DNA of 64,000 nucleotides from an uncultured archaeon. Its GTDB lineage: Archaea; Thermoproteota; Nitrososphaeria; Nitrososphaerales; Gagatemarchaeaceae. The position numbers and the translations under genes are program-made. The stretch lies in the NCBI GenBank assembly GCA_963817525.1, contig CAWFOU010000001.1:640001-704000 (forward strand), in the 5' to 3' direction. The notes beneath the pieces are model-generated. The model did not search any database, was not told the DNA's origin, and saw only the letters and a program-made list of their open reading frames with translations. Every line of letters starts with the position of its first letter. Within the stretch, counting starts at the first letter, position 1. Positions 1-64,000 of the stretch are shown here, piece after piece.

Positions 1-930
1 GCCGAGGCTGGCCTCGGCCAGTTCGCGGGCCTCTTGAACATCCAGAGCGCCCTCCTGGCGCTGGCCTTCCTTACCGTCTTCATGGCGCCCGTCGCGTACC
101 ACGCCGTCTCTCGACCTACCAGGTTGCTCCTCGCCGAGGGAGGCCTAGTGCTGGTGTTGGCGGTCGGAGTACTTGCCATCGGAACGCGCCTGACTTTGAT
201 TCCTACCGCTCCGGTCGTGACCCCGACTCTTCTGTACTCCGCGGTCCCCTACATACTGGGCGGCGTGCTCGCGATCTTCGGCTACCGCGTGATCCAAGCC
301 GGCAAAGACAGGGCAAAATTTGTTTTCGTGGCATCCTGGCTCTCGGCGCTCCTGGCCCTCGGATTCCTCGCTGTCTTCTCTGGCGTGCCGTACGGGCTGA
401 CCATCGTCTACAGGCTCCTCGCTTTCATGGGTCCGCCGGCAATCATCCTCGCTTCCTTGGCCCTTCAGAGGGTGCTCGGTGCCCCCAGCCACAGGGGACT
501 GCTCAAGGTCGTGGTCGTGGTGGTCATCCTGGCGATCACCATCCCGTCCGCCTACCAGACCTACGCGGCGTCGATCCAAAAGGAGAGCCTGCTGGGCGGG
601 CAGTGGGTATATCAGCAGTCAGACCTGAGCGGGGCGAGTTGGATAAGCTCGAACTCCGTCCCGGAGAACTTCACGTTGGCCGGCGACATCCGTATGCAGT
701 ACATCCTCACCGACTACTTTGGCGTCAACGTCAACGTCTCGAGCGGGTATCGCTATCTCGAAAGCCCGGACACGGCCGCCAGACCCGCGTATCTAGTCAC
801 TTACAGCCTCATGGCGAAGAACGGCTACGTCCAATCTCTCTACGGCGTCCAACTCCCGGGTAACTGGACCGAAGCCCTGACGCAGAATTCGCCGGTCTAT
901 TATGACAACGGGAACGTCGTCCTCTGGTGA
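1..930 (+). CDS. Multi-pass membrane protein, 5'-truncated (archaeal GT-C-like / DUF2206-type)
   Basis: Frame open from the window start; several hydrophobic helices, then a soluble tail ending YYDNGNVVLW like archaeal membrane glycosylation proteins. Confidence 0.55.
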   Translation, partial: AEAGLGQFAGLLNIQSALLALAFLTVFMAPVAYHAVSRPTRLLLAEGGLVLVLAVGVLAIGTRLTLIPTAPVVTPTLLYSAVPYILGGVLAIFGYRVIQAGKDRAKFVFVASWLSALLALGFLAVFSGVPYGLTIVYRLLAFMGPPAIILASLALQRVLGAPSHRGLLKVVVVVVILAITIPSAYQTYAASIQKESLLGGQWVYQQSDLSGASWISSNSVPENFTLAGDIRMQYILTDYFGVNVNVSSGYRYLESPDTAARPAYLVTYSLMAKNGYVQSLYGVQLPGNWTEALTQNSPVYYDNGNVVLW

Positions 931-934
931 TTCG

Positions 935-1603
935 ATGCCCATACTGACCCTCCGCGAAATCGGCAAAGAATACCCTGGAGAGAGGGTGGTCCTAAAAGGT
1001 GTCAACCTCGAGGTGCAGGCCGACGACTTCGTGGTCATCCGAGGGAGGTCGGGGATAGGCAAATCCACGCTCCTGAGGATCATGGGCCTTCTCGACGCGC
1101 CCACCTCAGGAAAGGTGCTGGTCGAAGGTCGCGACACCGGCGAGATGAAGGACCCTGAGCTATCAAGGATCAGGCTCACGACCTTCGGCTTCGTCTTTCA
1201 GCAGTTCAACCTGATCCCGAGCTTGACCAACGTCGAGAACGTGGAGCTGCCGATGCAGCTGGCCGGCCGCACGGGCGCGGATGACAGGCGGAAGAGGGCC
1301 CTCGCCCTCCTGCGCTCATTCGGCGTGGACGGCCTGGCCGCGAGATTTCCTGGCGAGGTCAGCGGGGGCGAGCAGCAGAGGGTCACCGTGGCGAGGGCGC
1401 TGGCGAACAGGCCTCAGCTAGTCCTCGCCGACGAGCCGACGGCCAGCCTCGACGAGGTCAACTCGGAGGCGATCCTCGGCCTCTTCAAGAAGATCAACGA
1501 GGAAAACCAAGTCGCGGTCGTGCTCACGACCACCAGCGACTCTGACAAGTTCCTGTCGACTCGCGAGCTGAGCATCAGCGATGGCACGCTACGCCAACTT
1601 TGA
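935..1603 (+). CDS. ABC transporter ATP-binding protein (LolD/MacB type)
   Basis: Walker A GRSGIGKST, signature VSGGEQQRV, Walker B VLADEPT; ATG at 935. Confidence 0.9.
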   Translation: MPILTLREIGKEYPGERVVLKGVNLEVQADDFVVIRGRSGIGKSTLLRIMGLLDAPTSGKVLVEGRDTGEMKDPELSRIRLTTFGFVFQQFNLIPSLTNVENVELPMQLAGRTGADDRRKRALALLRSFGVDGLAARFPGEVSGGEQQRVTVARALANRPQLVLADEPTASLDEVNSEAILGLFKKINEENQVAVVLTTTSDSDKFLSTRELSISDGTLRQL

Positions 1604-1753
1604 GGCGGATGTCGGACGCGCGCACGCCTCGACGCGCGTCTGCCCCACCCGGCCTGGGGTGAGCGCCCCATGTCAGACCCTCTCCGGCTTCATAATTGAT
1701 TTAACGGCGAGTAGACGAGTAGACACGAGCCAGGCATTGCCATCGATCAAGCC

Positions 1754-2335
1754 GTGTCCCCGCTCAGCAACAAGGGCGACACCCAGCGTGAAAGAGGTAG
1801 TGACGACTTGAGCCGTTCCCAAGCGAAGAGTCGGGCGCGGGGAGGCGCGGTCGTCTCAAAGGGCCCGGTCTTGCTCCTCCTGGCTTTCGTGGCCCTCAGC
1901 CTCTGCTCAAGGGCGGATGGCGCGGCGGCCATTACACAGACGCAGGTGTCGACCGCCAACAACGAAATCCAGTCCGCATTTGCGGCGGCGTACGGTGCGG
2001 AGAGGTCAGGCGGGAATGTCTCTTCGCTAGACGCGGAGCTGAACGGAGCGATACAAATGGTTCAGACGGCGGAGGCGGAGAACATGACCGATCCAGCCCA
2101 GGCCGCTGCCGACCTTCAGAACGCCACCACAGTCGCCCAGAGGGTGACAGCCGATTCTCCCTCGGTGGCGCAGGCGGGAAGCGCCGCCCGCCAGACGACC
2201 GAAGTCAGCTCGGTCAGCGCCGCTTTCGCTATCGTAGTGGTCGCGTCCCTGACATACGTTTTCGGAGCTCGGCTCTACAGGAAGGCTTGGCTTCGCCTTC
2301 ACAGAGAATACGTGGTGAGGCCCGCGAGTGGATAA
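1754..2335 (+). CDS. Membrane-anchored helical hypothetical protein
   Basis: Signal-like hydrophobic segment, Ala/Gln-rich helical region, C-terminal TM; overlaps next gene. Start uncertain. Confidence 0.6.
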   Translation: MSPLSNKGDTQRERGSDDLSRSQAKSRARGGAVVSKGPVLLLLAFVALSLCSRADGAAAITQTQVSTANNEIQSAFAAAYGAERSGGNVSSLDAELNGAIQMVQTAEAENMTDPAQAAADLQNATTVAQRVTADSPSVAQAGSAARQTTEVSSVSAAFAIVVVASLTYVFGARLYRKAWLRLHREYVVRPASG

Positions 2336-2804
2336 AGAAACCTCCAGCGTCGCGCTCGTATTGGTCACGGTCATCGCCATCTTCGCAGTTGTCGAGCCCA
2401 TCCTCCCCGCGAACAGCCAGCCCTTCTCGGAGCTCGGCATCTTGGGACCGAATCAGACGGTCGGCGGGTATCCGACGAGCGTGATAGCGGGGAGCCCGTT
2501 TCTCCTTTACGGTTACATCGGCAATCACGAGGGCGTCTCCAGCTACTACCAGTTCCTGGTCAAGGTGGGCAACGAGACCACTCAGATCAGCAACTCGACC
2601 TTCGCCCAGGCGCCGATTATCTTCACATACTCGCACGTCCTGGAGAACAACCAATCGACGACGTTCCCACTGAATCTGACCCTGGGGAGCCAGGGCACCA
2701 ACGTGAGGCTCATCTTTGAGCTGTGGTCCTACAATGTCACGACCTCGAGCTACGCCTATACCGGATTGTGGAACCAGCTCTTCTTGAACGTGACGGGCCG
2801 CTAG
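2328..2804 (+). CDS. DUF1616-like protein, extracytoplasmic half
   Basis: One TM then FSELGILGP...YPT...IGNHEG, resembling the C-terminal part of DUF1616. Confidence 0.7.
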   Translation: MDKETSSVALVLVTVIAIFAVVEPILPANSQPFSELGILGPNQTVGGYPTSVIAGSPFLLYGYIGNHEGVSSYYQFLVKVGNETTQISNSTFAQAPIIFTYSHVLENNQSTTFPLNLTLGSQGTNVRLIFELWSYNVTTSSYAYTGLWNQLFLNVTGR

Positions 2805-2818
2805 GGGTCGAGGCGAGA

Positions 2819-3430
2819 ATGAAAGCTCTACGGAAGACCAACACGCGCCGGGAACTCCCTGGCTTCGACCAGCTGACGGTAGAGAGGCTCGCGGGGAAGG
2901 AGGGAGTCCCGCTCCCGGTCCTCGTCGACGACCTCTCCAGAGACCTGGGCTACACCACCGATAAGGTGACCGAAGGGCTCATGAGGCTTCAATCGAGAAA
3001 GACGATCGTCATCACAGAAAAGGCCCCGCACGCATCCTTGGGGAGCTACGCCGTCTCCCCAGCCTCGATGTGGTTCTGGGCGGCGGTCGGAGTGACGTTG
3101 CTCTCCGTGGCCACGACCGTGGTCACTTCCGGTCTGGGCCTCTACCTCCGATACGCGTTCGGTGCTGTTTTCGTGCTGTTCCTGCCCGGCTACGCGCTGC
3201 TCGAAGCTCTCTACCCGAAGCGGGAGCTAGAAGAGCTGACGAGGTTCGCCCTATCGATAGGGCTGAGCCTCGCCCTTGTGCCTCTGACGGGGCTTGTCCT
3301 CAACTACACCCCCCTAGGGCTCAGGTTGCTCCCGGTGACCCTCTCCCTCTCCGGGCTGACCCTTGCACTCCTCGTTTTCGCGCTGATCAGGAAGCACGAG
3401 TACTACAGGCTGGCGAAGGGGATCCCATGA
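2819..3430 (+). CDS. DUF1616-like protein, membrane half with wHTH-like N-terminus
   Basis: FVLFLPGYALLEALYP...ALSIGLSLALVPLTGLVLNYTPLGLRL resembles the DUF1616 membrane part; ATG at 2819. Confidence 0.75.
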   Translation: MKALRKTNTRRELPGFDQLTVERLAGKEGVPLPVLVDDLSRDLGYTTDKVTEGLMRLQSRKTIVITEKAPHASLGSYAVSPASMWFWAAVGVTLLSVATTVVTSGLGLYLRYAFGAVFVLFLPGYALLEALYPKRELEELTRFALSIGLSLALVPLTGLVLNYTPLGLRLLPVTLSLSGLTLALLVFALIRKHEYYRLAKGIP

Positions 3431-3480
3431 GTACGCGCTGGTTGCTCGTCCCTGATGCGCTTCGCTGGCGGAGACCGTGA

Positions 3481-4209
3481 TTGGAACGCAACACAGTCAT
3501 CGGGTTGGACCTCCTGGTCATGGGGGTCATCATCACAGCGCTGGGGTTCTTTCTGGCCCAGAGCGTCCCAATAGCGTCGTTCGGCTTCGCCCTTCTGATC
3601 ATCGGAGCGCTCGTGGTGCTCATAGTCCCCGAGACGGTCCCCCACGACGCGTTCAAGGCACTGCTGAAGGACTCGATCCGGAACGTAGAGCTGATCCTCG
3701 AGGAGTCGGCTCTCAGGAATAAGGCCTACTTCATGCAGACGGAAGACGGCGAGGTACGGGCGTTCGTGCCCCTTTCCGAGACCGAGCGCAGCGTTAGCGC
3801 CGCCGGGCTTCTGGAGCTCGAGAGCTCGCCGAGGCGATTCATCGTCGATAAAAAGGGGATGAGGGGGCTGTTGGTGATCCCGCCCGGGAACGAGATTGTA
3901 CGATTGGCAAAGGTGCGCAAGGGGACAGACCTCGAGGACGCGCTCAGGTCGGTGCTTGTGGACTACTCGGACCTCGCCGGCGGGGTGCTCGCGACCGAAG
4001 AGGAAGGAGGGAGGGTGGCGAAGATACAGATAACGAAGCCGAGCCTCGGCTCCGATTCGCCCTACTTCAATGACTCTCTGGGGAGCCCGGTCAGCTGCGT
4101 CGCGTGCTGCGTCGCGGCCGTGGCCAAGGGCGACCCCGTAAGGTTGGTCGAGGAGAGATACGATCCCGCGTTCATCAGGCTCACTGTCCGGATCCTCGGG
4201 GGGACATGA
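3481..4209 (+). CDS. Membrane protein with two N-terminal TMs and a V4R-like C-terminal domain
   Basis: Two TM helices; soluble domain ending LGSPVSCVACCVAA; operon context. Confidence 0.55.
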   Translation: MERNTVIGLDLLVMGVIITALGFFLAQSVPIASFGFALLIIGALVVLIVPETVPHDAFKALLKDSIRNVELILEESALRNKAYFMQTEDGEVRAFVPLSETERSVSAAGLLELESSPRRFIVDKKGMRGLLVIPPGNEIVRLAKVRKGTDLEDALRSVLVDYSDLAGGVLATEEEGGRVAKIQITKPSLGSDSPYFNDSLGSPVSCVACCVAAVAKGDPVRLVEERYDPAFIRLTVRILGGT

Positions 4210-4464
4210 TTGGACTCAAGACAGCGTTTCGTCGTGATTTATGCCACGGTCGCCATGATACCCTTCACGATATTCACCTTCCTGAACACGAATAGCTTTG
4301 GGTTGTTCTTCAGCGCCTACACCCTAGAGTACTTCGCGCTCAGGCTAATGCTGAACCCGAGGATGAGGTTGAGGCTGGACGTTCTGGGACTGGCGCTCTT
4401 GGCTATCTTCGCCTATCTCCTCCTCTCGGGCGCCGCGGGCATCTTCGGTGTGAGCATCCCATGA
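4210..4464 (+). CDS. Small membrane protein
   Basis: 84 aa, about three hydrophobic segments, abuts both neighbours. Confidence 0.6.
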   Translation: MDSRQRFVVIYATVAMIPFTIFTFLNTNSFGLFFSAYTLEYFALRLMLNPRMRLRLDVLGLALLAIFAYLLLSGAAGIFGVSIP

Positions 4465-6350
4465 AGAGGTCCATGGAGCTGCTCACGGAGTCGGTCGTGA
4501 TAAGCGTGGTACTGATCCTAATCGTGCTGGGCGGCTCGATAACCACGAGCTCCGTGCCCTTGAGCTGGGGGGACAACCTCAACCCGAACCAGGTCGCTCG
4601 AGAGTCAGATTTGGACGCCCTCGCTTTGTATTATAACACCACCCTGACAGAGCTGGGGACGGGCCTCTTTGCCAACGTCTCGCTCCTCCTAAACTCCTTT
4701 CACTCGGTCAACATCCCCCCGGTGGTCAACCAGACTGCCCTAGCCGCAAACATTGACGTGGCGAGCATGAACACCTCCATCCCAAAGGCGTTCTCGCTCT
4801 TCGACGCGACCAGGCTGGCCATAGGGGCAAAGGAGTACGTGAACGCCACAGCGCTCGTGAACGAGGGGTGCGAAAACGAGGGCCTGGCCAGGCAGAGCCT
4901 CTCTGACTTCAACTCGACCCAGACACCCCGCTTATCGGCGCTTTCCGTCCCCAAGGATGACTATGCCCTCGGAGAGTCCCGAACGGCCGACGAGGTCTCA
5001 GGCCTCCTCGCGGAGTGCAACCTTCTCCGCAGCGAGCTTCCCACGGGCTCGGCCAACTTGACACTGTCGTCTCCGCAGAAATCTATCGAGACGGGAGAAA
5101 GTGTCGCCCTGGGCGCCACGCTGAGACTAGGCGGAGCGGCGGTGGGGGACCAGACCGCCCTGTTGTATCTGAACGGGAGCTATTTCGGCAGCATGGTCAT
5201 GAGCAGCGGCGGCATCTCCGAAGGGCAGGTCAGCATCCCATTCGTTTACAGGCACTTCGCGGTAGTCCAGGCGATCGTCGCGCCTAACGCGACCGCGGAC
5301 TTCGCGGGCGCCCGGTCCAACCTCCTCAATTTCACCATCTTGTTCAACTCTACGAGGATAGTGCTTGGTGACCCGACCGCTTATCTGCCCACCTTCAGCT
5401 TCGCTGTAAAAGGCAACCTCACGACCTTCGCGGGCGCCCCTCTGCCGGGCGCGACGGTGAGGGTCACGTTCATCGACGAGACGATGCTGACGAAGACAGA
5501 CTCCGCAGGCAGGTTCAACGCCAGCTTCATCGTGCCTGCGAACGCCACCGATGGGGTCCATGACGTATACGCGGCCTTCGCGCCGAAGGGTGTCTTCGGA
5601 CCCTCCACCAACTTCACGTCCATCGACGTCGTCCGCGATCCCCTAATCGTGAACCTGGTCGCGCCATCGCTGTCCTTCGCCGGGTTCGCCACGGCGATAT
5701 CCGGGACGGCGACCGCCAATGGCACGGCGGTCTCGAACGCGCTCGTCACCGTCGACACGCCGTGGGGGTCGGCCCGGGGCGTCACTGACGCAACAGGTCA
5801 CTTCAGGCTGGACTTCCAGGTCTCTCCCTTCGAGCTCCTCTTCGGCGCGCAGGTTACGGTGAGCGCGACCCCTCCGAAACCGTACATCAAAACCGGGTAC
5901 GCAAGCGCCCAACTGGGGCTACTCAACCCCCTAATCGTAATCTTGCCCCTCTTGTTCGTTAGCCTCGCGACGTTTGAAGCGAATCAAGTGCGCGAGTTCA
6001 AGAGGAGAGCTCCGAGGCAGGAGGCCGAGACCTTCCCCGATAGCCAGGAAACCGCCAAAGAGATCCCAAGGGTCCAGGACGAGGGGGGTCACGCGCTGCC
6101 GGAGATCCTGGCCTACTATATTGAGGCCGTCTCGCTCGCCAGCGCGCGCTTCGGCCTGGAGGTAGAAGAGAGCAAGACCGTCAGGGAGACGGCGAGGGAG
6201 ATAAGCGGGAGGGAGGCCTCGGTGGGCTCCGAGGCGTTCTCGCGCCTCATGTTGACCGTGGAGGACTACCTCTATTCCGCGAGCTTCGACTCGCGTCGTG
6301 TCCAGGCTGCTAAGATCGACCTGGACGCGGTGAAGGAGGCCTGGAAATGA
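4461..6350 (+). CDS. Large secreted/membrane protein with Ig-like repeats and DUF4129-like C-terminus
   Basis: Signal/TM, beta-rich T-D-x-x-G-x-F repeats, TM near residue 490, C-terminal SKTVRE helical domain; typical member of MoxR/DUF58 operons. Confidence 0.65.
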   Translation: MKRSMELLTESVVISVVLILIVLGGSITTSSVPLSWGDNLNPNQVARESDLDALALYYNTTLTELGTGLFANVSLLLNSFHSVNIPPVVNQTALAANIDVASMNTSIPKAFSLFDATRLAIGAKEYVNATALVNEGCENEGLARQSLSDFNSTQTPRLSALSVPKDDYALGESRTADEVSGLLAECNLLRSELPTGSANLTLSSPQKSIETGESVALGATLRLGGAAVGDQTALLYLNGSYFGSMVMSSGGISEGQVSIPFVYRHFAVVQAIVAPNATADFAGARSNLLNFTILFNSTRIVLGDPTAYLPTFSFAVKGNLTTFAGAPLPGATVRVTFIDETMLTKTDSAGRFNASFIVPANATDGVHDVYAAFAPKGVFGPSTNFTSIDVVRDPLIVNLVAPSLSFAGFATAISGTATANGTAVSNALVTVDTPWGSARGVTDATGHFRLDFQVSPFELLFGAQVTVSATPPKPYIKTGYASAQLGLLNPLIVILPLLFVSLATFEANQVREFKRRAPRQEAETFPDSQETAKEIPRVQDEGGHALPEILAYYIEAVSLASARFGLEVEESKTVRETAREISGREASVGSEAFSRLMLTVEDYLYSASFDSRRVQAAKIDLDAVKEAWK

Positions 6351-7396
6351 ACGTGGGCAGGCGGAATTTCGCCCGCACGTTGGCGGCCGCTGGAATAGTC
6401 GCGTTCCTCGCCTTCTTACTGCTCGTCGCATACGCTCCCGACGCGGTCCCGTACAGCCCCAACAACTATGGGTGGAATGGGATAGAGGGGGTCTCATCGG
6501 CTTACAACGTGGTCTTCGCAAGCTCGCTCGCATCCTTGCCGAGCGGACGGACCGTCCTGGTCGAGCTTCAGCCCACCACGAGCTTCAGCCCCAATGACGT
6601 GAAGGCGGTCGCCCGATACGTATCCGGCGGCGGAACCCTCCTGGTGGCGGACAGCTCGGGGGACGCCAATGGCCTTCTCCAGGGACTGGGGACCGGAATT
6701 ACCATCGAGGATCAGCTGGCGGTCAACGACCCCATCTACAATTGGAAGGCCCCCCAGCTCCCTGTAGCGCTGGCGATTCCGGGAAAGGCCTCGTCGTTCC
6801 CGTTCATGAAAGGAGTCCAGGAGATAGCCCTGAACGAGCCCAGCCCGTTGGGCTTGAGCCTCACGGAAAACAGCACCATCGCGATCACAAGCCCGATGAG
6901 CTTCGACGTGAACCGGACGGCCGAACAGACGGCCCTAGCAGCTTTAGGCGCCGCGCCTCCTGACGTCTCGACTGGCCAGTTTGCAATCGCAGCGGCGGAC
7001 AGGATGGGGAGCGGGACCATAGTCGTGGTCGGGGACTCGCAGCTACTGACGAACTCAGGTTGGAACGTCGCGGACAACAGGGTGTTGTTGAACAACCTCT
7101 TCGCGAACTCAACCGTGGTGATAGACGCCTCCCATTGGACGACCAGCCCCCTCACCAGTTCGACGGCCCAGCTGAAGGGTCACCTCTCCCAGGCATACCA
7201 GACGGCGTCAGCTTCGCCCATGAGGTACATCCTGACGGCCGGGTTCGTCGCGGTGAGCATCGCGCTCGTGCCTGAGGACGAGAAGAGACAGATGGAGGAG
7301 CCCGCGAAAATAGAAGAAGGCTCTACAAGCTTTAACAGGGAAGCCATGGATCGAGTAAGAAAGGACAGAGAGAGATATGCCGGGAAGCATGAGTAG
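6347..7396 (+). CDS. DUF4350-like protein
   Basis: YSPNNYGWNG, YVSGGGTLLVAD and GSGTIVVVGDSQLLTN motifs; directly upstream of MoxR. Confidence 0.75.
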   Translation: MNVGRRNFARTLAAAGIVAFLAFLLLVAYAPDAVPYSPNNYGWNGIEGVSSAYNVVFASSLASLPSGRTVLVELQPTTSFSPNDVKAVARYVSGGGTLLVADSSGDANGLLQGLGTGITIEDQLAVNDPIYNWKAPQLPVALAIPGKASSFPFMKGVQEIALNEPSPLGLSLTENSTIAITSPMSFDVNRTAEQTALAALGAAPPDVSTGQFAIAAADRMGSGTIVVVGDSQLLTNSGWNVADNRVLLNNLFANSTVVIDASHWTTSPLTSSTAQLKGHLSQAYQTASASPMRYILTAGFVAVSIALVPEDEKRQMEEPAKIEEGSTSFNREAMDRVRKDRERYAGKHE

Positions 7397-8309
7397 CCAG
7401 TTCGCGGAGGAGGTCTCTAAGAAGGTCATTGGACGGGAGGACGCTATCAAGCTGATGCTTGTCTCACTGCTGAGCCAGGGGCACGTGTTGCTGGAAGGCA
7501 ACCCAGGTCTCGGGAAGACGACGCTCGCCAAGGCATTCTCCGAGACCATTGGAGCTGAGTTCCACAGGATACAGATGACCCCCGACACCCTCCCCGCCGA
7601 CATCCTCGGCACGTATGTCTTCGACCAGAGGAACGCCAGCTTCGAGTTCCGAAAGGGGCCGATATTCGGGAATGTCATACTCGTGGACGAGCTCAACAGG
7701 GCGACCCCGAAGGCCCAAGCCGGCTTACTAGAGGCGATGCAAGAGAGGCAGGTGAGTCTCGAGGGGCAGACGATGAAGTTCGACGAGCCATTCATCGTCC
7801 TCGCTACCCAGGTCCCGTTCGGCAGCCCGGGGACCTATCCCCTCAGCGAGGTGCAGGCGGACAGGTTCGCTTTCTCCGTGTTTCTGGGCTATCCTTCGTT
7901 TGAGAACGAGCTGAAGATCATCGGCTCCATCGACGCCATCGAGCGGACCGAATGCGCGGAGGTCATGTCTTCGACCGATGTCCTGCGGGCCGTAGAGAGC
8001 GCCAAGGGCGTGTACGTGTCAGACCCCGCGAAGAAGTACATCATCTCGCTGGTGACAGAGCTGAGGAGGTCCCCCACGCTCAGGATACAGCCGAGCACGA
8101 GGGCGTCCATCGCGCTCATGAAGGGCGCGCGGGCCTTGGCCCTCATCGAAGGGAGAGACCACGTCCTCCCCGACGACGTGAAGTTTCTTGCCCCGTACGT
8201 CTTCCACCACAGGATCTTCCTCTCCTCTGAGGCGGAGGCCGACGAGGTCACGCCCCACAGCATCGTCGAGGGGGTATTGGAGAAGGTGCCGGTGCCGAAG
8301 GGAAGTTGA
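7377..8309 (+). CDS. moxR: MoxR family AAA+ ATPase
   Basis: GHVLLEGNPGLGKT, RIQMTPDTLPADILG, VDELNRATPKAQAGLLEAMQE, ADRF. Confidence 0.93.
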   Translation: MPGSMSSQFAEEVSKKVIGREDAIKLMLVSLLSQGHVLLEGNPGLGKTTLAKAFSETIGAEFHRIQMTPDTLPADILGTYVFDQRNASFEFRKGPIFGNVILVDELNRATPKAQAGLLEAMQERQVSLEGQTMKFDEPFIVLATQVPFGSPGTYPLSEVQADRFAFSVFLGYPSFENELKIIGSIDAIERTECAEVMSSTDVLRAVESAKGVYVSDPAKKYIISLVTELRRSPTLRIQPSTRASIALMKGARALALIEGRDHVLPDDVKFLAPYVFHHRIFLSSEAEADEVTPHSIVEGVLEKVPVPKGS

Positions 8310-9673
8310 AGCTAACCCGCAGGGGGATGGCGGTGTCGTTCGCCGCCCTTTCGCTCGTAATAGCTTCGGCGCTTTTCGAAGACTTGTTCGTCGGGGTCGC
8401 GCTGCTGGTCGCGCTCGTCCTCCTCGCCTTTGACGTCATATGGGTCGGGGTGGGGGCACGCGAGCCGGAAAGCCGCTACAGGCTCGTTAGGACGGAGACG
8501 GCCGAGACGGGAAGAAGCGGGGTTCCCCTTCGTCCTGGAGAGGAGTCTGCCGAACGTGTAAGAATGGTGAAAGCTGGAGGAAGCGTATGCTTCAGGCCAG
8601 GGCTCCAGTTCCTCTCGGTCGAGCCGTCCTCGATACCCCGGGGCAGAGGCGATTCGCAGTTGGAGTTCAAGTTCAAGTCCCCCTACGCCGGGGACTACCG
8701 AGTTGAATCAATCGGAATCGAGGTCATCGGGCCTCTGGGGCTGGCGTCGTCCGAGGGGACGATTGCCTTCAAGGCGAAGTACTCTGTGTTTCCGCACGTC
8801 GTCTCGGTGGCGGCCGCCAGTATCAACCTGTTCGGGAAAGGAGGGTTTGGCGGAACACCCGTCGACTTCCCAGGCGTCGGGACCGAGTTCTACGAGATGA
8901 GGGAATACCAGAGCGGGGATGACTACCGAGGCGTCAACTGGAAGGCCTCTGCTAGGAAGAGCCAGCTAATCGTCAACGAAAAGTTGAGGGAGGCGGGCGT
9001 AAGCTACCTGCTGGTCTTGGACGCCACGGCGCCTGGCTTTTTCGACGCCGACAGGCTGGCCTCGACGTTCCTCGCGCTAGCCAACAGCCTGGCGGCAGCG
9101 GGGGTAAACTTCGCGGTCCTGGTCCACGAGGGAGGGGAGGTCACGCGGGTGACCGAGGTAGAAGACCCGAGGAAGTCGCTCGCAGCCGCGCTGAAGGCCG
9201 CTCTGAGCTTCGCCGACCTGGACTCGGCGGGACTGGAAGAGCTGGTTCCGGTCCGGCCCGCCTCGGCTATGGCGTCGCTGGCCACGAAAGGTGATCCAAG
9301 CGCCTTCGCGCAGATCCCCCAGATGAGAGCGGCCGAAATCAGGTCAAAGTTTGAGAGGGCAGACGCCTGGAGGAGGATCCTAGACTTCGTTCGCGACGGA
9401 GAAACACAGAGCATCGTCTATGTTAGCGGGCTCTTCGGGGGCGTCGAGCCCCTTCTCGAGCTCGCTTGGAAGGCTAGGCGCCTGAGGGATGTTGACATCG
9501 TCGTCGCCGACCCGTGCGCGCCCTGGGTCCTCGAAGCGGACGAAGAGGCAGCGTACGCCACGTACCAAAGGCATCAGAAGAAGGCGAGGGCGCTGCGCGG
9601 GTCGAACATAGAGTGCTACACCGGGGATCCCACCCAGATATCGAGGTACGTCCTCTCCCGCCAGCCGGCGTAG
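8306..9673 (+). CDS. DUF58 (VWA-like) protein
   Basis: GTEFYEMREYQSGDDYRGVNWKASAR motif; follows MoxR. Confidence 0.88.
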   Translation: MKLTRRGMAVSFAALSLVIASALFEDLFVGVALLVALVLLAFDVIWVGVGAREPESRYRLVRTETAETGRSGVPLRPGEESAERVRMVKAGGSVCFRPGLQFLSVEPSSIPRGRGDSQLEFKFKSPYAGDYRVESIGIEVIGPLGLASSEGTIAFKAKYSVFPHVVSVAAASINLFGKGGFGGTPVDFPGVGTEFYEMREYQSGDDYRGVNWKASARKSQLIVNEKLREAGVSYLLVLDATAPGFFDADRLASTFLALANSLAAAGVNFAVLVHEGGEVTRVTEVEDPRKSLAAALKAALSFADLDSAGLEELVPVRPASAMASLATKGDPSAFAQIPQMRAAEIRSKFERADAWRRILDFVRDGETQSIVYVSGLFGGVEPLLELAWKARRLRDVDIVVADPCAPWVLEADEEAAYATYQRHQKKARALRGSNIECYTGDPTQISRYVLSRQPA

Positions 9674-9682
9674 CGGAAAGGG

Positions 9683-11449
9683 TCAGCTCAATCCGTCGGC
9701 GTACCTCTTCAGGGATAGCGCGCACTCCTTGAGCCCCTTCACGTCATTGTAGCTCTGTGGCTTGCCGTAAAGGACCTGATTTAGCTCGCGCGAGACGTCA
9801 GAGGCCGGCCCGATGTCCAAAAGCCCGCGGCCGGACAGGCTTGAGAGCTTCTCGAGCAGGGTTGAGCCGGGAGACAGGCCGTTGATGTTTCCGTAGATCT
9901 CAAGAGCAAGGACGAGCTGCTTAGCTACCTCTCGACTGTCGTCTGACTCGAGGCACAGCGCGAGGCACTTTTCAAGTTCCTCGACTCTCGCGTCCTTGGG
10001 CTTTGCGCTCTCAGTCAGACGAGCGGCTTGAACCCCTTGTCCCCGGACTGGTAGCCTCCCGACCAGGGAGGTCGAGACGGGGCTCGGCAGGTCAGGCCTG
10101 CCGTATTGAGAATGGGCAAGCTTCGCCAATGACAAGAAGACCACGACAGGAGAGGCGAGGAGAAGTGCGAGGAGCAGCCATCCCTCCGCCGAAAGGTAGT
10201 AGGCGTTTCCGATAGGGACGGAATGTCCTACGAGCCATCCGATGCTGGGAAACCTGAAGACATAGAAATCGAGCAGCGAGGCGACGGCAACGAGGGAGAC
10301 GAAGAGCTGGACCCCGAAAAGCGCCGATGCGGTCAGTTTGCTCTTCACTTGAGTGAAGATCAGGCCCTGCACGCAGACAATGGCGAGACCCTCGTAGATG
10401 GCGGCTCTTTGGTAGTTCCTGCCGTACTCAAAAGTCGAACCGGTCATTATCAAGTCCAATGCCACAAACAGGACCACCAAGGCGGTGAACGAATAGAGCG
10501 TCCTGTCGGACTCTCTGAGGTCGGCGTTTCGCGCAAAGGGTCCGCGCCAGATTGTGATTGCCAAAAAGCCGCCGACCGAAAAGACGAACAGGAGCACGTC
10601 GAGGGGTTGCTGAAGGGCGAATATCGAGTATATTGCGGAGGACGTTATCGACTGGTTGACGAACAGGTTGGTCAGGCCCATCCGCCCCGCGGCTGGGGAT
10701 GCGGCCGAAAGCTGCGTAGCCAAAGTGGCAATGTAGACCAAGTTCGTTATCACAAATGTAGCCGAGGCAGCCATCACGAGGAGGACAAGGTCGCGCGTCT
10801 TGGATCGAGCGTTACGTCCCTTTGGGACCAAGACGCCGAGCGCTATTACGAGTCCCGCCAATATGGGGTCCCAGCCCAGCTTGGAGCCCAGAGCGAGACC
10901 AAGGAATGCCCCGCACACCAGCACCGCGCTCTTGTTCCCCTTCATGTACCAGTAGAGCGCCATAAGGCTCGCCGCGGTGAACACCGCGAGGTACACATCC
11001 AGCCATGCCAGCATCGAGATTTCCACGTATCCAGGGACAGAAAACAGGAAGACGGCCGCGAGTACGGCCAGCAAGGGCTTCACCTCCAAGGCGAAATATA
11101 CGAGCGCCCCCACACCGAAGGAGCCTATCAAGAGAGAAGCCGACCGTGCCGAATCCAGCTCGTCGACCGTAAGGTGGGTGTTCCAAGGATTCTGGGGCGG
11201 CGGCAGCAGGTGGCCGGTCAGCGACATCACGATCCCCATTATTGTCTCTCCTGAGAATGGATGATTAGGTGCGGAGACGAAGACCTGCGAAGCCGGAATA
11301 CTCCCCGAGAGGAACGCAATGTTCTGCATCTCTCTGCCGATGTAGAATACTTCGTCCCCGTGCAGCTGATGCAGGACCACGCCGCTATAGAAGATGAGGA
11401 AGAAAAAGAAGGACGTGAGCGAAGCCGCGAATATCCGAGTGACCTTCAA
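9683..11449 (-). CDS. GT-C fold glycosyltransferase (PMT/ArnT-like)
   Basis: GDEVFY, NHPF, GLALGSK motifs and many TMs; soluble C-terminal extension. Confidence 0.7.
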   Translation of the reverse strand: MKVTRIFAASLTSFFFFLIFYSGVVLHQLHGDEVFYIGREMQNIAFLSGSIPASQVFVSAPNHPFSGETIMGIVMSLTGHLLPPPQNPWNTHLTVDELDSARSASLLIGSFGVGALVYFALEVKPLLAVLAAVFLFSVPGYVEISMLAWLDVYLAVFTAASLMALYWYMKGNKSAVLVCGAFLGLALGSKLGWDPILAGLVIALGVLVPKGRNARSKTRDLVLLVMAASATFVITNLVYIATLATQLSAASPAAGRMGLTNLFVNQSITSSAIYSIFALQQPLDVLLFVFSVGGFLAITIWRGPFARNADLRESDRTLYSFTALVVLFVALDLIMTGSTFEYGRNYQRAAIYEGLAIVCVQGLIFTQVKSKLTASALFGVQLFVSLVAVASLLDFYVFRFPSIGWLVGHSVPIGNAYYLSAEGWLLLALLLASPVVVFLSLAKLAHSQYGRPDLPSPVSTSLVGRLPVRGQGVQAARLTESAKPKDARVEELEKCLALCLESDDSREVAKQLVLALEIYGNINGLSPGSTLLEKLSSLSGRGLLDIGPASDVSRELNQVLYGKPQSYNDVKGLKECALSLKRYADGLS

Positions 11450-11729
11450 AACGATGCCCCTCGATAGGCCTACTCGCGCACCACCGCTGAAGATGTCCTG
11501 CCGCGTGCAATCCGGAACGGCATAACTCGACTAGCATCGCCCGGACCAGCTATTTTAGCCATAAGCAACCAGAAGAGAGATTGGGTCACCATTTTCCGCT
11601 AGCGGCGCACCGGCTTGCCGACTGAGGTGGGGGCCAAGGCGGGCCGCGCTTCAAAGACAAGGTCGCCGCTTTCACAAACCATATGGAGAGGGGCGACTTT
11701 GTGGGAAAGTCCTTGAGGAGCCTGATCGC

Positions 11730-13202
11730 TTGACGCTGTTTATCCTAGGTCTGGACGGCGCTTCGCTCGATAACCTCAAAGTGGCCATGAGCAGGATAGA
11801 CCTTCCGAATTTCCGGAAGATTCTGGCGATCGGTCAGCCATCCCCCCTCCGGTCGGCATATCCGTGCGTGACGGGTCCTGCCTGGACCAGCCTCTTCTCA
11901 GGAGTCAATCCGGGAAAGCACGGCATCTTCGACCAGTTCAGCTATCGAGGCGCCAACATCGTCCCCGCGAACATGCGAGAGACAAAGACCCCCCTGCTCT
12001 GGGACTATCTGACCTGGGCGGGGAAGCGGATCCTAGTTATGGGCGTGCCGTTCGTCTATCCGGCTCCGAAGGTCAACGGCATATTCGTCACCGGGACGTT
12101 TAGTCCTAAGCTCTCTTCTTATCCGGCAGACCTCGCACAGAAGTATGACCTGTCGGGGTTCGACTACGACAAAGTGACGGCAGAGCAGGCGTTCGAGACG
12201 ATATTGAAGTCCGGGTCCTTGCCATGGTCGGAGAAGGAGATAGGGCTCCTGAAGAGGAGGATGAAGGTGTGCTCTGAGCTGATCGATTCCGAGCCTTGGG
12301 ACGTCGTGATAATCGTAGACGCATTGCCCGACGAGATCTTTCACATCGCGGGTGGCAATACCCGGGTCGAGGACGAGATGTTCCACGGACTCGACGAGTG
12401 GATCGGGACCATCCTCTCAAGGATGAAGGAGGAGGACAACTTCTTGCTCGTCTCTGACCACGGGTTCTCTCCCATACGCGAGGTGGTGTTCATCAACGAG
12501 TGGCTTCGCTTGAAGGGGTATCTCCCGCAGAGTAGATCGGTCCGCACCAGGATGTTGTTCGGCCTCGGATTCAATTGGGACCTGTTCAGCCGCCCTGGGC
12601 CGACCAGCTGGGCGTACGCGTTCGCGCTCAGGCACTTTCCCGCCACCCTGAGCCGGTTGACCAACCCCCTGAGGAAGGAGCTGCTGCTGGAGAATCGCGC
12701 CACAGATGGGAAGGCGGGGGCTTTTGCTTTGAGCTCTGGCGGGCCCGTAGCTTGGGTAAGGGTCAAAGGGGGCAAGGGAGAGACCGCGACGGCGGTTGAA
12801 GAGTCCGTCATCAACGACCTCGGAGAACTGAAGAGAGCGGGAGTATTGAAGAACGTCTTCAGGGTGGACGAGCTGTATCGCGGCAAGTTCGTGCCGAAGG
12901 CGCCCGGCACCATCTTGATCGAGTCGGCCGACGGGCTCGCGATCGACACCCGACGGATGTTCACTGGGAAGACGATTGGAAGGCCCCTGCTGACGAAGAC
13001 CGGCGACCACAGGATGCACGGGATCTTTGTCTACGTGGGGAAGTCCGTCTTGGCCAAGGGTCTCGTGCCGCAGGTCTGCGACATAGCACCGACTGCGCTC
13101 GCGCTCCTGGATATACCCGCTCCCATGTACCTTGACGGAAGAAACCTGCTACGCGCTGACGGAGAGGAGGATTGGAAACTAAATGTACCCGAGACGCTTT
13201 AG
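11730..13202 (+). CDS. Alkaline-phosphatase superfamily protein (type I phosphodiesterase/nucleotide pyrophosphatase-like)
   Basis: ILGLDG, TGPAWTSLFSGVNPGKHGIFD, VSDHGF, GDHRMHG, DIAPT. Confidence 0.88.
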   Translation: MTLFILGLDGASLDNLKVAMSRIDLPNFRKILAIGQPSPLRSAYPCVTGPAWTSLFSGVNPGKHGIFDQFSYRGANIVPANMRETKTPLLWDYLTWAGKRILVMGVPFVYPAPKVNGIFVTGTFSPKLSSYPADLAQKYDLSGFDYDKVTAEQAFETILKSGSLPWSEKEIGLLKRRMKVCSELIDSEPWDVVIIVDALPDEIFHIAGGNTRVEDEMFHGLDEWIGTILSRMKEEDNFLLVSDHGFSPIREVVFINEWLRLKGYLPQSRSVRTRMLFGLGFNWDLFSRPGPTSWAYAFALRHFPATLSRLTNPLRKELLLENRATDGKAGAFALSSGGPVAWVRVKGGKGETATAVEESVINDLGELKRAGVLKNVFRVDELYRGKFVPKAPGTILIESADGLAIDTRRMFTGKTIGRPLLTKTGDHRMHGIFVYVGKSVLAKGLVPQVCDIAPTALALLDIPAPMYLDGRNLLRADGEEDWKLNVPETL

Positions 13203-13388
13203 GCGCTCGGTGACTGTCTTCGTGTCCTCCTTGTCGAGGTCCTCGGCAGGCTTTCCCATCGTCACTCGAAGCACGTACACGACGAATTCATCCACCGTCG
13301 AGAACCCCTTTCCTTGCAGGCTCTTCGTGATTTCGTCATGAAGCTCCTTCGGTATGCGCACGGCGACATCATCGGAGGGCTCCGACAA
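13179..13388 (-). CDS. Small CopG/ribbon-helix-helix protein ending ERLKRLGYI
   Basis: VAVRIPKELHDEI...GFSTVDEFVVYVLR RHH pattern; TTG start at 13388. Confidence 0.75.
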   Translation of the reverse strand: MSEPSDDVAVRIPKELHDEITKSLQGKGFSTVDEFVVYVLRVTMGKPAEDLDKEDTKTVTERLKRLGYI

Positions 13389-13486
13389 GTAATCTTTCGT
13401 CTGTTTCGCCGAGCGTATTTCTGCGTTGTGGATGCAGAACCTATTTCGATGCCGACCGCACGCCAACAAGGACCGGCCTGCGAAAG

Positions 13487-14917
13487 ATGAACAAGTTCGT
13501 CCCGGCGGCGGTCGCTCTCCTGGTGTCCGCGCCCTTCGTTATCAGGGGCTTTCCCTGGCTGTTGTTGTATCCCAACTCCTCACTGATGGTCCTATTCAAC
13601 CACGAAGCGCGCTTTGTCAGCTCCAGCCAGACTTTGGTCTTCTTCAACACGGTAGCGATACACAGCTTCTTCCCCCTGTCGTATGTCTTCGCGAGGGTGT
13701 TCTTCCTATACGTCCCGTCGCCGGTCCTGGTCGAGTTCGTATTCCCAGCGGCGATATCGTTCATCCTCTTGTCGGCGTTGGCCGTTTCATGGCTGAGGAA
13801 CCTTCCAAGCGAAGACTGGTACCTTTCGTGGTTCGCATTGGGCAGCCTGGCCCTATTGTACCTGATCGGGACGGCGGCCGCGTCTTCCCTCTGGTTCAGC
13901 AGCATAGGGCTCTGGGAGCTCCTGGTCTTTCTTTGCCTCTTGCGATACACGCGAGCGACCTCCCTTCAGAGTCCTTCAGTCTCCCTGATCGCGCTCCTTC
14001 TGTTGGCGTCGATGCTCCTTGGTGACGACGGTGTGGCGTTCCTCGCCGCTCTCCTCGCGCTGGTCATGCAGGCCGGTCTGCTGAGGAGAGACAGGATGCC
14101 CTATCTCAGGTGGGCCATGTTGTCGGTGATGATGTTCCTGTCCTACGAAGCTGCCATAGGATTCATCGGAGAGGTGTATTATGGATCATACCTCCCTGTG
14201 CTACGGTCACAGCTGAGCGACCTGCTGTCCTTCAACCTGCAGCTCTCGACGCACCTGAATTATCTGTCGCTGCCTGTGTATCAGACGGTCGGATCGGCGG
14301 TCGCGTTTTTCGCGATGTTCGTTGTCGTGCCGATTCTACTCCTTGGATACTCCCTCAGGAGGGGCTGGAAGATTACCAGCCTCTTGGTCCCGACGATGAT
14401 CCTCTTGGTAGGGGTCGCGCTGAGGTTGTCGAGCATAGTCACGGCAGAGCCCGCATACGTGGGAGCCCTCTACGAGTACGTTCTGTACCTGATGCTACCC
14501 ATATCAGTCCTCGCGGCGGTGCGTGCGAGGGTCGAGGGAGACAGGACGTTTGGGAGGGGGCAGATTCACCGATACGGCTATCTCTTCTTCGCCGTCGTGA
14601 GCGTCTGCGTCTTGGTCCTTGCGACTTTCCAGTTCAATCCGCTGGTCCCCACCGGGAGGATTGATGTGGTCACCGACTCCAGGGTGGAGCCCACCTATGT
14701 TCAGGCCGCAGGAGTGTACGCGAACAACTTCGGCCTGACCGCTCTGTCGACGGCAGAGATCGGAGATACCACCGTCCTCTTCGTGAACCCGTCGAATTTT
14801 ACTTCCAACTATGTCCTCACCAGCCCGCTTCCCTCCCCCTATCGTCTCCCGTTCAAGCTTACTTCCACTCAATCGCTATATTACACGAACGGTATCATCA
14901 TCGTAGTGAGCAAATAG
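13487..14917 (+). CDS. Multi-pass membrane protein (possible GT-C or polymerase)
   Basis: About 12 hydrophobic segments; C-terminus LYYTNG resembles that of the 1..930 protein; glycosylation-cluster context. Confidence 0.55.
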   Translation: MNKFVPAAVALLVSAPFVIRGFPWLLLYPNSSLMVLFNHEARFVSSSQTLVFFNTVAIHSFFPLSYVFARVFFLYVPSPVLVEFVFPAAISFILLSALAVSWLRNLPSEDWYLSWFALGSLALLYLIGTAAASSLWFSSIGLWELLVFLCLLRYTRATSLQSPSVSLIALLLLASMLLGDDGVAFLAALLALVMQAGLLRRDRMPYLRWAMLSVMMFLSYEAAIGFIGEVYYGSYLPVLRSQLSDLLSFNLQLSTHLNYLSLPVYQTVGSAVAFFAMFVVVPILLLGYSLRRGWKITSLLVPTMILLVGVALRLSSIVTAEPAYVGALYEYVLYLMLPISVLAAVRARVEGDRTFGRGQIHRYGYLFFAVVSVCVLVLATFQFNPLVPTGRIDVVTDSRVEPTYVQAAGVYANNFGLTALSTAEIGDTTVLFVNPSNFTSNYVLTSPLPSPYRLPFKLTSTQSLYYTNGIIIVVSK

Positions 14918-14952
14918 CGCCCGGGATGATCAATGCCGTCATCGCGAAGGCC

Positions 14953-16044
14953 CTAGTCCGGACCAACCGATGCGCTGTATAGCCGCGCCAGCTCGTCAGC
15001 GACCCGGTCCCAATCCATTATCCCGACCCGCGTGACCGGGGGCGACGCTGCGACCTGGGCGATGAGCTCGGCCAATCTCTGCAGGTCTATCGGGTAGTCT
15101 ATTCCGAAGCAGGTCTCGTCGTCGATCCACTCGGTGAGGGCGGATGTTCTCGAGACTATGCACGGCAGCCCTGAGGCCAAGGCCTCGGCGACCACGATAC
15201 CGAAGGCCTCGTACTTCGAGAGGAGGACGAATACGGCCGCGTGTCGATATCCGGCCAGAAGTTCTTCTCTGCTGAGCCCCTCAAGGAAGCGCACCCTGCT
15301 CGACACCCCAAGCCTTGCCGCCTCTCGCTCCAATTCCCGCTTGTACGGACCGGTCCCCACTACCTCCAAGGAGAAGGTGTTCGCCAGCCGGGCCAGGCTT
15401 CCCAAGAGGTATTGGATCCCTTTGTACTTCTCCAGCCGGGAGACGCAGAGTATCCTGAATTCACCCCGGGGGCGGGCCGTTCTCTCTTTGCGAGCGGGCT
15501 CGAACTCTAGCAGGTTCAGCCCATCCGGAATGAGGACGACCTTGCCTTGCTCCAGGCCGAAGTCCTCGAGGACGAGGTCCCTTTCGAAGTTGGAGACGGA
15601 TATGACACGGTCGGATCTTTCGAAAATCTGCCCGGCGTAGCGTCTCCAGGCGACGTGGAGGAGCCTCCTGAACAGGGTGTGTCCGGTCCCGTGATAGTGA
15701 GGGGTGAATACGAACCGCCCCCCTGCCTTTGATTGCGAAGCGTACAGCGAAGGCATCGCGTGGTAACTGTGTGCGTGGACGAGGTCGTAAATGGGGGAGT
15801 TCTTCCTGAGATAATCTCTCATCTCCCGGGAGAAGTAGTAGGCCTCTCCCGGCGCCCAGGACCGGAACCGAAGCACCCTCACGCCGTTTATGGTCTCTTG
15901 CTTGGCGAGACTCCCGGTCGGGTCGGTCGCTAGGACGTCGATGTCGAATCCCCTCTTCACCAGCCTCTCGCTCAAGGCTTGGACGTGGCTTTCGACGCCG
16001 CCTATGCTCGGATAATATCGGGGGCTGACCTGGGCGATTTTCAT
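14953..16044 (-). CDS. Glycosyltransferase family 4
   Basis: YYPSIGGVE, SRLEKYKG, EAFGIVVAEALASGLP. Confidence 0.92.
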   Translation of the reverse strand: MKIAQVSPRYYPSIGGVESHVQALSERLVKRGFDIDVLATDPTGSLAKQETINGVRVLRFRSWAPGEAYYFSREMRDYLRKNSPIYDLVHAHSYHAMPSLYASQSKAGGRFVFTPHYHGTGHTLFRRLLHVAWRRYAGQIFERSDRVISVSNFERDLVLEDFGLEQGKVVLIPDGLNLLEFEPARKERTARPRGEFRILCVSRLEKYKGIQYLLGSLARLANTFSLEVVGTGPYKRELEREAARLGVSSRVRFLEGLSREELLAGYRHAAVFVLLSKYEAFGIVVAEALASGLPCIVSRTSALTEWIDDETCFGIDYPIDLQRLAELIAQVAASPPVTRVGIMDWDRVADELARLYSASVGPD

Positions 16045-16179
16045 TGTCGAAGCATCATCTCAAGGCCGGGTACCGGGAAACGACCGGGCATCGTCTTTCG
16101 CACGGTTACTCTCTGCCAAGTCCTGGGCTCTATTTGACCGTTCGACGAGGGGTCCGGTCGCGCCAAGCGATCCCACGCA

Positions 16180-17112
16180 TTGCGCGCTGCCGCCTGGACC
16201 TGCCGCCGTTCGATAACGCCTAAATGCCTGTGCGCGAATAATCGCTCCATTGTGCGCTTCAGTCTGAGGTATGTCGGGGAGGTGGCGTATCTGTTCTCGA
16301 GATATCCGGCTGCGATCATTCAACTCGGGAAAGGCGCCGATAGCGCGGCCAGCTATATCGACCAATCGAGGATCCTGGAGTATTCGAGGAGCCCGGTCCT
16401 GAGTAAGCGCGCGTTCGGATTCGAAATTTTTCTGAACCCTTCCGACAAGGTTGGAGTGTCTCCGTCCATCGGAGTCACGGGCCTGTACGAGCCACACGTC
16501 ACAGAGTTTTACCGGGGTCTCCTTCGAAAGGGCATGGTAGTGGTCGACGTGGGGGCTAACGTCGGTTGGTACACGATGCTCGCCGCGAAGCGCGCGTCCA
16601 AAGTCGTCTCTTTCGAGCCAGACCCTCTGAGCTTCTCGCTCATGCAGAGGTCGATAGCAAGAAATCGCTTCTCTAACGTGACGGCCGTCCAGGCATGTGT
16701 GACTGACTCCGTCGGCTTTCAGAGGCTGTACCTGGCGACCGAAAACCTGGGAGGGCACTCGACCGTGCGACGGCCGGGCGACTCTTACATCGAGGTGCCG
16801 AGCACGTCCTTGGGCGTCGCCTTGGGGGAGATGGGAGTCGACCGGATCGGAATCCTGAAGATAGACGCGGAGGGAGCGGAACCTCAGGTGGTGCTCGGCT
16901 CCAAAGAGCTCCTACCCAGGGTGGAGAATGTGATCATGGAGTGGAACCCCGAGGCTTGGCAGAGTCACTCGGAGCTGCTCGACGAGCTCTCGAACCGATT
17001 TTCGCTCTATGAGCTGGTGAGGAACCCGTTCCTCTCGAGGCGAATATCGCGCGAGGACCTGTCCGGCCTCTCGACGACGAACCTCTATCTCCGGAGAAGG
17101 AGCGCCGAATGA
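16180..17112 (+). CDS. FkbM family methyltransferase
   Basis: VVDVGANVGWYT, FEPDP, LKIDAEGAE. True start probably somewhat downstream. Confidence 0.88.
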   Translation: MRAAAWTCRRSITPKCLCANNRSIVRFSLRYVGEVAYLFSRYPAAIIQLGKGADSAASYIDQSRILEYSRSPVLSKRAFGFEIFLNPSDKVGVSPSIGVTGLYEPHVTEFYRGLLRKGMVVVDVGANVGWYTMLAAKRASKVVSFEPDPLSFSLMQRSIARNRFSNVTAVQACVTDSVGFQRLYLATENLGGHSTVRRPGDSYIEVPSTSLGVALGEMGVDRIGILKIDAEGAEPQVVLGSKELLPRVENVIMEWNPEAWQSHSELLDELSNRFSLYELVRNPFLSRRISREDLSGLSTTNLYLRRRSAE

Positions 17113-17142
17113 CCCCCGAGGTCACGCTTGACCCCGCTTGCG

Positions 17143-17889
17143 TCAAAACTTTCTCCTGTTCGACCCCTGCATGTGCAAGCGGGAGGCTCTTACCACGCCG
17201 ACTCCCCAGGCTCTTCCGTTCGCCCCCATGAGCATCAAGGGGATGGCGAGAAGGGGCAATGCCCGATAAAACACCCTGATTAGAGCCGAGGGCTTCGCGT
17301 AGTCTAGCGCCTGCAGTATTCCCAGGGTTGTCCTTTCCTTGTACGCTACCTCCTCTGCGGCGTTCTCCGTGCGAGCGGTAGTGACGTACGTGTCCCTGCA
17401 AAAGCTGACGCTCCGTTTGAGCTCCATGGCCTTGAAGAGGAGGTACGAGTCCTCGGCCATGCACGGCGGGACCGGAAGCAGCGCGTCCAGCACTTTCTTG
17501 CGTATCAACATCAGCTCCCCGCTGGCGAATAGGTTGAGCCTCTCCCTGAGCGGGTCGGCGAAGGCGTAGAAGCTCCTTTGGGGCCCACCGTCGGGTCTCA
17601 CGGCGCAGTATACGAGGTCGAACTTGGAGGCCAGCCCGAGGGCGAAGCCCAGCTCGTGGATGGTCGTGTCGACGTCGTTGACCGCCACTATGTCCACTCC
17701 GTCAGGGACGAGCTCGCAGCCGAAGTTCACGGCGTCCCACTTGCCCTCAGGCTTCCTGAACGCGACGCCCTTCGCGCTCATCTCCTCGCCGCAAACAACG
17801 GCGTACGGGTAGCCGTACGACTCGAGCTCGCGGATCTTCGACTCGACCATCCGGTGGTCTCGAGCGAGGACGAGAAAGAACACGCTCAC
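17143..17889 (-). CDS. Glycosyltransferase family 2-like
   Basis: GKWDAVN, NDVD (DxD), AED motifs. Confidence 0.7.
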   Translation of the reverse strand: MSVFFLVLARDHRMVESKIRELESYGYPYAVVCGEEMSAKGVAFRKPEGKWDAVNFGCELVPDGVDIVAVNDVDTTIHELGFALGLASKFDLVYCAVRPDGGPQRSFYAFADPLRERLNLFASGELMLIRKKVLDALLPVPPCMAEDSYLLFKAMELKRSVSFCRDTYVTTARTENAAEEVAYKERTTLGILQALDYAKPSALIRVFYRALPLLAIPLMLMGANGRAWGVGVVRASRLHMQGSNRRKF

Positions 17890-17929
17890 GTCTGTCCCAC
17901 CAGCCAGAGCCTGCGGCGACGGTCCCGAG

Positions 17930-18931
17930 CTAGCGGCGCCCCAACGTCTTTCTGAGCTCGAGCATTATCCGGTTCTCGGACCTCTTGGTCAGGAGCGAGG
18001 CCAGTGAGACGACCGCGCCCTGGGTGGCGATGAGCAACAGCATGACGCCGAGCAGCGCGTAGCCGCTGTGCCAGATGCCCAGAGCCAGCTTCTCGTAGAG
18101 AGTCCATGTCAAGATGCCCGCCGCGGGGATGGCACACAGTGAGACCAAGGCGCCAAACAGCAGGAGCGGGTTGCAATAATAGGCCATCCAGAAAAGGGTG
18201 CCGATTATTCTTCCCCCGTCTCTTGGGCGGAGCTTTTGTGTACCTAGCCTTTCTCCGTAGCCTATGGGGACCTGTGTTATTCTCCCGGAAGATGCTATGG
18301 AGCCGGCTATCTCAACCTCGACGTCGAACGACGTCGATGTAATCTGCACCTCGCGCGCCTTTTCAGTCCTCAGCAGGTACATCCCCGAGAGGACGTCCGT
18401 TATCGGCTCTCCGAAGAGCAGCTTGAACGCCTTGCTGATGACCCAATTTCCGAACCTATTGACCTGCGGGATGTTCTGCCTGCCTTTCGTCCTGGCCCCG
18501 ATCACTTCGTCGAATTCGGCGGCGTAAGGGAGCAAACGGTTCACGTCCGCCGCGCTGTAGGTGTAATCTCCGTCCATCACCACCAGGTACGGAGTCGAGA
18601 CCGCGTCGAAGGCGGTGACGAGGGCGCCGGCCTTTCCGGGGCCGCGCTGCTGCAGCACCTCCGCCCCCTTTGACCGCGCGATCTCAAGGGTTCCATCGTC
18701 AGAATATCCATCCACCACCAGGATGTTGTCGTACCCCTTGCTTTTCAGGTCGTCGAGGACCTTGCCTATCGCTTCGCGTTCGTTGAGCACGGGGATGACG
18801 ACGGTCACCTGGTCTGGGGTGACGAACCCGTTCCTCTGCTGCAGCCGGAGGAAGGCCTTCCCGTTCGCATCTGACTGTGGGATCTCAAACTCCAGTTCTG
18901 CGGCTTGTTCGGCGGCCGTTGTCACGGTCAT
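17930..18931 (-). CDS. GT2 dolichol-phosphate glycosyltransferase (DPM1/AglJ-like)
   Basis: VVIPVLNE, VVDGYSDDGT, MDGDYTY, DVLSGM, two C-terminal TMs; ATG at 18931 preferred over 19024. Confidence 0.88.
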   Translation of the reverse strand: MTVTTAAEQAAELEFEIPQSDANGKAFLRLQQRNGFVTPDQVTVVIPVLNEREAIGKVLDDLKSKGYDNILVVDGYSDDGTLEIARSKGAEVLQQRGPGKAGALVTAFDAVSTPYLVVMDGDYTYSAADVNRLLPYAAEFDEVIGARTKGRQNIPQVNRFGNWVISKAFKLLFGEPITDVLSGMYLLRTEKAREVQITSTSFDVEVEIAGSIASSGRITQVPIGYGERLGTQKLRPRDGGRIIGTLFWMAYYCNPLLLFGALVSLCAIPAAGILTWTLYEKLALGIWHSGYALLGVMLLLIATQGAVVSLASLLTKRSENRIMLELRKTLGRR

Positions 18932-19116
18932 TATCGAGATGCACCGTTTGGACGGACGGCGATGATAGACCACCCCCCAAAGTCCGACCGAGAACGGTTT
19001 TGGAGAGGAATGAATCTCAGACACGGGCTACCATTCAGTAAACGCATGAGATACTCCATAGAATTCAATGTAAAAGCTCAAGCGCTATATATGGCTTCGC
19101 GAATTGGTTTCCATCT

Positions 19117-19134
19117 TTAGCATGTTTATGCTAA
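19117..19134. promoter_or_regulatory. Inverted repeat TTAGCAT-N4-ATGCTAA in an AT-rich divergent intergenic region
   Basis: Perfect 7-bp arms between the divergent GT2 and flippase genes. Confidence 0.35.
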
Positions 19135-19351
19135 TTTTTTCAGACCGCAAGAGCACTCCTGCGGATTCCGAGGAGGCTATCTTGTCCTAGCCCAAGACCA
19201 AGGTGAGGGCTGAAACCGAGCGTGGGAAGCGGCCTCCTTGTACTCGGACGAGGAGGCTTTCCCAAAGCGAATGGACCGACAAATTCAAGGTCGTAGTTGA
19301 ATAAACCTGATAAGGCCCGAACCGGACATTGCGCCAAGAGCGCATGAAAAC

Positions 19352-20926
19352 TTGTCCGGGGTTGCGATAGCCCAGCGGTCGACCAGGGCGAGCTTGGTCC
19401 TCTTCGCGGGAAATTTCGTTTCGACAGCCCTTCTCGCGGTCTCGTCTATCGTCATCGCGAGGCTGCTCGGGCCGGGGCCCTACGGCTCATACACCCTCGT
19501 CCTCGTGATGCCCCAGATTTTTCAGCTCTTCCTCGGTCTCGGGGTCGCCTCCGCGATAACCCGCTTCTCGGCATACCATATCGCCCGGGGCGACCCAGAC
19601 GCCGCGAGGAGGTTCTCGGTGAACAGCATGATCTTCCTAATGCTGTTCGGCGCGGCGCTCTCGCTGGTCTGTTTCCTGAGCGCCGGATTCCTCTCTGGTG
19701 TCCTCCTGCACAGGGAAGCGCTTGCTCCGCTCGTCCGATACGTTTCGATCGCAGTCCTGGCGCAGACAGCCCTTCAGGCGTCCGTTTCGGGGCTGGTGGG
19801 GTGGAACTCAATGGGCCTCGCCAGCCTCGCCTCGATAGCCCAAGCTGCCCTCCGGTTGTCGGTGGCACCCATATTGGTCCTTTCAGGATTTGGCGTCTTC
19901 GGGGCGCTCACGGGCTACACGGTGGGATATCTACTCGCCGGCGGGGTCACGTGCATAGCGTTCTACGTCCTCAAACTTCGGGGAGATCTCGGACCGGGTG
20001 GGTCGGGGAGATTCTTATCAGACATCAGGGAGATGGTCTCCTACGGCCTCCCGATCTACGCTGGAGGCGTCCTCACGGGACTCGCGACCTACTACGTGAC
20101 GATACTCGTCGCGGCAATATCGGCCGACGCGGTCGTGGGCTATTACCAGGCTGCGAACAATATTACGTCAGCTTACACTTTGGCACTGGCGGCGATAACG
20201 TTGGCGCTCTTCCCCGCCTTCTCGAGCCTTCACGGGACGGGCGCAGACACGAGACTTGCGTTCCGCCACGCGACAAAGTACGTCGCATACTTGATGGCCC
20301 CCCTGATCGTCTTCATCGCAGGCAGTTCCAAGGTCGTCCTGACCATACTCTATGGGTCGCAGTTCTCCGCGGCCGGCACCTACTTGGTGCTTCTAGCGCT
20401 GTCAGACATTCCGCTGGTCGTCGGGTTTACGGTCGCAGCCTCCTTCTTCAACGGGGTCGGGAAGACGAGGTTGTCCCTGGCGGTCGGCGGGGTGGGAGCC
20501 GGAATCCTGTTCGTTGGCGCCCCCCTCTTGGGCAGCGTCCTCAACCTTGGCGTCGACGGCCTGATCTACGCGCAGCTCATATCCAACGCGTCTGCGGCCG
20601 CCGCCTGCCTCTACTTCGCTTCGCGTTACCTAAAGGCGACGGTGGACCTGAGATCCATCGTAGCGGTCTTCGGGGCATCGGTCATCGGGTACCTCGCGCT
20701 GTTCCTGCTGTCACTCCTGGAACTCCCTAGCGTCATTGCTCTGGCCGCCGATTTTCTTGTTTTCTTCTTCGTCTACCTTACCTTCACCCCGGTACTCGGG
20801 GCTATCGACGCGGCAGACGTGGAGAGGCTCGGAGCGGCCTTCGCTGGTTTGGGGGCCTTCGCGAGACTCTTGCAGCCGATCATGGGATACGAGCTCCTCG
20901 TGCTGAGGCGAATGAAACCTGACTGA
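19352..20926 (+). CDS. Oligosaccharide flippase (Wzx/MOP superfamily)
   Basis: IARLLGPGPYG, VGYYQAA, ALFPAFS; about 14 TMs. Confidence 0.88.
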   Translation: MSGVAIAQRSTRASLVLFAGNFVSTALLAVSSIVIARLLGPGPYGSYTLVLVMPQIFQLFLGLGVASAITRFSAYHIARGDPDAARRFSVNSMIFLMLFGAALSLVCFLSAGFLSGVLLHREALAPLVRYVSIAVLAQTALQASVSGLVGWNSMGLASLASIAQAALRLSVAPILVLSGFGVFGALTGYTVGYLLAGGVTCIAFYVLKLRGDLGPGGSGRFLSDIREMVSYGLPIYAGGVLTGLATYYVTILVAAISADAVVGYYQAANNITSAYTLALAAITLALFPAFSSLHGTGADTRLAFRHATKYVAYLMAPLIVFIAGSSKVVLTILYGSQFSAAGTYLVLLALSDIPLVVGFTVAASFFNGVGKTRLSLAVGGVGAGILFVGAPLLGSVLNLGVDGLIYAQLISNASAAAACLYFASRYLKATVDLRSIVAVFGASVIGYLALFLLSLLELPSVIALAADFLVFFFVYLTFTPVLGAIDAADVERLGAAFAGLGAFARLLQPIMGYELLVLRRMKPD

Positions 20927-20956
20927 TGGGATTCCGCAGCGCGTCAGCAGGGGTCC

Positions 20957-21586
20957 TTGACGCCACGGTTCTTGCGGGAGGCCGCGAGAGAGGGTGGGAA
21001 GCTCCTGCTGGTGATGGCGGGTTTGAGCTTCCTGTTCATCCTGCTGGCGCTCGTGATTTCGCCCACATCTACGAACGCGGCCCCCGCTCCGGCGCTGCCA
21101 AGTTCGCAGCCTCTTCCGTTGCCCAGCTTCTTCTATGCCGGCAACCAGATCCTCATCCACATAATCACCGGGTTCGCCGCCGGGGCCCTTTCACTCGACC
21201 CGGCGGTCGCGCTCGTGGGCGCCGCCGTCGGTCCGCTGATAGACCTCGACCATCTCGGGTTCTATGCCGGTCTCCCGATCGACGCGAGGGTCGGCCACAG
21301 CTTCCTCATGGTGGCTTCGATCGTCTTGCTCGACTGGCGCCTGCACTTTTGGGGCAGGGGGACTCGCAACCTGTTCTTGTTCATCTCGCTGGAGTTCAGC
21401 GTCCACCTGGCGGTCGCCCCTCCGGGCTTCCCTCTCTTCGCGCCGCTGAGCGCCGCGGTGGTCTATTTCCCTAGCGTCGTCCCCGCGGCGCTCGCCGCCG
21501 TCCTGGCCGTGGCATTCTTCCTAGACTCGACGGGCCGTGCCGGCGCGCTTCGACTGCGAAGAAGCGTGCACCCTGCGACCGGATGA
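20957..21586 (+). CDS. Membrane protein, YdjM-like metal-dependent hydrolase
   Basis: IDLDH...RVGHS...SVHL motifs between TMs. Confidence 0.5.
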   Translation: MTPRFLREAAREGGKLLLVMAGLSFLFILLALVISPTSTNAAPAPALPSSQPLPLPSFFYAGNQILIHIITGFAAGALSLDPAVALVGAAVGPLIDLDHLGFYAGLPIDARVGHSFLMVASIVLLDWRLHFWGRGTRNLFLFISLEFSVHLAVAPPGFPLFAPLSAAVVYFPSVVPAALAAVLAVAFFLDSTGRAGALRLRRSVHPATG

Positions 21587-21615
21587 CCGGATTACCAGGC
21601 AATGTTGCATATGCG

Positions 21616-21623
21616 TTTATATA
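21616..21623 (+). promoter_or_regulatory. TATA box of vapBC, followed by TCTACA direct repeats
   Basis: TTTATATA about 25 nt before ATG 21646; TCTACA-CG-TCTACA immediately downstream. Confidence 0.5.
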
Positions 21624-21645
21624 TCTACACGTCTACAATTCCCAC

Positions 21646-21891
21646 ATGAGCACGACCATCCGGATCTCCCGGGAGGACAAGGAGAGGCTCGAGAGGCTTG
21701 CCAAGAGGATGAAGGCCAAGACCTTCGCGGAGGCCCTCCGAAAGGCCCTCGAGAGCGCCGAGGAAGCCGACGAGCGCTTCTCGGGCAATCTGGAGGCACT
21801 GTCCAAGACGCTCCGCAGCGCGCGGGCGGTCGGCGGCGACGTGTCATCGAGGGTCGACGAAGAGCTCGCAAAGGCGGTTGGGGACGGATAG
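21646..21891 (+). CDS. vapB: Antitoxin (VapB/RHH-like)
   Basis: MSTTIRISREDKERLERL; small gene directly upstream of a PIN gene. Confidence 0.75.
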   Translation: MSTTIRISREDKERLERLAKRMKAKTFAEALRKALESAEEADERFSGNLEALSKTLRSARAVGGDVSSRVDEELAKAVGDG

Positions 21892-21897
21892 CGGAGC

Positions 21898-22362
21898 TTG
21901 GCGATCCTCCTGGACACGGGCGTCTTCTACGGGCTCTATGACCGAAAGGATGCGAACCACGACAACTCGGTGGCGCTCGTGGCACACGCGCTCGCCGGAC
22001 GATGGGGCAGGGTCTTCCTCTCCAACTACGTGACGCTGGAGACGACGCTCCTCCTTCGCTCCAAGATGGGACCCGCTCTCCCGAGGACGTTCCTCGAGTT
22101 CGTCGAGGAGAGCGGAATCGTAGAGGCGCTCGTCGACGAAGAGACGAACAGGCAGGCGAAGGAGATATTCAACGCGGATGCGGCCCTCAGTCTAACTGAC
22201 TCCGCGTCGGTGGCTTTCCTCCGCTCCCTGAGGATTCGCTGGCTCGGCACCTATGACGAGAGGAGCTTCAGGAGATATTCCCGGGACATCGTCGGACCCT
22301 CTTACTGGGAGACGCTAGGCGAGGAAGAGAGAGAGCGCCTGAGCAAGTCTGGGATAAAATGA
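21898..22362 (+). CDS. vapC: PIN-domain toxin
   Basis: ILLDTG, E, LSLTDSAS, TYDE acidic PIN residues. Confidence 0.85.
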   Translation: MAILLDTGVFYGLYDRKDANHDNSVALVAHALAGRWGRVFLSNYVTLETTLLLRSKMGPALPRTFLEFVEESGIVEALVDEETNRQAKEIFNADAALSLTDSASVAFLRSLRIRWLGTYDERSFRRYSRDIVGPSYWETLGEEERERLSKSGIK

Positions 22363-22443
22363 CGGCGGTGAGCCGACAGCTCATGGAGCTACCTAGCTGG
22401 ACGGTGTCGAGAACCATATCCGGCTAACGCAGCGGCTGGCCGC

Positions 22444-22887
22444 TCATCGCCACGCCGCCCGCATCTTCTCGAGGCGGTCGCTAACCCCGGCGTCTTGGAG
22501 TCCGACTATCTCCGCGGCGAGGATCCCGGCGTTCCTGGCGTTGTCGATCCCTACGCAGCCCACCGGGACGCCTGGCGGCATCTGGACTATCGATAGCAGC
22601 GAGTCGAGGCCGTTCAGCTTCGCGTTCACCGGGACGCCGATGACTGGCCTCACCGTGACGGAGGCTATGACCCCGGGCAGGTGCGCCGCGAGTCCGGCCA
22701 CCGCGATGTAGACGTCCGCCTTCGATCCGGCAAGGTACTTTCGCAGGCCTTCGGGGTTCCTGTGGGCGGAGAGGAACTGGACCTCGTGGGAGACCCCCAG
22801 CTCCGTGAGGACCTTCACGGCCTCCTCCACTATCGGCTGGTCACTCTTGCTGCCAGCTATTATCGCGACCTTCACGTTGTCTGCCAT
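22444..22887 (-). CDS. purE: N5-CAIR mutase / AIR carboxylase
   Basis: [31 protein letters not shown]. Confidence 0.95.
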
Positions 22888-22913
22888 TCTCTCGCAGCCT
22901 GCTCCGTCTTCCT

Positions 22914-23522
22914 CTATTTTTGAATGCTGCGCTGCGCGGCCCCGAGGGCCGGCCTGACAACCCTTCGCTCGGTCACTATGACGTCGAGCGGGATGTCGTG
23001 CCTCGACTCGGGGATGTGCGCGAGGCGCTGCGACTCTAGCGCGAGCCCCACCTTTGTCGCCCGGCCTGCCCCGACGAGCGCGCGGTCAAAGTACCCTGCG
23101 CCATAGCCTAGGCGGTGGCCCTTCTCGTCCCAGGCAACCAGGGGGACGAGGACGACGTCGGCGTCCTCGATGGAGACCTGCGTGGTCTTTCCAGGCTTGG
23201 GCTCGAGTATCCCGAAGGCCCCCGGCGCGAGGTCGTCCTGGAACGACGTGATTTCGTGGAAGCTCAGGGTCTTCGAGTGGACGTCGGTGGCTATCACGGC
23301 GAACCTCTTCCCCTCCGCGAGCGCCCTCTCTATGATGTGCCTGGTCTGTACCTCGTCGTCCTTCGCGCAGTACGAGATCACGAGCTTCGCGTCCTTGTAC
23401 TCCTTCAGGGAGAGGAGGTTCTCCTCGACGTGTTTGCTCAGCGCGTCGAGCTTACCTCTCGCGATCGACCGCCTCCTCCGCAGGGCGGCGTCCCTGAGCT
23501 CCTGCTTCCTTTCGCGCAGCAA
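22914..23522 (-). CDS. 5-formyltetrahydrofolate cyclo-ligase
   Basis: [37 protein letters not shown]. Confidence 0.93.
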
Positions 23523-24401
23523 TCACTTCAGCACCCCGCTGTCGTTGAGGTCGTTCTGGAGCGCCGCGGCGACGAGGGTGTTCTCCATGAGCATGGCGAC
23601 CGTCATAGGCCCGACGCCTCCCGGCACGGGGGTTATCATCGAGGCCTTCGCCGCGACCTCGTCGAACTCCGCGTCCCCGACGAGCTTCCCGTGGACCCTG
23701 TTCATGGCGACGTCTATCACAACAGCCCGGTCCTTGACCATGTCCCGTGTGAGGGTGAAGCCAGGGCGGCGGCCCACCGCGGTCACGAGCACGTCGGCCT
23801 GCCTTGTCAGGGAGAGAAGGTCGTTGGACTTTGAGTGGCAGACGGTGACGGTGGCGTCTTCGGCCAGTAGGAGGTGCGTGAGCGGCCTCCCCACGAGGGC
23901 GCTCCGGTTGATTATCACGCACCTTGACCCCGCGAGTGGGACCTTGTAGTGGCGCAGGAGCTCCATGATGCCCTTGGGGGTGCAGGGGACGAGGACGCCC
24001 TGGTTGTAGAAGAGCCTCCCCATGTTCAGGGTAGTGAGCCCATCGACGTCCTTCTCGGGCGAGATGAGGTCGATCATGTTCCTGCCGTCGAGGTGCGAGG
24101 GGAGGGGAAGCTCGAGGATTATCCCGTTGACTGACTTGTCCGCGTTGAGCCTGCGTATCAGGAGGGCGAGGTCGTTCGCGGAGGACGGACCTGGCAGGTG
24201 GAACCCTTCGACCTTTATGCCGAGCTCCTGGGCCGCGCGGTGCTTCCCCGCCACGTAGACCTTGGAGGGCGCGTCGTCCCCTACGAGGATGGTCGCGAGC
24301 CTGGGCTGGACGCCGGCGCCCTTCATCATCGCGGTCTCCTGCGCGAGGCGGGACTTTATCTCCGCGGCGAGGGCCTTCCCGTCCATGAGGACAGCGGTCA
24401 T
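23523..24401 (-). CDS. folD: Methylene-THF dehydrogenase/cyclohydrolase
   Basis: MDGKALA, KDVDG, PCTPKG, ITPVPGGVGPMT; ATG at 24401 overlaps the purN stop (ATGA). Confidence 0.95.
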   Translation of the reverse strand: MTAVLMDGKALAAEIKSRLAQETAMMKGAGVQPRLATILVGDDAPSKVYVAGKHRAAQELGIKVEGFHLPGPSSANDLALLIRRLNADKSVNGIILELPLPSHLDGRNMIDLISPEKDVDGLTTLNMGRLFYNQGVLVPCTPKGIMELLRHYKVPLAGSRCVIINRSALVGRPLTHLLLAEDATVTVCHSKSNDLLSLTRQADVLVTAVGRRPGFTLTRDMVKDRAVVIDVAMNRVHGKLVGDAEFDEVAAKASMITPVPGGVGPMTVAMLMENTLVAAALQNDLNDSGVLK

Positions 24402-25036
24402 TTCTTGGATATCACTACCCTTCTTCCCTCGATTTTTAGCCTTCCCTCGACGAAGAGCTTGACCGCCAGGGGGTAGACGAGGTGCTCCTGCCTCAGGATC
24501 CTCCCCGCGAGGCTCTCGGGCGTGTCCCCCTCCTCGACCGTCACCGAGCGCTGGACGATTATGGGGCCGGAGTCCACCTCGGGGACGACGAAGTGCACTG
24601 TGCAGCCGGAGACCTTCACCCCATGCTCGAGCGCCTGCTGCTGCGCCCTCATCCCGGGGAAGGCGGGGAGGAGGGCGGGGTGGATGTTCATGATCCTGCC
24701 TCTGAACGCGTCGACGAAGGAGGGCGAGAGCAGCCTCATGAAGCCCGCTAGGAGGACGAGCCCCGCTTCGGGCGTCACTCCGCTCTCTCGCAGGCTCGCC
24801 AGGAGCTTGGCGTCGTAGTCCGCGCGGCTCGAGGCGCCGGCGGGGTCGACCCACACCGCGCGTACGCCGTGCTTCCTCGCGGTCTCCAAGGCCTTCGCAT
24901 CCTTCCTGTCACTGATCACCACGGCCAGTTGGGCGCCCTTGACCTTCCCGCTCTCGACGGAGCGGATGACGGACAGCATGTTGCTCCCCCTGCCCGAGAC
25001 GAGGATGCCTAGCTTGCAGGTCCGCGCTCTTGGCAA
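24398..25036 (-). CDS. purN: Phosphoribosylglycinamide formyltransferase
   Basis: SGRGSN, LAGFMRLL, NIHPALLP, GCTVHFV, DSGPII. Confidence 0.95.
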   Translation of the reverse strand: MPRARTCKLGILVSGRGSNMLSVIRSVESGKVKGAQLAVVISDRKDAKALETARKHGVRAVWVDPAGASSRADYDAKLLASLRESGVTPEAGLVLLAGFMRLLSPSFVDAFRGRIMNIHPALLPAFPGMRAQQQALEHGVKVSGCTVHFVVPEVDSGPIIVQRSVTVEEGDTPESLAGRILRQEHLVYPLAVKLFVEGRLKIEGRRVVISKK

Positions 25037-25044
25037 GGGCTCCC

Positions 25045-26475
25045 TCAGGCCTTCGTCTCTTTCTTAGCCTTGACGGTCTCCAGCTTGGAGTAGTCCCCGT
25101 TTATGCACGCGAAGCAGAGGCTGTTCTTGGGGAGGCCTATCGCCTCGGAGAGCCCGTCGATATCGTTGTAGTGGAGCTCTTCAATCCCGAGGGACGCGGC
25201 CACCTTGCGGCCTATCGCCTCGATGTTCGTTTCGTCGCGAGCCACCCTGTATGCGAGGAGCTCCTCCCTGCTCGGAAAGTCAACCCCCATGTAGCACGGG
25301 TGCATGATGGGGGGGAAGGTGATCGCCATCTTGATGCTCTTCGCGCCCGCCTCGCGGAGGGCGTCGACGATTATCTCGGAGCTCGTCCCCCGGACGACGC
25401 TGTCGTCTACCACGATCACGTCCTTCCCGTGGATGGTCTCCTTGATCGGTATTATCCTCTTCACGACCTCCTCCCTGCCGCCCTGCCTCGGCTCGATGAA
25501 GCTCCTCATGCTCCCCTTTCGCCGATACCTGTCCTTCATGAGCCCCTCGTCCATCGGGATGCCGCTCTCGGTGGCGTAGCCCAAGGCGGCCGGGCGGGCC
25601 GAGTCCGGGACGGGTATGACCACCTTGCCCTTCATCCGGCTGCGGCGGGCGAGTATCTTGCCCACGTTCTTCCTCGCCTCGTAGACGTTTACGCCGTCTA
25701 TGACCGACGCCGGATGGGCGAAGTAGGTGTACTCGAAGGAGCAGTGGGCGGACTCGACCTTCGGCGCATACCTGTAGGACTCGAACCCCCTCCTTGGCCC
25801 GCCCAGGCGAATGATCTCCCCCGGCTCGACGTCCCTGACGAACTCCGCGTCCACCGCGGTCAGGGCGCAGCTCTCCGAGGCCACTATGTGGGTCGCCGAC
25901 TTTTTGTGGAACCCGATGCACAGGGGCCTGTAGCCCCGGGGGTCTCTCACGGCGAAGACCTCGCCCTGCTTGTTTAGTATCGTGAACGAGTAGGCGCCCC
26001 TCACCTCCTTGGAGAGGCGCTCGAAAGCGTAGAACCAGTCGTTCTCCTCCTTCAGGATCTGGAGGAGCCTTTGCCCGACAACCTTGGTGTCGGTGGAGCA
26101 GTCCGCGCTCGCGCGCGACGCGAGGACCGTCTTCTTCACGTCATCTGTGTTGAAGATGGTCCCGTTGTGCGCGATGCTGAACTCGCTCCCCACCTGGATG
26201 GGCTGCGCGTTGCCGAGGTTGGAGCGGCCCTTTGTAGAGTAACGGATGTGCCCGATGCCGGACGCGCCCTTGTACGCGGTGAGGTCCTGAGCGAAGTTGA
26301 TCCAGTTGAACGCGAGGCCCATCCGCTTGAAGACGGGCTTTCCCTGGACGGCTATCCCCCAAGACTCCTGCCCCCTGTGCTGGAGGGCCTCAAGGCCCTT
26401 CAGGATCTTGGGGACGACGTCGGTGCCCTTCTTGGAGTGGGCGCCGAACACCCCGCACGCTTCCTTCGCGCCCAT
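25045..26475 (-). CDS. purF: Amidophosphoribosyltransferase
   Basis: EACGVFG, LQHRGQE, AHNG, VDDSVVRGTS. Confidence 0.96.
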   Translation of the reverse strand: MGAKEACGVFGAHSKKGTDVVPKILKGLEALQHRGQESWGIAVQGKPVFKRMGLAFNWINFAQDLTAYKGASGIGHIRYSTKGRSNLGNAQPIQVGSEFSIAHNGTIFNTDDVKKTVLASRASADCSTDTKVVGQRLLQILKEENDWFYAFERLSKEVRGAYSFTILNKQGEVFAVRDPRGYRPLCIGFHKKSATHIVASESCALTAVDAEFVRDVEPGEIIRLGGPRRGFESYRYAPKVESAHCSFEYTYFAHPASVIDGVNVYEARKNVGKILARRSRMKGKVVIPVPDSARPAALGYATESGIPMDEGLMKDRYRRKGSMRSFIEPRQGGREEVVKRIIPIKETIHGKDVIVVDDSVVRGTSSEIIVDALREAGAKSIKMAITFPPIMHPCYMGVDFPSREELLAYRVARDETNIEAIGRKVAASLGIEELHYNDIDGLSEAIGLPKNSLCFACINGDYSKLETVKAKKETKA

Positions 26476-28683
26476 CTAATCCATCAGCTCCGGTATCGCG
26501 CGCTCCCACTTGGACCTTAGCGCAGAGACTGCGACCTCTCCCAGCGGCGAGCGCCCCGCCGTGAATGAGAGGGAGGCCCCGCCTACGCGCCCCACGACGC
26601 CGTTGGGCACTCGCGCATCCTTCAGGAACGAGGATATCTTCGGGCCGTCGGCGCCCGCCACGACGAACCTCCCGTGAGACTCTGAGAAGGCGGTCTCCAC
26701 GCTCCCGCCGCAGGTGTTCGGGGCGGTCGAGACGTCGACCTTCGCGCCTAGACCCCCGGAGATGGCCATCTCCGCCAGCGCGACCCCGAGCCCTCCGCTC
26801 GAGCAGTCGTGGACGGCGCTCACGAGGCCCCTCTCGATGAGGCCTAGGACTGCCCGGCAAGTCCTGAGGTCCTCTTGCGGGCTGGCGCGGGGGGAGGCCT
26901 GGATGCCCAGCGCGCTGTTAGGGAACCTCGAGGAGAGCTCCGAGCCCGCGAGCTCGGGCCTCGTCTCGCCGACGACAACGATGGAGTCCCCGGCGAGCTT
27001 GAACGACATCGTCCTTAGGCCAGCCTCCTTCTCCACGAGGCCGACCACCAGGGCTATCGGGCTGGGCTTTATCGCGCGTCCGGTAGCCGAGTCCTCGTTG
27101 TAGAAGCTCACCTTCCCGCCCACCACGGGGAGGCCGAACGCCTTGCAATAGTCTGCCATGCCCCTGAGGTTCTCTCGGAAGGCCCAGTAGACCTCGGGGT
27201 CGGAGGGGTCTCCCGACTGGAGGTGGTCCACGAGCGCTATGGGCTCCGCGCCCACGGCTACGACGTTCCTGCAGGCTTCCGCGACGCAGCCAGCCGCGCC
27301 CTCGTAGGGGTCGAGCGACGCCTGCCTGCTGTTCCCGTCTCCCTTTATCGCCAGGAACCTGCCGTTGGGCAGCCTCATCACCGCCGCGTCGGCCTGGCCC
27401 GGCCTCACCACTGTCCTAAGGCCCACCTCGTGGTCGAACTGTTGGTAGACCCACCTCTTGCTCGCGATGTTGGGCGAGGAGAGCAGCGAGAGGAGCGCCT
27501 CCTTGAGGCCGGGTTCGGCGCCTCCGGGGACCGGATGCGGAGAGCGGCGGCCCTCTGGCTTCTTGAACGGCCAGTCGATCAGCGGCGCCTCGGTCACGAG
27601 GGAGGCGGGAAGGTCGGCGACTACCTTTCCGTCCCACCTGAGCACCAGCCTTGGAGACGACGTGACCTTGCCAATGACCGCGTACGGGACGCCGTACTTC
27701 TCTAGCACCGAGATGACGTCGTCACCTCGGCCGGATGGGAGCACCAGGAGCATCCTCTCCTGCGACTCTGAGGTCATGACCTCCGTGGGCGTCATGTCGT
27801 CCTCGCGCAGCTTCACCCTCCTCAGCTCGACGTCGACGCCGGTCCCGCCCTTGGAGGCGACCTCGGAGAGCGCGGTCGAGAGCCCGCCTCCGCCCAGGTC
27901 CTTCATCCCGTGGATCTCGCCGTGGTTGGAGACTATCTCCAGGAGTGAGTCGAGGAGGAGCTTCTTCATGAATGGGTCGGGGACTTGGACGGAGGACCGG
28001 TCGCTCGCCGCGTCCTCCTTCAGGTTCTTCGAGGCGAAGGTGGCCCCCTTTATCCCGTCCCTGCCCGTGCTCCCTCCGATCAGAACCAGGGCGTCTCCAG
28101 GCGCCTTTGCCTCGCCGAGTATCAGGTCGCCCTTCTTGCCGAGCCCCACGCAGGCTACGTCCACCAGGCAGTTCCTCTCGAACGAGTCGTCGAACTCTAT
28201 CTCGCCGGCGACCGTGGGCACCCCGATGCAGTTCCCATAGTCACCGATGCCCCTGACCACGTTCTTCAGGAGCCAACGGGAGTGGCCGCTCTTGTCTATC
28301 AGGCCGAACCTGAGGATGTCCACCAGCGCGATGGGCCTGCTGGCCACCGACAGTATGTCCCTCACCACCCCGCCTATCCCGGTCGAGGCTCCGCCGTAAG
28401 GGTCGACCGCGGAGGGGTGGTTGTGGCTCTCGATGTGGAGGGTCACGACGTACCCGTCGCCCACGTCCACGACCCCGGCGTCGTATCCCGGGCCGAGGAT
28501 GACCCGCTTCCCGGTGGTGGGGAAGAGCTTGAGGAGGCCCCGCGAGGACTTGTAGCTGCTGTGCTCTGACCATTCCGCGTCGATTATCGACCACTCGGTC
28601 TCGTTGGGCTCGCGTCCCAGCGACTTCCTGACCGTGGCCATCTCCTGGGGGGTCAGGCCGAGCCCCAGCTGCTCCGCCCTCAA
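26476..28683 (-). CDS. purL: FGAM synthase large subunit
   Basis: WSEHSSYKSS, ESHNHPS, DLGGGGL, SESQERM. Confidence 0.96.
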   Translation of the reverse strand: MRAEQLGLGLTPQEMATVRKSLGREPNETEWSIIDAEWSEHSSYKSSRGLLKLFPTTGKRVILGPGYDAGVVDVGDGYVVTLHIESHNHPSAVDPYGGASTGIGGVVRDILSVASRPIALVDILRFGLIDKSGHSRWLLKNVVRGIGDYGNCIGVPTVAGEIEFDDSFERNCLVDVACVGLGKKGDLILGEAKAPGDALVLIGGSTGRDGIKGATFASKNLKEDAASDRSSVQVPDPFMKKLLLDSLLEIVSNHGEIHGMKDLGGGGLSTALSEVASKGGTGVDVELRRVKLREDDMTPTEVMTSESQERMLLVLPSGRGDDVISVLEKYGVPYAVIGKVTSSPRLVLRWDGKVVADLPASLVTEAPLIDWPFKKPEGRRSPHPVPGGAEPGLKEALLSLLSSPNIASKRWVYQQFDHEVGLRTVVRPGQADAAVMRLPNGRFLAIKGDGNSRQASLDPYEGAAGCVAEACRNVVAVGAEPIALVDHLQSGDPSDPEVYWAFRENLRGMADYCKAFGLPVVGGKVSFYNEDSATGRAIKPSPIALVVGLVEKEAGLRTMSFKLAGDSIVVVGETRPELAGSELSSRFPNSALGIQASPRASPQEDLRTCRAVLGLIERGLVSAVHDCSSGGLGVALAEMAISGGLGAKVDVSTAPNTCGGSVETAFSESHGRFVVAGADGPKISSFLKDARVPNGVVGRVGGASLSFTAGRSPLGEVAVSALRSKWERAIPELMD

Positions 28684-29399
28684 GTTCGGCTCCTCCCTCC
28701 AGACCTTACCAGGAGAGACGAGAGCACGAGCGATCCGTCGGCACGGCCGAGGGGGCTGAGGAGCGCCTCTGCCGCCCGCTCCGGATGTGGCATTAGCCCG
28801 ACCACGTTACCCTCCCTACTGCACACGCCCGCGATGTTGTGGAGCGTCCCGGTCGGGTTGCTCTCGGCCGTCACCCTGCCCGAGTCGTCGCAATACCTGA
28901 ACGCAACCAGCCCGTCCTTCTCGAGCCGCGCGAGCTCTGCTGCGGGCAGGAAGAACCTCCCCTCCCCGTGTGCGATGGGCATGCTCAGGACCTGCCCCTT
29001 CTTCATGCCCGAGGTGAACGGCGTCCGCGTGTTCTCGACGCTGACGTGCTCCCACTCGCACACGAACTTCAGCGTGGAGTTGCGGAGCAAGGCCCCCGGG
29101 AGGAGGCCGCTCTCGACGAGGATCTGGAAGCCGTTGCAGACCCCTAGGATCGGGACGCCGCGCTCCGCCATCCGCTTCACCCTGGCCATGGCCGGAGAGT
29201 TGGCCGCTATGACGCCCGCCCTGAGGCGGTCGGCGAACGAGAACCCACCGGGGAGGATCACCGCGCCGTATTCGCGCCTGCCGAGGGCGGCGTCCTCGTG
29301 CCAGACGAGTTCTGGCTCGATGCCATCTATCGTCCTGAGGGCGGCCATCATGTCCAGGTCGCAGTTGCTTCCCGGGAACCGGATGACCGCGACCTTCAT
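28680..29399 (-). CDS. purQ: FGAM synthase glutaminase subunit
   Basis: FPGSNCD, GVCNGFQIL, AHGEG, MPHPER; ATG at 29399. Confidence 0.96.
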   Translation of the reverse strand: MKVAVIRFPGSNCDLDMMAALRTIDGIEPELVWHEDAALGRREYGAVILPGGFSFADRLRAGVIAANSPAMARVKRMAERGVPILGVCNGFQILVESGLLPGALLRNSTLKFVCEWEHVSVENTRTPFTSGMKKGQVLSMPIAHGEGRFFLPAAELARLEKDGLVAFRYCDDSGRVTAESNPTGTLHNIAGVCSREGNVVGLMPHPERAAEALLSPLGRADGSLVLSSLLVRSGGRSRT

Positions 29400-29686
29400 C
29401 GTCCGGGGACTCTCCCGATGGACACTTCGCACGAATGCGCCGCCGGGTTGAAGATCCGGAGCTCGTTGCACATCTTGAGGACCATCCGCTTTGCGGACGC
29501 CGGATCGGGCGCGGCGACCTTCACGCGGAGGTACTTGCCCGCTCGGATCGACTCGACCTGCTCAAAACCTGACTTCGCTACGAGGTCGTGGAGTATGGTC
29601 TCACCCTCGGGCTCCCGCACCCCCGGCTTGTTGGAGATGACCACGCTCACCTCGAACGTCCGACTTTTAGTCGTAAAGAACGCCAA
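29396..29686 (-). CDS. purS: FGAM synthase PurS subunit
   Basis: KPGVREPEGETI...RAGK...NP; upstream of purQ. Confidence 0.88.
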   Translation of the reverse strand: MAFFTTKSRTFEVSVVISNKPGVREPEGETILHDLVAKSGFEQVESIRAGKYLRVKVAAPDPASAKRMVLKMCNELRIFNPAAHSCEVSIGRVPGR

Positions 29687-29882
29687 TTTTTCGCGTCTAT
29701 TTAAATCGGATTTGTTATGTTCGTGTTAATCGAGCGGCGCCTTTGACGCGTCGAAAGAATTTCCTGACCGTCGAATGCCTGGTTCGGGCCGAACTAGGAA
29801 GACGTAACGACTGACCTCATAGCTTGCAAGGCCAAGGTTCCTGCGCTCCTTCGCAACCCGGATCGGCATGGTCTTGTCAGGA

Positions 29883-30665
29883 CTAGGCGCTCCTCAGGAG
29901 CTTCACGAACAACTGGCCGGCCTTGGCGTCTACTTTGGACTCGACGACCTTCACCTTTGCCGAGAAGACCGACTCAACTATCCCCGCGATTATCCCGCAT
30001 ACAAACCTGCTCGGCTCGGTCGATCCCTCTAGTTGCGGGGCGTCCTGAACGGTCACTTCGTATCCCTCCTTGGTCGTCTTGAAGTCGAAGATCCCCCACC
30101 CGGTCGCCCGCAGTCCGTCCTTAGCGACCTCAAGGAGGGATTCTAGGCTGAAGTCGGGGGCGTCCGTTACCAGCTTGTAGCCTTTCATGACCTCGGCCGC
30201 GTAGCTCTCTCCCTCCCTGAACATGATCGCGCTTCCCGCCGAGCCAAGATCCTCCCCAAGCCTTTTCTCCATGTTGAGCAGCCTGTCCATCCCCAGTATC
30301 AGGGCCCTGCTCCCCGAAAAGACGACGATGGGGAAGTGGAACTTGTCGAAAGGGGACTTTTCGGTGCTGGCGAACTCCACCCGCTGCACGAAGCTCATCG
30401 CTCTGATCTCCTTGCGCAGCTCCTCCGCGCTCCTGTCTGCCTGCGCCAGGTCGCAGTAGTAAGTCCCAGACAAAGTGCCCGTGCCAGGGTCTAGCTGACA
30501 GTGCGCCATCAGTATCTCGGCGTCGTGCCGGGCGAACACCTCGACTATCGCTCCCAAGGAGCGAAGTTCACGCTTCCAGACCACGAGGAACTCATAGACC
30601 TTCTCGTTCGGCCAGATGGACACGGCGAGATTGCGTGGTATGTACTTTGCCTTCGCAAGAATCAC
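29883..30665 (-). CDS. ACT-like plus V4R/4VR domain protein
   Basis: N-terminal ACT-like segment; C-terminal GSAIMFREG...ATGWG...SRFVCGIIAGIVESVF...VVESK V4R pattern. Confidence 0.7.
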   Translation of the reverse strand: MILAKAKYIPRNLAVSIWPNEKVYEFLVVWKRELRSLGAIVEVFARHDAEILMAHCQLDPGTGTLSGTYYCDLAQADRSAEELRKEIRAMSFVQRVEFASTEKSPFDKFHFPIVVFSGSRALILGMDRLLNMEKRLGEDLGSAGSAIMFREGESYAAEVMKGYKLVTDAPDFSLESLLEVAKDGLRATGWGIFDFKTTKEGYEVTVQDAPQLEGSTEPSRFVCGIIAGIVESVFSAKVKVVESKVDAKAGQLFVKLLRSA

Positions 30666-30927
30666 GAGAAGAAAGTTGTGAATTCGGAGATATTAATACT
30701 GTGGTGATTCGATTTCGCCCAGATCGGGAGTGCAGTGACGGGTTCGACCTCAGGGACGTCCTCGACACCCCTCGGAGCTCGATGAGAAAGTCCTTCTGTC
30801 AGGTGACCTCAAGACGCCTGTGGAGATCAGGAGGCTGGATCCTCGATCGATATCGGCGGTCGACATCCTCTCCGGCGCGCTGGAAGTGCAGTAGAACCCA
30901 AATAGGCTCGGCGGCGGGGAAGAGAAC

Positions 30928-32556
30928 GTGGAGCGAGGCAAGTCGAACCAGGACGTCCAGGTGAAGACCGCGATACTCAGCGTCGCGGACAAGTCCGGGC
31001 TCGTCGACTTTGCGAACGGGCTCACGTCGTTGGGGACCTCCCTCCTCGCGACTGGCGGGACGTTCACCGCTCTGAAGGAGGCGGGAGTCGAGGTCAGGAG
31101 CCTCGGGGAGGCGATGGGGCTCTCGGAGGCGCTCTCGGGCAGGGTGAAGACCCTGCACTCGAACCTGTTCGCCGGAATACTCGCCAAGAGGGGGGACGTC
31201 GGGCACATGCGCGAGCTGAAGGCGATGGGAGTCTCCCCCATCGACATGGTGGTCTGCAACTTCTATCCCTTCGAGAAGGTCGCTGCAGACCCGAAGGCGA
31301 CGGACGAGACGATAATCGAGAACATCGACATCGGGGGGCCTTCGATGGTCAGGGCATCGACGAAGAACCACCTCTACGTCACCGTGGTCCCGTCCCCGAG
31401 GTTCTACGCCCCGGTGCTCCAGGAGATGAAGGAGAAGGGAGGGAAGGTGGGGATAGGGCTCAGGAAGACTCTGGCGGTGGAGGCCTTCGCGATGACGGCC
31501 TCGTACGACGCGATGATCTACAACGAGCTGAGGCGCAGGTTCTCCGCGGACGACAAGTTCCCGGGAAGGTTCCTGCTCTCGGCCACGAAGCACCAGGACG
31601 CGAGGTACGGGGAGAACCCCGACCAGAAGGCGTCGATATACTCAATCGACGGCGCGCGGAGCATGACGGCGTGGAAGCAGCTCTCAGGCGAGGCCCTCTC
31701 CTTCAACAACTACCTCGACATCGGGAGCGCCTACGACATCGTCGAGGGCTTCGAGGACGTCCCCACGGCCGCCACGGTCAAGCACGGCCAGATCAGCGGC
31801 TTCGCCTTTGCGCCGAGCATCGCGAAGGCGTACGCGCTCGCGCACGCCTGCGACCCCGAGGCCGACTTTGGGGGGACGGTCATAGTGAACCGCAGGGTCG
31901 ACGCCACGGCCGCGCGCTTGGTCGGGAAGAACGAGGGGAAGGAGGACGAGTCGGTGTACACGGAGATACTCATCGCCCCCGGCTACGACGACGACGCGAG
32001 GGAGATCCTCGCGACGAAGCAGAAGAAGAAGATACGCATGATACAGGCAGAGCAGAGGCCCGACTACGTCTACGACCTGAAGGAGCTCGAGGGGGCGCTG
32101 CTCCTACAGGAGGCGGTGGACTACCGGAAGAAGCTCGAGAGGAGCAAGCTCACCTTCCCGACGGAGGTCAAGCCCGACGCGGCCACCGTGGACAAGCTGC
32201 TCGCCACTTGGGAGGTGGTGAGGAGGGTCCAGTCGAACGGGATAGTCATCGCGAACGGGTCCCACGACGGGAGCGGGCGCCTCGGCGAGTTCTGGACCCT
32301 CGGGGTGGCGAGCTTCAGGAAGCGGAGCGGGGCGGTCAAGATAGCGCTCGACAACGCGGGGGCGAGGGCTAAGGGCGCCGTCTGCGCCTCCGACGGGTTC
32401 TTCCCGTTCAGGGACAACGTCGACCTGCTCGGCAGGGCGGGCGTCGCAGCCGCGGTCCAGCCGGGGGGCTCGATAAGCGACCACGAGGTGGTCAAGGCCG
32501 CCGACGAGTACGGGATGGCGATGGCCATGACCCACACGAGGGCCTTCAAGCACTAG
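30928..32556 (+). CDS. purH: Bifunctional AICAR transformylase / IMP cyclohydrolase
   Basis: ILSVADK, GRVKTLH, IDIGGPSM, RYGENPDQ, ASDGFFPF, QPGGS, RAFKH. Confidence 0.95.
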   Translation: MERGKSNQDVQVKTAILSVADKSGLVDFANGLTSLGTSLLATGGTFTALKEAGVEVRSLGEAMGLSEALSGRVKTLHSNLFAGILAKRGDVGHMRELKAMGVSPIDMVVCNFYPFEKVAADPKATDETIIENIDIGGPSMVRASTKNHLYVTVVPSPRFYAPVLQEMKEKGGKVGIGLRKTLAVEAFAMTASYDAMIYNELRRRFSADDKFPGRFLLSATKHQDARYGENPDQKASIYSIDGARSMTAWKQLSGEALSFNNYLDIGSAYDIVEGFEDVPTAATVKHGQISGFAFAPSIAKAYALAHACDPEADFGGTVIVNRRVDATAARLVGKNEGKEDESVYTEILIAPGYDDDAREILATKQKKKIRMIQAEQRPDYVYDLKELEGALLLQEAVDYRKKLERSKLTFPTEVKPDAATVDKLLATWEVVRRVQSNGIVIANGSHDGSGRLGEFWTLGVASFRKRSGAVKIALDNAGARAKGAVCASDGFFPFRDNVDLLGRAGVAAAVQPGGSISDHEVVKAADEYGMAMAMTHTRAFKH

Positions 32557-32610
32557 AAACGGCGTCATCTCTTAAATTCCGGAGCGCGCCACCAGGCGGC
32601 CGGAAAGCGC

Positions 32611-33288
32611 ATGCCCTCCTTAGCCCCGGCCATTCGACTATCGGGCCTTCTGGCCCTGGTCTTGATCCTGTCGCAGGTATCTGTACCTGCGCTGGCGCAG
32701 ACCTACGCTGTCACCCTCCAGACCAACTCGCCCTCCTATTCCGGGGTCGGGCCGATCAAGATAACAGGTCAGGTCTCGCCCGCACCTGGGCCCGACACCG
32801 CTGTCGTGATAACGATAGACAATCCGGCGCGGAGCGTGGCGGAGATCACCGAGGTTGTGCCGAACCCGACAACTGGGAGCTTCAGCTACACCGCCCATCC
32901 GGGCGGAAACGCGGCGTGGACGACCGGGACTTTCACGGTCAACGCCACTTGGGGCGGCGCCGGCGAGACCGCGACGCAGGTGGCGACCTTTGCGTACACC
33001 GCGAGCACGGCGAGCACGGCGAGCACGAGCAGCAGCTCGAGCTCCACCTCGACCACGAGCACGACCAGCAGCGCTCCCAGGAGCTCCAGCATCTCCAGCT
33101 CGTCCAGCACAAGCACGACCTCGAAAGCAACGCCCGCGCCCGAGTTCCCGGCGAGCGCCCTCGCGCTGGTGGCCCTGGTCGGAGTGGCGGTGGTGGCGGC
33201 GCTCTCGAGAAGGATCGCAGCCCAGTCACCAAGCGGTTCAGGTCGCTCCGGCCGCTCGCGCGGTGCAAATACCGTGAAGACGGATTAA
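32611..33288 (+). CDS. Secreted surface protein with PEF-CTERM (archaeosortase-type) signal
   Basis: Signal peptide, Ig-like domain, Ser/Thr linker, PEFP + TM + RR. Confidence 0.8.
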   Translation: MPSLAPAIRLSGLLALVLILSQVSVPALAQTYAVTLQTNSPSYSGVGPIKITGQVSPAPGPDTAVVITIDNPARSVAEITEVVPNPTTGSFSYTAHPGGNAAWTTGTFTVNATWGGAGETATQVATFAYTASTASTASTSSSSSSTSTTSTTSSAPRSSSISSSSSTSTTSKATPAPEFPASALALVALVGVAVVAALSRRIAAQSPSGSGRSGRSRGANTVKTD

Positions 33289-33331
33289 ATAGGACTCGGC
33301 TTCGGGCGAGCCCTGCAACAGCGATTTCACA

Positions 33332-34486
33332 ATGAAACCAGAACAATTGATGCGGATGCCGGTGACCGAGCTTCTATCCGACGTAGAGATATTCCCGTCG
33401 ACCGCGAGCGTCTCGAAGGTGATCGGCTACCTCAACGAGTCGCCGCTGAGAGAGGCCTTCGTGGACGGGGGCGACGCTGCCACCTACATAGTCGGGGTCT
33501 GGGACCTCTTGAACGTTAACACCCTCGAGACCAAGCTCTCGACGCTGATGCGCCAGGTGCACCGCCTCGGCCCTAACAACACGGTGAGCGACGCGGCCTC
33601 GCTGATGCGCGAGCTGAGGACGCGCTCGATGCCGATCTACAAGGAGAGGAAGCTCATCGGCCAGATCACCTCCCCCTCCATAGTCGGCAAGCTGCTGGAC
33701 TCCGACACCCCCGGGAAGATCTCGTCGATAATGACCCCGAACCCCGTCTCCATGGACGTCTCGGACCCCGTCTCCAAGGGGAGGGAGGCCATGCAAAAGA
33801 AGAAGGTCGACCAGCTGCCGGTCAGCAAGAAGGGAGCGCTCTACGGGATACTCACCGCCGAGGAGGTGGTCTTCAACCTGATGCCCAAGGCCATCAAGGA
33901 CACGAAGGGTGCCGGCGAGACCGGAAGATACGGCGAGCCGCTCGGCACCTTCGCGAACACGGACGCCGTGACGAACGAGATCACCAGCTCGCTCCGAGAC
34001 GTGTATCAGAACATGTCCAAGAAGGGCTCGAACTACTCGGTCATATTGAGCATGGGCGAGATCCAGGGGATAGTCACGTACCGAGACTTCCTGACGGTGC
34101 TCGAGAGGAAGGGCGCAGCGAGTTCGATCCCCATGTACATCGTCGGGCTCCCGGACGACCCCTTCGAGGCCGAGACCGCCAGGAAGAAGTTCCAGGGTGC
34201 GGTCGAGCTCCTCCGCAGGAGCGTCCCCGACATATCGGAGGCGAGGGCGGTCATCAAGATGGGCGAGACAAAGTCTCCGAAGAAGAAGTACGAGGTGAAG
34301 GTCTTCCTCGTCCACCCCAGGGAGCACTACTCCTACAGCGTGCGCTCGTTCGAGCTAGCCGACGCCTTCGACGAGGTGAACAACTGGGTCAAGGAGATCG
34401 TGCAGCGCTCCAGGCCTAGGAAGCAGAGGACGCCCAACGCACGCTCCTATCCGGACGACTGGCGGCCCGAGACCGCCCCCGGCTAG
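33332..34486 (+). CDS. Four CBS domains fused to an HPF/RaiA-like domain (candidate ribosome hibernation factor)
   Basis: Two CBS pairs (about residues 8-258), then IPMYIVGL...YEVKVFL...ELADAFDEV with the beta-alpha-beta-beta-beta-alpha pattern. Confidence 0.7.
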   Translation: MKPEQLMRMPVTELLSDVEIFPSTASVSKVIGYLNESPLREAFVDGGDAATYIVGVWDLLNVNTLETKLSTLMRQVHRLGPNNTVSDAASLMRELRTRSMPIYKERKLIGQITSPSIVGKLLDSDTPGKISSIMTPNPVSMDVSDPVSKGREAMQKKKVDQLPVSKKGALYGILTAEEVVFNLMPKAIKDTKGAGETGRYGEPLGTFANTDAVTNEITSSLRDVYQNMSKKGSNYSVILSMGEIQGIVTYRDFLTVLERKGAASSIPMYIVGLPDDPFEAETARKKFQGAVELLRRSVPDISEARAVIKMGETKSPKKKYEVKVFLVHPREHYSYSVRSFELADAFDEVNNWVKEIVQRSRPRKQRTPNARSYPDDWRPETAPG

Positions 34487-34543
34487 AAGCCACGGGGGAC
34501 CGAGTACCCGTCCAAGGCGCACTACGGAAATATAAGATGTTAC

Positions 34544-35512
34544 ATGGTCAGCGCGGGCAAAGTGACTCGAACGTCTGCCAAGGCGGGGATGGCGGGGCGG
34601 TCCCTGCTGTCGGTCTCAGACCTCTCCGCGCGCGAGCTGTCGGCCATGCTGGACCGGATGAAGTCCCTGAAGCCGGCGATCAAGAGGCGAGAGCCGCTGT
34701 CGGACCTCCGCGGCAAGGCCGTAGGGATGCTCTTTGAGAAGCCCTCCACCAGGACAAGGACGAGCTTCGAGGTGGCGACGGTGAGGTTGGGCGGGTTCCC
34801 CGTCTATCTGGCGTCCGAGGAGCTGCAGACGAGCCGAGGGGAGCCCGTCAAGGACACGGCGAGGGTGCTCGGTAGCTACCTCGACGTCATAGTGGGCAGG
34901 GTGTTCTCGCACGAGACCCTTGCCACGATGGCCGAGTTCTCGGGCGTGCCGGTCCTCAACGGCCTCAGCGACCTAGAGCACCCCACGCAGGTGATCTCCG
35001 ACCTCTTCACCATCAGCGAGAGCAAGGGGAAGCTGAAGGGGCTGACCCTCTCCTTCATCGGGGACGGCGACAACGTCTGCAACTCCCTGCTGCTGGGGGC
35101 GTCCCTCATGGGGATGAACGCGGTAGCGGCGTGTCCCAACGGCTACTCGCCGAACCCTGACATACTCCGCAGGGCAGAGGAGAACGCCAAGGAGTCTGGG
35201 TCGACCGTGAGGGTGGTCGACGACCCCAAGGAGGCGGCGGTAGACTCGGACGTGCTCTACACCGACGTCTGGGTGAGCATGGGGGAGGAGAACGAGAGGG
35301 CCAGGCGCATGCGCGCCTTCCGCGGGTTCCAGATAAACTCGGAGATCCTGAAGCTCGCCTCCAGGAACGCGATAGTTATGCACTGCCTGCCCGCGCACCG
35401 GGGGCTGGAGATAACCGACGAGGTCATCGAGGGGAAGCAGTCCGTCGTGTGGAGGCAGGCCGAGAACAAGCTCTACGGCGCGGCAGCGGCCCTTGACTTT
35501 GTGACCGGGTGA
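34544..35512 (+). CDS. argF: Ornithine carbamoyltransferase
   Basis: STRTR, HPTQ, DVWVSMG, HCLP. Confidence 0.96.
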   Translation: MVSAGKVTRTSAKAGMAGRSLLSVSDLSARELSAMLDRMKSLKPAIKRREPLSDLRGKAVGMLFEKPSTRTRTSFEVATVRLGGFPVYLASEELQTSRGEPVKDTARVLGSYLDVIVGRVFSHETLATMAEFSGVPVLNGLSDLEHPTQVISDLFTISESKGKLKGLTLSFIGDGDNVCNSLLLGASLMGMNAVAACPNGYSPNPDILRRAEENAKESGSTVRVVDDPKEAAVDSDVLYTDVWVSMGEENERARRMRAFRGFQINSEILKLASRNAIVMHCLPAHRGLEITDEVIEGKQSVVWRQAENKLYGAAAALDFVTG

Positions 35513-35581
35513 GAGCGCCCGCCATCCCGCGGGTCCGGTGAGAAAGCATATCTATCGTTCGCGATTGGCGGGACTCAATCG

Positions 35582-36391
35582 TTGAAAATCAGGGACGCCC
35601 TGCCCCACGTCTTCAACAGGGCCTATCCGGTCCTGGACCCGAAGATGCCCATGCTGCCCGCCGTCTCCATGCTGCGCTTCCAGGTGATTGACGGCCTCCC
35701 CCTCGTCATCGACGTCACCACCTCGAGGCCGCGGGCCCTCCACGGGTACTCGCTGCTCAAGAGGCTGCTCGCGATCGGCCAGGGGGGGTTCTGGAAGTTC
35801 ATTGAGAGGCCATGCGAGGACGCGGCGCAGAGCATAGGCGTCGTAGGCGCGGACGAGAACCTGGAGCGACTGTTCGAGGTCTTCCTCAAGGAGCGGTTCG
35901 GGTTCGCATGGATAAGCGACACGGAGCGGACGGGGGTCCCCGTCAGCCTCGCGGACGTCCTCGAGCTCTACAAGAACGGGACGCTGGAGAGCGACCTCCA
36001 GGTCAAGGACGTGGCGTCGCCCATCTTCGCCCTCCCCGGGATGACGCCCCTCAGGAAGGCCCTGCTCTTCATGTTCAGCCACAGGTTCAGGCGGGTCTTC
36101 CTCTCGGCGGGGGGTGCGTTCATATCCGACCGCAGCATCATCAGCCACATTTTCAGCCCTGCGGTGCTGCACGACCTCGCCGCCAACCCGGACAACCTGC
36201 TGGAGCTTCCCATCGCTGAGATAGAGAAGAGCAGGCCGCGGAGGGTCCCCGGACGCACAACGCTCAAGGCGGCGGCCAACACCCTCGGAGGGGACATCGG
36301 GCAGTGCCTCACGTCTAGGGGGTCTGTCATCACCCCGTGGGACATCATCATGAAGCCGTGGGTGGCCAAGAAGCTCAGGATAAACAACTGA
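35582..36391 (+). CDS. CBS domain protein
   Basis: Degenerate CBS repeats (VKDVASPIFALPG; VITPWDII). Confidence 0.65.
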   Translation: MKIRDALPHVFNRAYPVLDPKMPMLPAVSMLRFQVIDGLPLVIDVTTSRPRALHGYSLLKRLLAIGQGGFWKFIERPCEDAAQSIGVVGADENLERLFEVFLKERFGFAWISDTERTGVPVSLADVLELYKNGTLESDLQVKDVASPIFALPGMTPLRKALLFMFSHRFRRVFLSAGGAFISDRSIISHIFSPAVLHDLAANPDNLLELPIAEIEKSRPRRVPGRTTLKAAANTLGGDIGQCLTSRGSVITPWDIIMKPWVAKKLRINN

Positions 36392-36464
36392 GCGCGGCTT
36401 CGGCTGTGGGGGATTGGAGTCGGCTGGCCCAGATTTGAACCGGAACCGGGGAAGCGAAGAAAGA

Positions 36465-36538
36465 TGGGTCAGGGGAGGTTTGAACTCCCGATTTCCGCCG
36501 TGTGAGAGCGGCGTCCTACCAGGCTAGACCACTGACCC
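36465..36538 (-). tRNA. tRNA-Val(CAC), intron-less, CCA not encoded
   Basis: Minus strand GGGTCAG-TG-GTCTAGCCTGGTAGGAC-G-CCGCT-CTCACAC-GGCGG-AAATC-GGGAG-TTCAAAC-CTCCC-CTGACCC-A folds as a cloverleaf; TTAAAA box at 36561-36566. Confidence 0.95.
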
Positions 36539-36629
36539 GGCGGCACCGCATGGGCAGCGCTTTTAAGACGAACGGTCGCTGAACTCTTCGATTTCACGCC
36601 AATTTCCTTCGTGGGCATTTTATCCCGGC

Positions 36630-37358
36630 TTGAGTCGGATGGGCGAAGATAAAGCTCCACGAGCTCCACTTATCGTGGCGATTCAGGAGTCAGATGATTT
36701 CGGCCACTACACGGACTGGCCTCAGCTCGCCGGCTACTTTGATGGTGACGGTAGCATAAGCATTCGGAGGACATCTCGAGGAAGACCGTTCACTCTCCTT
36801 CCGGCCTTAGAGTTTACCGACATGTCAAGACGACAAATAAGGATGGTGAAGGAATTCCTGCTTTCACGCGGGATTCGTACCGGTGCCATGACTAATCGAA
36901 CTGGCGCTTGGAGGGTAGAGGTGGGCACAATCGAGGGTGTGACGAGGGCCCTAACTGCCATGGTGCCTTTTCTTTTCAAGAAGAAGACAGAAGCAGGAGC
37001 GACGCTGGATTATCTGGCTGACAAGATAAGCGGCAATGAGTTCCAGAGAATCCTTAGGGCTGCCGTGCGCAGAGGAGATAGGGAGAGAGTCGCACCATTC
37101 ATCGACCTCCCGTGGACGAGAAGTGCGGGCGCCAAGAAGGCCATGGAGCTATCTTGGAAATTCGCCGGAGGTAAGCCCTTGCTCGGGCCGGAAGGCCAAC
37201 TCGAAATCATTCGTCGCTTCGGGGCGGGGCAGAGCCAACGGGGGATTGCAAGGTGTATGGGAATTTCCCGCGGCATGGTACGCCGGACGGTATCCCGACA
37301 TACGGCTCGCAAACCCCCCTCGCCCCGCCGAGTGAGAGCGGCGTCCAAACCAGGCTAG
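36630..37358 (+). CDS. Free-standing single-motif LAGLIDADG endonuclease with C-terminal HTH
   Basis: QLAGYFDGDGSI, PFLFKKK, GQSQRGIARCMGISRGMVRR; visibly less GC-rich than neighbours. Start may be a downstream GTG. Confidence 0.82.
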   Translation: MSRMGEDKAPRAPLIVAIQESDDFGHYTDWPQLAGYFDGDGSISIRRTSRGRPFTLLPALEFTDMSRRQIRMVKEFLLSRGIRTGAMTNRTGAWRVEVGTIEGVTRALTAMVPFLFKKKTEAGATLDYLADKISGNEFQRILRAAVRRGDRERVAPFIDLPWTRSAGAKKAMELSWKFAGGKPLLGPEGQLEIIRRFGAGQSQRGIARCMGISRGMVRRTVSRHTARKPPSPRRVRAASKPG

Positions 37359-37369
37359 ACGATCGGCCC
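37312..37369 (-). pseudogene. Degenerate 5' portion of a tRNA-Val(CAC)-like gene
   Basis: GGGCCGATCGTCTAGCCTGGTTTGGACGCCGCTCTCACTCGGCGG matches the D and anticodon arms of 36465-36538; no T-loop or 3' acceptor strand; TTAAAT box at 37396-37401. Confidence 0.75.
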
Positions 37370-37418
37370 AGGGACAGTGCGCGCCTTTCGAGCCGATTTA
37401 AGCTCTGGGTTCACTATT

Positions 37419-37586
37419 TTACTTCTTGAGCCCGACCGACCTGTTCTTCAGCCTCAGGACCGAGGCGTGGCACTTCCGGCACCTCGTTGCCGAGAGCGCG
37501 TTCCTCGCCCCGCAGCGCAGGCAGACCTTGAGGAAGAGCCGCCTCTTCTGGGCGATCTGCTTCTTTGTGACGTCGGCGATCGGCAT
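37419..37586 (-). CDS. rpl40e: 50S ribosomal protein L40e
   Basis: KVCLRCGARNALSATRCRKCH...LRLK; ATG at 37586. Confidence 0.93.
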   Translation of the reverse strand: MPIADVTKKQIAQKRRLFLKVCLRCGARNALSATRCRKCHASVLRLKNRSVGLKK

Positions 37587-37661
37587 CTCGTGGATTCGTT
37601 CCCAAGCCGTCAAGGACCCGCTTAAGGACTTTTCGAGCCGCGAAGCCCGGACGAGGTCTAC

Positions 37662-38537
37662 TCAGCGCCCCGCGCCCACCAGCACGGGTATCTCCGATGT
37701 CGTCCGGGCGACCCTCGCGCCGGCCCTGCTGAGCGAGGCGACCTTCGACTCGGCGGTCCCATAGTCGCCGTAGATTATCGCCCCTGCGTGGCCCATGTGC
37801 TTCTCCCTGGGAGCCGACCTTCCCGCGATGTAGGCGACCACGGGCTTTGCGAACCCGCTGTCGAGGATGTGCTCCGCCAACCTCTCCTCGGCGTCCCCGC
37901 CTATCTCCCCGACCACGACCACCGACCTCACCTCGTCCATTGTCGCGGCCCAGTCGAGGCACTCCGGTAAGGTCGTACAGTTCACAGGGTCTCCCCCCAC
38001 GCCCAGCGCCACGTGCTGTCCGAGGCCGCTCCTCGAGAGGGCGTCGGCCACCTCGTACATCAGCGTCCCGCTCCGGGAGAAGAGGGCGACCCCGCCCTCC
38101 CGAAAGGAGGGGGCGGGCATTATCCCGAGCTTCAGCTGCTTCGAAGGGACTATCACGCCAGGGGTGTTCGGACCTATCACCCGCGCTCCAGTCTCCTGGC
38201 AGAGGCGAATCATCTTCAAGGTGTCTCGGATGGGGACATGCTCCGTTATCGCGACGAGGAGCCGTACCCCCGCCCCCACCGCTTCCTCGGCGGCCGAAAG
38301 GAGAGTGGGAGCGGGCACGAAGAGCACCGAGGCCCTCGCGCCAGTCCTCTCGACGGCCTCCTTCACCGTGTCGAAGACGGGCACCCCCTCGACGACCATC
38401 CCGCCCTTGCCCGGCGTGACGCCCGCGGCCACCCTTGTGCCGTACTCGCGCATCAGCCCCGCGTGTAGGCTGCCGTACCTGCCGGTGAGACCCTGGACGA
38501 GGACCGGGTCGCCCTCCCCCGGCAGCGCGAAGCTCAA
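37662..38537 (-). CDS. sucD: Succinyl-CoA synthetase alpha subunit
   Basis: VQGLTG, IGPNTPG, SRSGTL, GEIGG, MGHAGA. Confidence 0.95.
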   Translation of the reverse strand: MSFALPGEGDPVLVQGLTGRYGSLHAGLMREYGTRVAAGVTPGKGGMVVEGVPVFDTVKEAVERTGARASVLFVPAPTLLSAAEEAVGAGVRLLVAITEHVPIRDTLKMIRLCQETGARVIGPNTPGVIVPSKQLKLGIMPAPSFREGGVALFSRSGTLMYEVADALSRSGLGQHVALGVGGDPVNCTTLPECLDWAATMDEVRSVVVVGEIGGDAEERLAEHILDSGFAKPVVAYIAGRSAPREKHMGHAGAIIYGDYGTAESKVASLSRAGARVARTTSEIPVLVGAGR

Positions 38538-39643
38538 ACTGGCGCCCCCTCCACCGCAGCGACCACGGCCTCTTGGGCCGTCCGGAAGACCTTGATCCCG
38601 GACCCCTCGAGCAGCGCGTGGGCTTCGGCCTCCTCCGCGCCGCTTATCCTGGCGAAGACGGGCGCCATGAGCCGCTCGGAGACGACCTCCTTCAGCCCCT
38701 CGGCGACGTCGGTGGTGCGTGTTATCCCCCCGAATATGTTGACAAGGATGGCGCTGGCCGTCGGGAGCCCGCGCACCAGCCTCAGGGCCGCCTCCACCCT
38801 CTCGCGCTGCGCGCCTCCCCCCAGGTCTAGGAAGCAGGCGGCCCTCCCGCCGGCGTCAGCCACTAGGTCGAGGGTCGAGAGCACGAGCCCAGCCCCGTTC
38901 CCCACGACCGCGACATTCCCGTCGAGCTTGACAAAGGCGAATCCCATCTTGGCGGCCTCCCCCTCGAGGGGGTCCTCCGGGGGGAGCTGAGAGAACTCCG
39001 GGTGGCGGAAGAGCGCATTGTCGTCGAGGACGACCTTCGAGTCCAGCGCGATGAGGCTTCCGTCGGCGTGCACGGCGAGGGGGTTGATCTCAGCGAGCTC
39101 GCACTCCTCCTCGCGGGACAGCCTCTCGAGCTTGAGGAGTATAGAGCGGAACTCCAAAGAGGTCCTGCCTTGGAGGCCGAGCTTAGCGCCCAGAGCCGAG
39201 GCCCCGTCCTCCGTGAGGCCTTCGAGGGGGATGGGCACCTCAACCGTCGCCCCCCTGGACTGGGCTTCAACCTCGGTCCCGCCGGCCTTCGACCCGAGGG
39301 CGACGAACTCGCGGCGGCCCCGATTCAGGGAGACGGAGAGATACATCTCCTCCACGTGGTCCGAGGGCTCCTCCACAAGGAGTGCCCCCGTGGGCTCGCC
39401 GCCGATATTCAACCCGAGGATCCGCTTCGCTTCGCTCCTCGCCTCGTCCAGCGTCCTGACGATGACGACGCCGCCGGCCTTGCCCCTCCCCCCTGAGAGG
39501 ACTTGCGCCTTGATGACGGTCGGGAGCCCCAGCTCCGCCGCGGCCGACGCCGCCCCAGACTCATCGTGGACGAGCTTGGAGCGGGGGACGGGGATGCCGT
39601 ACTTCGAGAAGAGTTCCTTGCCCTCGTACTCGAAGAGCCTCAT
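38534..39643 (-). CDS. sucC: Succinyl-CoA synthetase beta subunit
   Basis: LFEYEGK, GGRGKAGGV, EINPL, GNGAGL, FLDLGGGA, NIFGGI. Confidence 0.95.
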   Translation of the reverse strand: MRLFEYEGKELFSKYGIPVPRSKLVHDESGAASAAAELGLPTVIKAQVLSGGRGKAGGVVIVRTLDEARSEAKRILGLNIGGEPTGALLVEEPSDHVEEMYLSVSLNRGRREFVALGSKAGGTEVEAQSRGATVEVPIPLEGLTEDGASALGAKLGLQGRTSLEFRSILLKLERLSREEECELAEINPLAVHADGSLIALDSKVVLDDNALFRHPEFSQLPPEDPLEGEAAKMGFAFVKLDGNVAVVGNGAGLVLSTLDLVADAGGRAACFLDLGGGAQRERVEAALRLVRGLPTASAILVNIFGGITRTTDVAEGLKEVVSERLMAPVFARISGAEEAEAHALLEGSGIKVFRTAQEAVVAAVEGAPV

Positions 39644-39819
39644 GACCGGTCCGGCACGAAGGAGCGATCTCGGATAAACCTAGCCCCGACTCACCTCTTC
39701 AGCTCCGACCACCCGCATGCCGTTTTCGACGCGTTTAGTATTTCTGCGCCCATCTACTATAGAGACGACAATACCGACATTTTTATATCAGCGAGAAGAG
39801 TGGTTTTCTGAAGCTGGTC

Positions 39820-40350
39820 TTGCCACTCAGGATACCGATATGCGCCTTCGATGCGAAGACGGGTATCCTCTGCGCCAAATGTCAGGCGAAGCTCAGCTCG
39901 GGCCAGATATCGAACTCCGACATCGTCGTCTCAAAGGCGCTGGTCAAGCTCGCAGAGTCGACCTCTGAGCTGAACAAGGCGGGCCTCCTGAGGTCCTACG
40001 AGGTCGAGGGTAACTACGTCCTTGAGATGGAGCAGGCGGACGCGGCATTGGTGAGGTCCAAGCCCGAGATAAAGCAGAAGCTCGAGGACATGCTAAAGGG
40101 CAAGGTCTGGGTGATTGGGACGTCCAACTCCGACAGGCGCTTTCTCGAGGAGCTGTTCTACCCCATCCGGATCCTTACGGTGAACACGGTCTGGCTGCCC
40201 GACGGGAGCAAGCTCACGAAGGTGATAATCCCGGGAAGGAGGCCGGAGAGGCTCCGCGGGGAGATAGAGGTCCTCAAGAAGATAGTGAAGCAAGTGAAGG
40301 GCATAGAGCTCCTCGTCGAGTCCGAGCGAGAAGCCACGCTCAGGATGTAG
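39820..40350 (+). CDS. Archaeal NusA-like KH protein with N-terminal Zn-finger-like segment
   Basis: PICAFDAKTGILCAKC, LFYPIRILTVNTVWLPDGS; TTTTATAT promoter near 39780. Confidence 0.75.
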   Translation: MPLRIPICAFDAKTGILCAKCQAKLSSGQISNSDIVVSKALVKLAESTSELNKAGLLRSYEVEGNYVLEMEQADAALVRSKPEIKQKLEDMLKGKVWVIGTSNSDRRFLEELFYPIRILTVNTVWLPDGSKLTKVIIPGRRPERLRGEIEVLKKIVKQVKGIELLVESEREATLRM

Positions 40351-40425
40351 GCGGGACTCTCCGGGAATCGAGCACACGCGACGCCGGCAGAGAGCGGGCC
40401 AAGATTTAGAAACCGCGCCAGTCTG

Positions 40426-40785
40426 ATGCAGGTTGTGGAGTTCAGGCGAGACGAGGGGGATGGCGGCGCCGCGCAGCGGTGGATCGATGACAACCTGCCG
40501 AGGTGCCCGTTGTGCAAGACGCAGTCACTATGGGAGTTTGCAGAGGAGGTGGACCAGCAGGCCCTGACGAGGTGGGTGTTCAGGTGCCCCAACTGCAAGG
40601 GGGTGCTGTCCGTCATCCCCGACTCGAACGCTTCGGCGCGTTCCTTCCCGGTCCCCGCCGTGAAGGTGGCAGTCACCAAGGACGTCCGCATCGAGAGCGT
40701 CGAGAGGAAGGAGGACGAAGACTTCGTGGGGCAGGAGTTCCCGCTGGCCGAGCTGCAGGAGTGGGCCAGCGAGGACGAGAGCTAG
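40426..40785 (+). CDS. Zinc-ribbon hypothetical protein
   Basis: CPLC...CPNC; host-like codon use; TTTAGA box about 20 nt upstream. Confidence 0.65.
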   Translation: MQVVEFRRDEGDGGAAQRWIDDNLPRCPLCKTQSLWEFAEEVDQQALTRWVFRCPNCKGVLSVIPDSNASARSFPVPAVKVAVTKDVRIESVERKEDEDFVGQEFPLAELQEWASEDES

Positions 40786-40826
40786 GACAGACCCGTCTAG
40801 CCTGCCAGAATCGCTCATGGTCGCGG

Positions 40827-42140
40827 CTACGGCTGCAGCCGCTCGGGGTCCCTGGGGAAGAGCGCGGCCTCCTTGACGTTCTCGATGCCGAGTAGGGTGG
40901 CGGTTAGCCTCTCGATGCCCATCGAGAACCCGCCGTGGGGTGGGACCCCGAACCTGAACGGCTCTGAGAACCACATCAAGCCTTCGTGGTCCAGGCCCTT
41001 CTCTGAGATCTGAGCGACAAGCCGGTCGTGCCTGTTCTCCCTCTGGCCGCCCGAGGAGAGCTCGAGCCCCCTGAACACCATGTCCACCGAGCGCGCGAAC
41101 TCTGGCTCCGAGTCGACCCGCATCACGTAGAACGGCTTGACGGAGGAGGGGAAGCGGTTGACGAAGAAGTAGTCGGAGCCGAACTCGCTCTTGACGTACT
41201 CGGTGAGGAGCTTCTCCGACTCGCGGTCGAGGTCCCTCTCCCTCGGGAGCGGGTGACCGAGCTTCTCCAGCGTGTCGTAGACCTCGGGGAAGGCGAGCTC
41301 GGGGAACGGGGTGCGCGGCTGCTCGAGCGAGACCTTGCGCAGGTCCAGCTCCTTCTGGCACTTTTCGTTGGCGCGCCTTATCCCGCTTACCAGCATGGCC
41401 TCCTCCACCCTCATGGTGTCCCTCTCGTCCCCGATGAACGAGAGCTCCGGCGCTATGGTCCTGTGCTCGCTCATGTGCCGCGGCGTGTGGGAGAGCTCGG
41501 CCCTCCAGCTTGGCCCGAGGTCATAGACATTCCCGAGCCCCCCGGCGATCGCAAGCTGGCGGTGGAGCTGCGGGTCCTGCCTCAGGAAGGCGGGCTTGCC
41601 GTAGTAGTCCGTCTTGAATACCTCGGAGCCGCCCTCGGAGACGCCCCCGAGTATGCTTGGGGTGAAGATGCGCAGGAACCCCCTCGAGCGGAGGTACGTC
41701 TCCATCCCCTCCACAAGCGCGTCCTGGACGCGGAAGATGGCCTGCACCTCCGGCCTTCTCAGGTCCAGGGTCCTCCAGTTCAGCCGGGTGTCGATGTTGG
41801 CGTCGGTAACTCCCCTCGGGTCGAGGGGGAGGGGCGTCGCCGAGGCGCTCAGGACCTCTATCTTCTCAGGGATGATCTCGAAGCCGTTCCTCGCGACCTT
41901 GGCCTCCTTGACAGTGCCCGTGACGCGGACGACGTCCTCGGGGTGGAGTGCCGCGACCTGGCGTGCGACCTCCTCGGGGACAGCCTTCTTGGGGGCGGTC
42001 ACCTGGATGATCCCCTCGCTGCTCCTGACCAGGATGAAGCTGATGCCGCCTAGGAGCCTGACGTCGTGCACCCAGCCGCTGACGACGATCTTCTCGCCCA
42101 CCTTCTTCGCTATGGCCTCCGGCGGGAGGGTCTCTTCCAA
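40827..42140 (-). CDS. aspS: Aspartyl-tRNA synthetase, archaeal type
   Basis: OB fold GWVHDVR, motif 2 WRAELSHTPRHMSE, motif 3 PPHGGFSMGIERL, FPRD. Confidence 0.95.
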   Translation of the reverse strand: MEETLPPEAIAKKVGEKIVVSGWVHDVRLLGGISFILVRSSEGIIQVTAPKKAVPEEVARQVAALHPEDVVRVTGTVKEAKVARNGFEIIPEKIEVLSASATPLPLDPRGVTDANIDTRLNWRTLDLRRPEVQAIFRVQDALVEGMETYLRSRGFLRIFTPSILGGVSEGGSEVFKTDYYGKPAFLRQDPQLHRQLAIAGGLGNVYDLGPSWRAELSHTPRHMSEHRTIAPELSFIGDERDTMRVEEAMLVSGIRRANEKCQKELDLRKVSLEQPRTPFPELAFPEVYDTLEKLGHPLPRERDLDRESEKLLTEYVKSEFGSDYFFVNRFPSSVKPFYVMRVDSEPEFARSVDMVFRGLELSSGGQRENRHDRLVAQISEKGLDHEGLMWFSEPFRFGVPPHGGFSMGIERLTATLLGIENVKEAALFPRDPERLQP

Positions 42141-42238
42141 GGCGTGTCGGTCCCCCTTTCAGCGCCTTAAGAATTTCGAGGATGAGGCCAATCGGCGGGA
42201 ATTCGCCGTTGGAACCCCTCGGCATGTTTGATAGGATG

Positions 42239-44620
42239 TCACAGCGCTTTGTATTGTTCTGCCCAGTTCGAGTAGGCGCGCAGCATGTCGGGGGAGACGC
42301 TCGGCTTGCGGGACTTCATTATCTCCTTAAAGTCCGTCATCACGATGGGCCTCGGCTGGACGCTCTTGTCCAGGGCCTTGCCCGTCTCGAAGAGCTCCCG
42401 GACGACGCGGAGCTGGCCGCCCTGGCAGATGTCCCTGATGTCTGAGCCCGAGTACCCTTCGGAGATCCTCGAGAGGTCCTCGAGGCTGATGCCCTGGTCC
42501 ACGTTGATCGGCGCGGTGTAGTTCTTGAACATGGACATCCTGCCGTCGAAGTTCGGGAGGGGGATGTAAATCCTCTTCTGGAACCTGCGAAGGAAGGGCC
42601 AGTCGAGCGACCACGGCTTGTTCGTCGCCCCCACGGTGTAGAGGTGGACGTCGTTCCCCTTGTCCTGGATCCCGTCCATCTCCTTGAGGAACTGGTTCCT
42701 CACCCTGGTCTCCCCGCCGACCTCGTTCGTCCGGCTGCCCAGGATCGAGTCGAGCTCGTCGATGAAGATTATCACGGGGCTCCCCTTGTCCAGGAGCTTC
42801 CTCGCCTCCGTGAACAGCTTCGAGACGTTCTTCTCGGCCTCCCCCAGCCACTTGCTCATTATCGAGGCGGCGTCGATCGAGATGAAGTACCCGTCAATCT
42901 CCGCGGCGGTGGCGGCGGCGAGCATGGTCTTCCCGCAGTTGCCACACCATACAGCCTTTCCGTTGCGTCGCACGTACACGATGTGGTTCTGGACAGTGAC
43001 GCACCATACCGTCCCTGAGTAGTCTTCCCAGTTCTCTATGTTTGGCTTGTCGACTCTTGTTTCCCCTCTACGATAGAGAATGCTCAGCCTGTAGTTCGTT
43101 GCTGTTCGAGTTATCGTCCGTTCGTGCCCGTCATTATCGATTATCACAGCCGTGGAACCTGGTTCCACGTGTACGACGTAGTTGCACTCGAGACCTGCCT
43201 TCAGCGACATCTCCATCAGATCGTCCCTGAGTCGTGGGGAAGACGTCTGGCACCGTACCCGGGTAGAACCCACTTCGGCGTCTTCGACCTCATGCGTCCC
43301 GTCACCCCTCGCATAATATTCCAGAATGTTCCGCAGAAGGGAGGGAGGTAGATCTTTGATTTCGTCTGGGACGAATTTTGTGTACTTGTCGCCAATCGGG
43401 CGGAGGAGCTCATAAAGCTGCTTGTTTAGGACAGTTACGCGTCCGTCTGACGAGTAGTGCGGATTCAGCCCCCACCTCTTGAAGCTGTCGTACGCAAACT
43501 GGAGAAGTGTCTGGTCCAGGTTCCTGATTCCGACGTGGTAGTTCCCCTCGCTAAATGCCGTGTAACCCTCCGCCAGCCAGAGCCCAAAGAACGGGGCCCA
43601 TTCTGACATGGGAATCCTGATTTCTTGATGCATTGGCCCGCTCCCCGATAGCCGCTGAGGCAGAACGATATACTCCCTATCAACGCCGTGCCAGATTGCG
43701 TCTTTCTTGTAGTAGGGGTAGGTCGTCTTATTGTGCTGCCCATACACCTCACGCGGAAGCGCGAAGCCGTATTTCACTTTCCCTTGCTGTATCTTTTTCC
43801 CGACCCAGAGATTATGGTCAGGAGTAACCATCAGGCTAACCTGAGTCGAAGCAAGCCGATACATTTTCCCATCGTAGTGATACTGGATTTTTCTTTCGAT
43901 TGGGTGATACTCGAGCTCATTCGTATCTGGGTTGAGCGTTGCCACTACCTCGTCATCGGCTAGCTCGGTGTATTTCTTCCACCCCTTTTTGGTCAGAATC
44001 TCTGTCTGCTCGTCGTAGCATCCAGGCGGCCCATAGAGGAGGATCCCGCGGGCCCACCCGAGGGGGAACAGGTCGGGCCTCTCGAACGGGAAGACGATCG
44101 ACTCCCTTATCGCCCTCTTGGCGTCGTCGAGCCCGATCACGTCGTCCCACTTCACGTTGGGCTTTTCCCTGATGACGAGCTCGTTGAACGAGGCCTTTAG
44201 CTGCGGGACCATCTGCGGGCCCCTCCCCGCGGCGTTCGCGTTGGGCCTGTCGCCATGGCCTCCGAGCACCGTGCCGGTGGGGGACTCGGCCTCGGCGCGG
44301 GCGCTACCGTTCCCGTTGCCGTTGCCCCCGCCGGGTCCGATTATCGAGAAGTTCGAGCTCTCCTGAGGGGCGTCCTGGGGGACGAGGCCGTGCGCCTGCT
44401 GGATGGCCTTCACGCGCTCCTGGTAGATGGCGGCCTTGTCCATGTAGTGCCTGTTGAGCTTGTAGTCGGGGTAGAGCCTCACGAGCTTGATCAGCGTGGA
44501 GATTGCCTTCTGGTAGCTCTGGATGGCCATGCCGTGGGCCCCCTGGGAGTCGAGGCGTATCGCCTCGCCGGCGTATTTTCTGGCGTCTTCCTCAAGCTCT
44601 CTAGCGGCCACGACGCTCAT
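42239..44620 (-). CDS. cdvC: CdvC/Vps4 AAA ATPase with an in-frame intein (432 aa after splicing)
   Basis: N-terminal MIT domain, [12 protein letters not shown], split Walker A GPPG|[31 protein letters not shown]; adjacent ESCRT-III genes. Confidence 0.93.
42938..44020 (-). mobile_element. Intein with LAGLIDADG homing endonuclease (361 aa)
   Basis: Starts [10 protein letters not shown], block B VTPDHNLW, motifs FFGLWLAEG and YYARGDG, ends [16 protein letters not shown] followed by Cys; 1083 nt; lower GC than the exteins. Confidence 0.93.
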
Positions 44621-45480
44621 CTCGACTCACCACTCCTACCTGGCCCCGGTTTAACTTTACCCTGCGCGACCAAGTGTATCATGGACTGCTCGACCTGGTC
44701 CTGGGGGATCCCGAGCTGCTGGGCGGTCCTCGTGACGTCCATCACGCCCTCGTGGGACGCCGCGTACCTGAGCACCTCATAGTCGATCTTCTCGTCGCTG
44801 GGCGAGGAATATATCGTCCCCAGCACCGAGTTCTCCTCCGCCTCGTCGCCCGTCGCCAGGAGGGGGGTATGGTCTTCGGCGCCCCGGAGGACCTCCTCCT
44901 CGAACTTGCCCGGCATCACGTTGAGGCTGTCCCTCATGCGGGCGGACTCTTGCTCCGCGAACTTCCTCGCCTGCTCCACGAGCTCCTCCGAGTTCTCCGT
45001 CCTTATGTCGATGTTGATGTTAGGGGAGATCTGCCCCATCTGCGCCATGGTCTCCACGAGCGTGCTGTTGATTCCGGTCGAGGCCGCGTCGAGGGCGGGG
45101 ATGACGCCCTGCATCTCCTTGCTGACCAGCTTCAGCGACCTGAACGCCGTGTCCATGTGGAACATCGCGTCCCCGATCTCGGTGATGCTCTGCAGTCGAA
45201 GCGTTACCTGAGTGAGAGCGAGCTCGCTCGCCTCTACGACCCTGGAGACCTTGCGCACCTCCGCGTGCTCGGTTGCATAGACCGCCGCCCTCGCCTGGTT
45301 CCTCTCCTTGAGTGCCTGGACCGTCGTCTCGAAGAGCTTCTGCCTCCTCTGGGCCAGGCGCGCCTTTAGCGCGTCGAGCTCTTTGCGCTGCGCCTCGATG
45401 TCGCGGAGCGCGACGGCGATCCTCCCCTTGTAGTCGCCGCCCTTCCCCCGCCTGAATATCCGCAGGGACTCGGAGGCCAT
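44617..45480 (-). CDS. cdvB: ESCRT-III (CdvB-like) with C-terminal winged-helix domain
   Basis: Snf7-type core ([13 protein letters not shown]...[16 protein letters not shown]) and wH tail ([15 protein letters not shown]...LVAQGKV); overlaps the cdvC start. Alternative start at 45540. Confidence 0.8.
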
Positions 45481-45675
45481 CACCAGGTGGGCACCGCCCG
45501 GTCCATTGCCCCCGCTAACAAAGGCGCTAGCATGCTCCATGCTCGCGAGCGGGATGCGAAGTAATCATGCCTTTGGTCAACAAAAGGAAACAAACCGCTG
45601 AACAAGCGGCGAATCTTCTCTCTGGTTGTCGTCAATTGGTCGGGCCACTTCTAGAGTTTCGAGCTGAGGTCCACC

Positions 45676-45726
45676 AAAAAAGAGGAGATGAGGGGATGCG
45701 CCCGCTTGCGCGGGTGGGCACCCCTC
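45676..45726 (-). terminator. GCAA-capped hairpin plus T-tract after the upstream ESCRT-III gene
   Basis: Minus strand GAGGGGTGCCCACCCGC-GCAA-GCGGGCGCATCCCCTC, then TTTTTT about 8 nt later. Confidence 0.55.
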
Positions 45727-45748
45727 TCGGTTTCCATTCCTGAGTCCT

Positions 45749-46396
45749 TTACGATGTGCTTTCCGTCGAGCCTTCCATCGAGGGGAGCCCAGAGGGAATC
45801 TCTGGGAACTTCTCCTTCATCCTGCTTTCGGCGACCGCTGCGGCCTCTGCAAGGACCTTCTCGGCGTCCTCGTTGGCAGCCTCGAAGTTCAGCGAGTACC
45901 CGCCCACCGTGCCCGCATCCACCAGGATGCTGCTCAGCAGGCCTGATATCTCTCCGATCTCGCCTTCTGCCTCCGGAAGGACGCTTACGAGCCCTTGCCT
46001 GACGCTGCGAATCACTGACATTGCAGGGGTGAGGGTCACCACGATGTCGCCTAGCTCGGTCACGGTGTTGAGCCTCAGGGTTATCTGCTCGAGAGCCAGT
46101 TTGGCCTGTGTGACCATCCTGTTCATCTTCCTGATCTCTGCGAGTTCGTTCGCATAGACCGAAGCATGCTGCGAGTCATGCTTCTGGATGGATGACACGA
46201 TCTTGTTGAAGATCGAGGCGTCTCTTTCCCTGAGCTTTGCTGACGTTGCATCGAGTTTCGCGACTTGCACCTGAATCTGCCGTACTGCCAGGTCTAGCCT
46301 CGGCTTGAGGGGACCAGGGTTCCGAACAGAATCACGTACTCGTGACGTGACTCCGGCATTGTTTGACTTCTCCCACTTGCTTGCGAATTGGGACAT
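45749..46396 (-). CDS. ESCRT-III / Snf7 paralog (CdvB1/B2-like, no wH domain)
   Basis: PLKPRL...ASVYANELAEIRK...LEQITLRLNTVTELGD; Pro-rich MIM2-like tail FPEIPSGLP. Confidence 0.88.
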   Translation of the reverse strand: MSQFASKWEKSNNAGVTSRVRDSVRNPGPLKPRLDLAVRQIQVQVAKLDATSAKLRERDASIFNKIVSSIQKHDSQHASVYANELAEIRKMNRMVTQAKLALEQITLRLNTVTELGDIVVTLTPAMSVIRSVRQGLVSVLPEAEGEIGEISGLLSSILVDAGTVGGYSLNFEAANEDAEKVLAEAAAVAESRMKEKFPEIPSGLPSMEGSTESTS

Positions 46397-46503
46397 ATTG
46401 ACTCGCTGGTTAGAGGTTGATGACCAGTCTTCTTATGCCGGATGTCACCGAGAAAGTTGTCACCGCGGTGAATAGCATGTCAGTTAATCAGAGAGCCAGG
46501 GGC

Positions 46504-47712
46504 ATGAGCCTCGCGGACGACTCAAGCGAGCTCGTGGCGGGGCTGCAGGGGTTCGGGCTGACGGAGTACGAGTCAAGGGTCTACTACGCGCTCCTCTCCA
46601 ACGGAGCTTGCACGGTCAACCAGATCCAGTACGCATCGGGCGTCCCGAGGACGAAGGTCTATCAGGTCTCCCAGCAGCTCACGCGCAAGGGCCTGCTCAG
46701 GGAGGTCGAGGGCGGGAAGCCCTCGAAGTTCGAGGCCCAGCACCCGGAGGTCCTCCAGTCCATCCTCGTCGAGAAGGAGCGCAAGGTCAGGTCCCTGAGG
46801 AAGTCGATGTCCGCCCTCAGGAAGGTGAGGGAGAAGAACGTCAACCCGGGCGACGTGACCGAGGAGAGGTACCTCTCCCTGGGCTCGCAGAGCCTCCTCA
46901 TGAAGCTCAAGGAGTCGATACTCAAGGCGGAGAAGGAGGTGAAGTGCATCGTGGACAACTGGGGGCTCCACCTCATCCAGGAGTGCATGGAGGAGGTCGA
47001 GAGCGCGTGCAGGCACGACGCGGAGGTGAGGATCGTCTCCTCGCTCACCGAGACCGTCCCCGAGTTCCCGTTCGCGTCCCCGAAGCTCAGGCTGAGGTTC
47101 GGGAGGCACTTCGTCGCGAAGAGCATCTTCGTCATCGACAACTCGGAGCTGATCATCGTGAACAGCCAGACGGGGAGGGGGTACCAGATACTCCTGAGCG
47201 AGCTGAGGAGCGCCATCGGGGAGGAGTTCTTCGAGGGCATCTGGAAGAGCTCTACCAGCAGCAGGGCGGTCTCTTCGCTCCAGCTCGTCGACGGGATCCC
47301 GTTCTTCGTCGACCCCCTGCTCGTGAAGGACCTCTTCATCGAGGCGGTCGCGCGCTCGCTGAAAGACGAGACGACGATAGAGAGCGTGGGAGAGGCCCTC
47401 GTCAGCCTCCTGGAGATGAGGGTCTCGTCGAAGCTGACGCGGCAGCCCCTCGACACCACGGTCAAGTACATGCTGGCCATGATGAGGGAGGAGCTGGGGG
47501 AGGAGGTCACCTCGACCGAGTACGACCCCCTCACCAAGATAGCGAGGATAGAGATGCCGGACAGCCAGGGCGCCGTCCCCGCCTCGGCGTGGTACTTCGC
47601 TCTCACGGGGATGCTCAAGAGGTCAGGGACGGCCAACGAGCTCCTCCAAGTCGCGGCGTTCCCTGAGACGAGGAGCCGCATAGTCCAGAGGCGGTTCGCC
47701 GGCGCGCGGTGA
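46504..47712 (+). CDS. TrmB family transcriptional regulator with extra C-terminal domain
   Basis: FGLTEYESRVYYAL, SGVPRTKVY, effector-like domain with IFVIDN; divergent from the Cdv genes. Confidence 0.85.
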   Translation: MSLADDSSELVAGLQGFGLTEYESRVYYALLSNGACTVNQIQYASGVPRTKVYQVSQQLTRKGLLREVEGGKPSKFEAQHPEVLQSILVEKERKVRSLRKSMSALRKVREKNVNPGDVTEERYLSLGSQSLLMKLKESILKAEKEVKCIVDNWGLHLIQECMEEVESACRHDAEVRIVSSLTETVPEFPFASPKLRLRFGRHFVAKSIFVIDNSELIIVNSQTGRGYQILLSELRSAIGEEFFEGIWKSSTSSRAVSSLQLVDGIPFFVDPLLVKDLFIEAVARSLKDETTIESVGEALVSLLEMRVSSKLTRQPLDTTVKYMLAMMREELGEEVTSTEYDPLTKIARIEMPDSQGAVPASAWYFALTGMLKRSGTANELLQVAAFPETRSRIVQRRFAGAR

Positions 47713-47765
47713 CTTCGGGCAAGAGAACTCTTAGATAGGGAAGAGCGGCAAAGCCGCCGAGCAAA

Positions 47766-48473
47766 GTGACGAGCAGGGACACCGTGCGCGTCGCGTTCAT
47801 CTCTGACGTCCACTCGAACCTCGAGGCTCTCGAGGCCGTCCTCGACGACGTCGGGAATCTCAAGGTCTTCTGCGCAGGGGACATCGTGGGGTACGGGGCA
47901 TCCCCCAACGAGGTCGTGCGCATCCTGCGGGGCGTCGGCGCCACATGTGTGCTGGGCAACCATGACCGCGCCGCTCTCGATGGGGACGCCGGAGAATTCA
48001 ACCCCAGGGCGGCGGTAGCGGCGATGTGGACCTCGCGGCAGCTCACCGACGAGAGCAGGGAGTTCCTCGGCGCGCTCCCCACCCGTGTCACCACGCTGGT
48101 CGGGGGGAAGACGGTCTACATGACCCACGGCTCGCCCGACGACCCGATGTGGGAGTACGTCCGCCCGTCGACCCACTCTGATCTGTTCGACTACTACCTC
48201 GAGAAGGTCCACGCCGACGTGATGGCGCTCGGACACACCCACCTCGCGTTCCAATGGAGGAGCGAGTCGGGCGGGGTGGTGTTCAACCCGGGCTCGGTGG
48301 GACAGCCCCGCAACGGGGACAGGAGGGCGGCCTTCGCGATCCTGAGCGTCGAAGGAGAGGATGTGTTGGTCGAGCCCAGGCTAGTAGAGTACGATGTCGA
48401 GAGGGCCGCGAAGAAGATAATAGAGTCAGGCCTTCCGTCGTCGCTTGCGACCCAGCTTTCCTCCGGCGAGTAG
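47766..48473 (+). CDS. Metallophosphoesterase (YfcE/calcineurin-like)
   Basis: SDVHSN, GDIVGYG, GNHD, HGSP, GHTH, NPGSVGQPR. Confidence 0.92.
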   Translation: MTSRDTVRVAFISDVHSNLEALEAVLDDVGNLKVFCAGDIVGYGASPNEVVRILRGVGATCVLGNHDRAALDGDAGEFNPRAAVAAMWTSRQLTDESREFLGALPTRVTTLVGGKTVYMTHGSPDDPMWEYVRPSTHSDLFDYYLEKVHADVMALGHTHLAFQWRSESGGVVFNPGSVGQPRNGDRRAAFAILSVEGEDVLVEPRLVEYDVERAAKKIIESGLPSSLATQLSSGE

Positions 48474-51400
48474 GCCGCGGGACACGTCGATGTAGATCGG
48501 GTTCCCGTCGAGCTCGTCCTCCTCCCACTCGCCGTCGGCGGTCTTGTCGGGGAGGACCTCGACCTCCTTCACGCGGACGAGGAAGGCGAGGTGCTTCCTC
48601 AGCGGAGCCAGCATCGACACGGTCTCGCCGTCCAGGCCCGCCACCCGCGCCATTGCGAGGACGGCCGCGGGCGGGTAGCCCCGCTTCTTCCTTAGGGCCT
48701 GGAGCCTCCTCGCGACGTCCCTCTCCACCCCCTCGGCCATCAGCTTGTCGTCCCTGACCTTCTCGATCGCGACGATGGTCTCCCCCCTCGCTGCGGCCTC
48801 CCAGTCCCCGGTCCCCCGGAAGTTGAACTCCATCGCTGAGACCGGGACATCGACCTTGTCCCCCTTCGAGGTGGTGAGCTTGATGGGAGAGCCGCTGCGG
48901 TAGGTCTCCCACGCCGCGTCCCCCTCGAGCACCTTGAGGCTCGTGAGGACGTCGTTGGTCTTCTCCTTGAAGTGGGCGCCGATCTTCGACCTGTTCGGGG
49001 TGAGCGTCACCGAGACCGGGAGCGTGGACACCTTCGTCGCGAACGAGACCTTCTTCACGTTGCAAAGGAGTGAGATGAGCTTCTGGGCCCGCTTCATCTT
49101 CGCCGCCTTCTCCGGGGGGACATAGACCGCCATGCTCCGGAGCGGCCACCGCCTCTTCAGCTTGGCCTTCTCCCTCGCGGAGTTGCAGGCGCCCTCCACC
49201 ATCAGCGCGAACTCCACTGCCTCGCTCTCGGCCTTCGCCGACTTTTTGAGCGCGAGCTTGGGCATGTCCTGGAGCAGGAGGGGCTGCTCCCATGGGCCTG
49301 CCGCGAGCACCTCCTGGTGGAGGTACTCTGTGAGGTAGGGAGAGACCGGGTGGAGGAGCATGTCCAGCGTGGAAAGGGAGTGGCCGAGGACGGCGAATAT
49401 CGCGAGCCTCCTCTCCTTCTCCTTGGGGGTGTCGTTCCAGAGCTCGTTCCTCACCATCCGCACGTATCCCTGGCTCAGGACCTCGACTATCTGGTGCTCG
49501 AGCTCCCTGCACGCCTCGTTGTACCTCCCCGTCCCGTACGCCTTCCGGACGGAGTCGACGGCCTGCTGGAGGTTGTAGAGCATCCAGAGGTCCACCTGCG
49601 CGAGGAGCTTCCTGGACGCGGCACGCTTCACGGTGTGCTTGACCGGGTCGAACCCGTCCTGTTCCCCGTTCTGCTTGAGGTAGACGTGCAGGTGGTAGAG
49701 GGTGTTCAGGACCTGGTAGGGCCTCCCCGTCATCTCCTTCAAGTCCATGCTGAGCGCGTCGATCGGCGAGCTCTTCCACATGAGGTAGTACCTGAGGAGG
49801 TCTACGGAGCTCCCGTTGAGTATCTCGAGCGCGTCGAGCACGTTCCCCAGGCTCTTGCTCATCTTGCGCCCCTTCTCGTCGAGGACGTGGCCCTGGAAGA
49901 GGAACGCCTTGTAGGGGGCGACGGGCTTCCCCTGGTAGACGACGTTCAGGACCAGGAGGGTGTAGGCCCAGCCCCGGGTCTGGTCGATCCCCTCGGTCAG
50001 GTGCTGGACGGGGACGAGGGCGTTCCTCTCCGCGTCGGTGAAGGCTGCCAGCGGGGCGGATCCGCTGTTGTGCCAGGTGTCCAGCACGAAGGGCTCCCTC
50101 CTACAGTCCCCGCCGCACTTCGGGCACCTTAGGACTACCCTGTCTATCCACGGTCTGTGAAGCTCGAAATCCTTCCCGTCGGGGAGCTCCTTCGCCTTTT
50201 CCACGATGCTCCGGCGGGAGAAAGCCGGGACCTTCTCCTTGCAGTCGGCGCAGACCCAGATAGGAAGGGGCGTCCCCCAGACCCTCTCCCTCGAGATGCA
50301 CCAGGGGGGCGACTGCTTGAGGAACTCGAGGAACCTGTTCCTAGGCTGTTCGAAGTAGTACTCCACCTTCTCGGCTGCCTCCACGAGCCTGTCCTTCACC
50401 CGGTCGATCCAATAGAAGTATTCGCGCCGTGCCACCCAGACCAGGCGGTGGCCCGAGCGCCAGCAGGTCGGGTATTCGTGCTCGATCCTCCCCTCGTTCA
50501 CGAGGTTGCCCGTCTCGGTGAGGAGCTTCGAGACGAGGCTGTCCGCGTCCCGGACGAAGAGGCCCACGAACCTCCCCGAGTCCTCCGTGAAGCGCACCCT
50601 GTCGTCGATCGGCGCGAAGACTGGCACCTTCCTCCTCGTCGCCACCTGGAAGTCCTCCTCTCCGTTCGCCGGCGATAGGTGGACCAGGCCCGTCCCGGTC
50701 CCCGTGTCCACGAAGTCCTCGGCGACGACTTTGTGGATGCTCCCCTGGGCCTGGAGCCTCTCGAGGCCGGGTATCATCTTGAGGAGGGGGTGCTCGTAGG
50801 TTAGGCCATCGAGGTCCCTCCCCTTGACCACCTTGGTCGTCTCTCCGAACTCCAGGCCGAGCTCCTTGGCCAGGGCGAACTTCCTTTCCTCCCCGACGAC
50901 CCACGTCTCTCCCCCGACCTTCACGTAGGCGTAGCTGGCGTCAGGCTTGACCCCCACGAGCTCGTCGGTCACGACGGTGAAGGGCATAGTGGTCCATATC
51001 ACGAGGAAGCTGCCATCCGAGGCCTTGACCTTGTAGTATAGGCTGGGGTCTTCGAGGGTCTCGTAGCCGAGGACAGCCTCGGCGTGGCTCAGCGAGGTCA
51101 TGCAGCTAGGGCAGTAGGGCACCACCTTGTACCCCTCGCCCAGTATCCCCTTCTCCCAGGCCCGCTCGAGGAACTTCCACTCGCGCTCGATGTAGCCGTC
51201 TCGGTAGGTCATGTAGGCCCTGGAGTGGTCGAGGAGGAGGCCCAGGAGGTCGTCGGACTCCTCCCAGGACTGGAGGTACTTGCTAAGGAGGCGCTTGCAC
51301 GCCTCGACCAGCTTCTCCTCGCCGATCTGCTTGAGGTCCTCCCACTTGTTGCCCGAGAGCCCCAGCTCCTTCTCGGCCTGAAGCTCGACCGGTAGTCCCT

Positions 51401-51701
51401 GGCAGTCCCAGCCCGCCCGGAAGACCACGTTCTCCTTGAGGAGGAGGGTGCTGTATCGATACCAGAGGTCCTTCATTATCCTGCCGCGTATGTGCCCGAT
51501 GTGGGGGACGCCGTTGAGGGTGGGCGGGCCTTCCACATACCCGACCGCCTTGGTCTTGCCCATCGACTTTGAGACCAGGTTGGGGAGGTCGGCCTTCTTC
51601 GTGAATCGCCTGACCCTTGGCTCTACCACCTTCCAGTCGTAGACGGTGGAAAACTGTTGATCGCTAGGCGTTGGCTCACTGGGCACGGATTTGATATTCA
51701 C
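48426..51701 (-). CDS. ileS: Isoleucyl-tRNA synthetase, archaeal/eukaryotic type
   Basis: PHIGH, GWDCQGLPVE, WTTMPFT, GTGLVH, EGIDQTRGW, KMSKS. Confidence 0.95.
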   Translation of the reverse strand: MNIKSVPSEPTPSDQQFSTVYDWKVVEPRVRRFTKKADLPNLVSKSMGKTKAVGYVEGPPTLNGVPHIGHIRGRIMKDLWYRYSTLLLKENVVFRAGWDCQGLPVELQAEKELGLSGNKWEDLKQIGEEKLVEACKRLLSKYLQSWEESDDLLGLLLDHSRAYMTYRDGYIEREWKFLERAWEKGILGEGYKVVPYCPSCMTSLSHAEAVLGYETLEDPSLYYKVKASDGSFLVIWTTMPFTVVTDELVGVKPDASYAYVKVGGETWVVGEERKFALAKELGLEFGETTKVVKGRDLDGLTYEHPLLKMIPGLERLQAQGSIHKVVAEDFVDTGTGTGLVHLSPANGEEDFQVATRRKVPVFAPIDDRVRFTEDSGRFVGLFVRDADSLVSKLLTETGNLVNEGRIEHEYPTCWRSGHRLVWVARREYFYWIDRVKDRLVEAAEKVEYYFEQPRNRFLEFLKQSPPWCISRERVWGTPLPIWVCADCKEKVPAFSRRSIVEKAKELPDGKDFELHRPWIDRVVLRCPKCGGDCRREPFVLDTWHNSGSAPLAAFTDAERNALVPVQHLTEGIDQTRGWAYTLLVLNVVYQGKPVAPYKAFLFQGHVLDEKGRKMSKSLGNVLDALEILNGSSVDLLRYYLMWKSSPIDALSMDLKEMTGRPYQVLNTLYHLHVYLKQNGEQDGFDPVKHTVKRAASRKLLAQVDLWMLYNLQQAVDSVRKAYGTGRYNEACRELEHQIVEVLSQGYVRMVRNELWNDTPKEKERRLAIFAVLGHSLSTLDMLLHPVSPYLTEYLHQEVLAAGPWEQPLLLQDMPKLALKKSAKAESEAVEFALMVEGACNSAREKAKLKRRWPLRSMAVYVPPEKAAKMKRAQKLISLLCNVKKVSFATKVSTLPVSVTLTPNRSKIGAHFKEKTNDVLTSLKVLEGDAAWETYRSGSPIKLTTSKGDKVDVPVSAMEFNFRGTGDWEAAARGETIVAIEKVRDDKLMAEGVERDVARRLQALRKKRGYPPAAVLAMARVAGLDGETVSMLAPLRKHLAFLVRVKEVEVLPDKTADGEWEEDELDGNPIYIDVSRGLLAGGKLGRKRRRKA

Positions 51702-51743
51702 TCATGCGCTTGCCGCACTTGCCACGGACGAAATCGATTTTAA

Positions 51744-52143
51744 CATTTCCGAGCGTGAAATCCCAGGTGCTTCAGCCCCGGGATGAGAGAACCATGGGGG
51801 CTCTTATACAATCCACTCATCAGTGTCTCTGACCTATGGTAGGGCATACCAAAAGGAACACGCTTCCTCGCGAGAGCGAGCCTGTGGTGGGCGCGACGCC
51901 GCAGGGCGACGCCCGACAGGCAGACACGACGGCCTCTTCAGCCGCGCCAAAAGGAGCAGCGGTGGAAAGCCGCATTGATGAAGGAAGAACTTCAGCCCCT
52001 GACAACGGAGCAGCTTCCATACAAAACGCCCAGAGGGTCGCGCGCACGCGCGCGCCTCGGCTAAAAATCGCTACGACCACGAGACCTGTAGCGGGAGAAG
52101 AAGAGCATGGAAGCCCACGGCTTCAGCCGTGGGATGATGTCAC
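51744..52143 (+). mobile_element. Non-autonomous IS200/IS605-family element (400 bp, no tnpA or tnpB)
   Basis: Left hairpin AAAT-CCCAGGTGC-TTCA-GCCCCGGGAT with TTAA 15 nt upstream; right end GAAG-CCCACGGC-TTCA-GCCGTGGG-ATGATG-TCAC; no terminal inverted repeats or target duplication. Confidence 0.8.
51838..52143 (+). ncRNA. TnpB omegaRNA/reRNA-like structured RNA with extra hairpins
   Basis: GGTA-GGGCA-TACC 5' hairpin; ACG-CTTCC...GATGAA-GGAAG-AA stem; CGGC...GCCG inner stem; tetraloop hairpins; TTATA at 51804-51808. Confidence 0.6.
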
Positions 52144-52158
52144 AATCCTTCGCCCCGC

Positions 52159-53157
52159 CTAGGTGTCGCCCCGGTAGTCGGAGAGCTCCGCCTGGTACCC
52201 GTCGAGCGGCTTGGCGTCGAACCCCTCTCCCCGGAGGGTCCTCGCGAACTCGCTGGTGAAGCCGTGGGTGGTGTAGACCATCTCCGGCGAGACCTCCTTC
52301 ACCAGCCGGAGGAGCTCAAGGTAGTCGCAGTGGTCGCTGAGAGGGAAGGAGTAGTCTGCCCCGAGGAAGCTCCCGTACCCCCGCTCGATCGCCCACCCGC
52401 TGAAGGCCGCGAGCACCGCACCGTACTCCTTCTTGAGCCTGGCTGCGAGCTTGTTCCTCGAGCTCATCATCGGGGTGACCATCACCCACGGGCCCTGGGG
52501 GAGACCCTCGAGAGTCCGGGCGATGGTCTTGGCCTCCCTGAGAGGGACGCCGGACGCCCTGTAGATCTCGTTCATCTGCCCGACCGATTCGTGGACGAAG
52601 AACGGGTTCCACGAGGAGAAGAGGTATGAGAGGACCTGCGACTTGCCAAGCGGATATCCCATGAGCACCACAGGCCTCCCCTTGTCGAAGGTGTGTGAGA
52701 TCATCTCGTTCACGAGCTTGACCGTCTGGTCGAGAGGCGGGAAGACGTAGCGCGGGTCGCCGAAGGTCGTCTCCGTTATCAGTATCCTCGCCTTCTTCGT
52801 CCTGCACCTGCTCATGAAGGCCCTGTCCCTCCCCGCCGCGTCTCCGGTGTAGAGCAGCTCGTCGTGGATGTGCAGCGCCCTCGCGCCCAGGATGTGCCCC
52901 GAGTCGAGCAGCGAGACGCCCTCCGGCGGGTCGTGCACGTTCGAGCCCAGCTCCACACCCCTGGCGCGGGCGAGGACGGCGGTCTCCTTGGACGCGAGGA
53001 CCTTGGACTTTGGGTGCGGCTTCTCCACGTGGTCCATGTGGGCGTGGGAGACGAAGGTGTAGTCTGACTTGACCGACGCCTTGGGGTCGAGCGCGTACCT
53101 CGTGGCGCCCTGCTCCACTATGATGCCCGCCCCGAGTGATACGCGTGTCTTGCTCAA
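52159..53157 (-). CDS. Metallo-beta-lactamase fold nuclease (beta-CASP-like)
   Basis: SHAHMDH, SGHILG, YTGD, ETTFG, LSDHCD, THG. Confidence 0.85.
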   Translation of the reverse strand: MSKTRVSLGAGIIVEQGATRYALDPKASVKSDYTFVSHAHMDHVEKPHPKSKVLASKETAVLARARGVELGSNVHDPPEGVSLLDSGHILGARALHIHDELLYTGDAAGRDRAFMSRCRTKKARILITETTFGDPRYVFPPLDQTVKLVNEMISHTFDKGRPVVLMGYPLGKSQVLSYLFSSWNPFFVHESVGQMNEIYRASGVPLREAKTIARTLEGLPQGPWVMVTPMMSSRNKLAARLKKEYGAVLAAFSGWAIERGYGSFLGADYSFPLSDHCDYLELLRLVKEVSPEMVYTTHGFTSEFARTLRGEGFDAKPLDGYQAELSDYRGDT

Positions 53158-53375
53158 ATCTACGGACGGTCTTCCTTCACGTCGTGCCTCGACGGGAGAA
53201 GTTTATGACGTTTACCCCGGCTCGTCGTCGTCAGGGCCTGGCCCAACTAGGGTCATGCAAAGAACCGCAGAAGCGACCCCGGTCGTTCACTCCGACCAGA
53301 GCGACGAAGGCTGTCGGCGGCATTGAAACGCTCTGCTGAGGATGTGAGATCCGACCTGGCCACGGTCGAGCCCGG

Positions 53376-54200
53376 TCAACGAGTCTTGCGAATTATAGTC
53401 GTGACCTGCGACAGGGTATCCGCGATGTTCTTGTCCATCAGCTTCTTTCCGAGGCCGCAGTCGGCGACGACTCGCCGGTCCCTGAGGAGCCTCCGGGCGG
53501 TCCGTACCAGCTCCTTGTGCCGCGCCCGCAGGTCCTCGTATCTGCCTCCCGAGAGCTCTGGCAGGACGTAGTAGCCGAGCCCCATCAAGGCAGGGTTCTC
53601 CCTGAGGGCCTTCTTGGGGTCCCTCCTCGCCGTGGCGTTTATCTTCCTGAGCTTCGCCCTGTCGAGAAGGCCCAGGTAGAGGCCTACGGAGTGCTCTCCG
53701 TCGTCGGCGTGGGTGATCTCCACCCGGCGGTGCTTCCACCTCACCGTGGACCCCCTGGGGAAGGGACGGATGTAGCGGAAGGGGACGCCCGACGCTTCAG
53801 AGATGGCCGCCTCCTCCTCTTCCAGGAGGTTGTTCCCGCCGTGCCCGCTGACGACGACCACGAGCGAGACTTCGTTTCGTTGGAGTTCTCTTTGGAGCCC
53901 GACGACCCTTCTGACGTCCTGGACCACCCTCGCCCTCAGCTCGTCCCGTGGCAGGTAGCCCGGGTTCCAGTCCCTTGCCAGTTCGCCGGCCCTGTCGCCG
54001 GAGTACGGGAGGTGCCCGACATAGGTCAGGCCGAGCCGCAGGGAGACGGTCGTTGCCGTCATGATCGCGGCGCAGTCGTCGATGTTCGAGGCCAGGGCCG
54101 CGCCGTGGCTCTCGTTGGCCGCTCCGATTGAGAAGACCAGCACCCTCCTGTTCCTGCTCTCGAAGGGGCCGTTCTCCCTCTGGCTCTCGGCGCTCAGCAC
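53376..54200 (-). CDS. Creatininase-family hydrolase (ArfB-like deformylase)
   Basis: ESHG, D, SGHGGN, HADDGEH metal ligands. Confidence 0.7.
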   Translation of the reverse strand: MLSAESQRENGPFESRNRRVLVFSIGAANESHGAALASNIDDCAAIMTATTVSLRLGLTYVGHLPYSGDRAGELARDWNPGYLPRDELRARVVQDVRRVVGLQRELQRNEVSLVVVVSGHGGNNLLEEEEAAISEASGVPFRYIRPFPRGSTVRWKHRRVEITHADDGEHSVGLYLGLLDRAKLRKINATARRDPKKALRENPALMGLGYYVLPELSGGRYEDLRARHKELVRTARRLLRDRRVVADCGLGKKLMDKNIADTLSQVTTIIRKTR

Positions 54201-54310
54201 GAGGTGCCGGACTCACCGCGGCGCTTTTATCCTGTTCTCCGGTGCTTCAGGGCGTTTTTGCCCGTTCGGGATCGGAAGCTCCGCGTTCCTCATGAGGATG
54301 ACGTCTGAGC

Positions 54311-54715
54311 TTAGCCGAGCTCGGAGGGGATGGACCGCAAGACAGCAGCCAAGCCGTCTCGCTCCCCCGACCCCGGGCCGGTCGTGATGCCGAACTCGCG
54401 TCTGACATCCCTGACGAGCATGTGCTCAAAGACGTCGGCTCCCGCCGACCCTATGAGAGCCCGCAACCCGTCCATGAACTCGGCAGGCTTGTCCGCCACC
54501 TCGTCGAGACCCACCTTCTTGGTGACGGAAAGGTTCCAAAGGATGACCTGCTGCATCGTAGCGCTCGTGCCGATCACGCTGAACGCGCGAATGACGCAAT
54601 CCCTGATCTTCGTCGCGAAGGTCGTGTGTCTATCAACATAGTCGAACGAGGCGATCTGATTCGAGTGAAAGAGAGAGCCGGGAAATTGGCCTTTGCTTGC
54701 TGTCGTGGATTCCAT
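54311..54715 (-). CDS. Small helical archaeal protein (DUF3227/NitrOD-like)
   Basis: QVILWNL...EVADKPAEFMDGLRALIGSAGADVFEHML pattern. Confidence 0.55.
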   Translation of the reverse strand: MESTTASKGQFPGSLFHSNQIASFDYVDRHTTFATKIRDCVIRAFSVIGTSATMQQVILWNLSVTKKVGLDEVADKPAEFMDGLRALIGSAGADVFEHMLVRDVRREFGITTGPGSGERDGLAAVLRSIPSELG

Positions 54716-54887
54716 GGCTCGTGTTGGGTCTCGTCCGAATATAATGCGACCGCAGCGAGGACATGTGGCCTAGCTCTATGTTTGAACTAGAGTTCTTCTC
54801 TTCTTGCTGGTTTTACAAGCTTTCAATGGGCAAAAGTGCGATTCTCGCACGTTTCTTGGCTTCGCCCGGAGCAGCGAGCTTTCCAGG

Positions 54888-55395
54888 TCACTTGAACTTG
54901 CCGAAGAGCCGCTTGAAGAACCCGCCTGTCTTCTGGGGTTCTGGGGCTGAGACGCCCTCGCTCGCCTCGGGGGTGACGGGCGCCTGTTCTTGGGCGGGAG
55001 CTGCCGGGGCGGCGTTCACCTTCGCGACGACATCTTCGACTATCGTGACCTGGGGAGCCGCGGAGACCTCTGGTTCGGGGCTCGGCGCGTGGCCGGCATC
55101 CAACCATCCCTGGCTCGCCGCGACGGCTGTCGCCTCCCGGATCTCCGGGATCTCGGAGATCTCGCTGATCTCTGGGGCCCTCGGGGGCGGAGTCCGCTAC
55201 CGGCAGTGCGGGCGCGCCGGACTCCCTCCTCTGGAAGAAGACGTCGTTGTATGAAGCTCTAGCCGAAGGCTTGACCTCCACCACTGCCTTCGCTTGACCG
55301 GCGCCCTCGGACGCGACGGGCGCTGCCGCCTGGGCGGCCTTTGCTCGCTCGCTCCTCGCCCTGTTGAGGGGGTCGTCCCCTAGACGTCTGGACAA
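54888..55395 (-). CDS. ParA-associated low-complexity protein with C-terminal amphipathic helix; +1 frameshift near 55170-55195
   Basis: TTG start overlaps the parA end (MSRRLGDDPL...); a shifted frame continues APEISEISEIPEIRE...GGFFKRLFGKFK to the stop at 54888. Confidence 0.6.
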
Positions 55396-56222
55396 TTCAG
55401 TATCTCCTTGGCGAGCTCGCGGTAGGCCTTGGCTCCAGAAGAATCCGAGTCGTACTCGAAGATCGACTTGTGGTGGCTCGGGGCCTCCGCCAGCCGCACG
55501 TTGATCGGGATGACGGTCGTGAAGACGCGCTCGTTGAACTCGTCCCTCACCTTCTCCGCCACTTCCCTGGATATCAGAGTCCTCCTGTCGTACATGGTCA
55601 GGACGACCCCGATGACCTTCAGGGCGGGGTTGATGTCCTCCCTCACCTTCTGGACGGTCTCCTGGAGGTGGACGACGCCGTCCATCGCGAAGTAGTGGGT
55701 CTGGACAGGGATTATCACGCCGCTAGAAGCGGTGAGTGTGTTCACCATGAGGAGGCCTAGGGACGGTGGCGTGTCGATGAAGACAAAGTCGTAGCCGCGC
55801 GAGCCGTCGGTGACCGTCTTGAGCTTCTTCTTGAGCTTGAACTGCATGTTGATGTCGTTCGCCAGCCTGATCTGGCAGGAGCTCAGGTCCTGGTGAGACG
55901 GGACGATGTCGAGGTTCTCCCTGATCCCCTGCATCACGACGTCGTCGAGGGATACGGAGTCGTCAAGGAGCAGGTCAGCGGCGGTCTTTCCCGCCGGGCT
56001 CCCGGGCGCGACGAGGTAGTCGGTCGCGTTGGCCTGCGGGTCTAGGTCGATGATGAGCACCCTGTTCCCCAGCGACGCGAGCTGGCACGAGAGGTTCACG
56101 GTCAGGTCGGTCTTCCCCACCCCTCCCTTTTGGTTAGCGACCGCGATGATACGGGCCGACCCCTGCTTGGTCGCGAGCGTCGTCTTCGATCCTGACGAAG
56201 AAGCCTTGCTGAGGGTTCCCAT
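55380..56222 (-). CDS. parA: ParA/Soj family ATPase
   Basis: NQKGGVGKT, DLDPQAN, IDTPPSLG, LAEAPSH; ATG at 56222 preferred. Confidence 0.92.
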   Translation of the reverse strand: MGTLSKASSSGSKTTLATKQGSARIIAVANQKGGVGKTDLTVNLSCQLASLGNRVLIIDLDPQANATDYLVAPGSPAGKTAADLLLDDSVSLDDVVMQGIRENLDIVPSHQDLSSCQIRLANDINMQFKLKKKLKTVTDGSRGYDFVFIDTPPSLGLLMVNTLTASSGVIIPVQTHYFAMDGVVHLQETVQKVREDINPALKVIGVVLTMYDRRTLISREVAEKVRDEFNERVFTTVIPINVRLAEAPSHHKSIFEYDSDSSGAKAYRELAKEILNCPDV

Positions 56223-56336
56223 TTGGTTCGTCTCGTCTCTCATGTGGGGGCGTTCCGGATAATAATCCCGAGGTGATTTCATTTACATCTCGAGGCCAAC
56301 TCATCTTTACCTCATCGCCCGCTGAGGCAGTTCGGA

Positions 56337-56495
56337 CTACTTGTCCTTCCGGTGGAAAAAGTCGAACTTCTTGACTGGCCCCTTGTAGTGCTCGTTCCTG
56401 GGACAGTGAGGCCCGCACTTCTCCTTGATGGGGTGGTTGTGCCCCTGCCCTTTCTTCTCCTCTTTCACTTCCGTCCTCTTGCGGTAGGAAGCCAT
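56337..56495 (-). CDS. Small basic His/Cys protein, 52 aa (not in ORF track)
   Basis: Manual translation MASYRKRTEVKEEKKGQGHNHPIKEKCGPHCPRNEHYKGPVKKFDFFHRKDK*; host-like codons; TTAATA box about 33 nt upstream. Confidence 0.7.
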   Translation of the reverse strand: MASYRKRTEVKEEKKGQGHNHPIKEKCGPHCPRNEHYKGPVKKFDFFHRKDK

Positions 56496-56582
56496 CTTAG
56501 CGAGCTGAGAGCTAATTCGCCTCGCGCCTATTAAGTGCTGTCGGTCGCCCGACTCTGGTTCCCAGCCCAGCCGAGTATGCCG

Positions 56583-58952
56583 CTAGGCGGCCCGGGATAG
56601 CCTGATCACCTTCCAGGAGTTCGGCCTGAGCTCGACCTTCGCCTCGAACCTGCTGAGGAGCTTGACCCGCTCCGTTGCGCTCCAGAGGCCCGTCTCCTGC
56701 TGGAGCTCTTCGACCTGCCCGAAGAGGGCGGTCGAGAAGGCCTTGGACTTTAGCGTCGCGGAGACAGTCCCGGAGAAGGCCGCGCCCGTCGGATTGCCCA
56801 GGCAGAGGAGCGAAGAGTTGTTGTCCCAGAAGAGGAGCCCCTCGAGTCCAGCCTGAGTGCCCATCCTTTCGCACTCGGGGAAGCGGGAGACCGTGGGCTT
56901 CCTTCCCGTCTTGAAGGCGTCGTCGACGGCGTCCTGGTCGAAGCTGGAGACGACGAAGGTACGGCCGGCCGACCTGCCCACGAACATCGAGCCCAGCCGC
57001 CCCAGGTCGAGGCCGTGGAGGAAGAGCCACCTCAACTGCGAAGCCTCTGGGACCTTGAACCTTGCCCCCTGGGAGCTCAAGGAGAGGCCCGCCTCACCGA
57101 ACGCAACCGCCTCCACCAGCCTGGCGGCCGCCACCGGGTCGGAGCCGTGAGCCATGACCTGCCTTCGCGCGGGGTCGATCCAGTATGGGATCTCTCCGGG
57201 CACGCCACCGAGGCGCTCCGAGTCCATGTGGACTAGCCTGGCGACCTTCTCGAGCTGCGAGCTCCCCAGGCTCGGGTACCCGGTGAGGAAGGCCAGGGTC
57301 GCGTGCGAAAGGGCGGCCCGCGTCCAATAGCCGCCGAGCTGTCCCTCCGCGTAGTTCGGGCTGTAGTAGAGGTTGTTGGAGGCCGCCACGGTGCGCGGGC
57401 CGTATCCCGTCTCGAAGTCCTTCTCCAGCAGCCTGTGCACGACGGAGGAAGCGAGGTTCTGGTCGGGGGAGCAGTACGAGAGCCCCACCGCCTGGTCCAC
57501 TGTGATCTCCTTGTGCACGACGCCGCGGCCGTCGACGTTGAGCGCCAGCGCGCCGCTCTCCGAGTCCCTCAGCCGCTCGCTGAGGGCGTTGAGGAGCCTC
57601 GCGCTGAGCTCGCGGAACTTTGCCGAGTCGCTCCCCTTCCCAGCCAGGTAGGCGATGCTCGACGCGTCCCTCAGCGCCCTCGTGGCCAGGAGGTTCACCT
57701 CGGCGGTGCGGCCCGTGGGGAACCCCGCACCCAGGCGGCGGCGCCAGCCGTCCGGGGACTCGGAAGAGGACGGGACGAGCCCCTCGGAGATGAGGCCCGC
57801 GAGGCCGTCGGCGACCTTTTTCGCGTGCGGATACCACTTCTTAGCGAGCTTCTTGTCGCGCGCCCTCGCGCTGAGGTAGGCGCAGACCGCGATGACGTAG
57901 AGAGAGGACTCCACCGGCCCCGCCCTGTCTGCGCGCTCGCTCCAAGGCGCGCTCTCCGAGTAGCGCAGGGTGCCGTCCTTCCTGGTGGCTCGCCTCGAGG
58001 ACTCTGCGAGCCTCTCGAAGTAGCCGGGCCTGACCAGCGACAGCGCCACGCTCGACCACAGCCTCTCGGCGAGGTTGCCCTCCCCCTCGATGGCGAAGAG
58101 CGCCGCGCTGGCCCAGTCGAAGGCGAAGTTCAGGGAGGAGCTGGACGAGGCGAACCCCGGTCTCGCCTCGAGGGCGTCGCCCTCGCGCTCCGCTTGGCTC
58201 GGGGCCGCCGCGTTGAGGGCTGATTCGAGCGAGGACGGGTGGTAGACCGAGACGCTCCGCACCTCGGCTGTCGCGCCGGGCGGGAGGTCGAGGTCATGCT
58301 GGGTGAGCAGTATGACCGAACCGGACATCCCGAGCGAGCTCTCTGGGAGCTCTCCCAGGGAAAGGAGCTCCGCGGCCCGGTTCCTGTCCTTTGTCATGTA
58401 GATGATCGAGGGCCGCGGGGAGAAGCCGACGACGCGAACGCCCGTCGTGTCCCCGACGTCGTCCATGACGACCTGGTCGTGGCGGTTGAAGGCATTGACG
58501 CCTATCTCGCCCGGAGGGTCGCGCTCCCTCCGGTAGTTCAGGGAAGTGGGGTCGTGGAGGGTGAGAACCCTCACCTTTGCCACCCCTTCGCCTCTGTTCG
58601 TGAGCCTCACCGACCTCACAGAGCCGCTGCAGTCCCCCGCAACGAGCCGGAAGGAGCTCGCCGCCTGGACCTTGTCCTGGCCGCGGGGGGAGAAGGAGAC
58701 CGCCGTGGGGGTCGCCATCAAGGCGACGTCCTGGGACTTTACAGAGATCTTGACCCCGCTCTGGATCTTGAACACCTCGACCGCCTCCCTCCCGAAGATG
58801 ATCCTCTTCGCCGCCGCGCTGCTGACCCACGAGGAGGACCCGTCGGGCTCCACCCTGGCCTTCAGGTCGCGCCTGAAGAGGTACACGCTGCGCTTCAGCT
58901 GGGAGGCGGTAAGCTCGCGCGCGTGTGAGAACTGTGAAAGCTCGCGCTGCAT
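56583..58952 (-). CDS. Amylo-alpha-1,6-glucosidase-like (alpha/alpha)6 protein, divergent
   Basis: AEVNLL, DFETGYGPRT, YYSPNY, GYW, GEIP pattern; ATG at 58952. Confidence 0.6.
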   Translation of the reverse strand: MQRELSQFSHARELTASQLKRSVYLFRRDLKARVEPDGSSSWVSSAAAKRIIFGREAVEVFKIQSGVKISVKSQDVALMATPTAVSFSPRGQDKVQAASSFRLVAGDCSGSVRSVRLTNRGEGVAKVRVLTLHDPTSLNYRRERDPPGEIGVNAFNRHDQVVMDDVGDTTGVRVVGFSPRPSIIYMTKDRNRAAELLSLGELPESSLGMSGSVILLTQHDLDLPPGATAEVRSVSVYHPSSLESALNAAAPSQAEREGDALEARPGFASSSSSLNFAFDWASAALFAIEGEGNLAERLWSSVALSLVRPGYFERLAESSRRATRKDGTLRYSESAPWSERADRAGPVESSLYVIAVCAYLSARARDKKLAKKWYPHAKKVADGLAGLISEGLVPSSSESPDGWRRRLGAGFPTGRTAEVNLLATRALRDASSIAYLAGKGSDSAKFRELSARLLNALSERLRDSESGALALNVDGRGVVHKEITVDQAVGLSYCSPDQNLASSVVHRLLEKDFETGYGPRTVAASNNLYYSPNYAEGQLGGYWTRAALSHATLAFLTGYPSLGSSQLEKVARLVHMDSERLGGVPGEIPYWIDPARRQVMAHGSDPVAAARLVEAVAFGEAGLSLSSQGARFKVPEASQLRWLFLHGLDLGRLGSMFVGRSAGRTFVVSSFDQDAVDDAFKTGRKPTVSRFPECERMGTQAGLEGLLFWDNNSSLLCLGNPTGAAFSGTVSATLKSKAFSTALFGQVEELQQETGLWSATERVKLLSRFEAKVELRPNSWKVIRLSRAA

Positions 58953-59013
58953 CTGCGTGGGAGGTCGCGGACGGTGAACTAATGCACGGGGATTGAACCT
59001 ACTTGAGCATGTG

Positions 59014-60450
59014 TTAAGTCGCCGTTGACAAGACCCGCCACACAGGCCCGGCTGGGGTGTCCTGGACAACCACCCCCCTCTCCTTGAGCTTCTCGCGCAG
59101 GAGGTCGGCCCTCGCGTAGTCCTTAGCCTTCCTCGCCCCCTCCCGCTCGTCCACCAAGGCCTGTATCTCCGCGTCCTGGGACCCTGGCGCCAGGCCTTGC
59201 TTTCTTGAGAGCTGCAACACCCCGAGGACCTCGTCCACCTCCGCCAGGGCGTCGACGAGGAGCCGATAGTCGCCCCGCGACATACCCTTGGAGTCGATCA
59301 GCGCGTTGACCTGGCGCTGGAAGCCGAAGAGCGCGGCCAGCGCCTTTGGGGTGTTCAGGTCGTCGTCCATCGCCCGGCCGAAGCTCTGGAGGAGCGACTT
59401 TACCGGCTTGACCGCGCGGGAAGCCTTCCCCCTGGGGGCGGAGTCTAGGCCCTGTTGGAGCCTCTCGTCGAACTGCTCGACCTTCTTCATCGTGGCGTCG
59501 GCCTGCGCCAAGGAGGTGTCCGTGAGGTTGAGCTCGTCCCGGTAGTGTCCGCTGATCAGGAAGAGCCTGATGGCCTGCGGGCTCCACCCCTGCTTGAGCA
59601 GGTCCCTGAGTGTGACGAAGTTCCCGAGCGACTTGCTCATCTTCTCCCCGTCGATGTTGAGGAACTCGGAGTGCATCCAGACCTTTACGAAGGGCTTCCC
59701 TGTGAGCGCCTCGGACTGGGCTATCTCGTTCTCGTGGTGCGGGAACCTAAGGTCCTTCCCTCCCGTGTGGATGTCGAGGCTGGGGCCCAGGTACTTCATC
59801 GACATCACGGAGCACTCTATGTGCCAGCCCGGCCTCCCCTTGCCCAGCCGCGTCTCCCAGAAGACCGCGCCGTCGTCGGGGTCCCACGCCTTCCAGAGCG
59901 CAAAGTCGTTGGCGCCCATCTTCTCGTAGTGGTCCGCAGCCACCCTTGTGCCGGACTTGACCTCCGCCTGCTTGATACCCGAGAGCCTGCCGTAGCGGGG
60001 GAACTTTTGTATCGAGTAGTAGACTGAGCCGTCGGCCTCCTGGTAGGCGTAGCCCTTCTTGATGAGCGACTCGACCGCCGCCACGATCTCCTCGATGAAC
60101 TCCGTCGCCCGGGGGTAGTGCTCCGCCCTCTGGACGTCGAGGGTCTGGAGGTCCTCCATGAAGGCGGCCGTGTAATAGTCGGTGAGCTCCTTCAGGCTCT
60201 TGCCGGTCCTCTTGATGCCCTCGATTATCTTGTCCTCCACGTCGGTGATGTTCTTGACCTGAGTCACGCGGTACCCCCTGTAGATGAGGTGCCTCCTCAG
60301 GACGTCCTCGAAGACGAAGGTCCGGAAGTTGCCGATGTGCGCGTAGTTGTACACGGTCGGCCCGCACGTGTACATCCTGACCCTCTTCCCGGAGCGGGGC
60401 TTGAACCTAGCGGGCCTCCTCCCGAGCGTGTTGTAGAGGACTAGCGCCAT
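59014..60450 (-). CDS. cysS: Cysteinyl-tRNA synthetase
   Basis: YTCGPTVY, HIGN, GRPGWHIECS, FPHHENE, KMSKS. Confidence 0.97.
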   Translation of the reverse strand: MALVLYNTLGRRPARFKPRSGKRVRMYTCGPTVYNYAHIGNFRTFVFEDVLRRHLIYRGYRVTQVKNITDVEDKIIEGIKRTGKSLKELTDYYTAAFMEDLQTLDVQRAEHYPRATEFIEEIVAAVESLIKKGYAYQEADGSVYYSIQKFPRYGRLSGIKQAEVKSGTRVAADHYEKMGANDFALWKAWDPDDGAVFWETRLGKGRPGWHIECSVMSMKYLGPSLDIHTGGKDLRFPHHENEIAQSEALTGKPFVKVWMHSEFLNIDGEKMSKSLGNFVTLRDLLKQGWSPQAIRLFLISGHYRDELNLTDTSLAQADATMKKVEQFDERLQQGLDSAPRGKASRAVKPVKSLLQSFGRAMDDDLNTPKALAALFGFQRQVNALIDSKGMSRGDYRLLVDALAEVDEVLGVLQLSRKQGLAPGSQDAEIQALVDEREGARKAKDYARADLLREKLKERGVVVQDTPAGPVWRVLSTAT

Positions 60451-60538
60451 CCGGACACCCCGCTCCCGCCGAGTGCGTCATAAGGTCTTCTTCGGGGCGC
60501 AAAATAAAAAGGAGGGGAGAGTCCCGCTGGTCGACTGA

Positions 60539-60688
60539 TTACTTCAGTTTCCCTATGCGGAAGATCGGCTTCCCGCAGGATCCGCAAGTTCCCCGGACGG
60601 CGAATCTGCCGTTCTTCAGCTTGATTTGCTTGGGGTTCTTGATCTCCCTGTTCTTCTTCTTCTCGTAGACACAGTAGCCCGTGACCAC
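60539..60688 (-). CDS. Small basic DUF5679-like protein, 49 aa (not in ORF track)
   Basis: Manual translation MVTGYCVYEKKKNREIKNPKQIKLKNGRFAVRGTCGSCGKPIFRIGKLK*; TTAAATA box about 30 nt upstream. Confidence 0.78.
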   Translation of the reverse strand: MVTGYCVYEKKKNREIKNPKQIKLKNGRFAVRGTCGSCGKPIFRIGKLK

Positions 60689-61039
60689 GCTTGCTCGCGT
60701 CCAACCACGCAAGTTCGATATTTAAGCTCTCGGTAACGGAGCAAAATTCACGGTATTTTGGTAAAACGAAGACTCAGGACGGGCGGAAGACGATTTTAGG
60801 GCAAGGCTTCCTTCACACATGAGCTTTCAATTCTCCTAATCAAACCGTAAGTGCGGAAAAAGTCTGTGGCCCTTGATGGACCATCTTGAAAGCGGCGCAA
60901 AATGCGCCGGTTAGTCTCCGGTGTAGAATGGGAAATCGGACAAAACGTCGTTAAGAGTCTAAAAAAAGCTCGGAGAACTTTTGGATTGCTGGTGCGGCGC
61001 GAAGGCCAAAAGTGACTGGCGACTCTCGTATGGTGTCTG

Positions 61040-62551
61040 CTAACCTTGTACGACGGTTATCGTACCCGTCATCCAAGGATGGTAGAGGCAGTCGTATTGG
61101 TACACCCCCGGCACGGTGAAGGTGTAAGTGAAGGTCGCCCCCGCGGCCATGTCTCCAGAGTTGAACGCCGCCACTCCGGAGGGCGTGCTCGTCGCCGTGA
61201 CTGTGTGGTGGACCGTGTCGTTGTTGGTCCAGGTCACGGTGTTGTTCACGCCGATCACCAGGGTAATCATGTCAGGGCTGTAGCCGGGGGCCCCGCTTGG
61301 CAGCCCGGAGCCGGCGGGAATCGATATCATGAGGGCGTTGGCCGGCGCGCTGGAGCTCGAGCTGGAGCTCGACGTGGAGGTGGTGCTGGAGCTCGAGCTT
61401 GAACTGGACGTTGAGGAAGAAGAGCCTTGTCCCGCGAGGACCCTTACCGACCCTGTCATCCAGGGATGGTACGAGCAAGTGTAGGGATAGTACCCTGGCG
61501 CCTTGAAGGTGTAGTTGTAGACCGCCCCGACGGGCATGTTCCCCGAGTTGAAGATGGGGTTGCCTCCCGTCGTGTTCACCGCGGTGACAGTGTGGGCGAC
61601 CACGTCGTTGTTCGTCCAAATCACCGTGTTGTTGATGCCAATCACCACCGTGATGTTGTCGGGAGCGAACCCTGGGGCCCCGCTAGGGTTCCCGGCTCCT
61701 TTGGGCATCGACACCGCGACCGGGCTGACCGGCGGGGGTGAGCTTGAGCTATGGCCGGCCAGGACCCTGACCGAACCGGTCATCCACGGGTGGTACGCGC
61801 AGACGTAGGGGTAGTAGCCGGGCGTTGTGAAAGTGTAGTTGTACATCGACCCTACAGGCATGTTCCCGGAGTTGAAGAGCGGGTTCCCGCCGGTGGTGTT
61901 AGAGGATGTCACGGTGTGAGCGACCACGTCGTTGTTCGTCCAGTTGACTGTGTTGTTGACCCCGATGACCACGGTGATGTTGTCCGGAGCAAAGCCCGGG
62001 GCCCCGCTGGGGTTGCCCGCGCCCTTGGGCATGGACACCTGGATGATCGTTATGGGCGTTGTCGTGCTCGACTTGACGGTGACGGAGCCCTTCATCCAGG
62101 GGTGGTAGGCGCAGATGTATGGGTAATAGCCCGGCGCCGTGAAGGTGTAGTTGTAGACCGCCCCGACGGGCATGTTCCCCGAGTTGAAGATCGGGTTGCC
62201 TCCGGTCGTGTTCACCGCGGTGACAGTGTGGGCGACCACGTCGTTGTTCGTCCAGTTCACGGTGTTGTTGATCCCAATTATCACGGTGATGTTGTCCGGG
62301 GCGTAGCCGGGCGCGCCGCTGGGGTTGCCCGCGCCCTTGGGCATCGACACTTGCACCATGACCGTGGGCGCGGTCGAGGTCGAGTTGGTCGTCGTGGTGA
62401 TCGCACCGCTGGGAATGTTGGGGAACGTGTACGACGTGTTGTTCGCCAACCCGCTGATCAGGAAGTAGCCGAGGAGGATGGGGATGAGGATTGCGATGAC
62501 CCCCACGACCCCTAGCGTCAGCCTTGGAGCTTGATACTCTTGGAATTTCAT
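61040..62551 (-). CDS. Membrane-anchored protein with four tandem plastocyanin-like (type-1 Cu) domains
   Basis: N-terminal TM; four copies of HTVT...C-x-Y-H-P-W-M separated by Ser/Thr/Pro linkers. Confidence 0.9.
   Translation of the reverse strand: MKFQEYQAPRLTLGVVGVIAILIPILLGYFLISGLANNTSYTFPNIPSGAITTTTNSTSTAPTVMVQVSMPKGAGNPSGAPGYAPDNITVIIGINNTVNWTNNDVVAHTVTAVNTTGGNPIFNSGNMPVGAVYNYTFTAPGYYPYICAYHPWMKGSVTVKSSTTTPITIIQVSMPKGAGNPSGAPGFAPDNITVVIGVNNTVNWTNNDVVAHTVTSSNTTGGNPLFNSGNMPVGSMYNYTFTTPGYYPYVCAYHPWMTGSVRVLAGHSSSSPPPVSPVAVSMPKGAGNPSGAPGFAPDNITVVIGINNTVIWTNNDVVAHTVTAVNTTGGNPIFNSGNMPVGAVYNYTFKAPGYYPYTCSYHPWMTGSVRVLAGQGSSSSTSSSSSSSSTTSTSSSSSSSSAPANALMISIPAGSGLPSGAPGYSPDMITLVIGVNNTVTWTNNDTVHHTVTATSTPSGVAAFNSGDMAAGATFTYTFTVPGVYQYDCLYHPWMTGTITVVQG
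61505..62254. repeat. Near-identical intragenic repeats: 61505-61618 vs 62141-62254
   Basis: 114-nt blocks differing at 2 positions, in cupredoxin domains 3 and 1. Confidence 0.85.
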
Positions 62552-62561
62552 CTGTTTTCAC

Positions 62562-62825
62562 TCACTGGGCGAGGGCGAACAGCAAGGTCAGGATCAAGAC
62601 CATCACGAGCGCGAGTGGGGCGAGGATCATGTACTGTATGACCGGAGGCTCCTTCCGGATGTTCATGAGGAAGATCGCCGCGATGACGGCGTTCACCATC
62701 GCAACCGCGCCTATCCCTATCGTCACCGAGAAGGTGTCGGGCTTGGCAGAGTAGAAGAGGAAGACCTCTCCCACCGTGGTCACGATCATGTAGAGCCATA
62801 CCAGGACGGGGGTCTTGTAGTCCAT
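62562..62825 (-). CDS. Heme-copper oxidase subunit IV-like small membrane protein
   Basis: Three TMs, FLMNIRKE motif; follows subunit III. Confidence 0.7.
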   Translation of the reverse strand: MDYKTPVLVWLYMIVTTVGEVFLFYSAKPDTFSVTIGIGAVAMVNAVIAAIFLMNIRKEPPVIQYMILAPLALVMVLILTLLFALAQ

Positions 62826-62840
62826 TTCGCTATCTCCATC

Positions 62841-64000
62841 TTAGAGCAGGTAGAACAGCGGGAAGACGAATATCCAGATGATGTCGACGAAGGCCCAGTA
62901 GAGGGCGAAGTTCTCGATGCCCGCGTGGTTCTCCTTTGTGAATCCGCCCGCCATCCCCTTCCTGATCAGGTACCCCATGATCACCAGGCCCACGGTGACG
63001 TGAGCTGCGTGGAGCCCGACCGTGAAGTAGTAGGTGCTACCTGCCAGGCTGCTGGACCACGTGAAGCCCTTGACAAAGTAGAGGTTGTACCACTCCGCCC
63101 CCTTGATCCCGATGAAGGTCGCACCAAGGACGAACGTGGCGCAGAGCCAGGCGACCATGTTCTTCTGTTTGCCCTCCTTGATGGACTCCAGGGCCAGGAA
63201 CGCGGTCAGCCCGCTCGTGAGGAGGACTATGGTGTTCGTGAGGCCAAGTGGGATCTCGTGTATCGACCCTGGAACGGGCCAGTTCGGGGTGTAAGAGCGG
63301 ATGTAGAGGTAGGAGCCGAGAATAGCTCCGAAGACGACGACGTCGGTGGCGAGGAAGATCCACATCCCCAGCCTCAGCTTGGGGATCTTGTCGAAGGGCC
63401 ACCTCTCCGTGATCTCGTCTGGCATGTGGAACCCATCGTGGAAGTCCTCGTACATCCATCCGATCACCGCGAAGCCAACAGTGCCGAGGCCCAGGATGAA
63501 TATGGCGATGCCCCAGTTGTAGACCAGCAGGCAGAGGCCGACGAAGGTTATCGCGACGCCGGTGGCGAGCCATATGGGCCTGATGCTCTGGTGGTGCGCG
63601 TGGGATTCCACCGCACCCTTTTCTGCGATAGAGCCCATCGCGCCGGTGGCCCCGTGCGAGGCGCCCGTTATCCTCGGGAGCCACTCGGGGGTCGTCGCGC
63701 CCCACGGGTTGAGCGGGGCTATCTTCCCGCCCCTCATCACGTAGACGAGGTTGATCAGCAGAAGGATCTGGGCGCCCGCGAAGATGAAGGCGCCGACGGT
63801 CGAGATGAAGTTGAGGGTGTTCCAGCTAGGCAGGGACTGGTAGGTGTAGATCCTCCTGGGCATGTCGTAGAGGAAGAACATCGGGAAGTAGAGGATGTTG
63901 AACCCGATGAAGGAGACGATGAAGTGCCACTTGGCGAGGCCCTCGTGGTACATCCTCTTCGACATGAGCGGGATGTAGTAGTACAGCCCCGCTATCAGTC
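62841..64000 (-). CDS. Heme-copper oxidase subunit I fused to subunit III (5' part outside the window)
   Basis: Subunit I end (WHF...FPMF...MPRRIY...NPW) continues in frame to subunit III motifs (LGMWIFLA, NTIVLLTSG, GLHAAHV, YWAFVD). Confidence 0.88.
   Translation of the reverse strand, partial: LIAGLYYYIPLMSKRMYHEGLAKWHFIVSFIGFNILYFPMFFLYDMPRRIYTYQSLPSWNTLNFISTVGAFIFAGAQILLLINLVYVMRGGKIAPLNPWGATTPEWLPRITGASHGATGAMGSIAEKGAVESHAHHQSIRPIWLATGVAITFVGLCLLVYNWGIAIFILGLGTVGFAVIGWMYEDFHDGFHMPDEITERWPFDKIPKLRLGMWIFLATDVVVFGAILGSYLYIRSYTPNWPVPGSIHEIPLGLTNTIVLLTSGLTAFLALESIKEGKQKNMVAWLCATFVLGATFIGIKGAEWYNLYFVKGFTWSSSLAGSTYYFTVGLHAAHVTVGLVIMGYLIRKGMAGGFTKENHAGIENFALYWAFVDIIWIFVFPLFYLL

Follow-up and report, generated by a model that had tools for sequence, protein, structure and literature searches.

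How does an archaeal tRNA gene come to lie in pieces on either side of an endonuclease gene, with a complete tRNA gene of the same anticodon between those pieces? Models for the origin of archaeal tRNA genes that are split, permuted or interrupted in unusual places invoke "viral or mobile elements" that go unnamed in the parts of the source papers drawn on here (PMC3218864, PMC3293823). The locus described below, which would represent one concrete route to the breakage and replacement of a tRNA gene in archaea, lies in the window, a stretch of 64,000 nucleotides from the genome of an uncultured archaeon of the Gagatemarchaeaceae (referred to as G000). The gene mcrA was not found in this genome.

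Three tRNA-Val pieces and a nuclease gene

A sequence-only reading of the window had described a tRNA-Val, a 5′ tRNA fragment, two TATA-like boxes and an antisense open reading frame (ORF) that takes its stop codon from inside the fragment, and all of these are present (Table 1). The tRNA pieces, however, number three rather than two, the third being a decayed 3′ remnant of the resident gene. Following the direction of the tRNAs, rpl40e and a TATA-like box come first, and after them positions 1 to ~44 of the resident tRNA-Val(CAC), called type B, as its 5′ part. The antisense LAGLIDADG and helix-turn-helix (HTH) ORF comes next. Beyond it stand another TATA-like box, the complete tRNA-Val(CAC) of type A and a 15-nt trailer, and the series closes with the T arm and acceptor strand of type B, its decayed 3′ part. 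Because the three pieces stand in this order, the resident gene appears to be interrupted in its variable loop by a cassette that itself carries a tRNA; an 875-bp cassette (36450-37324), inserted so as to leave two dead pieces of the type B gene, is the probable interpretation.

Table 1. Features of the tRNA-Val locus, with positions counted from the first nucleotide of the window.
Feature	Position	Strand	Basis or remark
Decayed type B tRNA-Val(CAC) 3′ remnant (T arm, 3′ acceptor strand)	36415..36449	-	Alignment to intact type B genes and to relatives' 3′ remnants
T-rich 15-nt trailer between nested tRNA and 3′ remnant	36450..36464	-	
Complete nested type A tRNA-Val(CAC)	36465..36538	-	ARAGORN; Rfam tRNA, 61.5 bits
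Divergent promoter region between nested tRNA and nuclease gene	36539..36629	.	Read from sequence
TATA-like CTTAAAAG, putative promoter of nested tRNA	36560-36567		Read by eye
Free-standing single-motif LAGLIDADG nuclease gene with C-terminal HTH, 242 aa	36630..37358	+	Pfam, AF2, Foldseek
Orphaned type B tRNA-Val(CAC) 5′ fragment, positions 1 to ~44	37325..37369	-	Alignment, blastn
TATA-like CTTAAATC, putative orphaned resident promoter, 17 nt past the rpl40e stop codon	37395..37402	-	Read by eye
rpl40e, host flank	37419..37613	-	Pfam Ribosomal_L40e (weak, 20.9 bits); conserved in all relatives

The resident gene persists as two non-overlapping pieces (1 to ~44 and ~49 to 76) that flank the cassette. 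The 5′ piece, with its anticodon at 37332-37334 and position 37 mutated to T (37331), loses its tRNA likeness after the 3′ strand of the anticodon stem; over the D and anticodon arms it matches the intact type A gene at 33 of 36 positions (91.7% by blastn), and it differs hardly at all from the corresponding stretch of the intact type B genes in two relatives (G014 and G009). The acceptor strands of the two types do not match, GGGCCGA in the 5′ fragment against GGGTCAG in the nested tRNA, and the acceptor stem of the latter pairs with itself. The 3′ remnant differs from intact type B by a 6-nt duplication and substitutions.

The nested type A gene is the sole tRNA-Val(CAC) found in the genome, no second copy having been recovered by whole-genome ARAGORN and blastn searches. 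A further ARAGORN call on contig 7, a tRNA-Val(cac) with introns, was rejected as a miscalled long-arm tRNA. Both TATA-like boxes lie ~26-29 nt upstream of their respective tRNA starts, and the element CTTAAATC is also found upstream of the intact tRNA in cassette-free relatives. The 15-nt trailer may be read as part of the cassette; a near-identical trailer follows the nested tRNA in G022 and G006, although the nested tRNA of G006 is a different one. No recombinase family was detected in the cassette or, at E<=1e-5, among the 17 neighbouring ORFs within ~10 kb, and the earlier claim of an integrase-free unit around a LAGLIDADG-HTH gene, tied to the rpl40e/tRNA-Val locus, is borne out.

The nuclease and its family

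The true start of the nuclease gene may lie downstream of the annotated one, at ATG 36639 or GTG 36675, and the G022 orthologue has an in-frame stop upstream of the position equivalent to the GTG. At the other end, the final ~11 codons and the stop of the ORF are the antisense of the tRNA 5′ fragment, with TAG (37356-37358) falling inside the antisense of its D loop, and in all five genomic orthologues the stop codon is drawn from the tRNA fragment in this manner.

The predicted protein matches Pfam LAGLIDADG_3 at 24.9 bits (cut-off 22.5), while the HTH matches to Sigma70_r4, HTH_23 and HTH_7 all fall under their Pfam cut-offs. Within the motif LAGYFDGDGS, 15 aligned sequences show no variation at G36, D37 and G38 and almost none at D35, and GYFDGDG as a whole is invariant or almost so in them. 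A profile match to I-CreI (E 4.5e-6) covers I-CreI residues 13-112 and brings the two LAGLIDADG motifs into register; the invariant D37 and K115 align with residues taken to be D20 and K98 of I-CreI, presumably its catalytic Asp and Lys. In the AF2 model (pLDDT 82.5) helices and strands follow one another as H E E H E E H, the alpha-beta-beta-alpha-beta-beta-alpha core, and the best Foldseek matches were I-CreI (E 2.1e-7), I-CvuI, I-MsoI and I-Vdi141I. Prediction of the homodimer gave a score of 0.78 against 0.00 for the best of three controls, a score that may reflect only the likeness to I-CreI dimers that have been solved; the mark it passes was reached by 20 of 30 proteins solved as one-chain pairs and by 1 of 23 solved as single chains. 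Contact agreement between the prediction runs was 100%, the partner pLDDT was at least 86, and the interface includes residues 21-37. The nuclease may be an I-CreI-like homodimer joined through its LAGLIDADG helices. Fold and motif are intact, and the gene is under purifying selection, with a dN/dS of 0.14 and a range of 0.08-0.14 across comparisons, even between synonymously saturated copies. The enzyme would presumably cleave DNA.

Paralogues of the gene occur at other places in the genus. Among the 37 family places examined, 13 lie within 250 nt of an ncRNA gene, namely tRNA-Val (5), tRNA-Ile/Ala (2), SRP RNA (3) and RNase P RNA (3), and the remaining 24 have no recognised ncRNA gene within that distance. 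The placement is repeatedly divergent, at ~100-230 nt from the starts of the ncRNA genes. Filled and empty states can be compared at the RNase P RNA locus, where G020 and G007 carry an insert of 785-837 nt with the nuclease gene and G000 has 84-136 nt. Next to the paralogues, self-blast found no partly duplicated SRP RNA or RNase P RNA, and the SRP RNA locus of G000 yielded no nuclease remnant, the tblastn matches there being at chance level. In the metagenome set, ARAGORN and nhmmer placed an ncRNA gene within 400 nt of 4 of 80 family loci, and a motif scan revealed tRNA-Val pieces beside two more (L071 and L072). Outside this range the family is scarcely seen: it is confined to one genus or family, with a single weak match in 400 other genomes of the phylum. 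A large protein collection returned 23 homologues, none of them named, and viral contigs gave eight weak LAGLIDADG matches of 24-37% identity over short stretches, in which a first look revealed no copy of the cassette next to an integrase and attP.

States of the locus among relatives and their explanation

Among relatives within the genus the locus is found filled, empty, or with the nuclease gene deleted. An intact type B gene stands beside rpl40e or uppP in G018, G014, G009, G001 and G015, a pattern shared by five of five intact-B genomes and none of the five cassette genomes; where the ORF is missing, a single tRNA directly follows rpl40e, as the sequence-only reading had anticipated. The cassette is carried by G000, G022, G006, G019 and G021, and a survey of homologues for tRNA adjacency, suggested by the same reading, found the orthologues always associated with tRNA-Val. 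In G012, G008 and G017 the nuclease gene has been deleted and the incoming tRNA kept, with different deletion endpoints in each (735 nt in G012 relative to G006). In all five metagenomic contigs examined (L069, L070, L071, L072 and L107) the nuclease ORF stands beside the 5′ part of a nested tRNA-Val, and a separate 5′ fragment was detected in three of them. Contigs over 35900-37900 from four soil-metagenome runs of one study reproduce the cassette junctions, which are spanned for example at 37104-37900 and 36159-36508; no joint skipping the cassette was seen in these runs, which were represented by contigs of depth 2-5 and possibly stem from the source sample.

The carriers differ in detail. 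The 5′ fragment ends at ~44 in G000 and G022, at 42 in G021, at 38 in G006 and at 35 in G019, and no damage is apparent in the 3′ pieces of G022, G006 and G019. The nested tRNA is type A in G000, G022 and G019, an intron-bearing type C in G006, and a B-like, intron-bearing gene with no visible 3′ remnant in G021; since its type is not constant, the cassette would be modular or rebuilt. In total, tRNA-Val(CAC) alleles of types A, B, B′ and C occur in the genus, with small inserts at ~29/30 and ~45/46. Relatives' intact type B genes carry an insert of ~17-22 nt at ~45-47, where the cassette sits in G000, and the type B gene of G018 is an intron-less form. This variable-loop insert is probably a non-canonical intron, a label that stays a presumption because the folded intron-bearing type B gene gives a cloverleaf with an extra hairpin in which no clean bulge-helix-bulge could be assigned by eye.

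Divergence between G000 and G022 shows the cassette to be younger than the surrounding host genes. The nuclease gene has a dS of 0.236, compared with 0.74 for sucD and 0.81 for a neighbour of 269 aa, a difference that points to lateral spread. Identity is 88-97% over the tRNA-plus-ORF part, 97% in the nested tRNA region and 77-83% in the divergent promoter; sucD, by comparison, ranges over roughly 65-87%, with most values near 80%. Between G000 and G006 the relation is reversed, with a dS of 3.1 for the nuclease gene and 0.73 for the neighbour, so that the nuclease tree departs from the host tree. As a marker of co-conversion rpl40e was rejected as uninformative, because it shows low dS in every species comparison (0.2-0.75 over 40 synonymous sites).

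The explanation favoured here, with somewhat better than even confidence, is a selfish cassette that homes into the type B tRNA-Val gene and carries a replacement tRNA along. Such a cassette would consist of an I-CreI-like homodimeric endonuclease with an extra C-terminal HTH, encoded opposite the tRNA strand, together with a short divergent promoter region, a complete type A tRNA-Val(CAC) and a short T-rich trailer. The nuclease would cut uninterrupted type B alleles in or near the variable loop and T arm. Repair of the break would take a cassette-bearing allele as template, with the two type B pieces as homology arms, and so install the cassette in the cut allele. The carried type A tRNA would supply the decoding function lost through the insertion and should itself escape cutting, because its acceptor stem, variable loop and T stem differ from those of type B. 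Later deletion of the nuclease gene could leave the incoming tRNA in place, which would amount to net turnover of the tRNA allele. In the sequence-only reading, function was restored by a promoter and a tRNA 5′ part that the unit brought with it; the promoter has held, whereas in place of the 5′ part a complete, different allele is carried. The 5′ duplication it assumed is not found in the window, where the resident pieces lie on either side without overlap. It does occur in G021, which has its ORF between two copies of a 42-nt stretch from the 5′ part of the tRNA, differing at one position, and whose layout would fit a 5′-duplication model better. The orphaned promoter might, as that reading proposed, drive antisense RNA across the nuclease gene and silence it.

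Several observations count against homing with a carried tRNA. Purifying selection in synonymously saturated lineages would also be in keeping with a role for the host, the endpoint of the 5′ fragment varies, the nested tRNA is not constant, and G021 has its own layout. Most family places are without a nearby ncRNA gene, partial ncRNA duplicates are lacking beside the paralogues, and the four metagenome runs gave no empty-site joint. The first of these points bears on the view that the LAGLIDADG-HTH protein is a domesticated DNA-binding factor for the adjoining RNA genes, for example a transcription factor, and that the broken tRNA is an old scar. Bacterial WhiA, which unites LAGLIDADG domains with an HTH, provides a comparison, and the strong selection on the gene, its added HTH, the recurrent divergent placement near ncRNA gene starts and the narrow range of the family would all agree with such a role. 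Domestication is nevertheless considered unlikely, since the residues aligned with the catalytic Asp and Lys of I-CreI are invariant, close relatives differ in whether they have the gene, at the RNase P locus as well as at tRNA-Val, comparison of G000 with G022 makes the cassette younger than the DNA on either side of it, and the gene has been deleted without replacement in three relatives. Less probable again is the remnant of an integrase-type element in a tRNA gene, after the Caldiarchaeum tRNA-Thr model, which would have lost its recombinase and kept the LAGLIDADG gene as a passenger. The compact layout, filled at only ~0.9 kb by the nuclease gene and the tRNA and the same in every orthologue, argues against it, as does the lack of any recombinase family, even though the direct repeat of G021 is attL/attR-like and Sugahara et al. 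2012 (PMC3293823), in the part of their paper drawn on here, describe a locus where a 1.8-kb insert lies together with a fragment of the 5′ end of a tRNA and a variant tRNA. Because the resident pieces do not overlap, there is moreover no att-like repeat of the resident gene in G000, G022, G006 and G019. Judged as an integrase-type island, the locus shows no recombinase family within ~10 kb and, in the window, no att-type end repeat, and its working tRNA is wholly cassette-borne.

Finally, the type B pieces might belong to a working tRNA, either as exons around a giant intron that holds the nuclease gene and the type A tRNA, or as the two halves of a split gene. Position would favour this, as the insertion at ~45-47 in the variable loop coincides with the ~17-22-nt insert of relatives, and so would the intact appearance of the 3′ pieces in G022, G006 and G019. 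It is regarded as very improbable in view of the damage to both pieces in the window (T at position 37; the duplication and substitutions of the 3′ piece) and of an ORF that runs antisense to the tRNA. The trans-spliced half that the sequence-only reading had named as an alternative found no partner either: a motif search of the genome for a T arm followed by TCGGCCC gave no other matching 3′ half, and complementarity of the cassette borders, computed with RNAduplex against 200 shuffles, did not exceed the shuffles at any of four loci (z -0.43, +0.68, +0.94, -0.05). No intron family of Rfam matched in 35500-38500.

Homing with a carried tRNA remains the preferred reading, and it names a concrete agent whose steps, from an intact gene through a nuclease-broken one to one replaced after nuclease loss, are kept within one genus. 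One recombinant protein and four tRNA alleles would suffice to test the idea directly, and if it is true the I-CreI type would gain a new scaffold, equipped with an additional HTH, for recognising the DNA of RNA genes. A wider and more tentative proposal, less probable than the cassette itself, is a natural home-and-rescue drive, in which an HTH-bearing I-CreI-like lineage has specialised on essential RNA genes and its tRNA-Val member carries an uncuttable spare. Its targets in the genus would be tRNA-Val, tRNA-Ile/Ala, RNase P RNA and SRP RNA, and repeated invasion followed by nuclease loss would explain the unusual number of tRNA-Val(CAC) alleles, their small inserts and the orphaned tRNA halves. 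If this were true, homing endonucleases would act directly in splitting archaeal tRNA genes and in giving them introns.

Comparison with known systems

Phage T4 encodes Seg and Mob enzymes, among them SegB in the T4 tRNA gene cluster, that would spread by cutting nuclease-free alleles and co-converting flanking DNA. The cassette resembles them in having a nuclease gene without intron or intein among conserved genes that include tRNA genes. Unlike these GIY-YIG or HNH enzymes, the cassette enzyme is of the LAGLIDADG/I-CreI type with an HTH, and the cassette itself is chromosomal and archaeal and is found within the gene that it presumably targets, for which it supplies an entire replacement. 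It is classed as a new variant of the free-standing homing endonucleases, for which "intronless homing" is a described class in the parts of the literature considered (PMC13096335, PMC2790892).

The closest arrangement is the tRNA-Thr(GGU) locus of Caldiarchaeum subterraneum (PMC3293823), where, in the sections of that paper used here, a 5′ fragment with its promoter is followed by an insert of 1-2 kb and a full variant tRNA with the same anticodon, an intron at 45/46 and a 3′ part common to the original gene. The insert encodes a DNA-binding protein with several genomic paralogues; it was assigned there to an integrase or transposon type of element, for which SVMProt and dinucleotide data were the sole evidence. 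Both loci thus share a promoter-bearing 5′ fragment, an insert and a full variant tRNA of unchanged anticodon; in contrast to that account, as far as it was consulted, the present locus has a recognisable LAGLIDADG nuclease, a complete incoming tRNA and a retained resident 3′ remnant. "Fractured genes", in which a homing endonuclease gene lies between two halves (Dassa et al. 2009, PMC2677866), likewise present a conserved gene split around a free-standing endonuclease gene. As described in the portion of that report considered, their halves are rejoined as protein by split inteins, whereas here an RNA gene is broken, shows no sign of rejoining and is backed by a spare copy. With the enzymes of archaeal rRNA introns (I-Vdi141I, PDB 3e54; I-DmoI) the nuclease shares an archaeal LAGLIDADG origin and, presumably, structural RNA genes as targets; those enzymes are encoded by sense ORFs in spliced bulge-helix-bulge introns, unlike the antisense ORF found here, for which no splicing helix was found. 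Searches of open-access literature turned up neither a homing endonuclease that carries a spare tRNA within a disrupted tRNA gene nor homing endonuclease genes next to those for RNase P RNA or SRP RNA.

Aside from these natural systems, engineered cleave-and-rescue and home-and-rescue drives have been built as Cas9 systems in insects. By analogy, the nuclease of the cassette would destroy a resident essential gene, and a linked, recoded and uncuttable copy would rescue the carriers. The cassette would differ from such drives in being natural, protein-guided and archaeal, and the resistance of its carried tRNA is presumed. Should both cleavage and resistance prove as proposed, the tRNA-Val cassette would be a natural counterpart of the engineered cleave-and-rescue drives.

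Anatomy of the tRNA-Val(CAC) locus

The elements listed in the sequence-only reading (an intact tRNA-Val, a 5′ tRNA piece with T at position 37, an antisense LAGLIDADG-HTH ORF, and two TATA boxes) were all recovered by ARAGORN, Rfam, Pfam, and reading of the sequence. The 5′ piece lies about 790 nt upstream of the intact tRNA in tRNA orientation and comprises the acceptor strand, D arm, and anticodon arm (anticodon CAC), its tRNA likeness ending past the 3′ strand of the anticodon stem. This piece had been taken for a decayed copy of the intact gene, which is contradicted by the acceptor strands: GGGCCGA in the piece versus GGGTCAG in the intact gene, the latter pairing with CTGACCC. By eye, one TATA-like box is found upstream of the piece, 17 nt from the end of rpl40e, and another upstream of the intact tRNA. 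As had been proposed, the nuclease gene (HE) takes its stop codon from inside the piece, the TAG at 37356–37358 being antisense to the D loop.

Features of the tRNA-Val(CAC) locus (window positions)
Feature	Position	Strand	Basis or remark
tRNA-Val(CAC), intact, type A	36465–36538	−	ARAGORN and Rfam; single tRNA called on the minus strand there
tRNA-like 5′ piece, type B	37369 down to 37325	−	Sequence reading and alignment
HE ORF, 242 aa	36630–37358	+	Pfam LAGLIDADG_3 above cut-off; C-terminal HTH matches below theirs
Decayed T arm and 3′ acceptor strand, type B	36449 down to 36415	−	15 nt past the intact tRNA
269-aa gene downstream of the tRNA locus	35582–36391	+	Without Pfam family

The earlier observation is thereby confirmed and extended, as a 3′ piece of type B is also present past type A. 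In relatives this piece reads CCGGTTCAAATCCGGGTCGGCCCA, the exact partner of GGGCCGA, and the locus is therefore a resident type B gene interrupted within the variable loop. Positions 1 to ~44 are in the 5′ piece and ~49 to 76 in the 3′ piece. The 875-bp insert between them, the cassette, contains the nuclease gene and a complete type A tRNA-Val(CAC), with a divergent promoter region between the two and a T-rich trailer of 15 nt. No tRNA-Val(CAC) gene other than type A was found in the 2.8-Mb source assembly (G000), in which the type B pieces are dead because the 5′ piece has T37 and the 3′ piece bears a 6-nt duplication and several substitutions. The proposal of a selfish unit is upheld in its general nature but not on one central point: function is not restored through a supplied tRNA 5′ part, the insert carrying a complete tRNA flanked by the type B pieces.

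The 17 ORFs within ~10 kb include genes for purine biosynthesis, ornithine carbamoyltransferase, sucCD, an aminoacyl-tRNA synthetase, and similar housekeeping functions; no recombinase family was found among them, in agreement with the earlier statement that no integrase is nearby. The 269-aa gene stays adjacent to the tRNA-Val locus across the genus, with 84–94% identity.

The locus among relatives

Forty relatives were searched and loci from 17 were mapped. A single tRNA directly after rpl40e, as expected where the ORF is absent, was found in G018 (intact type B, no insert) but not in G001, G002, and G015 of a second subclade, in which uppP intervenes and type B has inserts at ~29/30 and ~45/46. 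Intact type B genes with a ~19–22-nt variable-loop insert occur in G014 and G009, while in the second subclade G010 has the first insert alone with a B′-type T arm and G020 a B′-type T arm without insert. tRNA-Val(CAC) is unusually variable within the genus, with at least four types (A, B, B′ with another T stem, and C) and short inserts of ~16–22 nt at ~29/30 and ~45/46, several of which end in CGTCAAG or CGCCAAG (L019, L020, L025–L028, L015, L017). These are presumed to be non-canonical introns, with no clean splicing motif assigned. The cassette insertion point coincides with the place of the small insert in relatives' intact genes, and such inserts could either protect the site or be footprints.

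Gene content between the flanking genes also varies. In the second subclade, a gene for a membrane protein of ~290 aa (N-terminus MQPTD..GVVQGISEWLPISS), which we take to resemble undecaprenyl-diphosphatase, lies between rpl40e and tRNA-Val at L025–L029 and L031 (G001, G002, G015, G010, G005, and G021), and ~3.3 kb separate rpl40e from the cassette in G021. A 373–379-aa gene, its family not recognised, stands between the 269-aa neighbour and tRNA-Val in G022 (L014, 326–1447) and G018 (L021, 1876–3015) and is absent from that place in G000 and the other mapped relatives.

Type B pieces border the cassette on both sides in G000, G022, G019, and G006. G000, G022, and G019 have a nested tRNA of type A and G006 one of type C, which has an anticodon-stem insert and is nevertheless followed by nearly the same trailer as in the other cassettes. 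G021 has a 5′ fragment of 42 nt that differs from the nested tRNA at one position, and no 3′ remnant was seen at that locus. In all five metagenome contigs examined for this layout (L069–L072 and L107) the ORF adjoins a nested tRNA; three of them also showed a separate 5′ fragment, and L107 ends inside the ORF. Three further genomes have lost the nuclease and kept the incoming tRNA. In G012, a deletion of 735 nt relative to G006 has spared a 5′ stub of 21 nt together with type C and the 3′ piece of type B. Type A is retained in the other two, in G008 accompanied by the cassette promoter alone and in G017 joined to the promoter on the rpl40e side, with the 3′ piece of type B still behind it. 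Intact type B and the cassette are mutually exclusive: a pattern for an uninterrupted type B stretch from anticodon arm to T arm matched 5/5 genomes without the cassette and 0/5 with it, the latter genomes being 54–95% complete.

Between G000 and G022 the HE dS is 0.236 (163 synonymous sites) versus 0.74 for sucD and 0.81 for the 269-aa neighbour; between G000 and G006 the direction is reversed (3.1 versus 0.73 for the neighbour), so that the cassette and its hosts have had different histories. rpl40e, being short and highly conserved, is uninformative here. In 60-nt windows, G000 and G022 are 88–97% identical over nested tRNA and ORF, 77–83% over the divergent promoter region, and ~65% to 87%, mostly near 80%, over sucD.

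The nuclease and its family

In a large protein collection 23 homologues were found, none of them named. Across 15 aligned sequences, GYFDGDG and a KK..E..A motif show little or no variation. RVRAAS or a similar sequence, encoded antisense to the tRNA anticodon arm, forms the C-terminus of many orthologues, so that run-out of the ORF into the tRNA fragment is a conserved trait. The AlphaFold model (pLDDT 82.5) has a LAGLIDADG core followed by helices including a three-helix HTH, with I-CreI, I-CvuI, I-MsoI, and archaeal I-Vdi141I as best Foldseek matches. In a profile search the family aligns to I-CreI residues 13–112 (E 4.5e-6), its invariant Asp and Lys falling on what we take to be D20 and K98. 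Two-copy prediction scored 0.78 versus 0.00 for the best of three controls, a likeness rather than proof because solved I-CreI dimers exist; that mark is reached by 20/30 proteins solved as one-chain pairs and 1/23 solved as single chains. All contacts (100%) were reproduced between runs, with partner pLDDT of at least 86 and an interface through residues 21–37. The HE dN/dS is 0.14 for G000 versus G022 and 0.08–0.14 against G006.

The family listing has 39 rows representing 38 places, 37 of which were scanned for ncRNA neighbours. At 13 of these an ncRNA gene is no more than 250 nt away, a proximity that some 1% of a genome would show by our rough, uncomputed estimate. The tRNA adjacency expected of homologues was borne out in part: the neighbour is tRNA-Val at five places and tRNA-Ile with tRNA-Ala, the gene lying between them, at two (G000 contig 7 and G022). 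Three more adjoin SRP RNA (L009 in G017, L011 in G010, L012 in G009; two of the Rfam scores are below gathering, yet with E ~1e-18) and three RNase P RNA (L008 in G020, L040 in G007, L048 in G002). These are four contexts, not 13 independent events, and the 24 places without a recognised ncRNA neighbour count against a simple rule. Paralogues at RNase P RNA and SRP RNA lie 100–230 nt from the RNA gene, mostly divergently, and no partial RNA-gene duplicates flank them. At the RNase P RNA locus, G020 and G007 have a 785–837-nt insert with the gene versus 84–136 nt at the empty site in G000. By ARAGORN and nhmmer, four of the 80 best metagenome loci are within 400 nt of an ncRNA gene; tRNA-Val pieces adjoining the ORF in L071 and L072 were found by motif scan only. 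A further 20 of the 80, which probably represent a single orthologous position, are 0.8–1.4 kb away from RNase P RNA. Outside the host family or genus, 400 genomes of the phylum gave one weak match to the family.

Two members are on G000 contig 7. The one between tRNA-Ile and tRNA-Ala is a 170-aa paralogue without a matched HTH part (1045254–1045685; L032 755–1183, minus strand); tRNA-Ala(TGC), 75 nt away, shares its strand, tRNA-Ile(GAT) is divergent at a distance of 161 nt, and G022 has this arrangement too (L038). The other (879412–880004, L034) is split over two frames, with residues 27–42 and 54–225 matched separately, and is probably a frameshifted pseudogene. Whole-genome ARAGORN with the intron option called 33 tRNAs, several with implausible giant introns, and the tRNA counts it gave are unreliable; a plain tRNA-Val(GAC) at ~1037709–1037786 of contig 7 was missed in that run and found when the region was scanned alone.

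Possible origins and known systems

Comparison of these sequences favours, somewhat above even chances, a putative mechanism of cutting, homing, and rescue, in which HE would sit in its presumed target gene beside a complete spare copy and act like a free-standing homing endonuclease ('intronless homing'). That the type B pieces instead form a split tRNA or enclose a giant intron finds no support: the shared position with the small inserts would suit it, but both pieces are damaged in G000, whose genome has no other type B 3′ half, and complementarity at the cassette borders does not exceed shuffles in 4/4 loci. A remnant of an integrase-type element would be expected to leave an overlapping repeat of the resident gene, which is absent in four of the five cassette genomes, the 5′ repeat of G021 being the exception, and no recombinase was found among the surrounding ORFs. 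HE may, less probably, have been domesticated as a binding protein, given that it has long been under selection and is placed divergently next to RNA-gene promoters; against this stand the retained catalytic residues, the presence/absence variation of HE, the youth of the cassette, and three independent HE deletions.

Under the homing and rescue reading, the likeness to free-standing homing endonucleases would lie in the mode of working; unlike them, HE is inside its presumed target and accompanied by a complete spare tRNA. To our knowledge, this spare-copy logic is otherwise known only from engineered cleave-and-rescue drives. The open-access literature searched yielded no description of such a tRNA-splitting HE cassette. 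Reviews and genome surveys, in the portion available, put split tRNAs down to unnamed mobile elements (PMC3218864). Among published natural cases, the nearest we found is the Caldiarchaeum tRNA-Thr locus; in the accessible part of its description, a 1.8-kb insert encoding a 'putative recombinase' separates a tRNA 5′ fragment from a variant tRNA, and the arrangement is interpreted as integrase-type (PMC3293823). Among protein genes, the analogue is provided by 'fractured genes', in which, according to the available excerpt, endonuclease genes lie between split-intein halves (PMC2677866).

What the first reader, a model, noticed from the sequence alone, without database searches (positions are those of the whole stretch)
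51744..52143. Protein-free IS200/IS605-type element that appears to be a promoter plus an enlarged TnpB guide-RNA scaffold
Seen: two subterminal hairpins with the same GC-TTCA-GC apex. AAAT lies just 5' of the left hairpin with TTAA about 15 nt further upstream; GAAG lies just 5' of the right hairpin with TCAC at the end. Known: in ISHp608 guide AAAG specifies TTAC and GAAT specifies TCAA, so AAAT/TTAA and GAAG/TCAC follow the same rule at similar spacing, which sets the ends at 51744 and 52143. Inside there is no tnpA or tnpB, but there is a TTATA box (51804) about 30 nt before a structured region: hairpin GGTA-GGGCA-TACC whose loop GGGC could pair with GCCC at 52113, a CTTCC/GGAAG stem after ACG, and added hairpins (CTC-GCGA-GAG; GCCTGT..GGGCG..CGCC-GCAG-GGCG..CGCCC..ACAGGC). 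Inference: a stand-alone, expressed omegaRNA element that borrows TnpA and TnpB in trans; its guide would be the flank AATCCTTCGCCCCGCC, targeting the element-free allele next to a TTTAA TAM. The added domains could mark an undescribed RNA class.
Basis: partly seen in the sequence, partly recalled or inferred. Interest (0 to 1): 0.85.

Follow-up and report, generated by a model that had tools for sequence, protein, structure and literature searches.

The report
Protein-free IS200/IS605 mini-transposon (PATE)

Summary
Window 51744..52143 is a discrete 400-bp insertion. Six of seven aligned same-genus genomes read ...TTTTAA|AATCCTTC... at this spot (the seventh reads TTCTTAA|ATCCTTC). The window genome carries the element exactly between those halves, with no target duplication.

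Its left and right ends match a 1,368-bp tnpB-only IS605-type element on the same contig. That element is also inserted after TTTAA. Hairpins, guide tetranucleotides and spacings fit the IS608 layout. It is therefore a PATE, a protein-free IS200/IS605 element.

The TATA-like box aligns with the tnpB promoter of related left ends. The "enlarged omegaRNA scaffold" is not supported. A covariance model of 18 family scaffolds scores 150-158 bits on true copies and 38.4 bits here, with only the last ~38 nt aligning convincingly.

The ~255-290-nt core is an orphan: no second copy turned up in 96 family genomes. The 108-aa frame looks non-coding. No Y1 TnpA was found in this genome. Expression could not be tested.

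The same archaeal family does hold compact tnpB-less "left end + TATA + canonical scaffold" PATEs, one of them in this genome. This is a new member of a known kind.

The parts
51739..51743 (+). TTTAA target / transposon-adjacent motif in the left flank. It is not part of the element.
   Evidence: The empty sites in relatives end the left half with TTTTAA. The tnpB-bearing sister element is also inserted after ATTTAA.
51744..52143 (+). The whole 400-bp protein-free IS200/IS605-type element (PATE).
   Evidence: It is a precise insertion relative to 7 same-genus genomes, with no target-site duplication. Its ends match those of the tnpB element at G000:C1:316452-317819.
51744..51795 (+). Left end: terminal segment, guide tetranucleotide AAAT (51758-61) and subterminal imperfect palindrome 51762-51782.
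   Evidence: 81% identity over 53 nt to the left end of the tnpB element. Alignment A2 with four related left ends. The cleavage site lies 18 nt 5' of the hairpin foot, against 19 nt in IS608 (passage of PMC3201880).
51796..51811 (+). GGGGGCTCTTATACAA: a TATA-like box homologous to the tnpB promoter region of related left ends. Function as a promoter is inferred.
   Evidence: It aligns with CTTTTATACGA, CTTAAATATGG and CTTAAGTAT of related elements, which lie about 25-30 nt before the tnpB start or before the scaffold.
51836..51852 (+). ATGGTAGGGCATACCA: possible vestige of the scaffold's 5' end (GGTAGGGCA equals scaffold positions 1-9), folded here as a small hairpin.
   Evidence: It is a 9-mer identical to the nearly invariant scaffold start (A1). 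It sits at the same place after the TATA box as in the compact PATEs. On its own it is not above chance.
51853..52105 (+). Orphan GC-rich core with several hairpins and two extra copies of the hairpin-loop motif CTTCAGCC (51936, 51990). Function unknown; not the family scaffold.
   Evidence: No match in the own genome or in 96 family genomes, except 56 nt at 77% identity to one orphan intergenic locus in G025. CM and HMM searches are negative. Motif count.
52106..52143 (+). Right end: guide GAAG (52110-13), perfect 8-bp hairpin 52114-52133, tail ATGATG and cleavage site TCAC (52140-43). It equals the last ~38 positions of the family's omegaRNA scaffold.
   Evidence: nhmmer reports 24 bits, E 2.5e-9, model positions 116-153. 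The CM gives a local 23 bits on the hairpin. Identity is 89% to the own-genome right ends and 94% to one in G036. TCAC ends 10 nt 3' of the hairpin foot, as in IS608.
52144..52159 (+). Right flank AATCCTTCGCCCCGCC: the sequence an omegaRNA transcribed across this right end would carry as guide. It overlaps the stop codon of the MBL-fold gene on the other strand.
   Evidence: Position only. The empty-site alleles read TTTAA followed by AATCCTTC....
51836..52162 (+). 108-aa open frame, judged non-coding.
   Evidence: GC3 is 0.57 against 0.92 in the flanking host genes, and there is no codon-usage signal in any frame. No Pfam family. No relative among 5.8 billion protein clusters at lengths of 59-189 aa.

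Best explanation
Window 51744..52143 is a non-autonomous, protein-free member of the IS200/IS605 family. Such elements are called palindrome-associated transposable elements (PATEs).

Shown:
- It entered the IleRS-MBL spacer 3' of TTTAA by the scarless single-strand 'peel and paste' route typical of this family.
- It keeps the parts a Y1 TnpA needs: left and right subterminal hairpins, the tetranucleotides 5' of each hairpin foot (AAAT, GAAG), and the matching cleavage sites (TTAA in the flank, TCAC at the end).
- It shares these ends, and the TTTAA target, with an intact tnpB-only element on the same contig.

Inferred:
- It descends from the compact 'left end + tnpB promoter + omegaRNA scaffold + right end' PATEs that occur in this archaeal family.
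- Its scaffold core has been lost or replaced by about 255-290 nt of orphan, hairpin-rich sequence.
- What remains of the guide RNA is the last ~38 nt (the right-end hairpin and tail) and perhaps the first 9-15 nt.
- A + strand transcript from the left-end TATA box is possible. By analogy with ISDra2 it would lack most of the scaffold that TnpB binds, so it probably does not guide TnpB.
- The element is probably immobile now, because no Y1 TnpA gene was found in this genome.
For: Insertion and ends
- Six of the 7 same-genus genomes aligned read TTTTAA|AATCCTTC; G014 reads TTCTTAA|ATCCTTC. The element sits exactly at the bar.
- The ends match the tnpB element at G000:C1:316452-317819: left end 53 nt at 81% identity, right end 37 nt at 89%.
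- That element's own empty site is ATTTAA|GCGGAGTC in 7 of the 7 relatives examined.
- Its TnpB is full length, carries the three Pfam TnpB domains, matches ISDra2 TnpB (8bf8, E 1.8e-45), and shows GVDLG, FEDL and RDHNAA motifs.
- The left-end motif GAAAnCCC...GGGrTGA occurs exactly twice in the 2.82-Mb genome: here and at that element.
- Spacings are 18 nt (left cleavage site to hairpin foot) and 10 nt (right foot to end), against 19 and 10 in IS608 (passages of PMC3201880).
- Across related elements the tetranucleotide 5' of the left hairpin changes together with the flanking target. AAAT pairs with TTAA (window, sister element). AAAA pairs with TTAT (G009 L056, G000 C7 PATE; CTAT in G009 L039). 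AAAG pairs with TTAC (G025 L055, G034 L049, G036 L048). This was read off. Only the first two elements and the C7 PATE have boundaries checked against empty sites.

Core is not the scaffold
- CM R1 was built from 18 scaffolds with 32 pairs, 14 of them with compensatory changes.
- It scores 149.5-158.5 bits on four own-genome copies (all four are in its training alignment A1), 64.9 on the scaffold of a TnpB only 42% identical, 59.6-75.1 on truncated copies, 27 on a solo right end, and 38.4 on the window.
- nhmmer with filters off aligns only 52106-52143.
- Shared 7- to 10-mers are at shuffle level.

Non-coding and orphan.

No Y1 TnpA: 0 matches in G000, which is 95% complete. 8 of 96 other family genomes have one.

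Promoter homology: alignment A2.
Against: - The layout after the TATA box is the same as in the compact scaffold-bearing PATEs. The 9-mer GGTAGGGCA, the nearly invariant start of the scaffold, sits there.
- Short scaffold words occur in the same order as in the scaffold: AGCCTGTGG, GGCCTCT, GACAACGG. A colinear chaining test is marginally above shuffles at k = 6 (70 against 57.8 +/- 6.9, 13 of 300 shuffles as high). It is not above shuffles at k = 7 (p 0.10) or k = 8 (p 0.32).
- The RNA folds better than shuffles (z -2.84), but so does the opposite strand (z -2.97).
- A covariance model penalises large insertions. A scaffold interrupted by several 20-60-nt inserts would therefore be under-scored.
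- With a single copy, structure conservation cannot be tested in either direction.
- How much scaffold this clade's TnpB needs is inferred from ISDra2, not measured (passages of PMC10097598).
- Absence of tnpA rests on a 95%-complete, 8.75%-contaminated assembly.
Confidence: 0.78

Rival explanations
1. The element is a stand-alone omegaRNA gene transcribed from the left-end TATA box. Its scaffold is enlarged by added domains but still binds the sister TnpB, which then cuts element-free TTTAA+AATCCTTC... alleles and restores the element by homing.
For: - The TAM and target are correct, and an intact TnpB with the same TTTAA target is on the same contig.
- The TATA box is homologous to tnpB promoters.
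- GGTAGGGCA sits at the scaffold-start position, and the last 38 nt of the scaffold are intact.
- The colinear-anchor signal is marginal.
- There is no oligo-T run on the + strand inside the element.
- Compact promoter+scaffold PATEs really exist in this family: 4 of the 18 full-length scaffolds aligned.
- PATEs with omegaRNAs are reported in print (PMC10055086 passage).
Against: - The CM scores 38.4 bits against about 150 for true scaffolds and 64.9 for a distant one. About 100 conserved scaffold positions have no counterpart.
- In ISDra2 the 116-nt scaffold with four stems and a pseudoknot is what TnpB binds.
- The element is single copy, so there is no covariation to examine.
Confidence: 0.12
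2. The core is an unrelated functional cargo or regulatory insert. One option is a small RNA driven by the left-end promoter and running antisense into the 3' end of the MBL-fold gene. Another is a minus-strand terminator/promoter module acting between the MBL-fold gene and IleRS.
For: - The element splits a TTTTAAAA box that lies about 36 nt upstream of the IleRS start on the minus strand, and leaves TTAAAA in place.
- The minus strand of the core carries a T5 run (complement of 52062-52066) about 95 nt after the MBL stop.
- Both strands fold better than shuffles.
- A 56-nt stretch is shared, as a reciprocal unique hit, with one other orphan intergenic segment that ends in TCAC.
Against: - There is no conservation beyond that 56 nt, no Rfam family and no second copy.
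- Closest relatives manage with a 60-80-bp spacer.
- All functional statements here rest on sequence alone.
Confidence: 0.06
3. The 108-aa frame 51836..52162 is a real, leaderless-translated small protein carried by the element.
For: - Its ATG lies where the tnpB start lies in related elements, about 30-35 nt after the TATA box.
- The frame is open through the whole element.
Against: - GC3 is 0.57 against 0.92 in host genes and 0.77 in tnpB. The codon-usage score is negative in all three frames.
- No Pfam hit.
- No relative in the 5.8-billion-cluster protein collection at 59-189 aa.
- The opposite strand also has an 86-aa open frame, as expected in 66% GC DNA.
Confidence: 0.02

Closest known systems
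PATEs (palindrome-associated transposable elements) of haloarchaea, Dyall-Smith et al. 2011 (PMC3119063; passages read)
   Same: Too short to encode a transposase. No terminal inverted repeats, near-terminal palindromes like those of IS605-type transposons, and no target duplication. Some arise from IS1341-type (tnpB-only) elements by core deletion. Cores can be heterogeneous while the ends are conserved. They are mobilised although intact tnpA is scarce.
   Different: The host here sits in a GTDB family that includes a MAG titled 'Thaumarchaeota archaeon', not a haloarchaeon. The element is single copy, not a multi-copy family. Tables S8/S9 of that paper (element sequences) were not seen.
omegaRNA-encoding PATEs of Geobacillus stearothermophilus, Meers et al. 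2023 preprint (PMC10055086; passages read)
   Same: These are protein-free IS200/IS605 elements with conserved left and right ends. They would need TnpA, and TnpB for their omegaRNA, in trans. The paper states that PATEs 'often encode omegaRNAs'.
   Different: The window element lacks a recognisable scaffold apart from its last ~38 nt. The true counterparts in this lineage are the compact 258-259-bp PATEs at G000:C7:1211912-1212169 and G009 L056:1495-1753. Extended Data Fig. 2e was not seen.
IS608 (Helicobacter pylori) and ISDra2 (Deinococcus radiodurans), the IS200/IS605 paradigms (PMC3201880 and PMC10097598; passages read)
   Same: Subterminal hairpins, with a 4-nt guide 5' of each hairpin foot. 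The left cleavage site is in the flank about 19 nt upstream (18 here). The right cleavage site is 10 nt downstream of the foot (10 here). Insertion is 3' of a fixed short target without duplication. The sister TnpB is a full-length homologue of ISDra2 TnpB.
   Different: No tnpA or tnpB inside. The target is TTTAA rather than TTAC or TTGAT. The host is archaeal, with a TATA-type promoter.
IS1341-type (tnpB-only) IS605-family elements
   Same: The sister element G000:C1:316452-317819 is of this type. It supplies the matching ends and the only TnpB in the genome with the same TTTAA target.
   Different: The window element has no tnpB. Its right end is closer to one in another genus (94%, G036) than to the sister's (89%). 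It is therefore not a simple recent deletion derivative of that copy.

Membership tests
IS200/IS605 family, non-autonomous (PATE) | Subterminal imperfect palindromes at both ends, alike in direct orientation; no terminal inverted repeats. | tested here: met
   Hairpins at 51762-51782 and 52114-52133. The ends are 80.6% alike over 36 nt in direct orientation.
IS200/IS605 family, non-autonomous (PATE) | Insertion 3' of a short fixed target with no target-site duplication; scarless empty site. | tested here: met
   TTTTAA|AATCCTTC in 6 of the 7 aligned same-genus genomes (TTCTTAA|ATCCTTC in G014), with the element exactly at the bar in G000.
IS200/IS605 family, non-autonomous (PATE) | Cleavage sites recognised by 4-nt guides 5' of each hairpin foot, with the left site about 19 nt upstream and the right site 10 nt downstream. 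| tested here: met
   AAAT/TTAA at 18 nt and GAAG/TCAC at 10 nt. The distances match the PMC3201880 passages. The left guide's 4th base covaries with the target's 4th base across about 8 related elements. Only three of those boundaries were verified by empty sites. Base pairing itself is not testable here.
IS200/IS605 family, non-autonomous (PATE) | Ends homologous to those of a transposase- or tnpB-bearing element. | tested here: met
   Own-genome tnpB element (E 3.3e-7 and 1.4e-5). Matches to the element in 9 other genomes of the 60 relatives searched (E <= 0.01), all but two short ones falling on the left- or right-end segment.
IS200/IS605 family, non-autonomous (PATE) | No protein-coding capacity. 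| tested here: met
   No Pfam hit, no codon bias, and no homologue of the only long frame.
IS200/IS605 family, non-autonomous (PATE) | A Y1 TnpA available in trans. | tested here: not met
   PF01797 gives 0 matches in G000, which is 95% complete. It is found in 8 of 96 other family genomes, including 1 of 22 in the genus, where the match is partial. This bears on present mobility, not on what the element is.
TnpB omegaRNA (scaffold of this archaeal clade) | Sequence and secondary structure of the clade's ~150-nt scaffold. | tested here: not met
   CM R1 scores 38.4 bits against 149.5-158.5 for true copies (members of the training alignment) and 64.9 for a distant one. Only model positions ~116-153 align.
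TnpB omegaRNA (scaffold of this archaeal clade) | Scaffold abuts the right end, so that the flank supplies the guide next to a TAM-bearing empty site. | tested here: met
   By position only: right end at 52143, flank AATCCTTCGCCCCGCC, empty site TTTAA+AATCCTTC.
TnpB omegaRNA (scaffold of this archaeal clade) | Core stems and the pseudoknot that TnpB binds (ISDra2: four stems plus a pseudoknot using -5 to -3). | tested here: inconclusive
   The 3' strand (GUC at -5 to -3) is present. Possible partners are too many to be informative. A single sequence gives no covariation.
TnpB omegaRNA (scaffold of this archaeal clade) | Transcribed, processed and bound by TnpB. | not testable with these tools
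   No RNA data were at hand (see Tried and rejected). Rfam holds no model that recognises even the true scaffolds of this clade.

The most novel reading that the evidence does not exclude
The 290-nt core is a working, much enlarged omegaRNA scaffold. The canonical 5' start, some colinear motifs and the 3' hairpin are kept, and the parts are separated by inserted domains. It is transcribed from the retained tnpB promoter and used in trans by the sister TnpB to home the element back into TTTAA+AATCCTTC alleles. That would show that TnpB scaffolds tolerate large insertions and that guide-only transposons can evolve new RNA domains.
Probability: 0.1. Interest if true: 0.65.

Novelty: new member of a known kind. 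Interest (0 to 1): 0.3.

Why it matters
As it stands this is a routine annotation: one more PATE, now with base-exact boundaries, in an uncultured soil/peat archaeon.

Three points give it modest value.
- It shows, with empty-site alleles, that both a tnpB-only element and a gene-less relative inserted after TTTAA in one lineage, in a genome where no TnpA gene is found. This is the same puzzle noted for haloarchaeal PATEs.
- The surrounding survey shows that this archaeal family holds compact ~260-bp 'left end + TATA box + canonical omegaRNA scaffold' transposons. These are natural guide-only elements with their own archaeal promoter. They are better candidates than the window element for testing TnpB action in trans.
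- The targets (TTTAA, TTTAT) fall inside TATA-like boxes of host genes (IleRS here). Insertions of this family may therefore often touch archaeal promoters.

If the orphan core did turn out to be a functional scaffold, it would bear on how much extra RNA TnpB tolerates.

Tried and rejected
Rfam
- The region at E <= 1 and the whole window at gathering thresholds gave nothing relevant. The only hit was Acido-Lenti-1 on the minus strand at 24.1 bits against a gathering score of 37. It is the right-end hairpin read backwards.
- Rfam also finds nothing in the true tnpB element, so this blank says little.
- tRNA scan: only tRNA-Val at 36465-36538.

Search for other copies of the core
- Own genome.
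- 60 relatives.
- All 96 other family genomes.
- A 28-letter IUPAC pattern in the same 97 genomes: 2 hits, G000 and G025.
- A 26-letter pattern in genome contigs: 1 record, the G025 locus.
- The same pattern in metagenome contigs: 2 records, both the same G025 locus in other strains.
- These pattern scans need exact matches, so diverged copies would be missed.

Other negative or inconclusive tests
- Protein search with the 108-aa frame: 14 candidates, none at E <= 0.01, lengths 59-189 aa only.
- k-mer sharing and colinear chaining of the core against the scaffold alignment: at chance and marginal respectively.
- Interior repeats: a 25-nt direct repeat (76% identity, E 0.03) and two extra CTTCAGCC motifs. 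The alignment with the real ends shows no hairpin arms, so 'decayed internal ends' stays a guess.
- More distant same-genus genomes have 226-807-bp IleRS-MBL spacers with open frames of 75-268 aa and no similarity to the element or to TnpB. They were left out of the empty-site alignment (10 loci). G009 has an 83-bp spacer that was not aligned. For G020, G005 and G004 no IleRS match was found in the locus fetched (the G020 and G004 loci are cut short by contig ends).

Sequencing runs
- No RNA holder was listed. Four DNA runs of one study hold the stretch.
- Laying their contigs showed the element in place, with no joint across it. Contigs drop rare variants, so this says nothing on excision.

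Tables S8/S9 of PMC3119063 and the extended data of PMC10055086 may bear on how common orphan cores are.
- The sigma-70 promoter/terminator scan was not used because the host is archaeal.
Full report
WHAT IS THERE

The finding lies in the 457-bp spacer between two minus-strand genes. One is an isoleucyl-tRNA-synthetase-like gene (48426..51701). The other is a metallo-beta-lactamase-fold gene (52159..53157; weak RMMBL match). The window is G000:C1:640001-704000 of a 2.82-Mb, 15-contig assembly that is 95% complete and 8.75% contaminated. A relative in the same GTDB family is a record titled 'MAG: Thaumarchaeota archaeon'. The host is therefore an archaeon, and a TATA-type promoter is the relevant kind.

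THE ENDS ARE EXACT

I looked for the same gene pair in the genus. The MBL-fold gene is found in 22 of 23 genomes. In the seven closest that carry both genes on one locus (G017, G006, G012, G018, G014, G008, G022) the spacer is about 60-80 bp. It reads ...CGATTTTAA|AATCCTTC... in six of them. G014 reads TTCTTAA|ATCCTTC.

G000 has 51744..52143 inserted precisely at the bar, with no duplicated target. G009 also has a short (83-bp) spacer that I did not align. Ten more distant genomes have 226-807-bp spacers holding other open frames. These show no likeness to the element or to TnpB, and I left them out. Contigs of four DNA runs from one study bridge both junctions. They may be the source sample, so they show only that the junctions are real.

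WHAT FAMILY

A search of the element against its own genome hits two places 1.3 kb apart on the same contig, one with its left end and one with its right end. Between them lies a 438-aa frame with OrfB_IS605, the Cas12f1-like TNB domain and the HTH_OrfB domain. It matches ISDra2 TnpB over its full length (8bf8, E 1.8e-45). The RuvC-type motifs are visible in the alignment.

That element (G000:C1:316452-317819) is itself an insertion after ATTTAA. Seven of the seven relatives examined read ATTTAA|GCGGAGTC. The left-end motif occurs exactly twice in the genome: there and in the window.

The geometry fits IS608. The guide tetranucleotides lie directly 5' of each hairpin foot. The left cleavage site is in the flank 18 nt upstream (19 in IS608). 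The right cleavage site ends 10 nt downstream (10 in IS608) (passages of PMC3201880).

Reading related left ends, the fourth guide base and the fourth target base change together:
- AAAT with TTAA (window, sister element);
- AAAA with TTAT (G009 L056, the G000 C7 element; CTAT in G009 L039);
- AAAG with TTAC (G025 L055, G034 L049, G036 L048).

Only three of these boundaries are confirmed by empty sites. The rest I placed by spacing.

The element is thus a protein-free IS200/IS605 element. This class was named PATE in haloarchaea (passages of PMC3119063).

IS THE INTERIOR A GUIDE-RNA SCAFFOLD?

The 3' end of the sister tnpB plus its right end has close copies at three more places in G000 and many in relatives. 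I aligned 18 full-length copies (A1). RNAalifold gives 32 pairs, 14 of them with compensatory changes. I built covariance model R1 from this alignment. R1 scores are:
- 149.5-158.5 bits on four own-genome copies (all four are members of the training alignment A1);
- 64.9 bits on the scaffold of a TnpB only 42% identical;
- 59.6-75.1 bits on two truncated copies;
- 27 bits on a solo right end;
- 38.4 bits on the window with filters off.

In the window alignment, 61 model positions of the central junction are replaced by 19 nt. Only the last ~45 nt align convincingly. The hairpin alone gives 23 bits. nhmmer without filters aligns only 52106-52143.

Words of 7-10 nt shared between 51830-52104 and the scaffolds are as frequent in dinucleotide shuffles.

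Some scaffold words do occur in scaffold order: GGTAGGGCA, AGCCTGTGG, GGCCTCT, GACAACGG. I therefore wrote a colinear chaining test. It is marginal at k = 6 (p 0.043) and not significant at k = 7 or 8 (p 0.10, 0.32).

In ISDra2 the bound scaffold is 116 nt with four stems and a pseudoknot formed by positions -5 to -3 (passages of PMC10097598). The window keeps only the equivalent of the last stem and tail. I conclude that an enlarged scaffold is not supported. A single sequence cannot exclude it.

THE PROMOTER

The box GGGGGCTCTTATACAA (51796-51811) aligns with the TATA-like boxes of related left ends. Those boxes lie 25-30 nt before the tnpB start codon. Whether it fires is unknown.

THE CONCEPT EXISTS NEXT DOOR

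Of the 18 full-length scaffolds, 7 follow an uninterrupted tnpB and 5 follow a tnpB broken into pieces. Four have no tnpB at all. In those four a left-end hairpin and a TATA-like box lie directly upstream of the scaffold:
- G009 L056:1495-1753 (259 bp);
- G025 L055;
- G034 L049;
- G000:C7:1211912-1212169 (258 bp; R1 150.9 bits).

The remaining two (G029 L041, G025 L060) lie on contig ends too short to judge.

The G000:C7 element is inserted at CCCTTAT|ACGAG relative to five relatives. These are natural guide-only transposons. They match the statement that PATEs 'often encode omegaRNAs' that TnpB must act on in trans (passage of PMC10055086). The window element has the same front half, but a different middle replaces the scaffold.

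THE CORE

Positions ~51853-52105 have no match in G000, in 60 relatives, or in the 96 other family genomes. The one exception is 56 nt at 77% identity to an orphan intergenic segment in G025. That segment ends in TCAC and is itself single copy, and the hit is reciprocal and unique. The genome and metagenome pattern scans found only that same locus.

The core holds two extra copies of the hairpin-loop word CTTCAGCC. Four of the nine occurrences in the 64-kb window lie in these 400 bp, all on the + strand, against 3.2 expected for the whole window. Without hairpin arms their meaning is unclear.

Both strands fold better than shuffles to the same degree (z -2.84 and -2.97). This fits DNA-level palindromes as well as it fits an RNA.

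The 108-aa frame is not coding by composition: GC3 is 0.57 against 0.92 in host genes. It has no relatives.

MOBILITY

No Y1 transposase (PF01797) is found in G000. Eight of 96 other family genomes have one, including one partial match among the 22 other genomes of the genus. Both G000 insertions are absent from the closest relatives, so a TnpA acted in this lineage after they diverged. It is now either lost, unassembled, or was supplied by a passing element.

VERDICT

The element is a PATE of a tnpB-only IS605-type family. The promoter reading is plausible. The 'enlarged omegaRNA scaffold / new RNA class' reading is not supported and cannot be tested further with one copy. This is a new member of a known kind, of modest interest.

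Noticed in passing
G000:C7:1211912-1212169 (L026:3913-4170): A 258-bp tnpB-less element with a left-end hairpin, a TATA-like box (CTAAATAT) and a complete canonical omegaRNA scaffold (R1 150.9 bits). It is inserted at CCCTTAT|ACGAG relative to five same-genus genomes, inside a TATA-like box upstream of an alcohol-dehydrogenase-like gene. About 240 bp of further unexplained sequence lies between it and that gene.
   Followed up: partly
G009 L056:1495-1753; G025 L055 (about 1502-1780, minus strand); G034 L049 (about 1288-1560, minus strand): Compact guide-only PATEs (left end + TATA box + a few tnpB codons + canonical scaffold + right end) recur in at least four genomes of this archaeal family. 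The G025 and G034 copies share the same deletion junction (…GGAACTACACGTAGGGCAGG).
   Followed up: partly
G000:C1:316452-317819 (L025:1953-3320): An intact 1,368-bp tnpB-only IS605-type element is inserted after ATTTAA and is absent from 7 same-genus genomes. Its TnpB is a full-length homologue of ISDra2 TnpB. G000 holds at least five further tnpB copies at 38-70% identity and three more distant ones.
   Followed up: partly
window 51737-51744 (minus strand, upstream of IleRS start at 51701): The insertion target TTTTAA|AA is a palindromic TATA-like box about 36 nt upstream of the IleRS start. After insertion TTAAAA remains in place and the element's left terminus supplies the upstream bases. 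Targets of this element family (TTTAA, TTTAT) resemble archaeal TATA boxes.
   Followed up: no
G025:C104:1966-2188 (= L101:1966-2188, minus strand; also L102, L103): An orphan ~225-bp intergenic segment ends in ...GTGTCTCAC and shares 56 nt (77%) with window 51980-52035. Three strain variants show a small hairpin with a two-sided change (GCG/CGC to GTG/CAC). It may be the right end of another element family.
   Followed up: partly
window 51770, 51936, 51990, 52121: The 8-mer CTTCAGCC, the loop and 3' shoulder of both terminal hairpins, occurs four times on the + strand within the 400-bp element. The two interior copies sit in a 25-nt direct repeat 54 nt apart.
   Followed up: partly
window 6566-6590: Two further CTTCAGCC copies lie 17 nt apart (GAGCTTCAGCCC ACCAC GAGCTTCAGCCC). 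This looks like a short tandem repeat, probably inside a coding region.
   Followed up: no
L026:4873-6501 (G000:C7, about 1212872-1214500): By eye, a P-loop protein (GPVG...SGKT) looks interrupted by an intein-like insert (C...THN|S junctions with a homing-endonuclease-sized middle). This was not tested with any tool.
   Followed up: no
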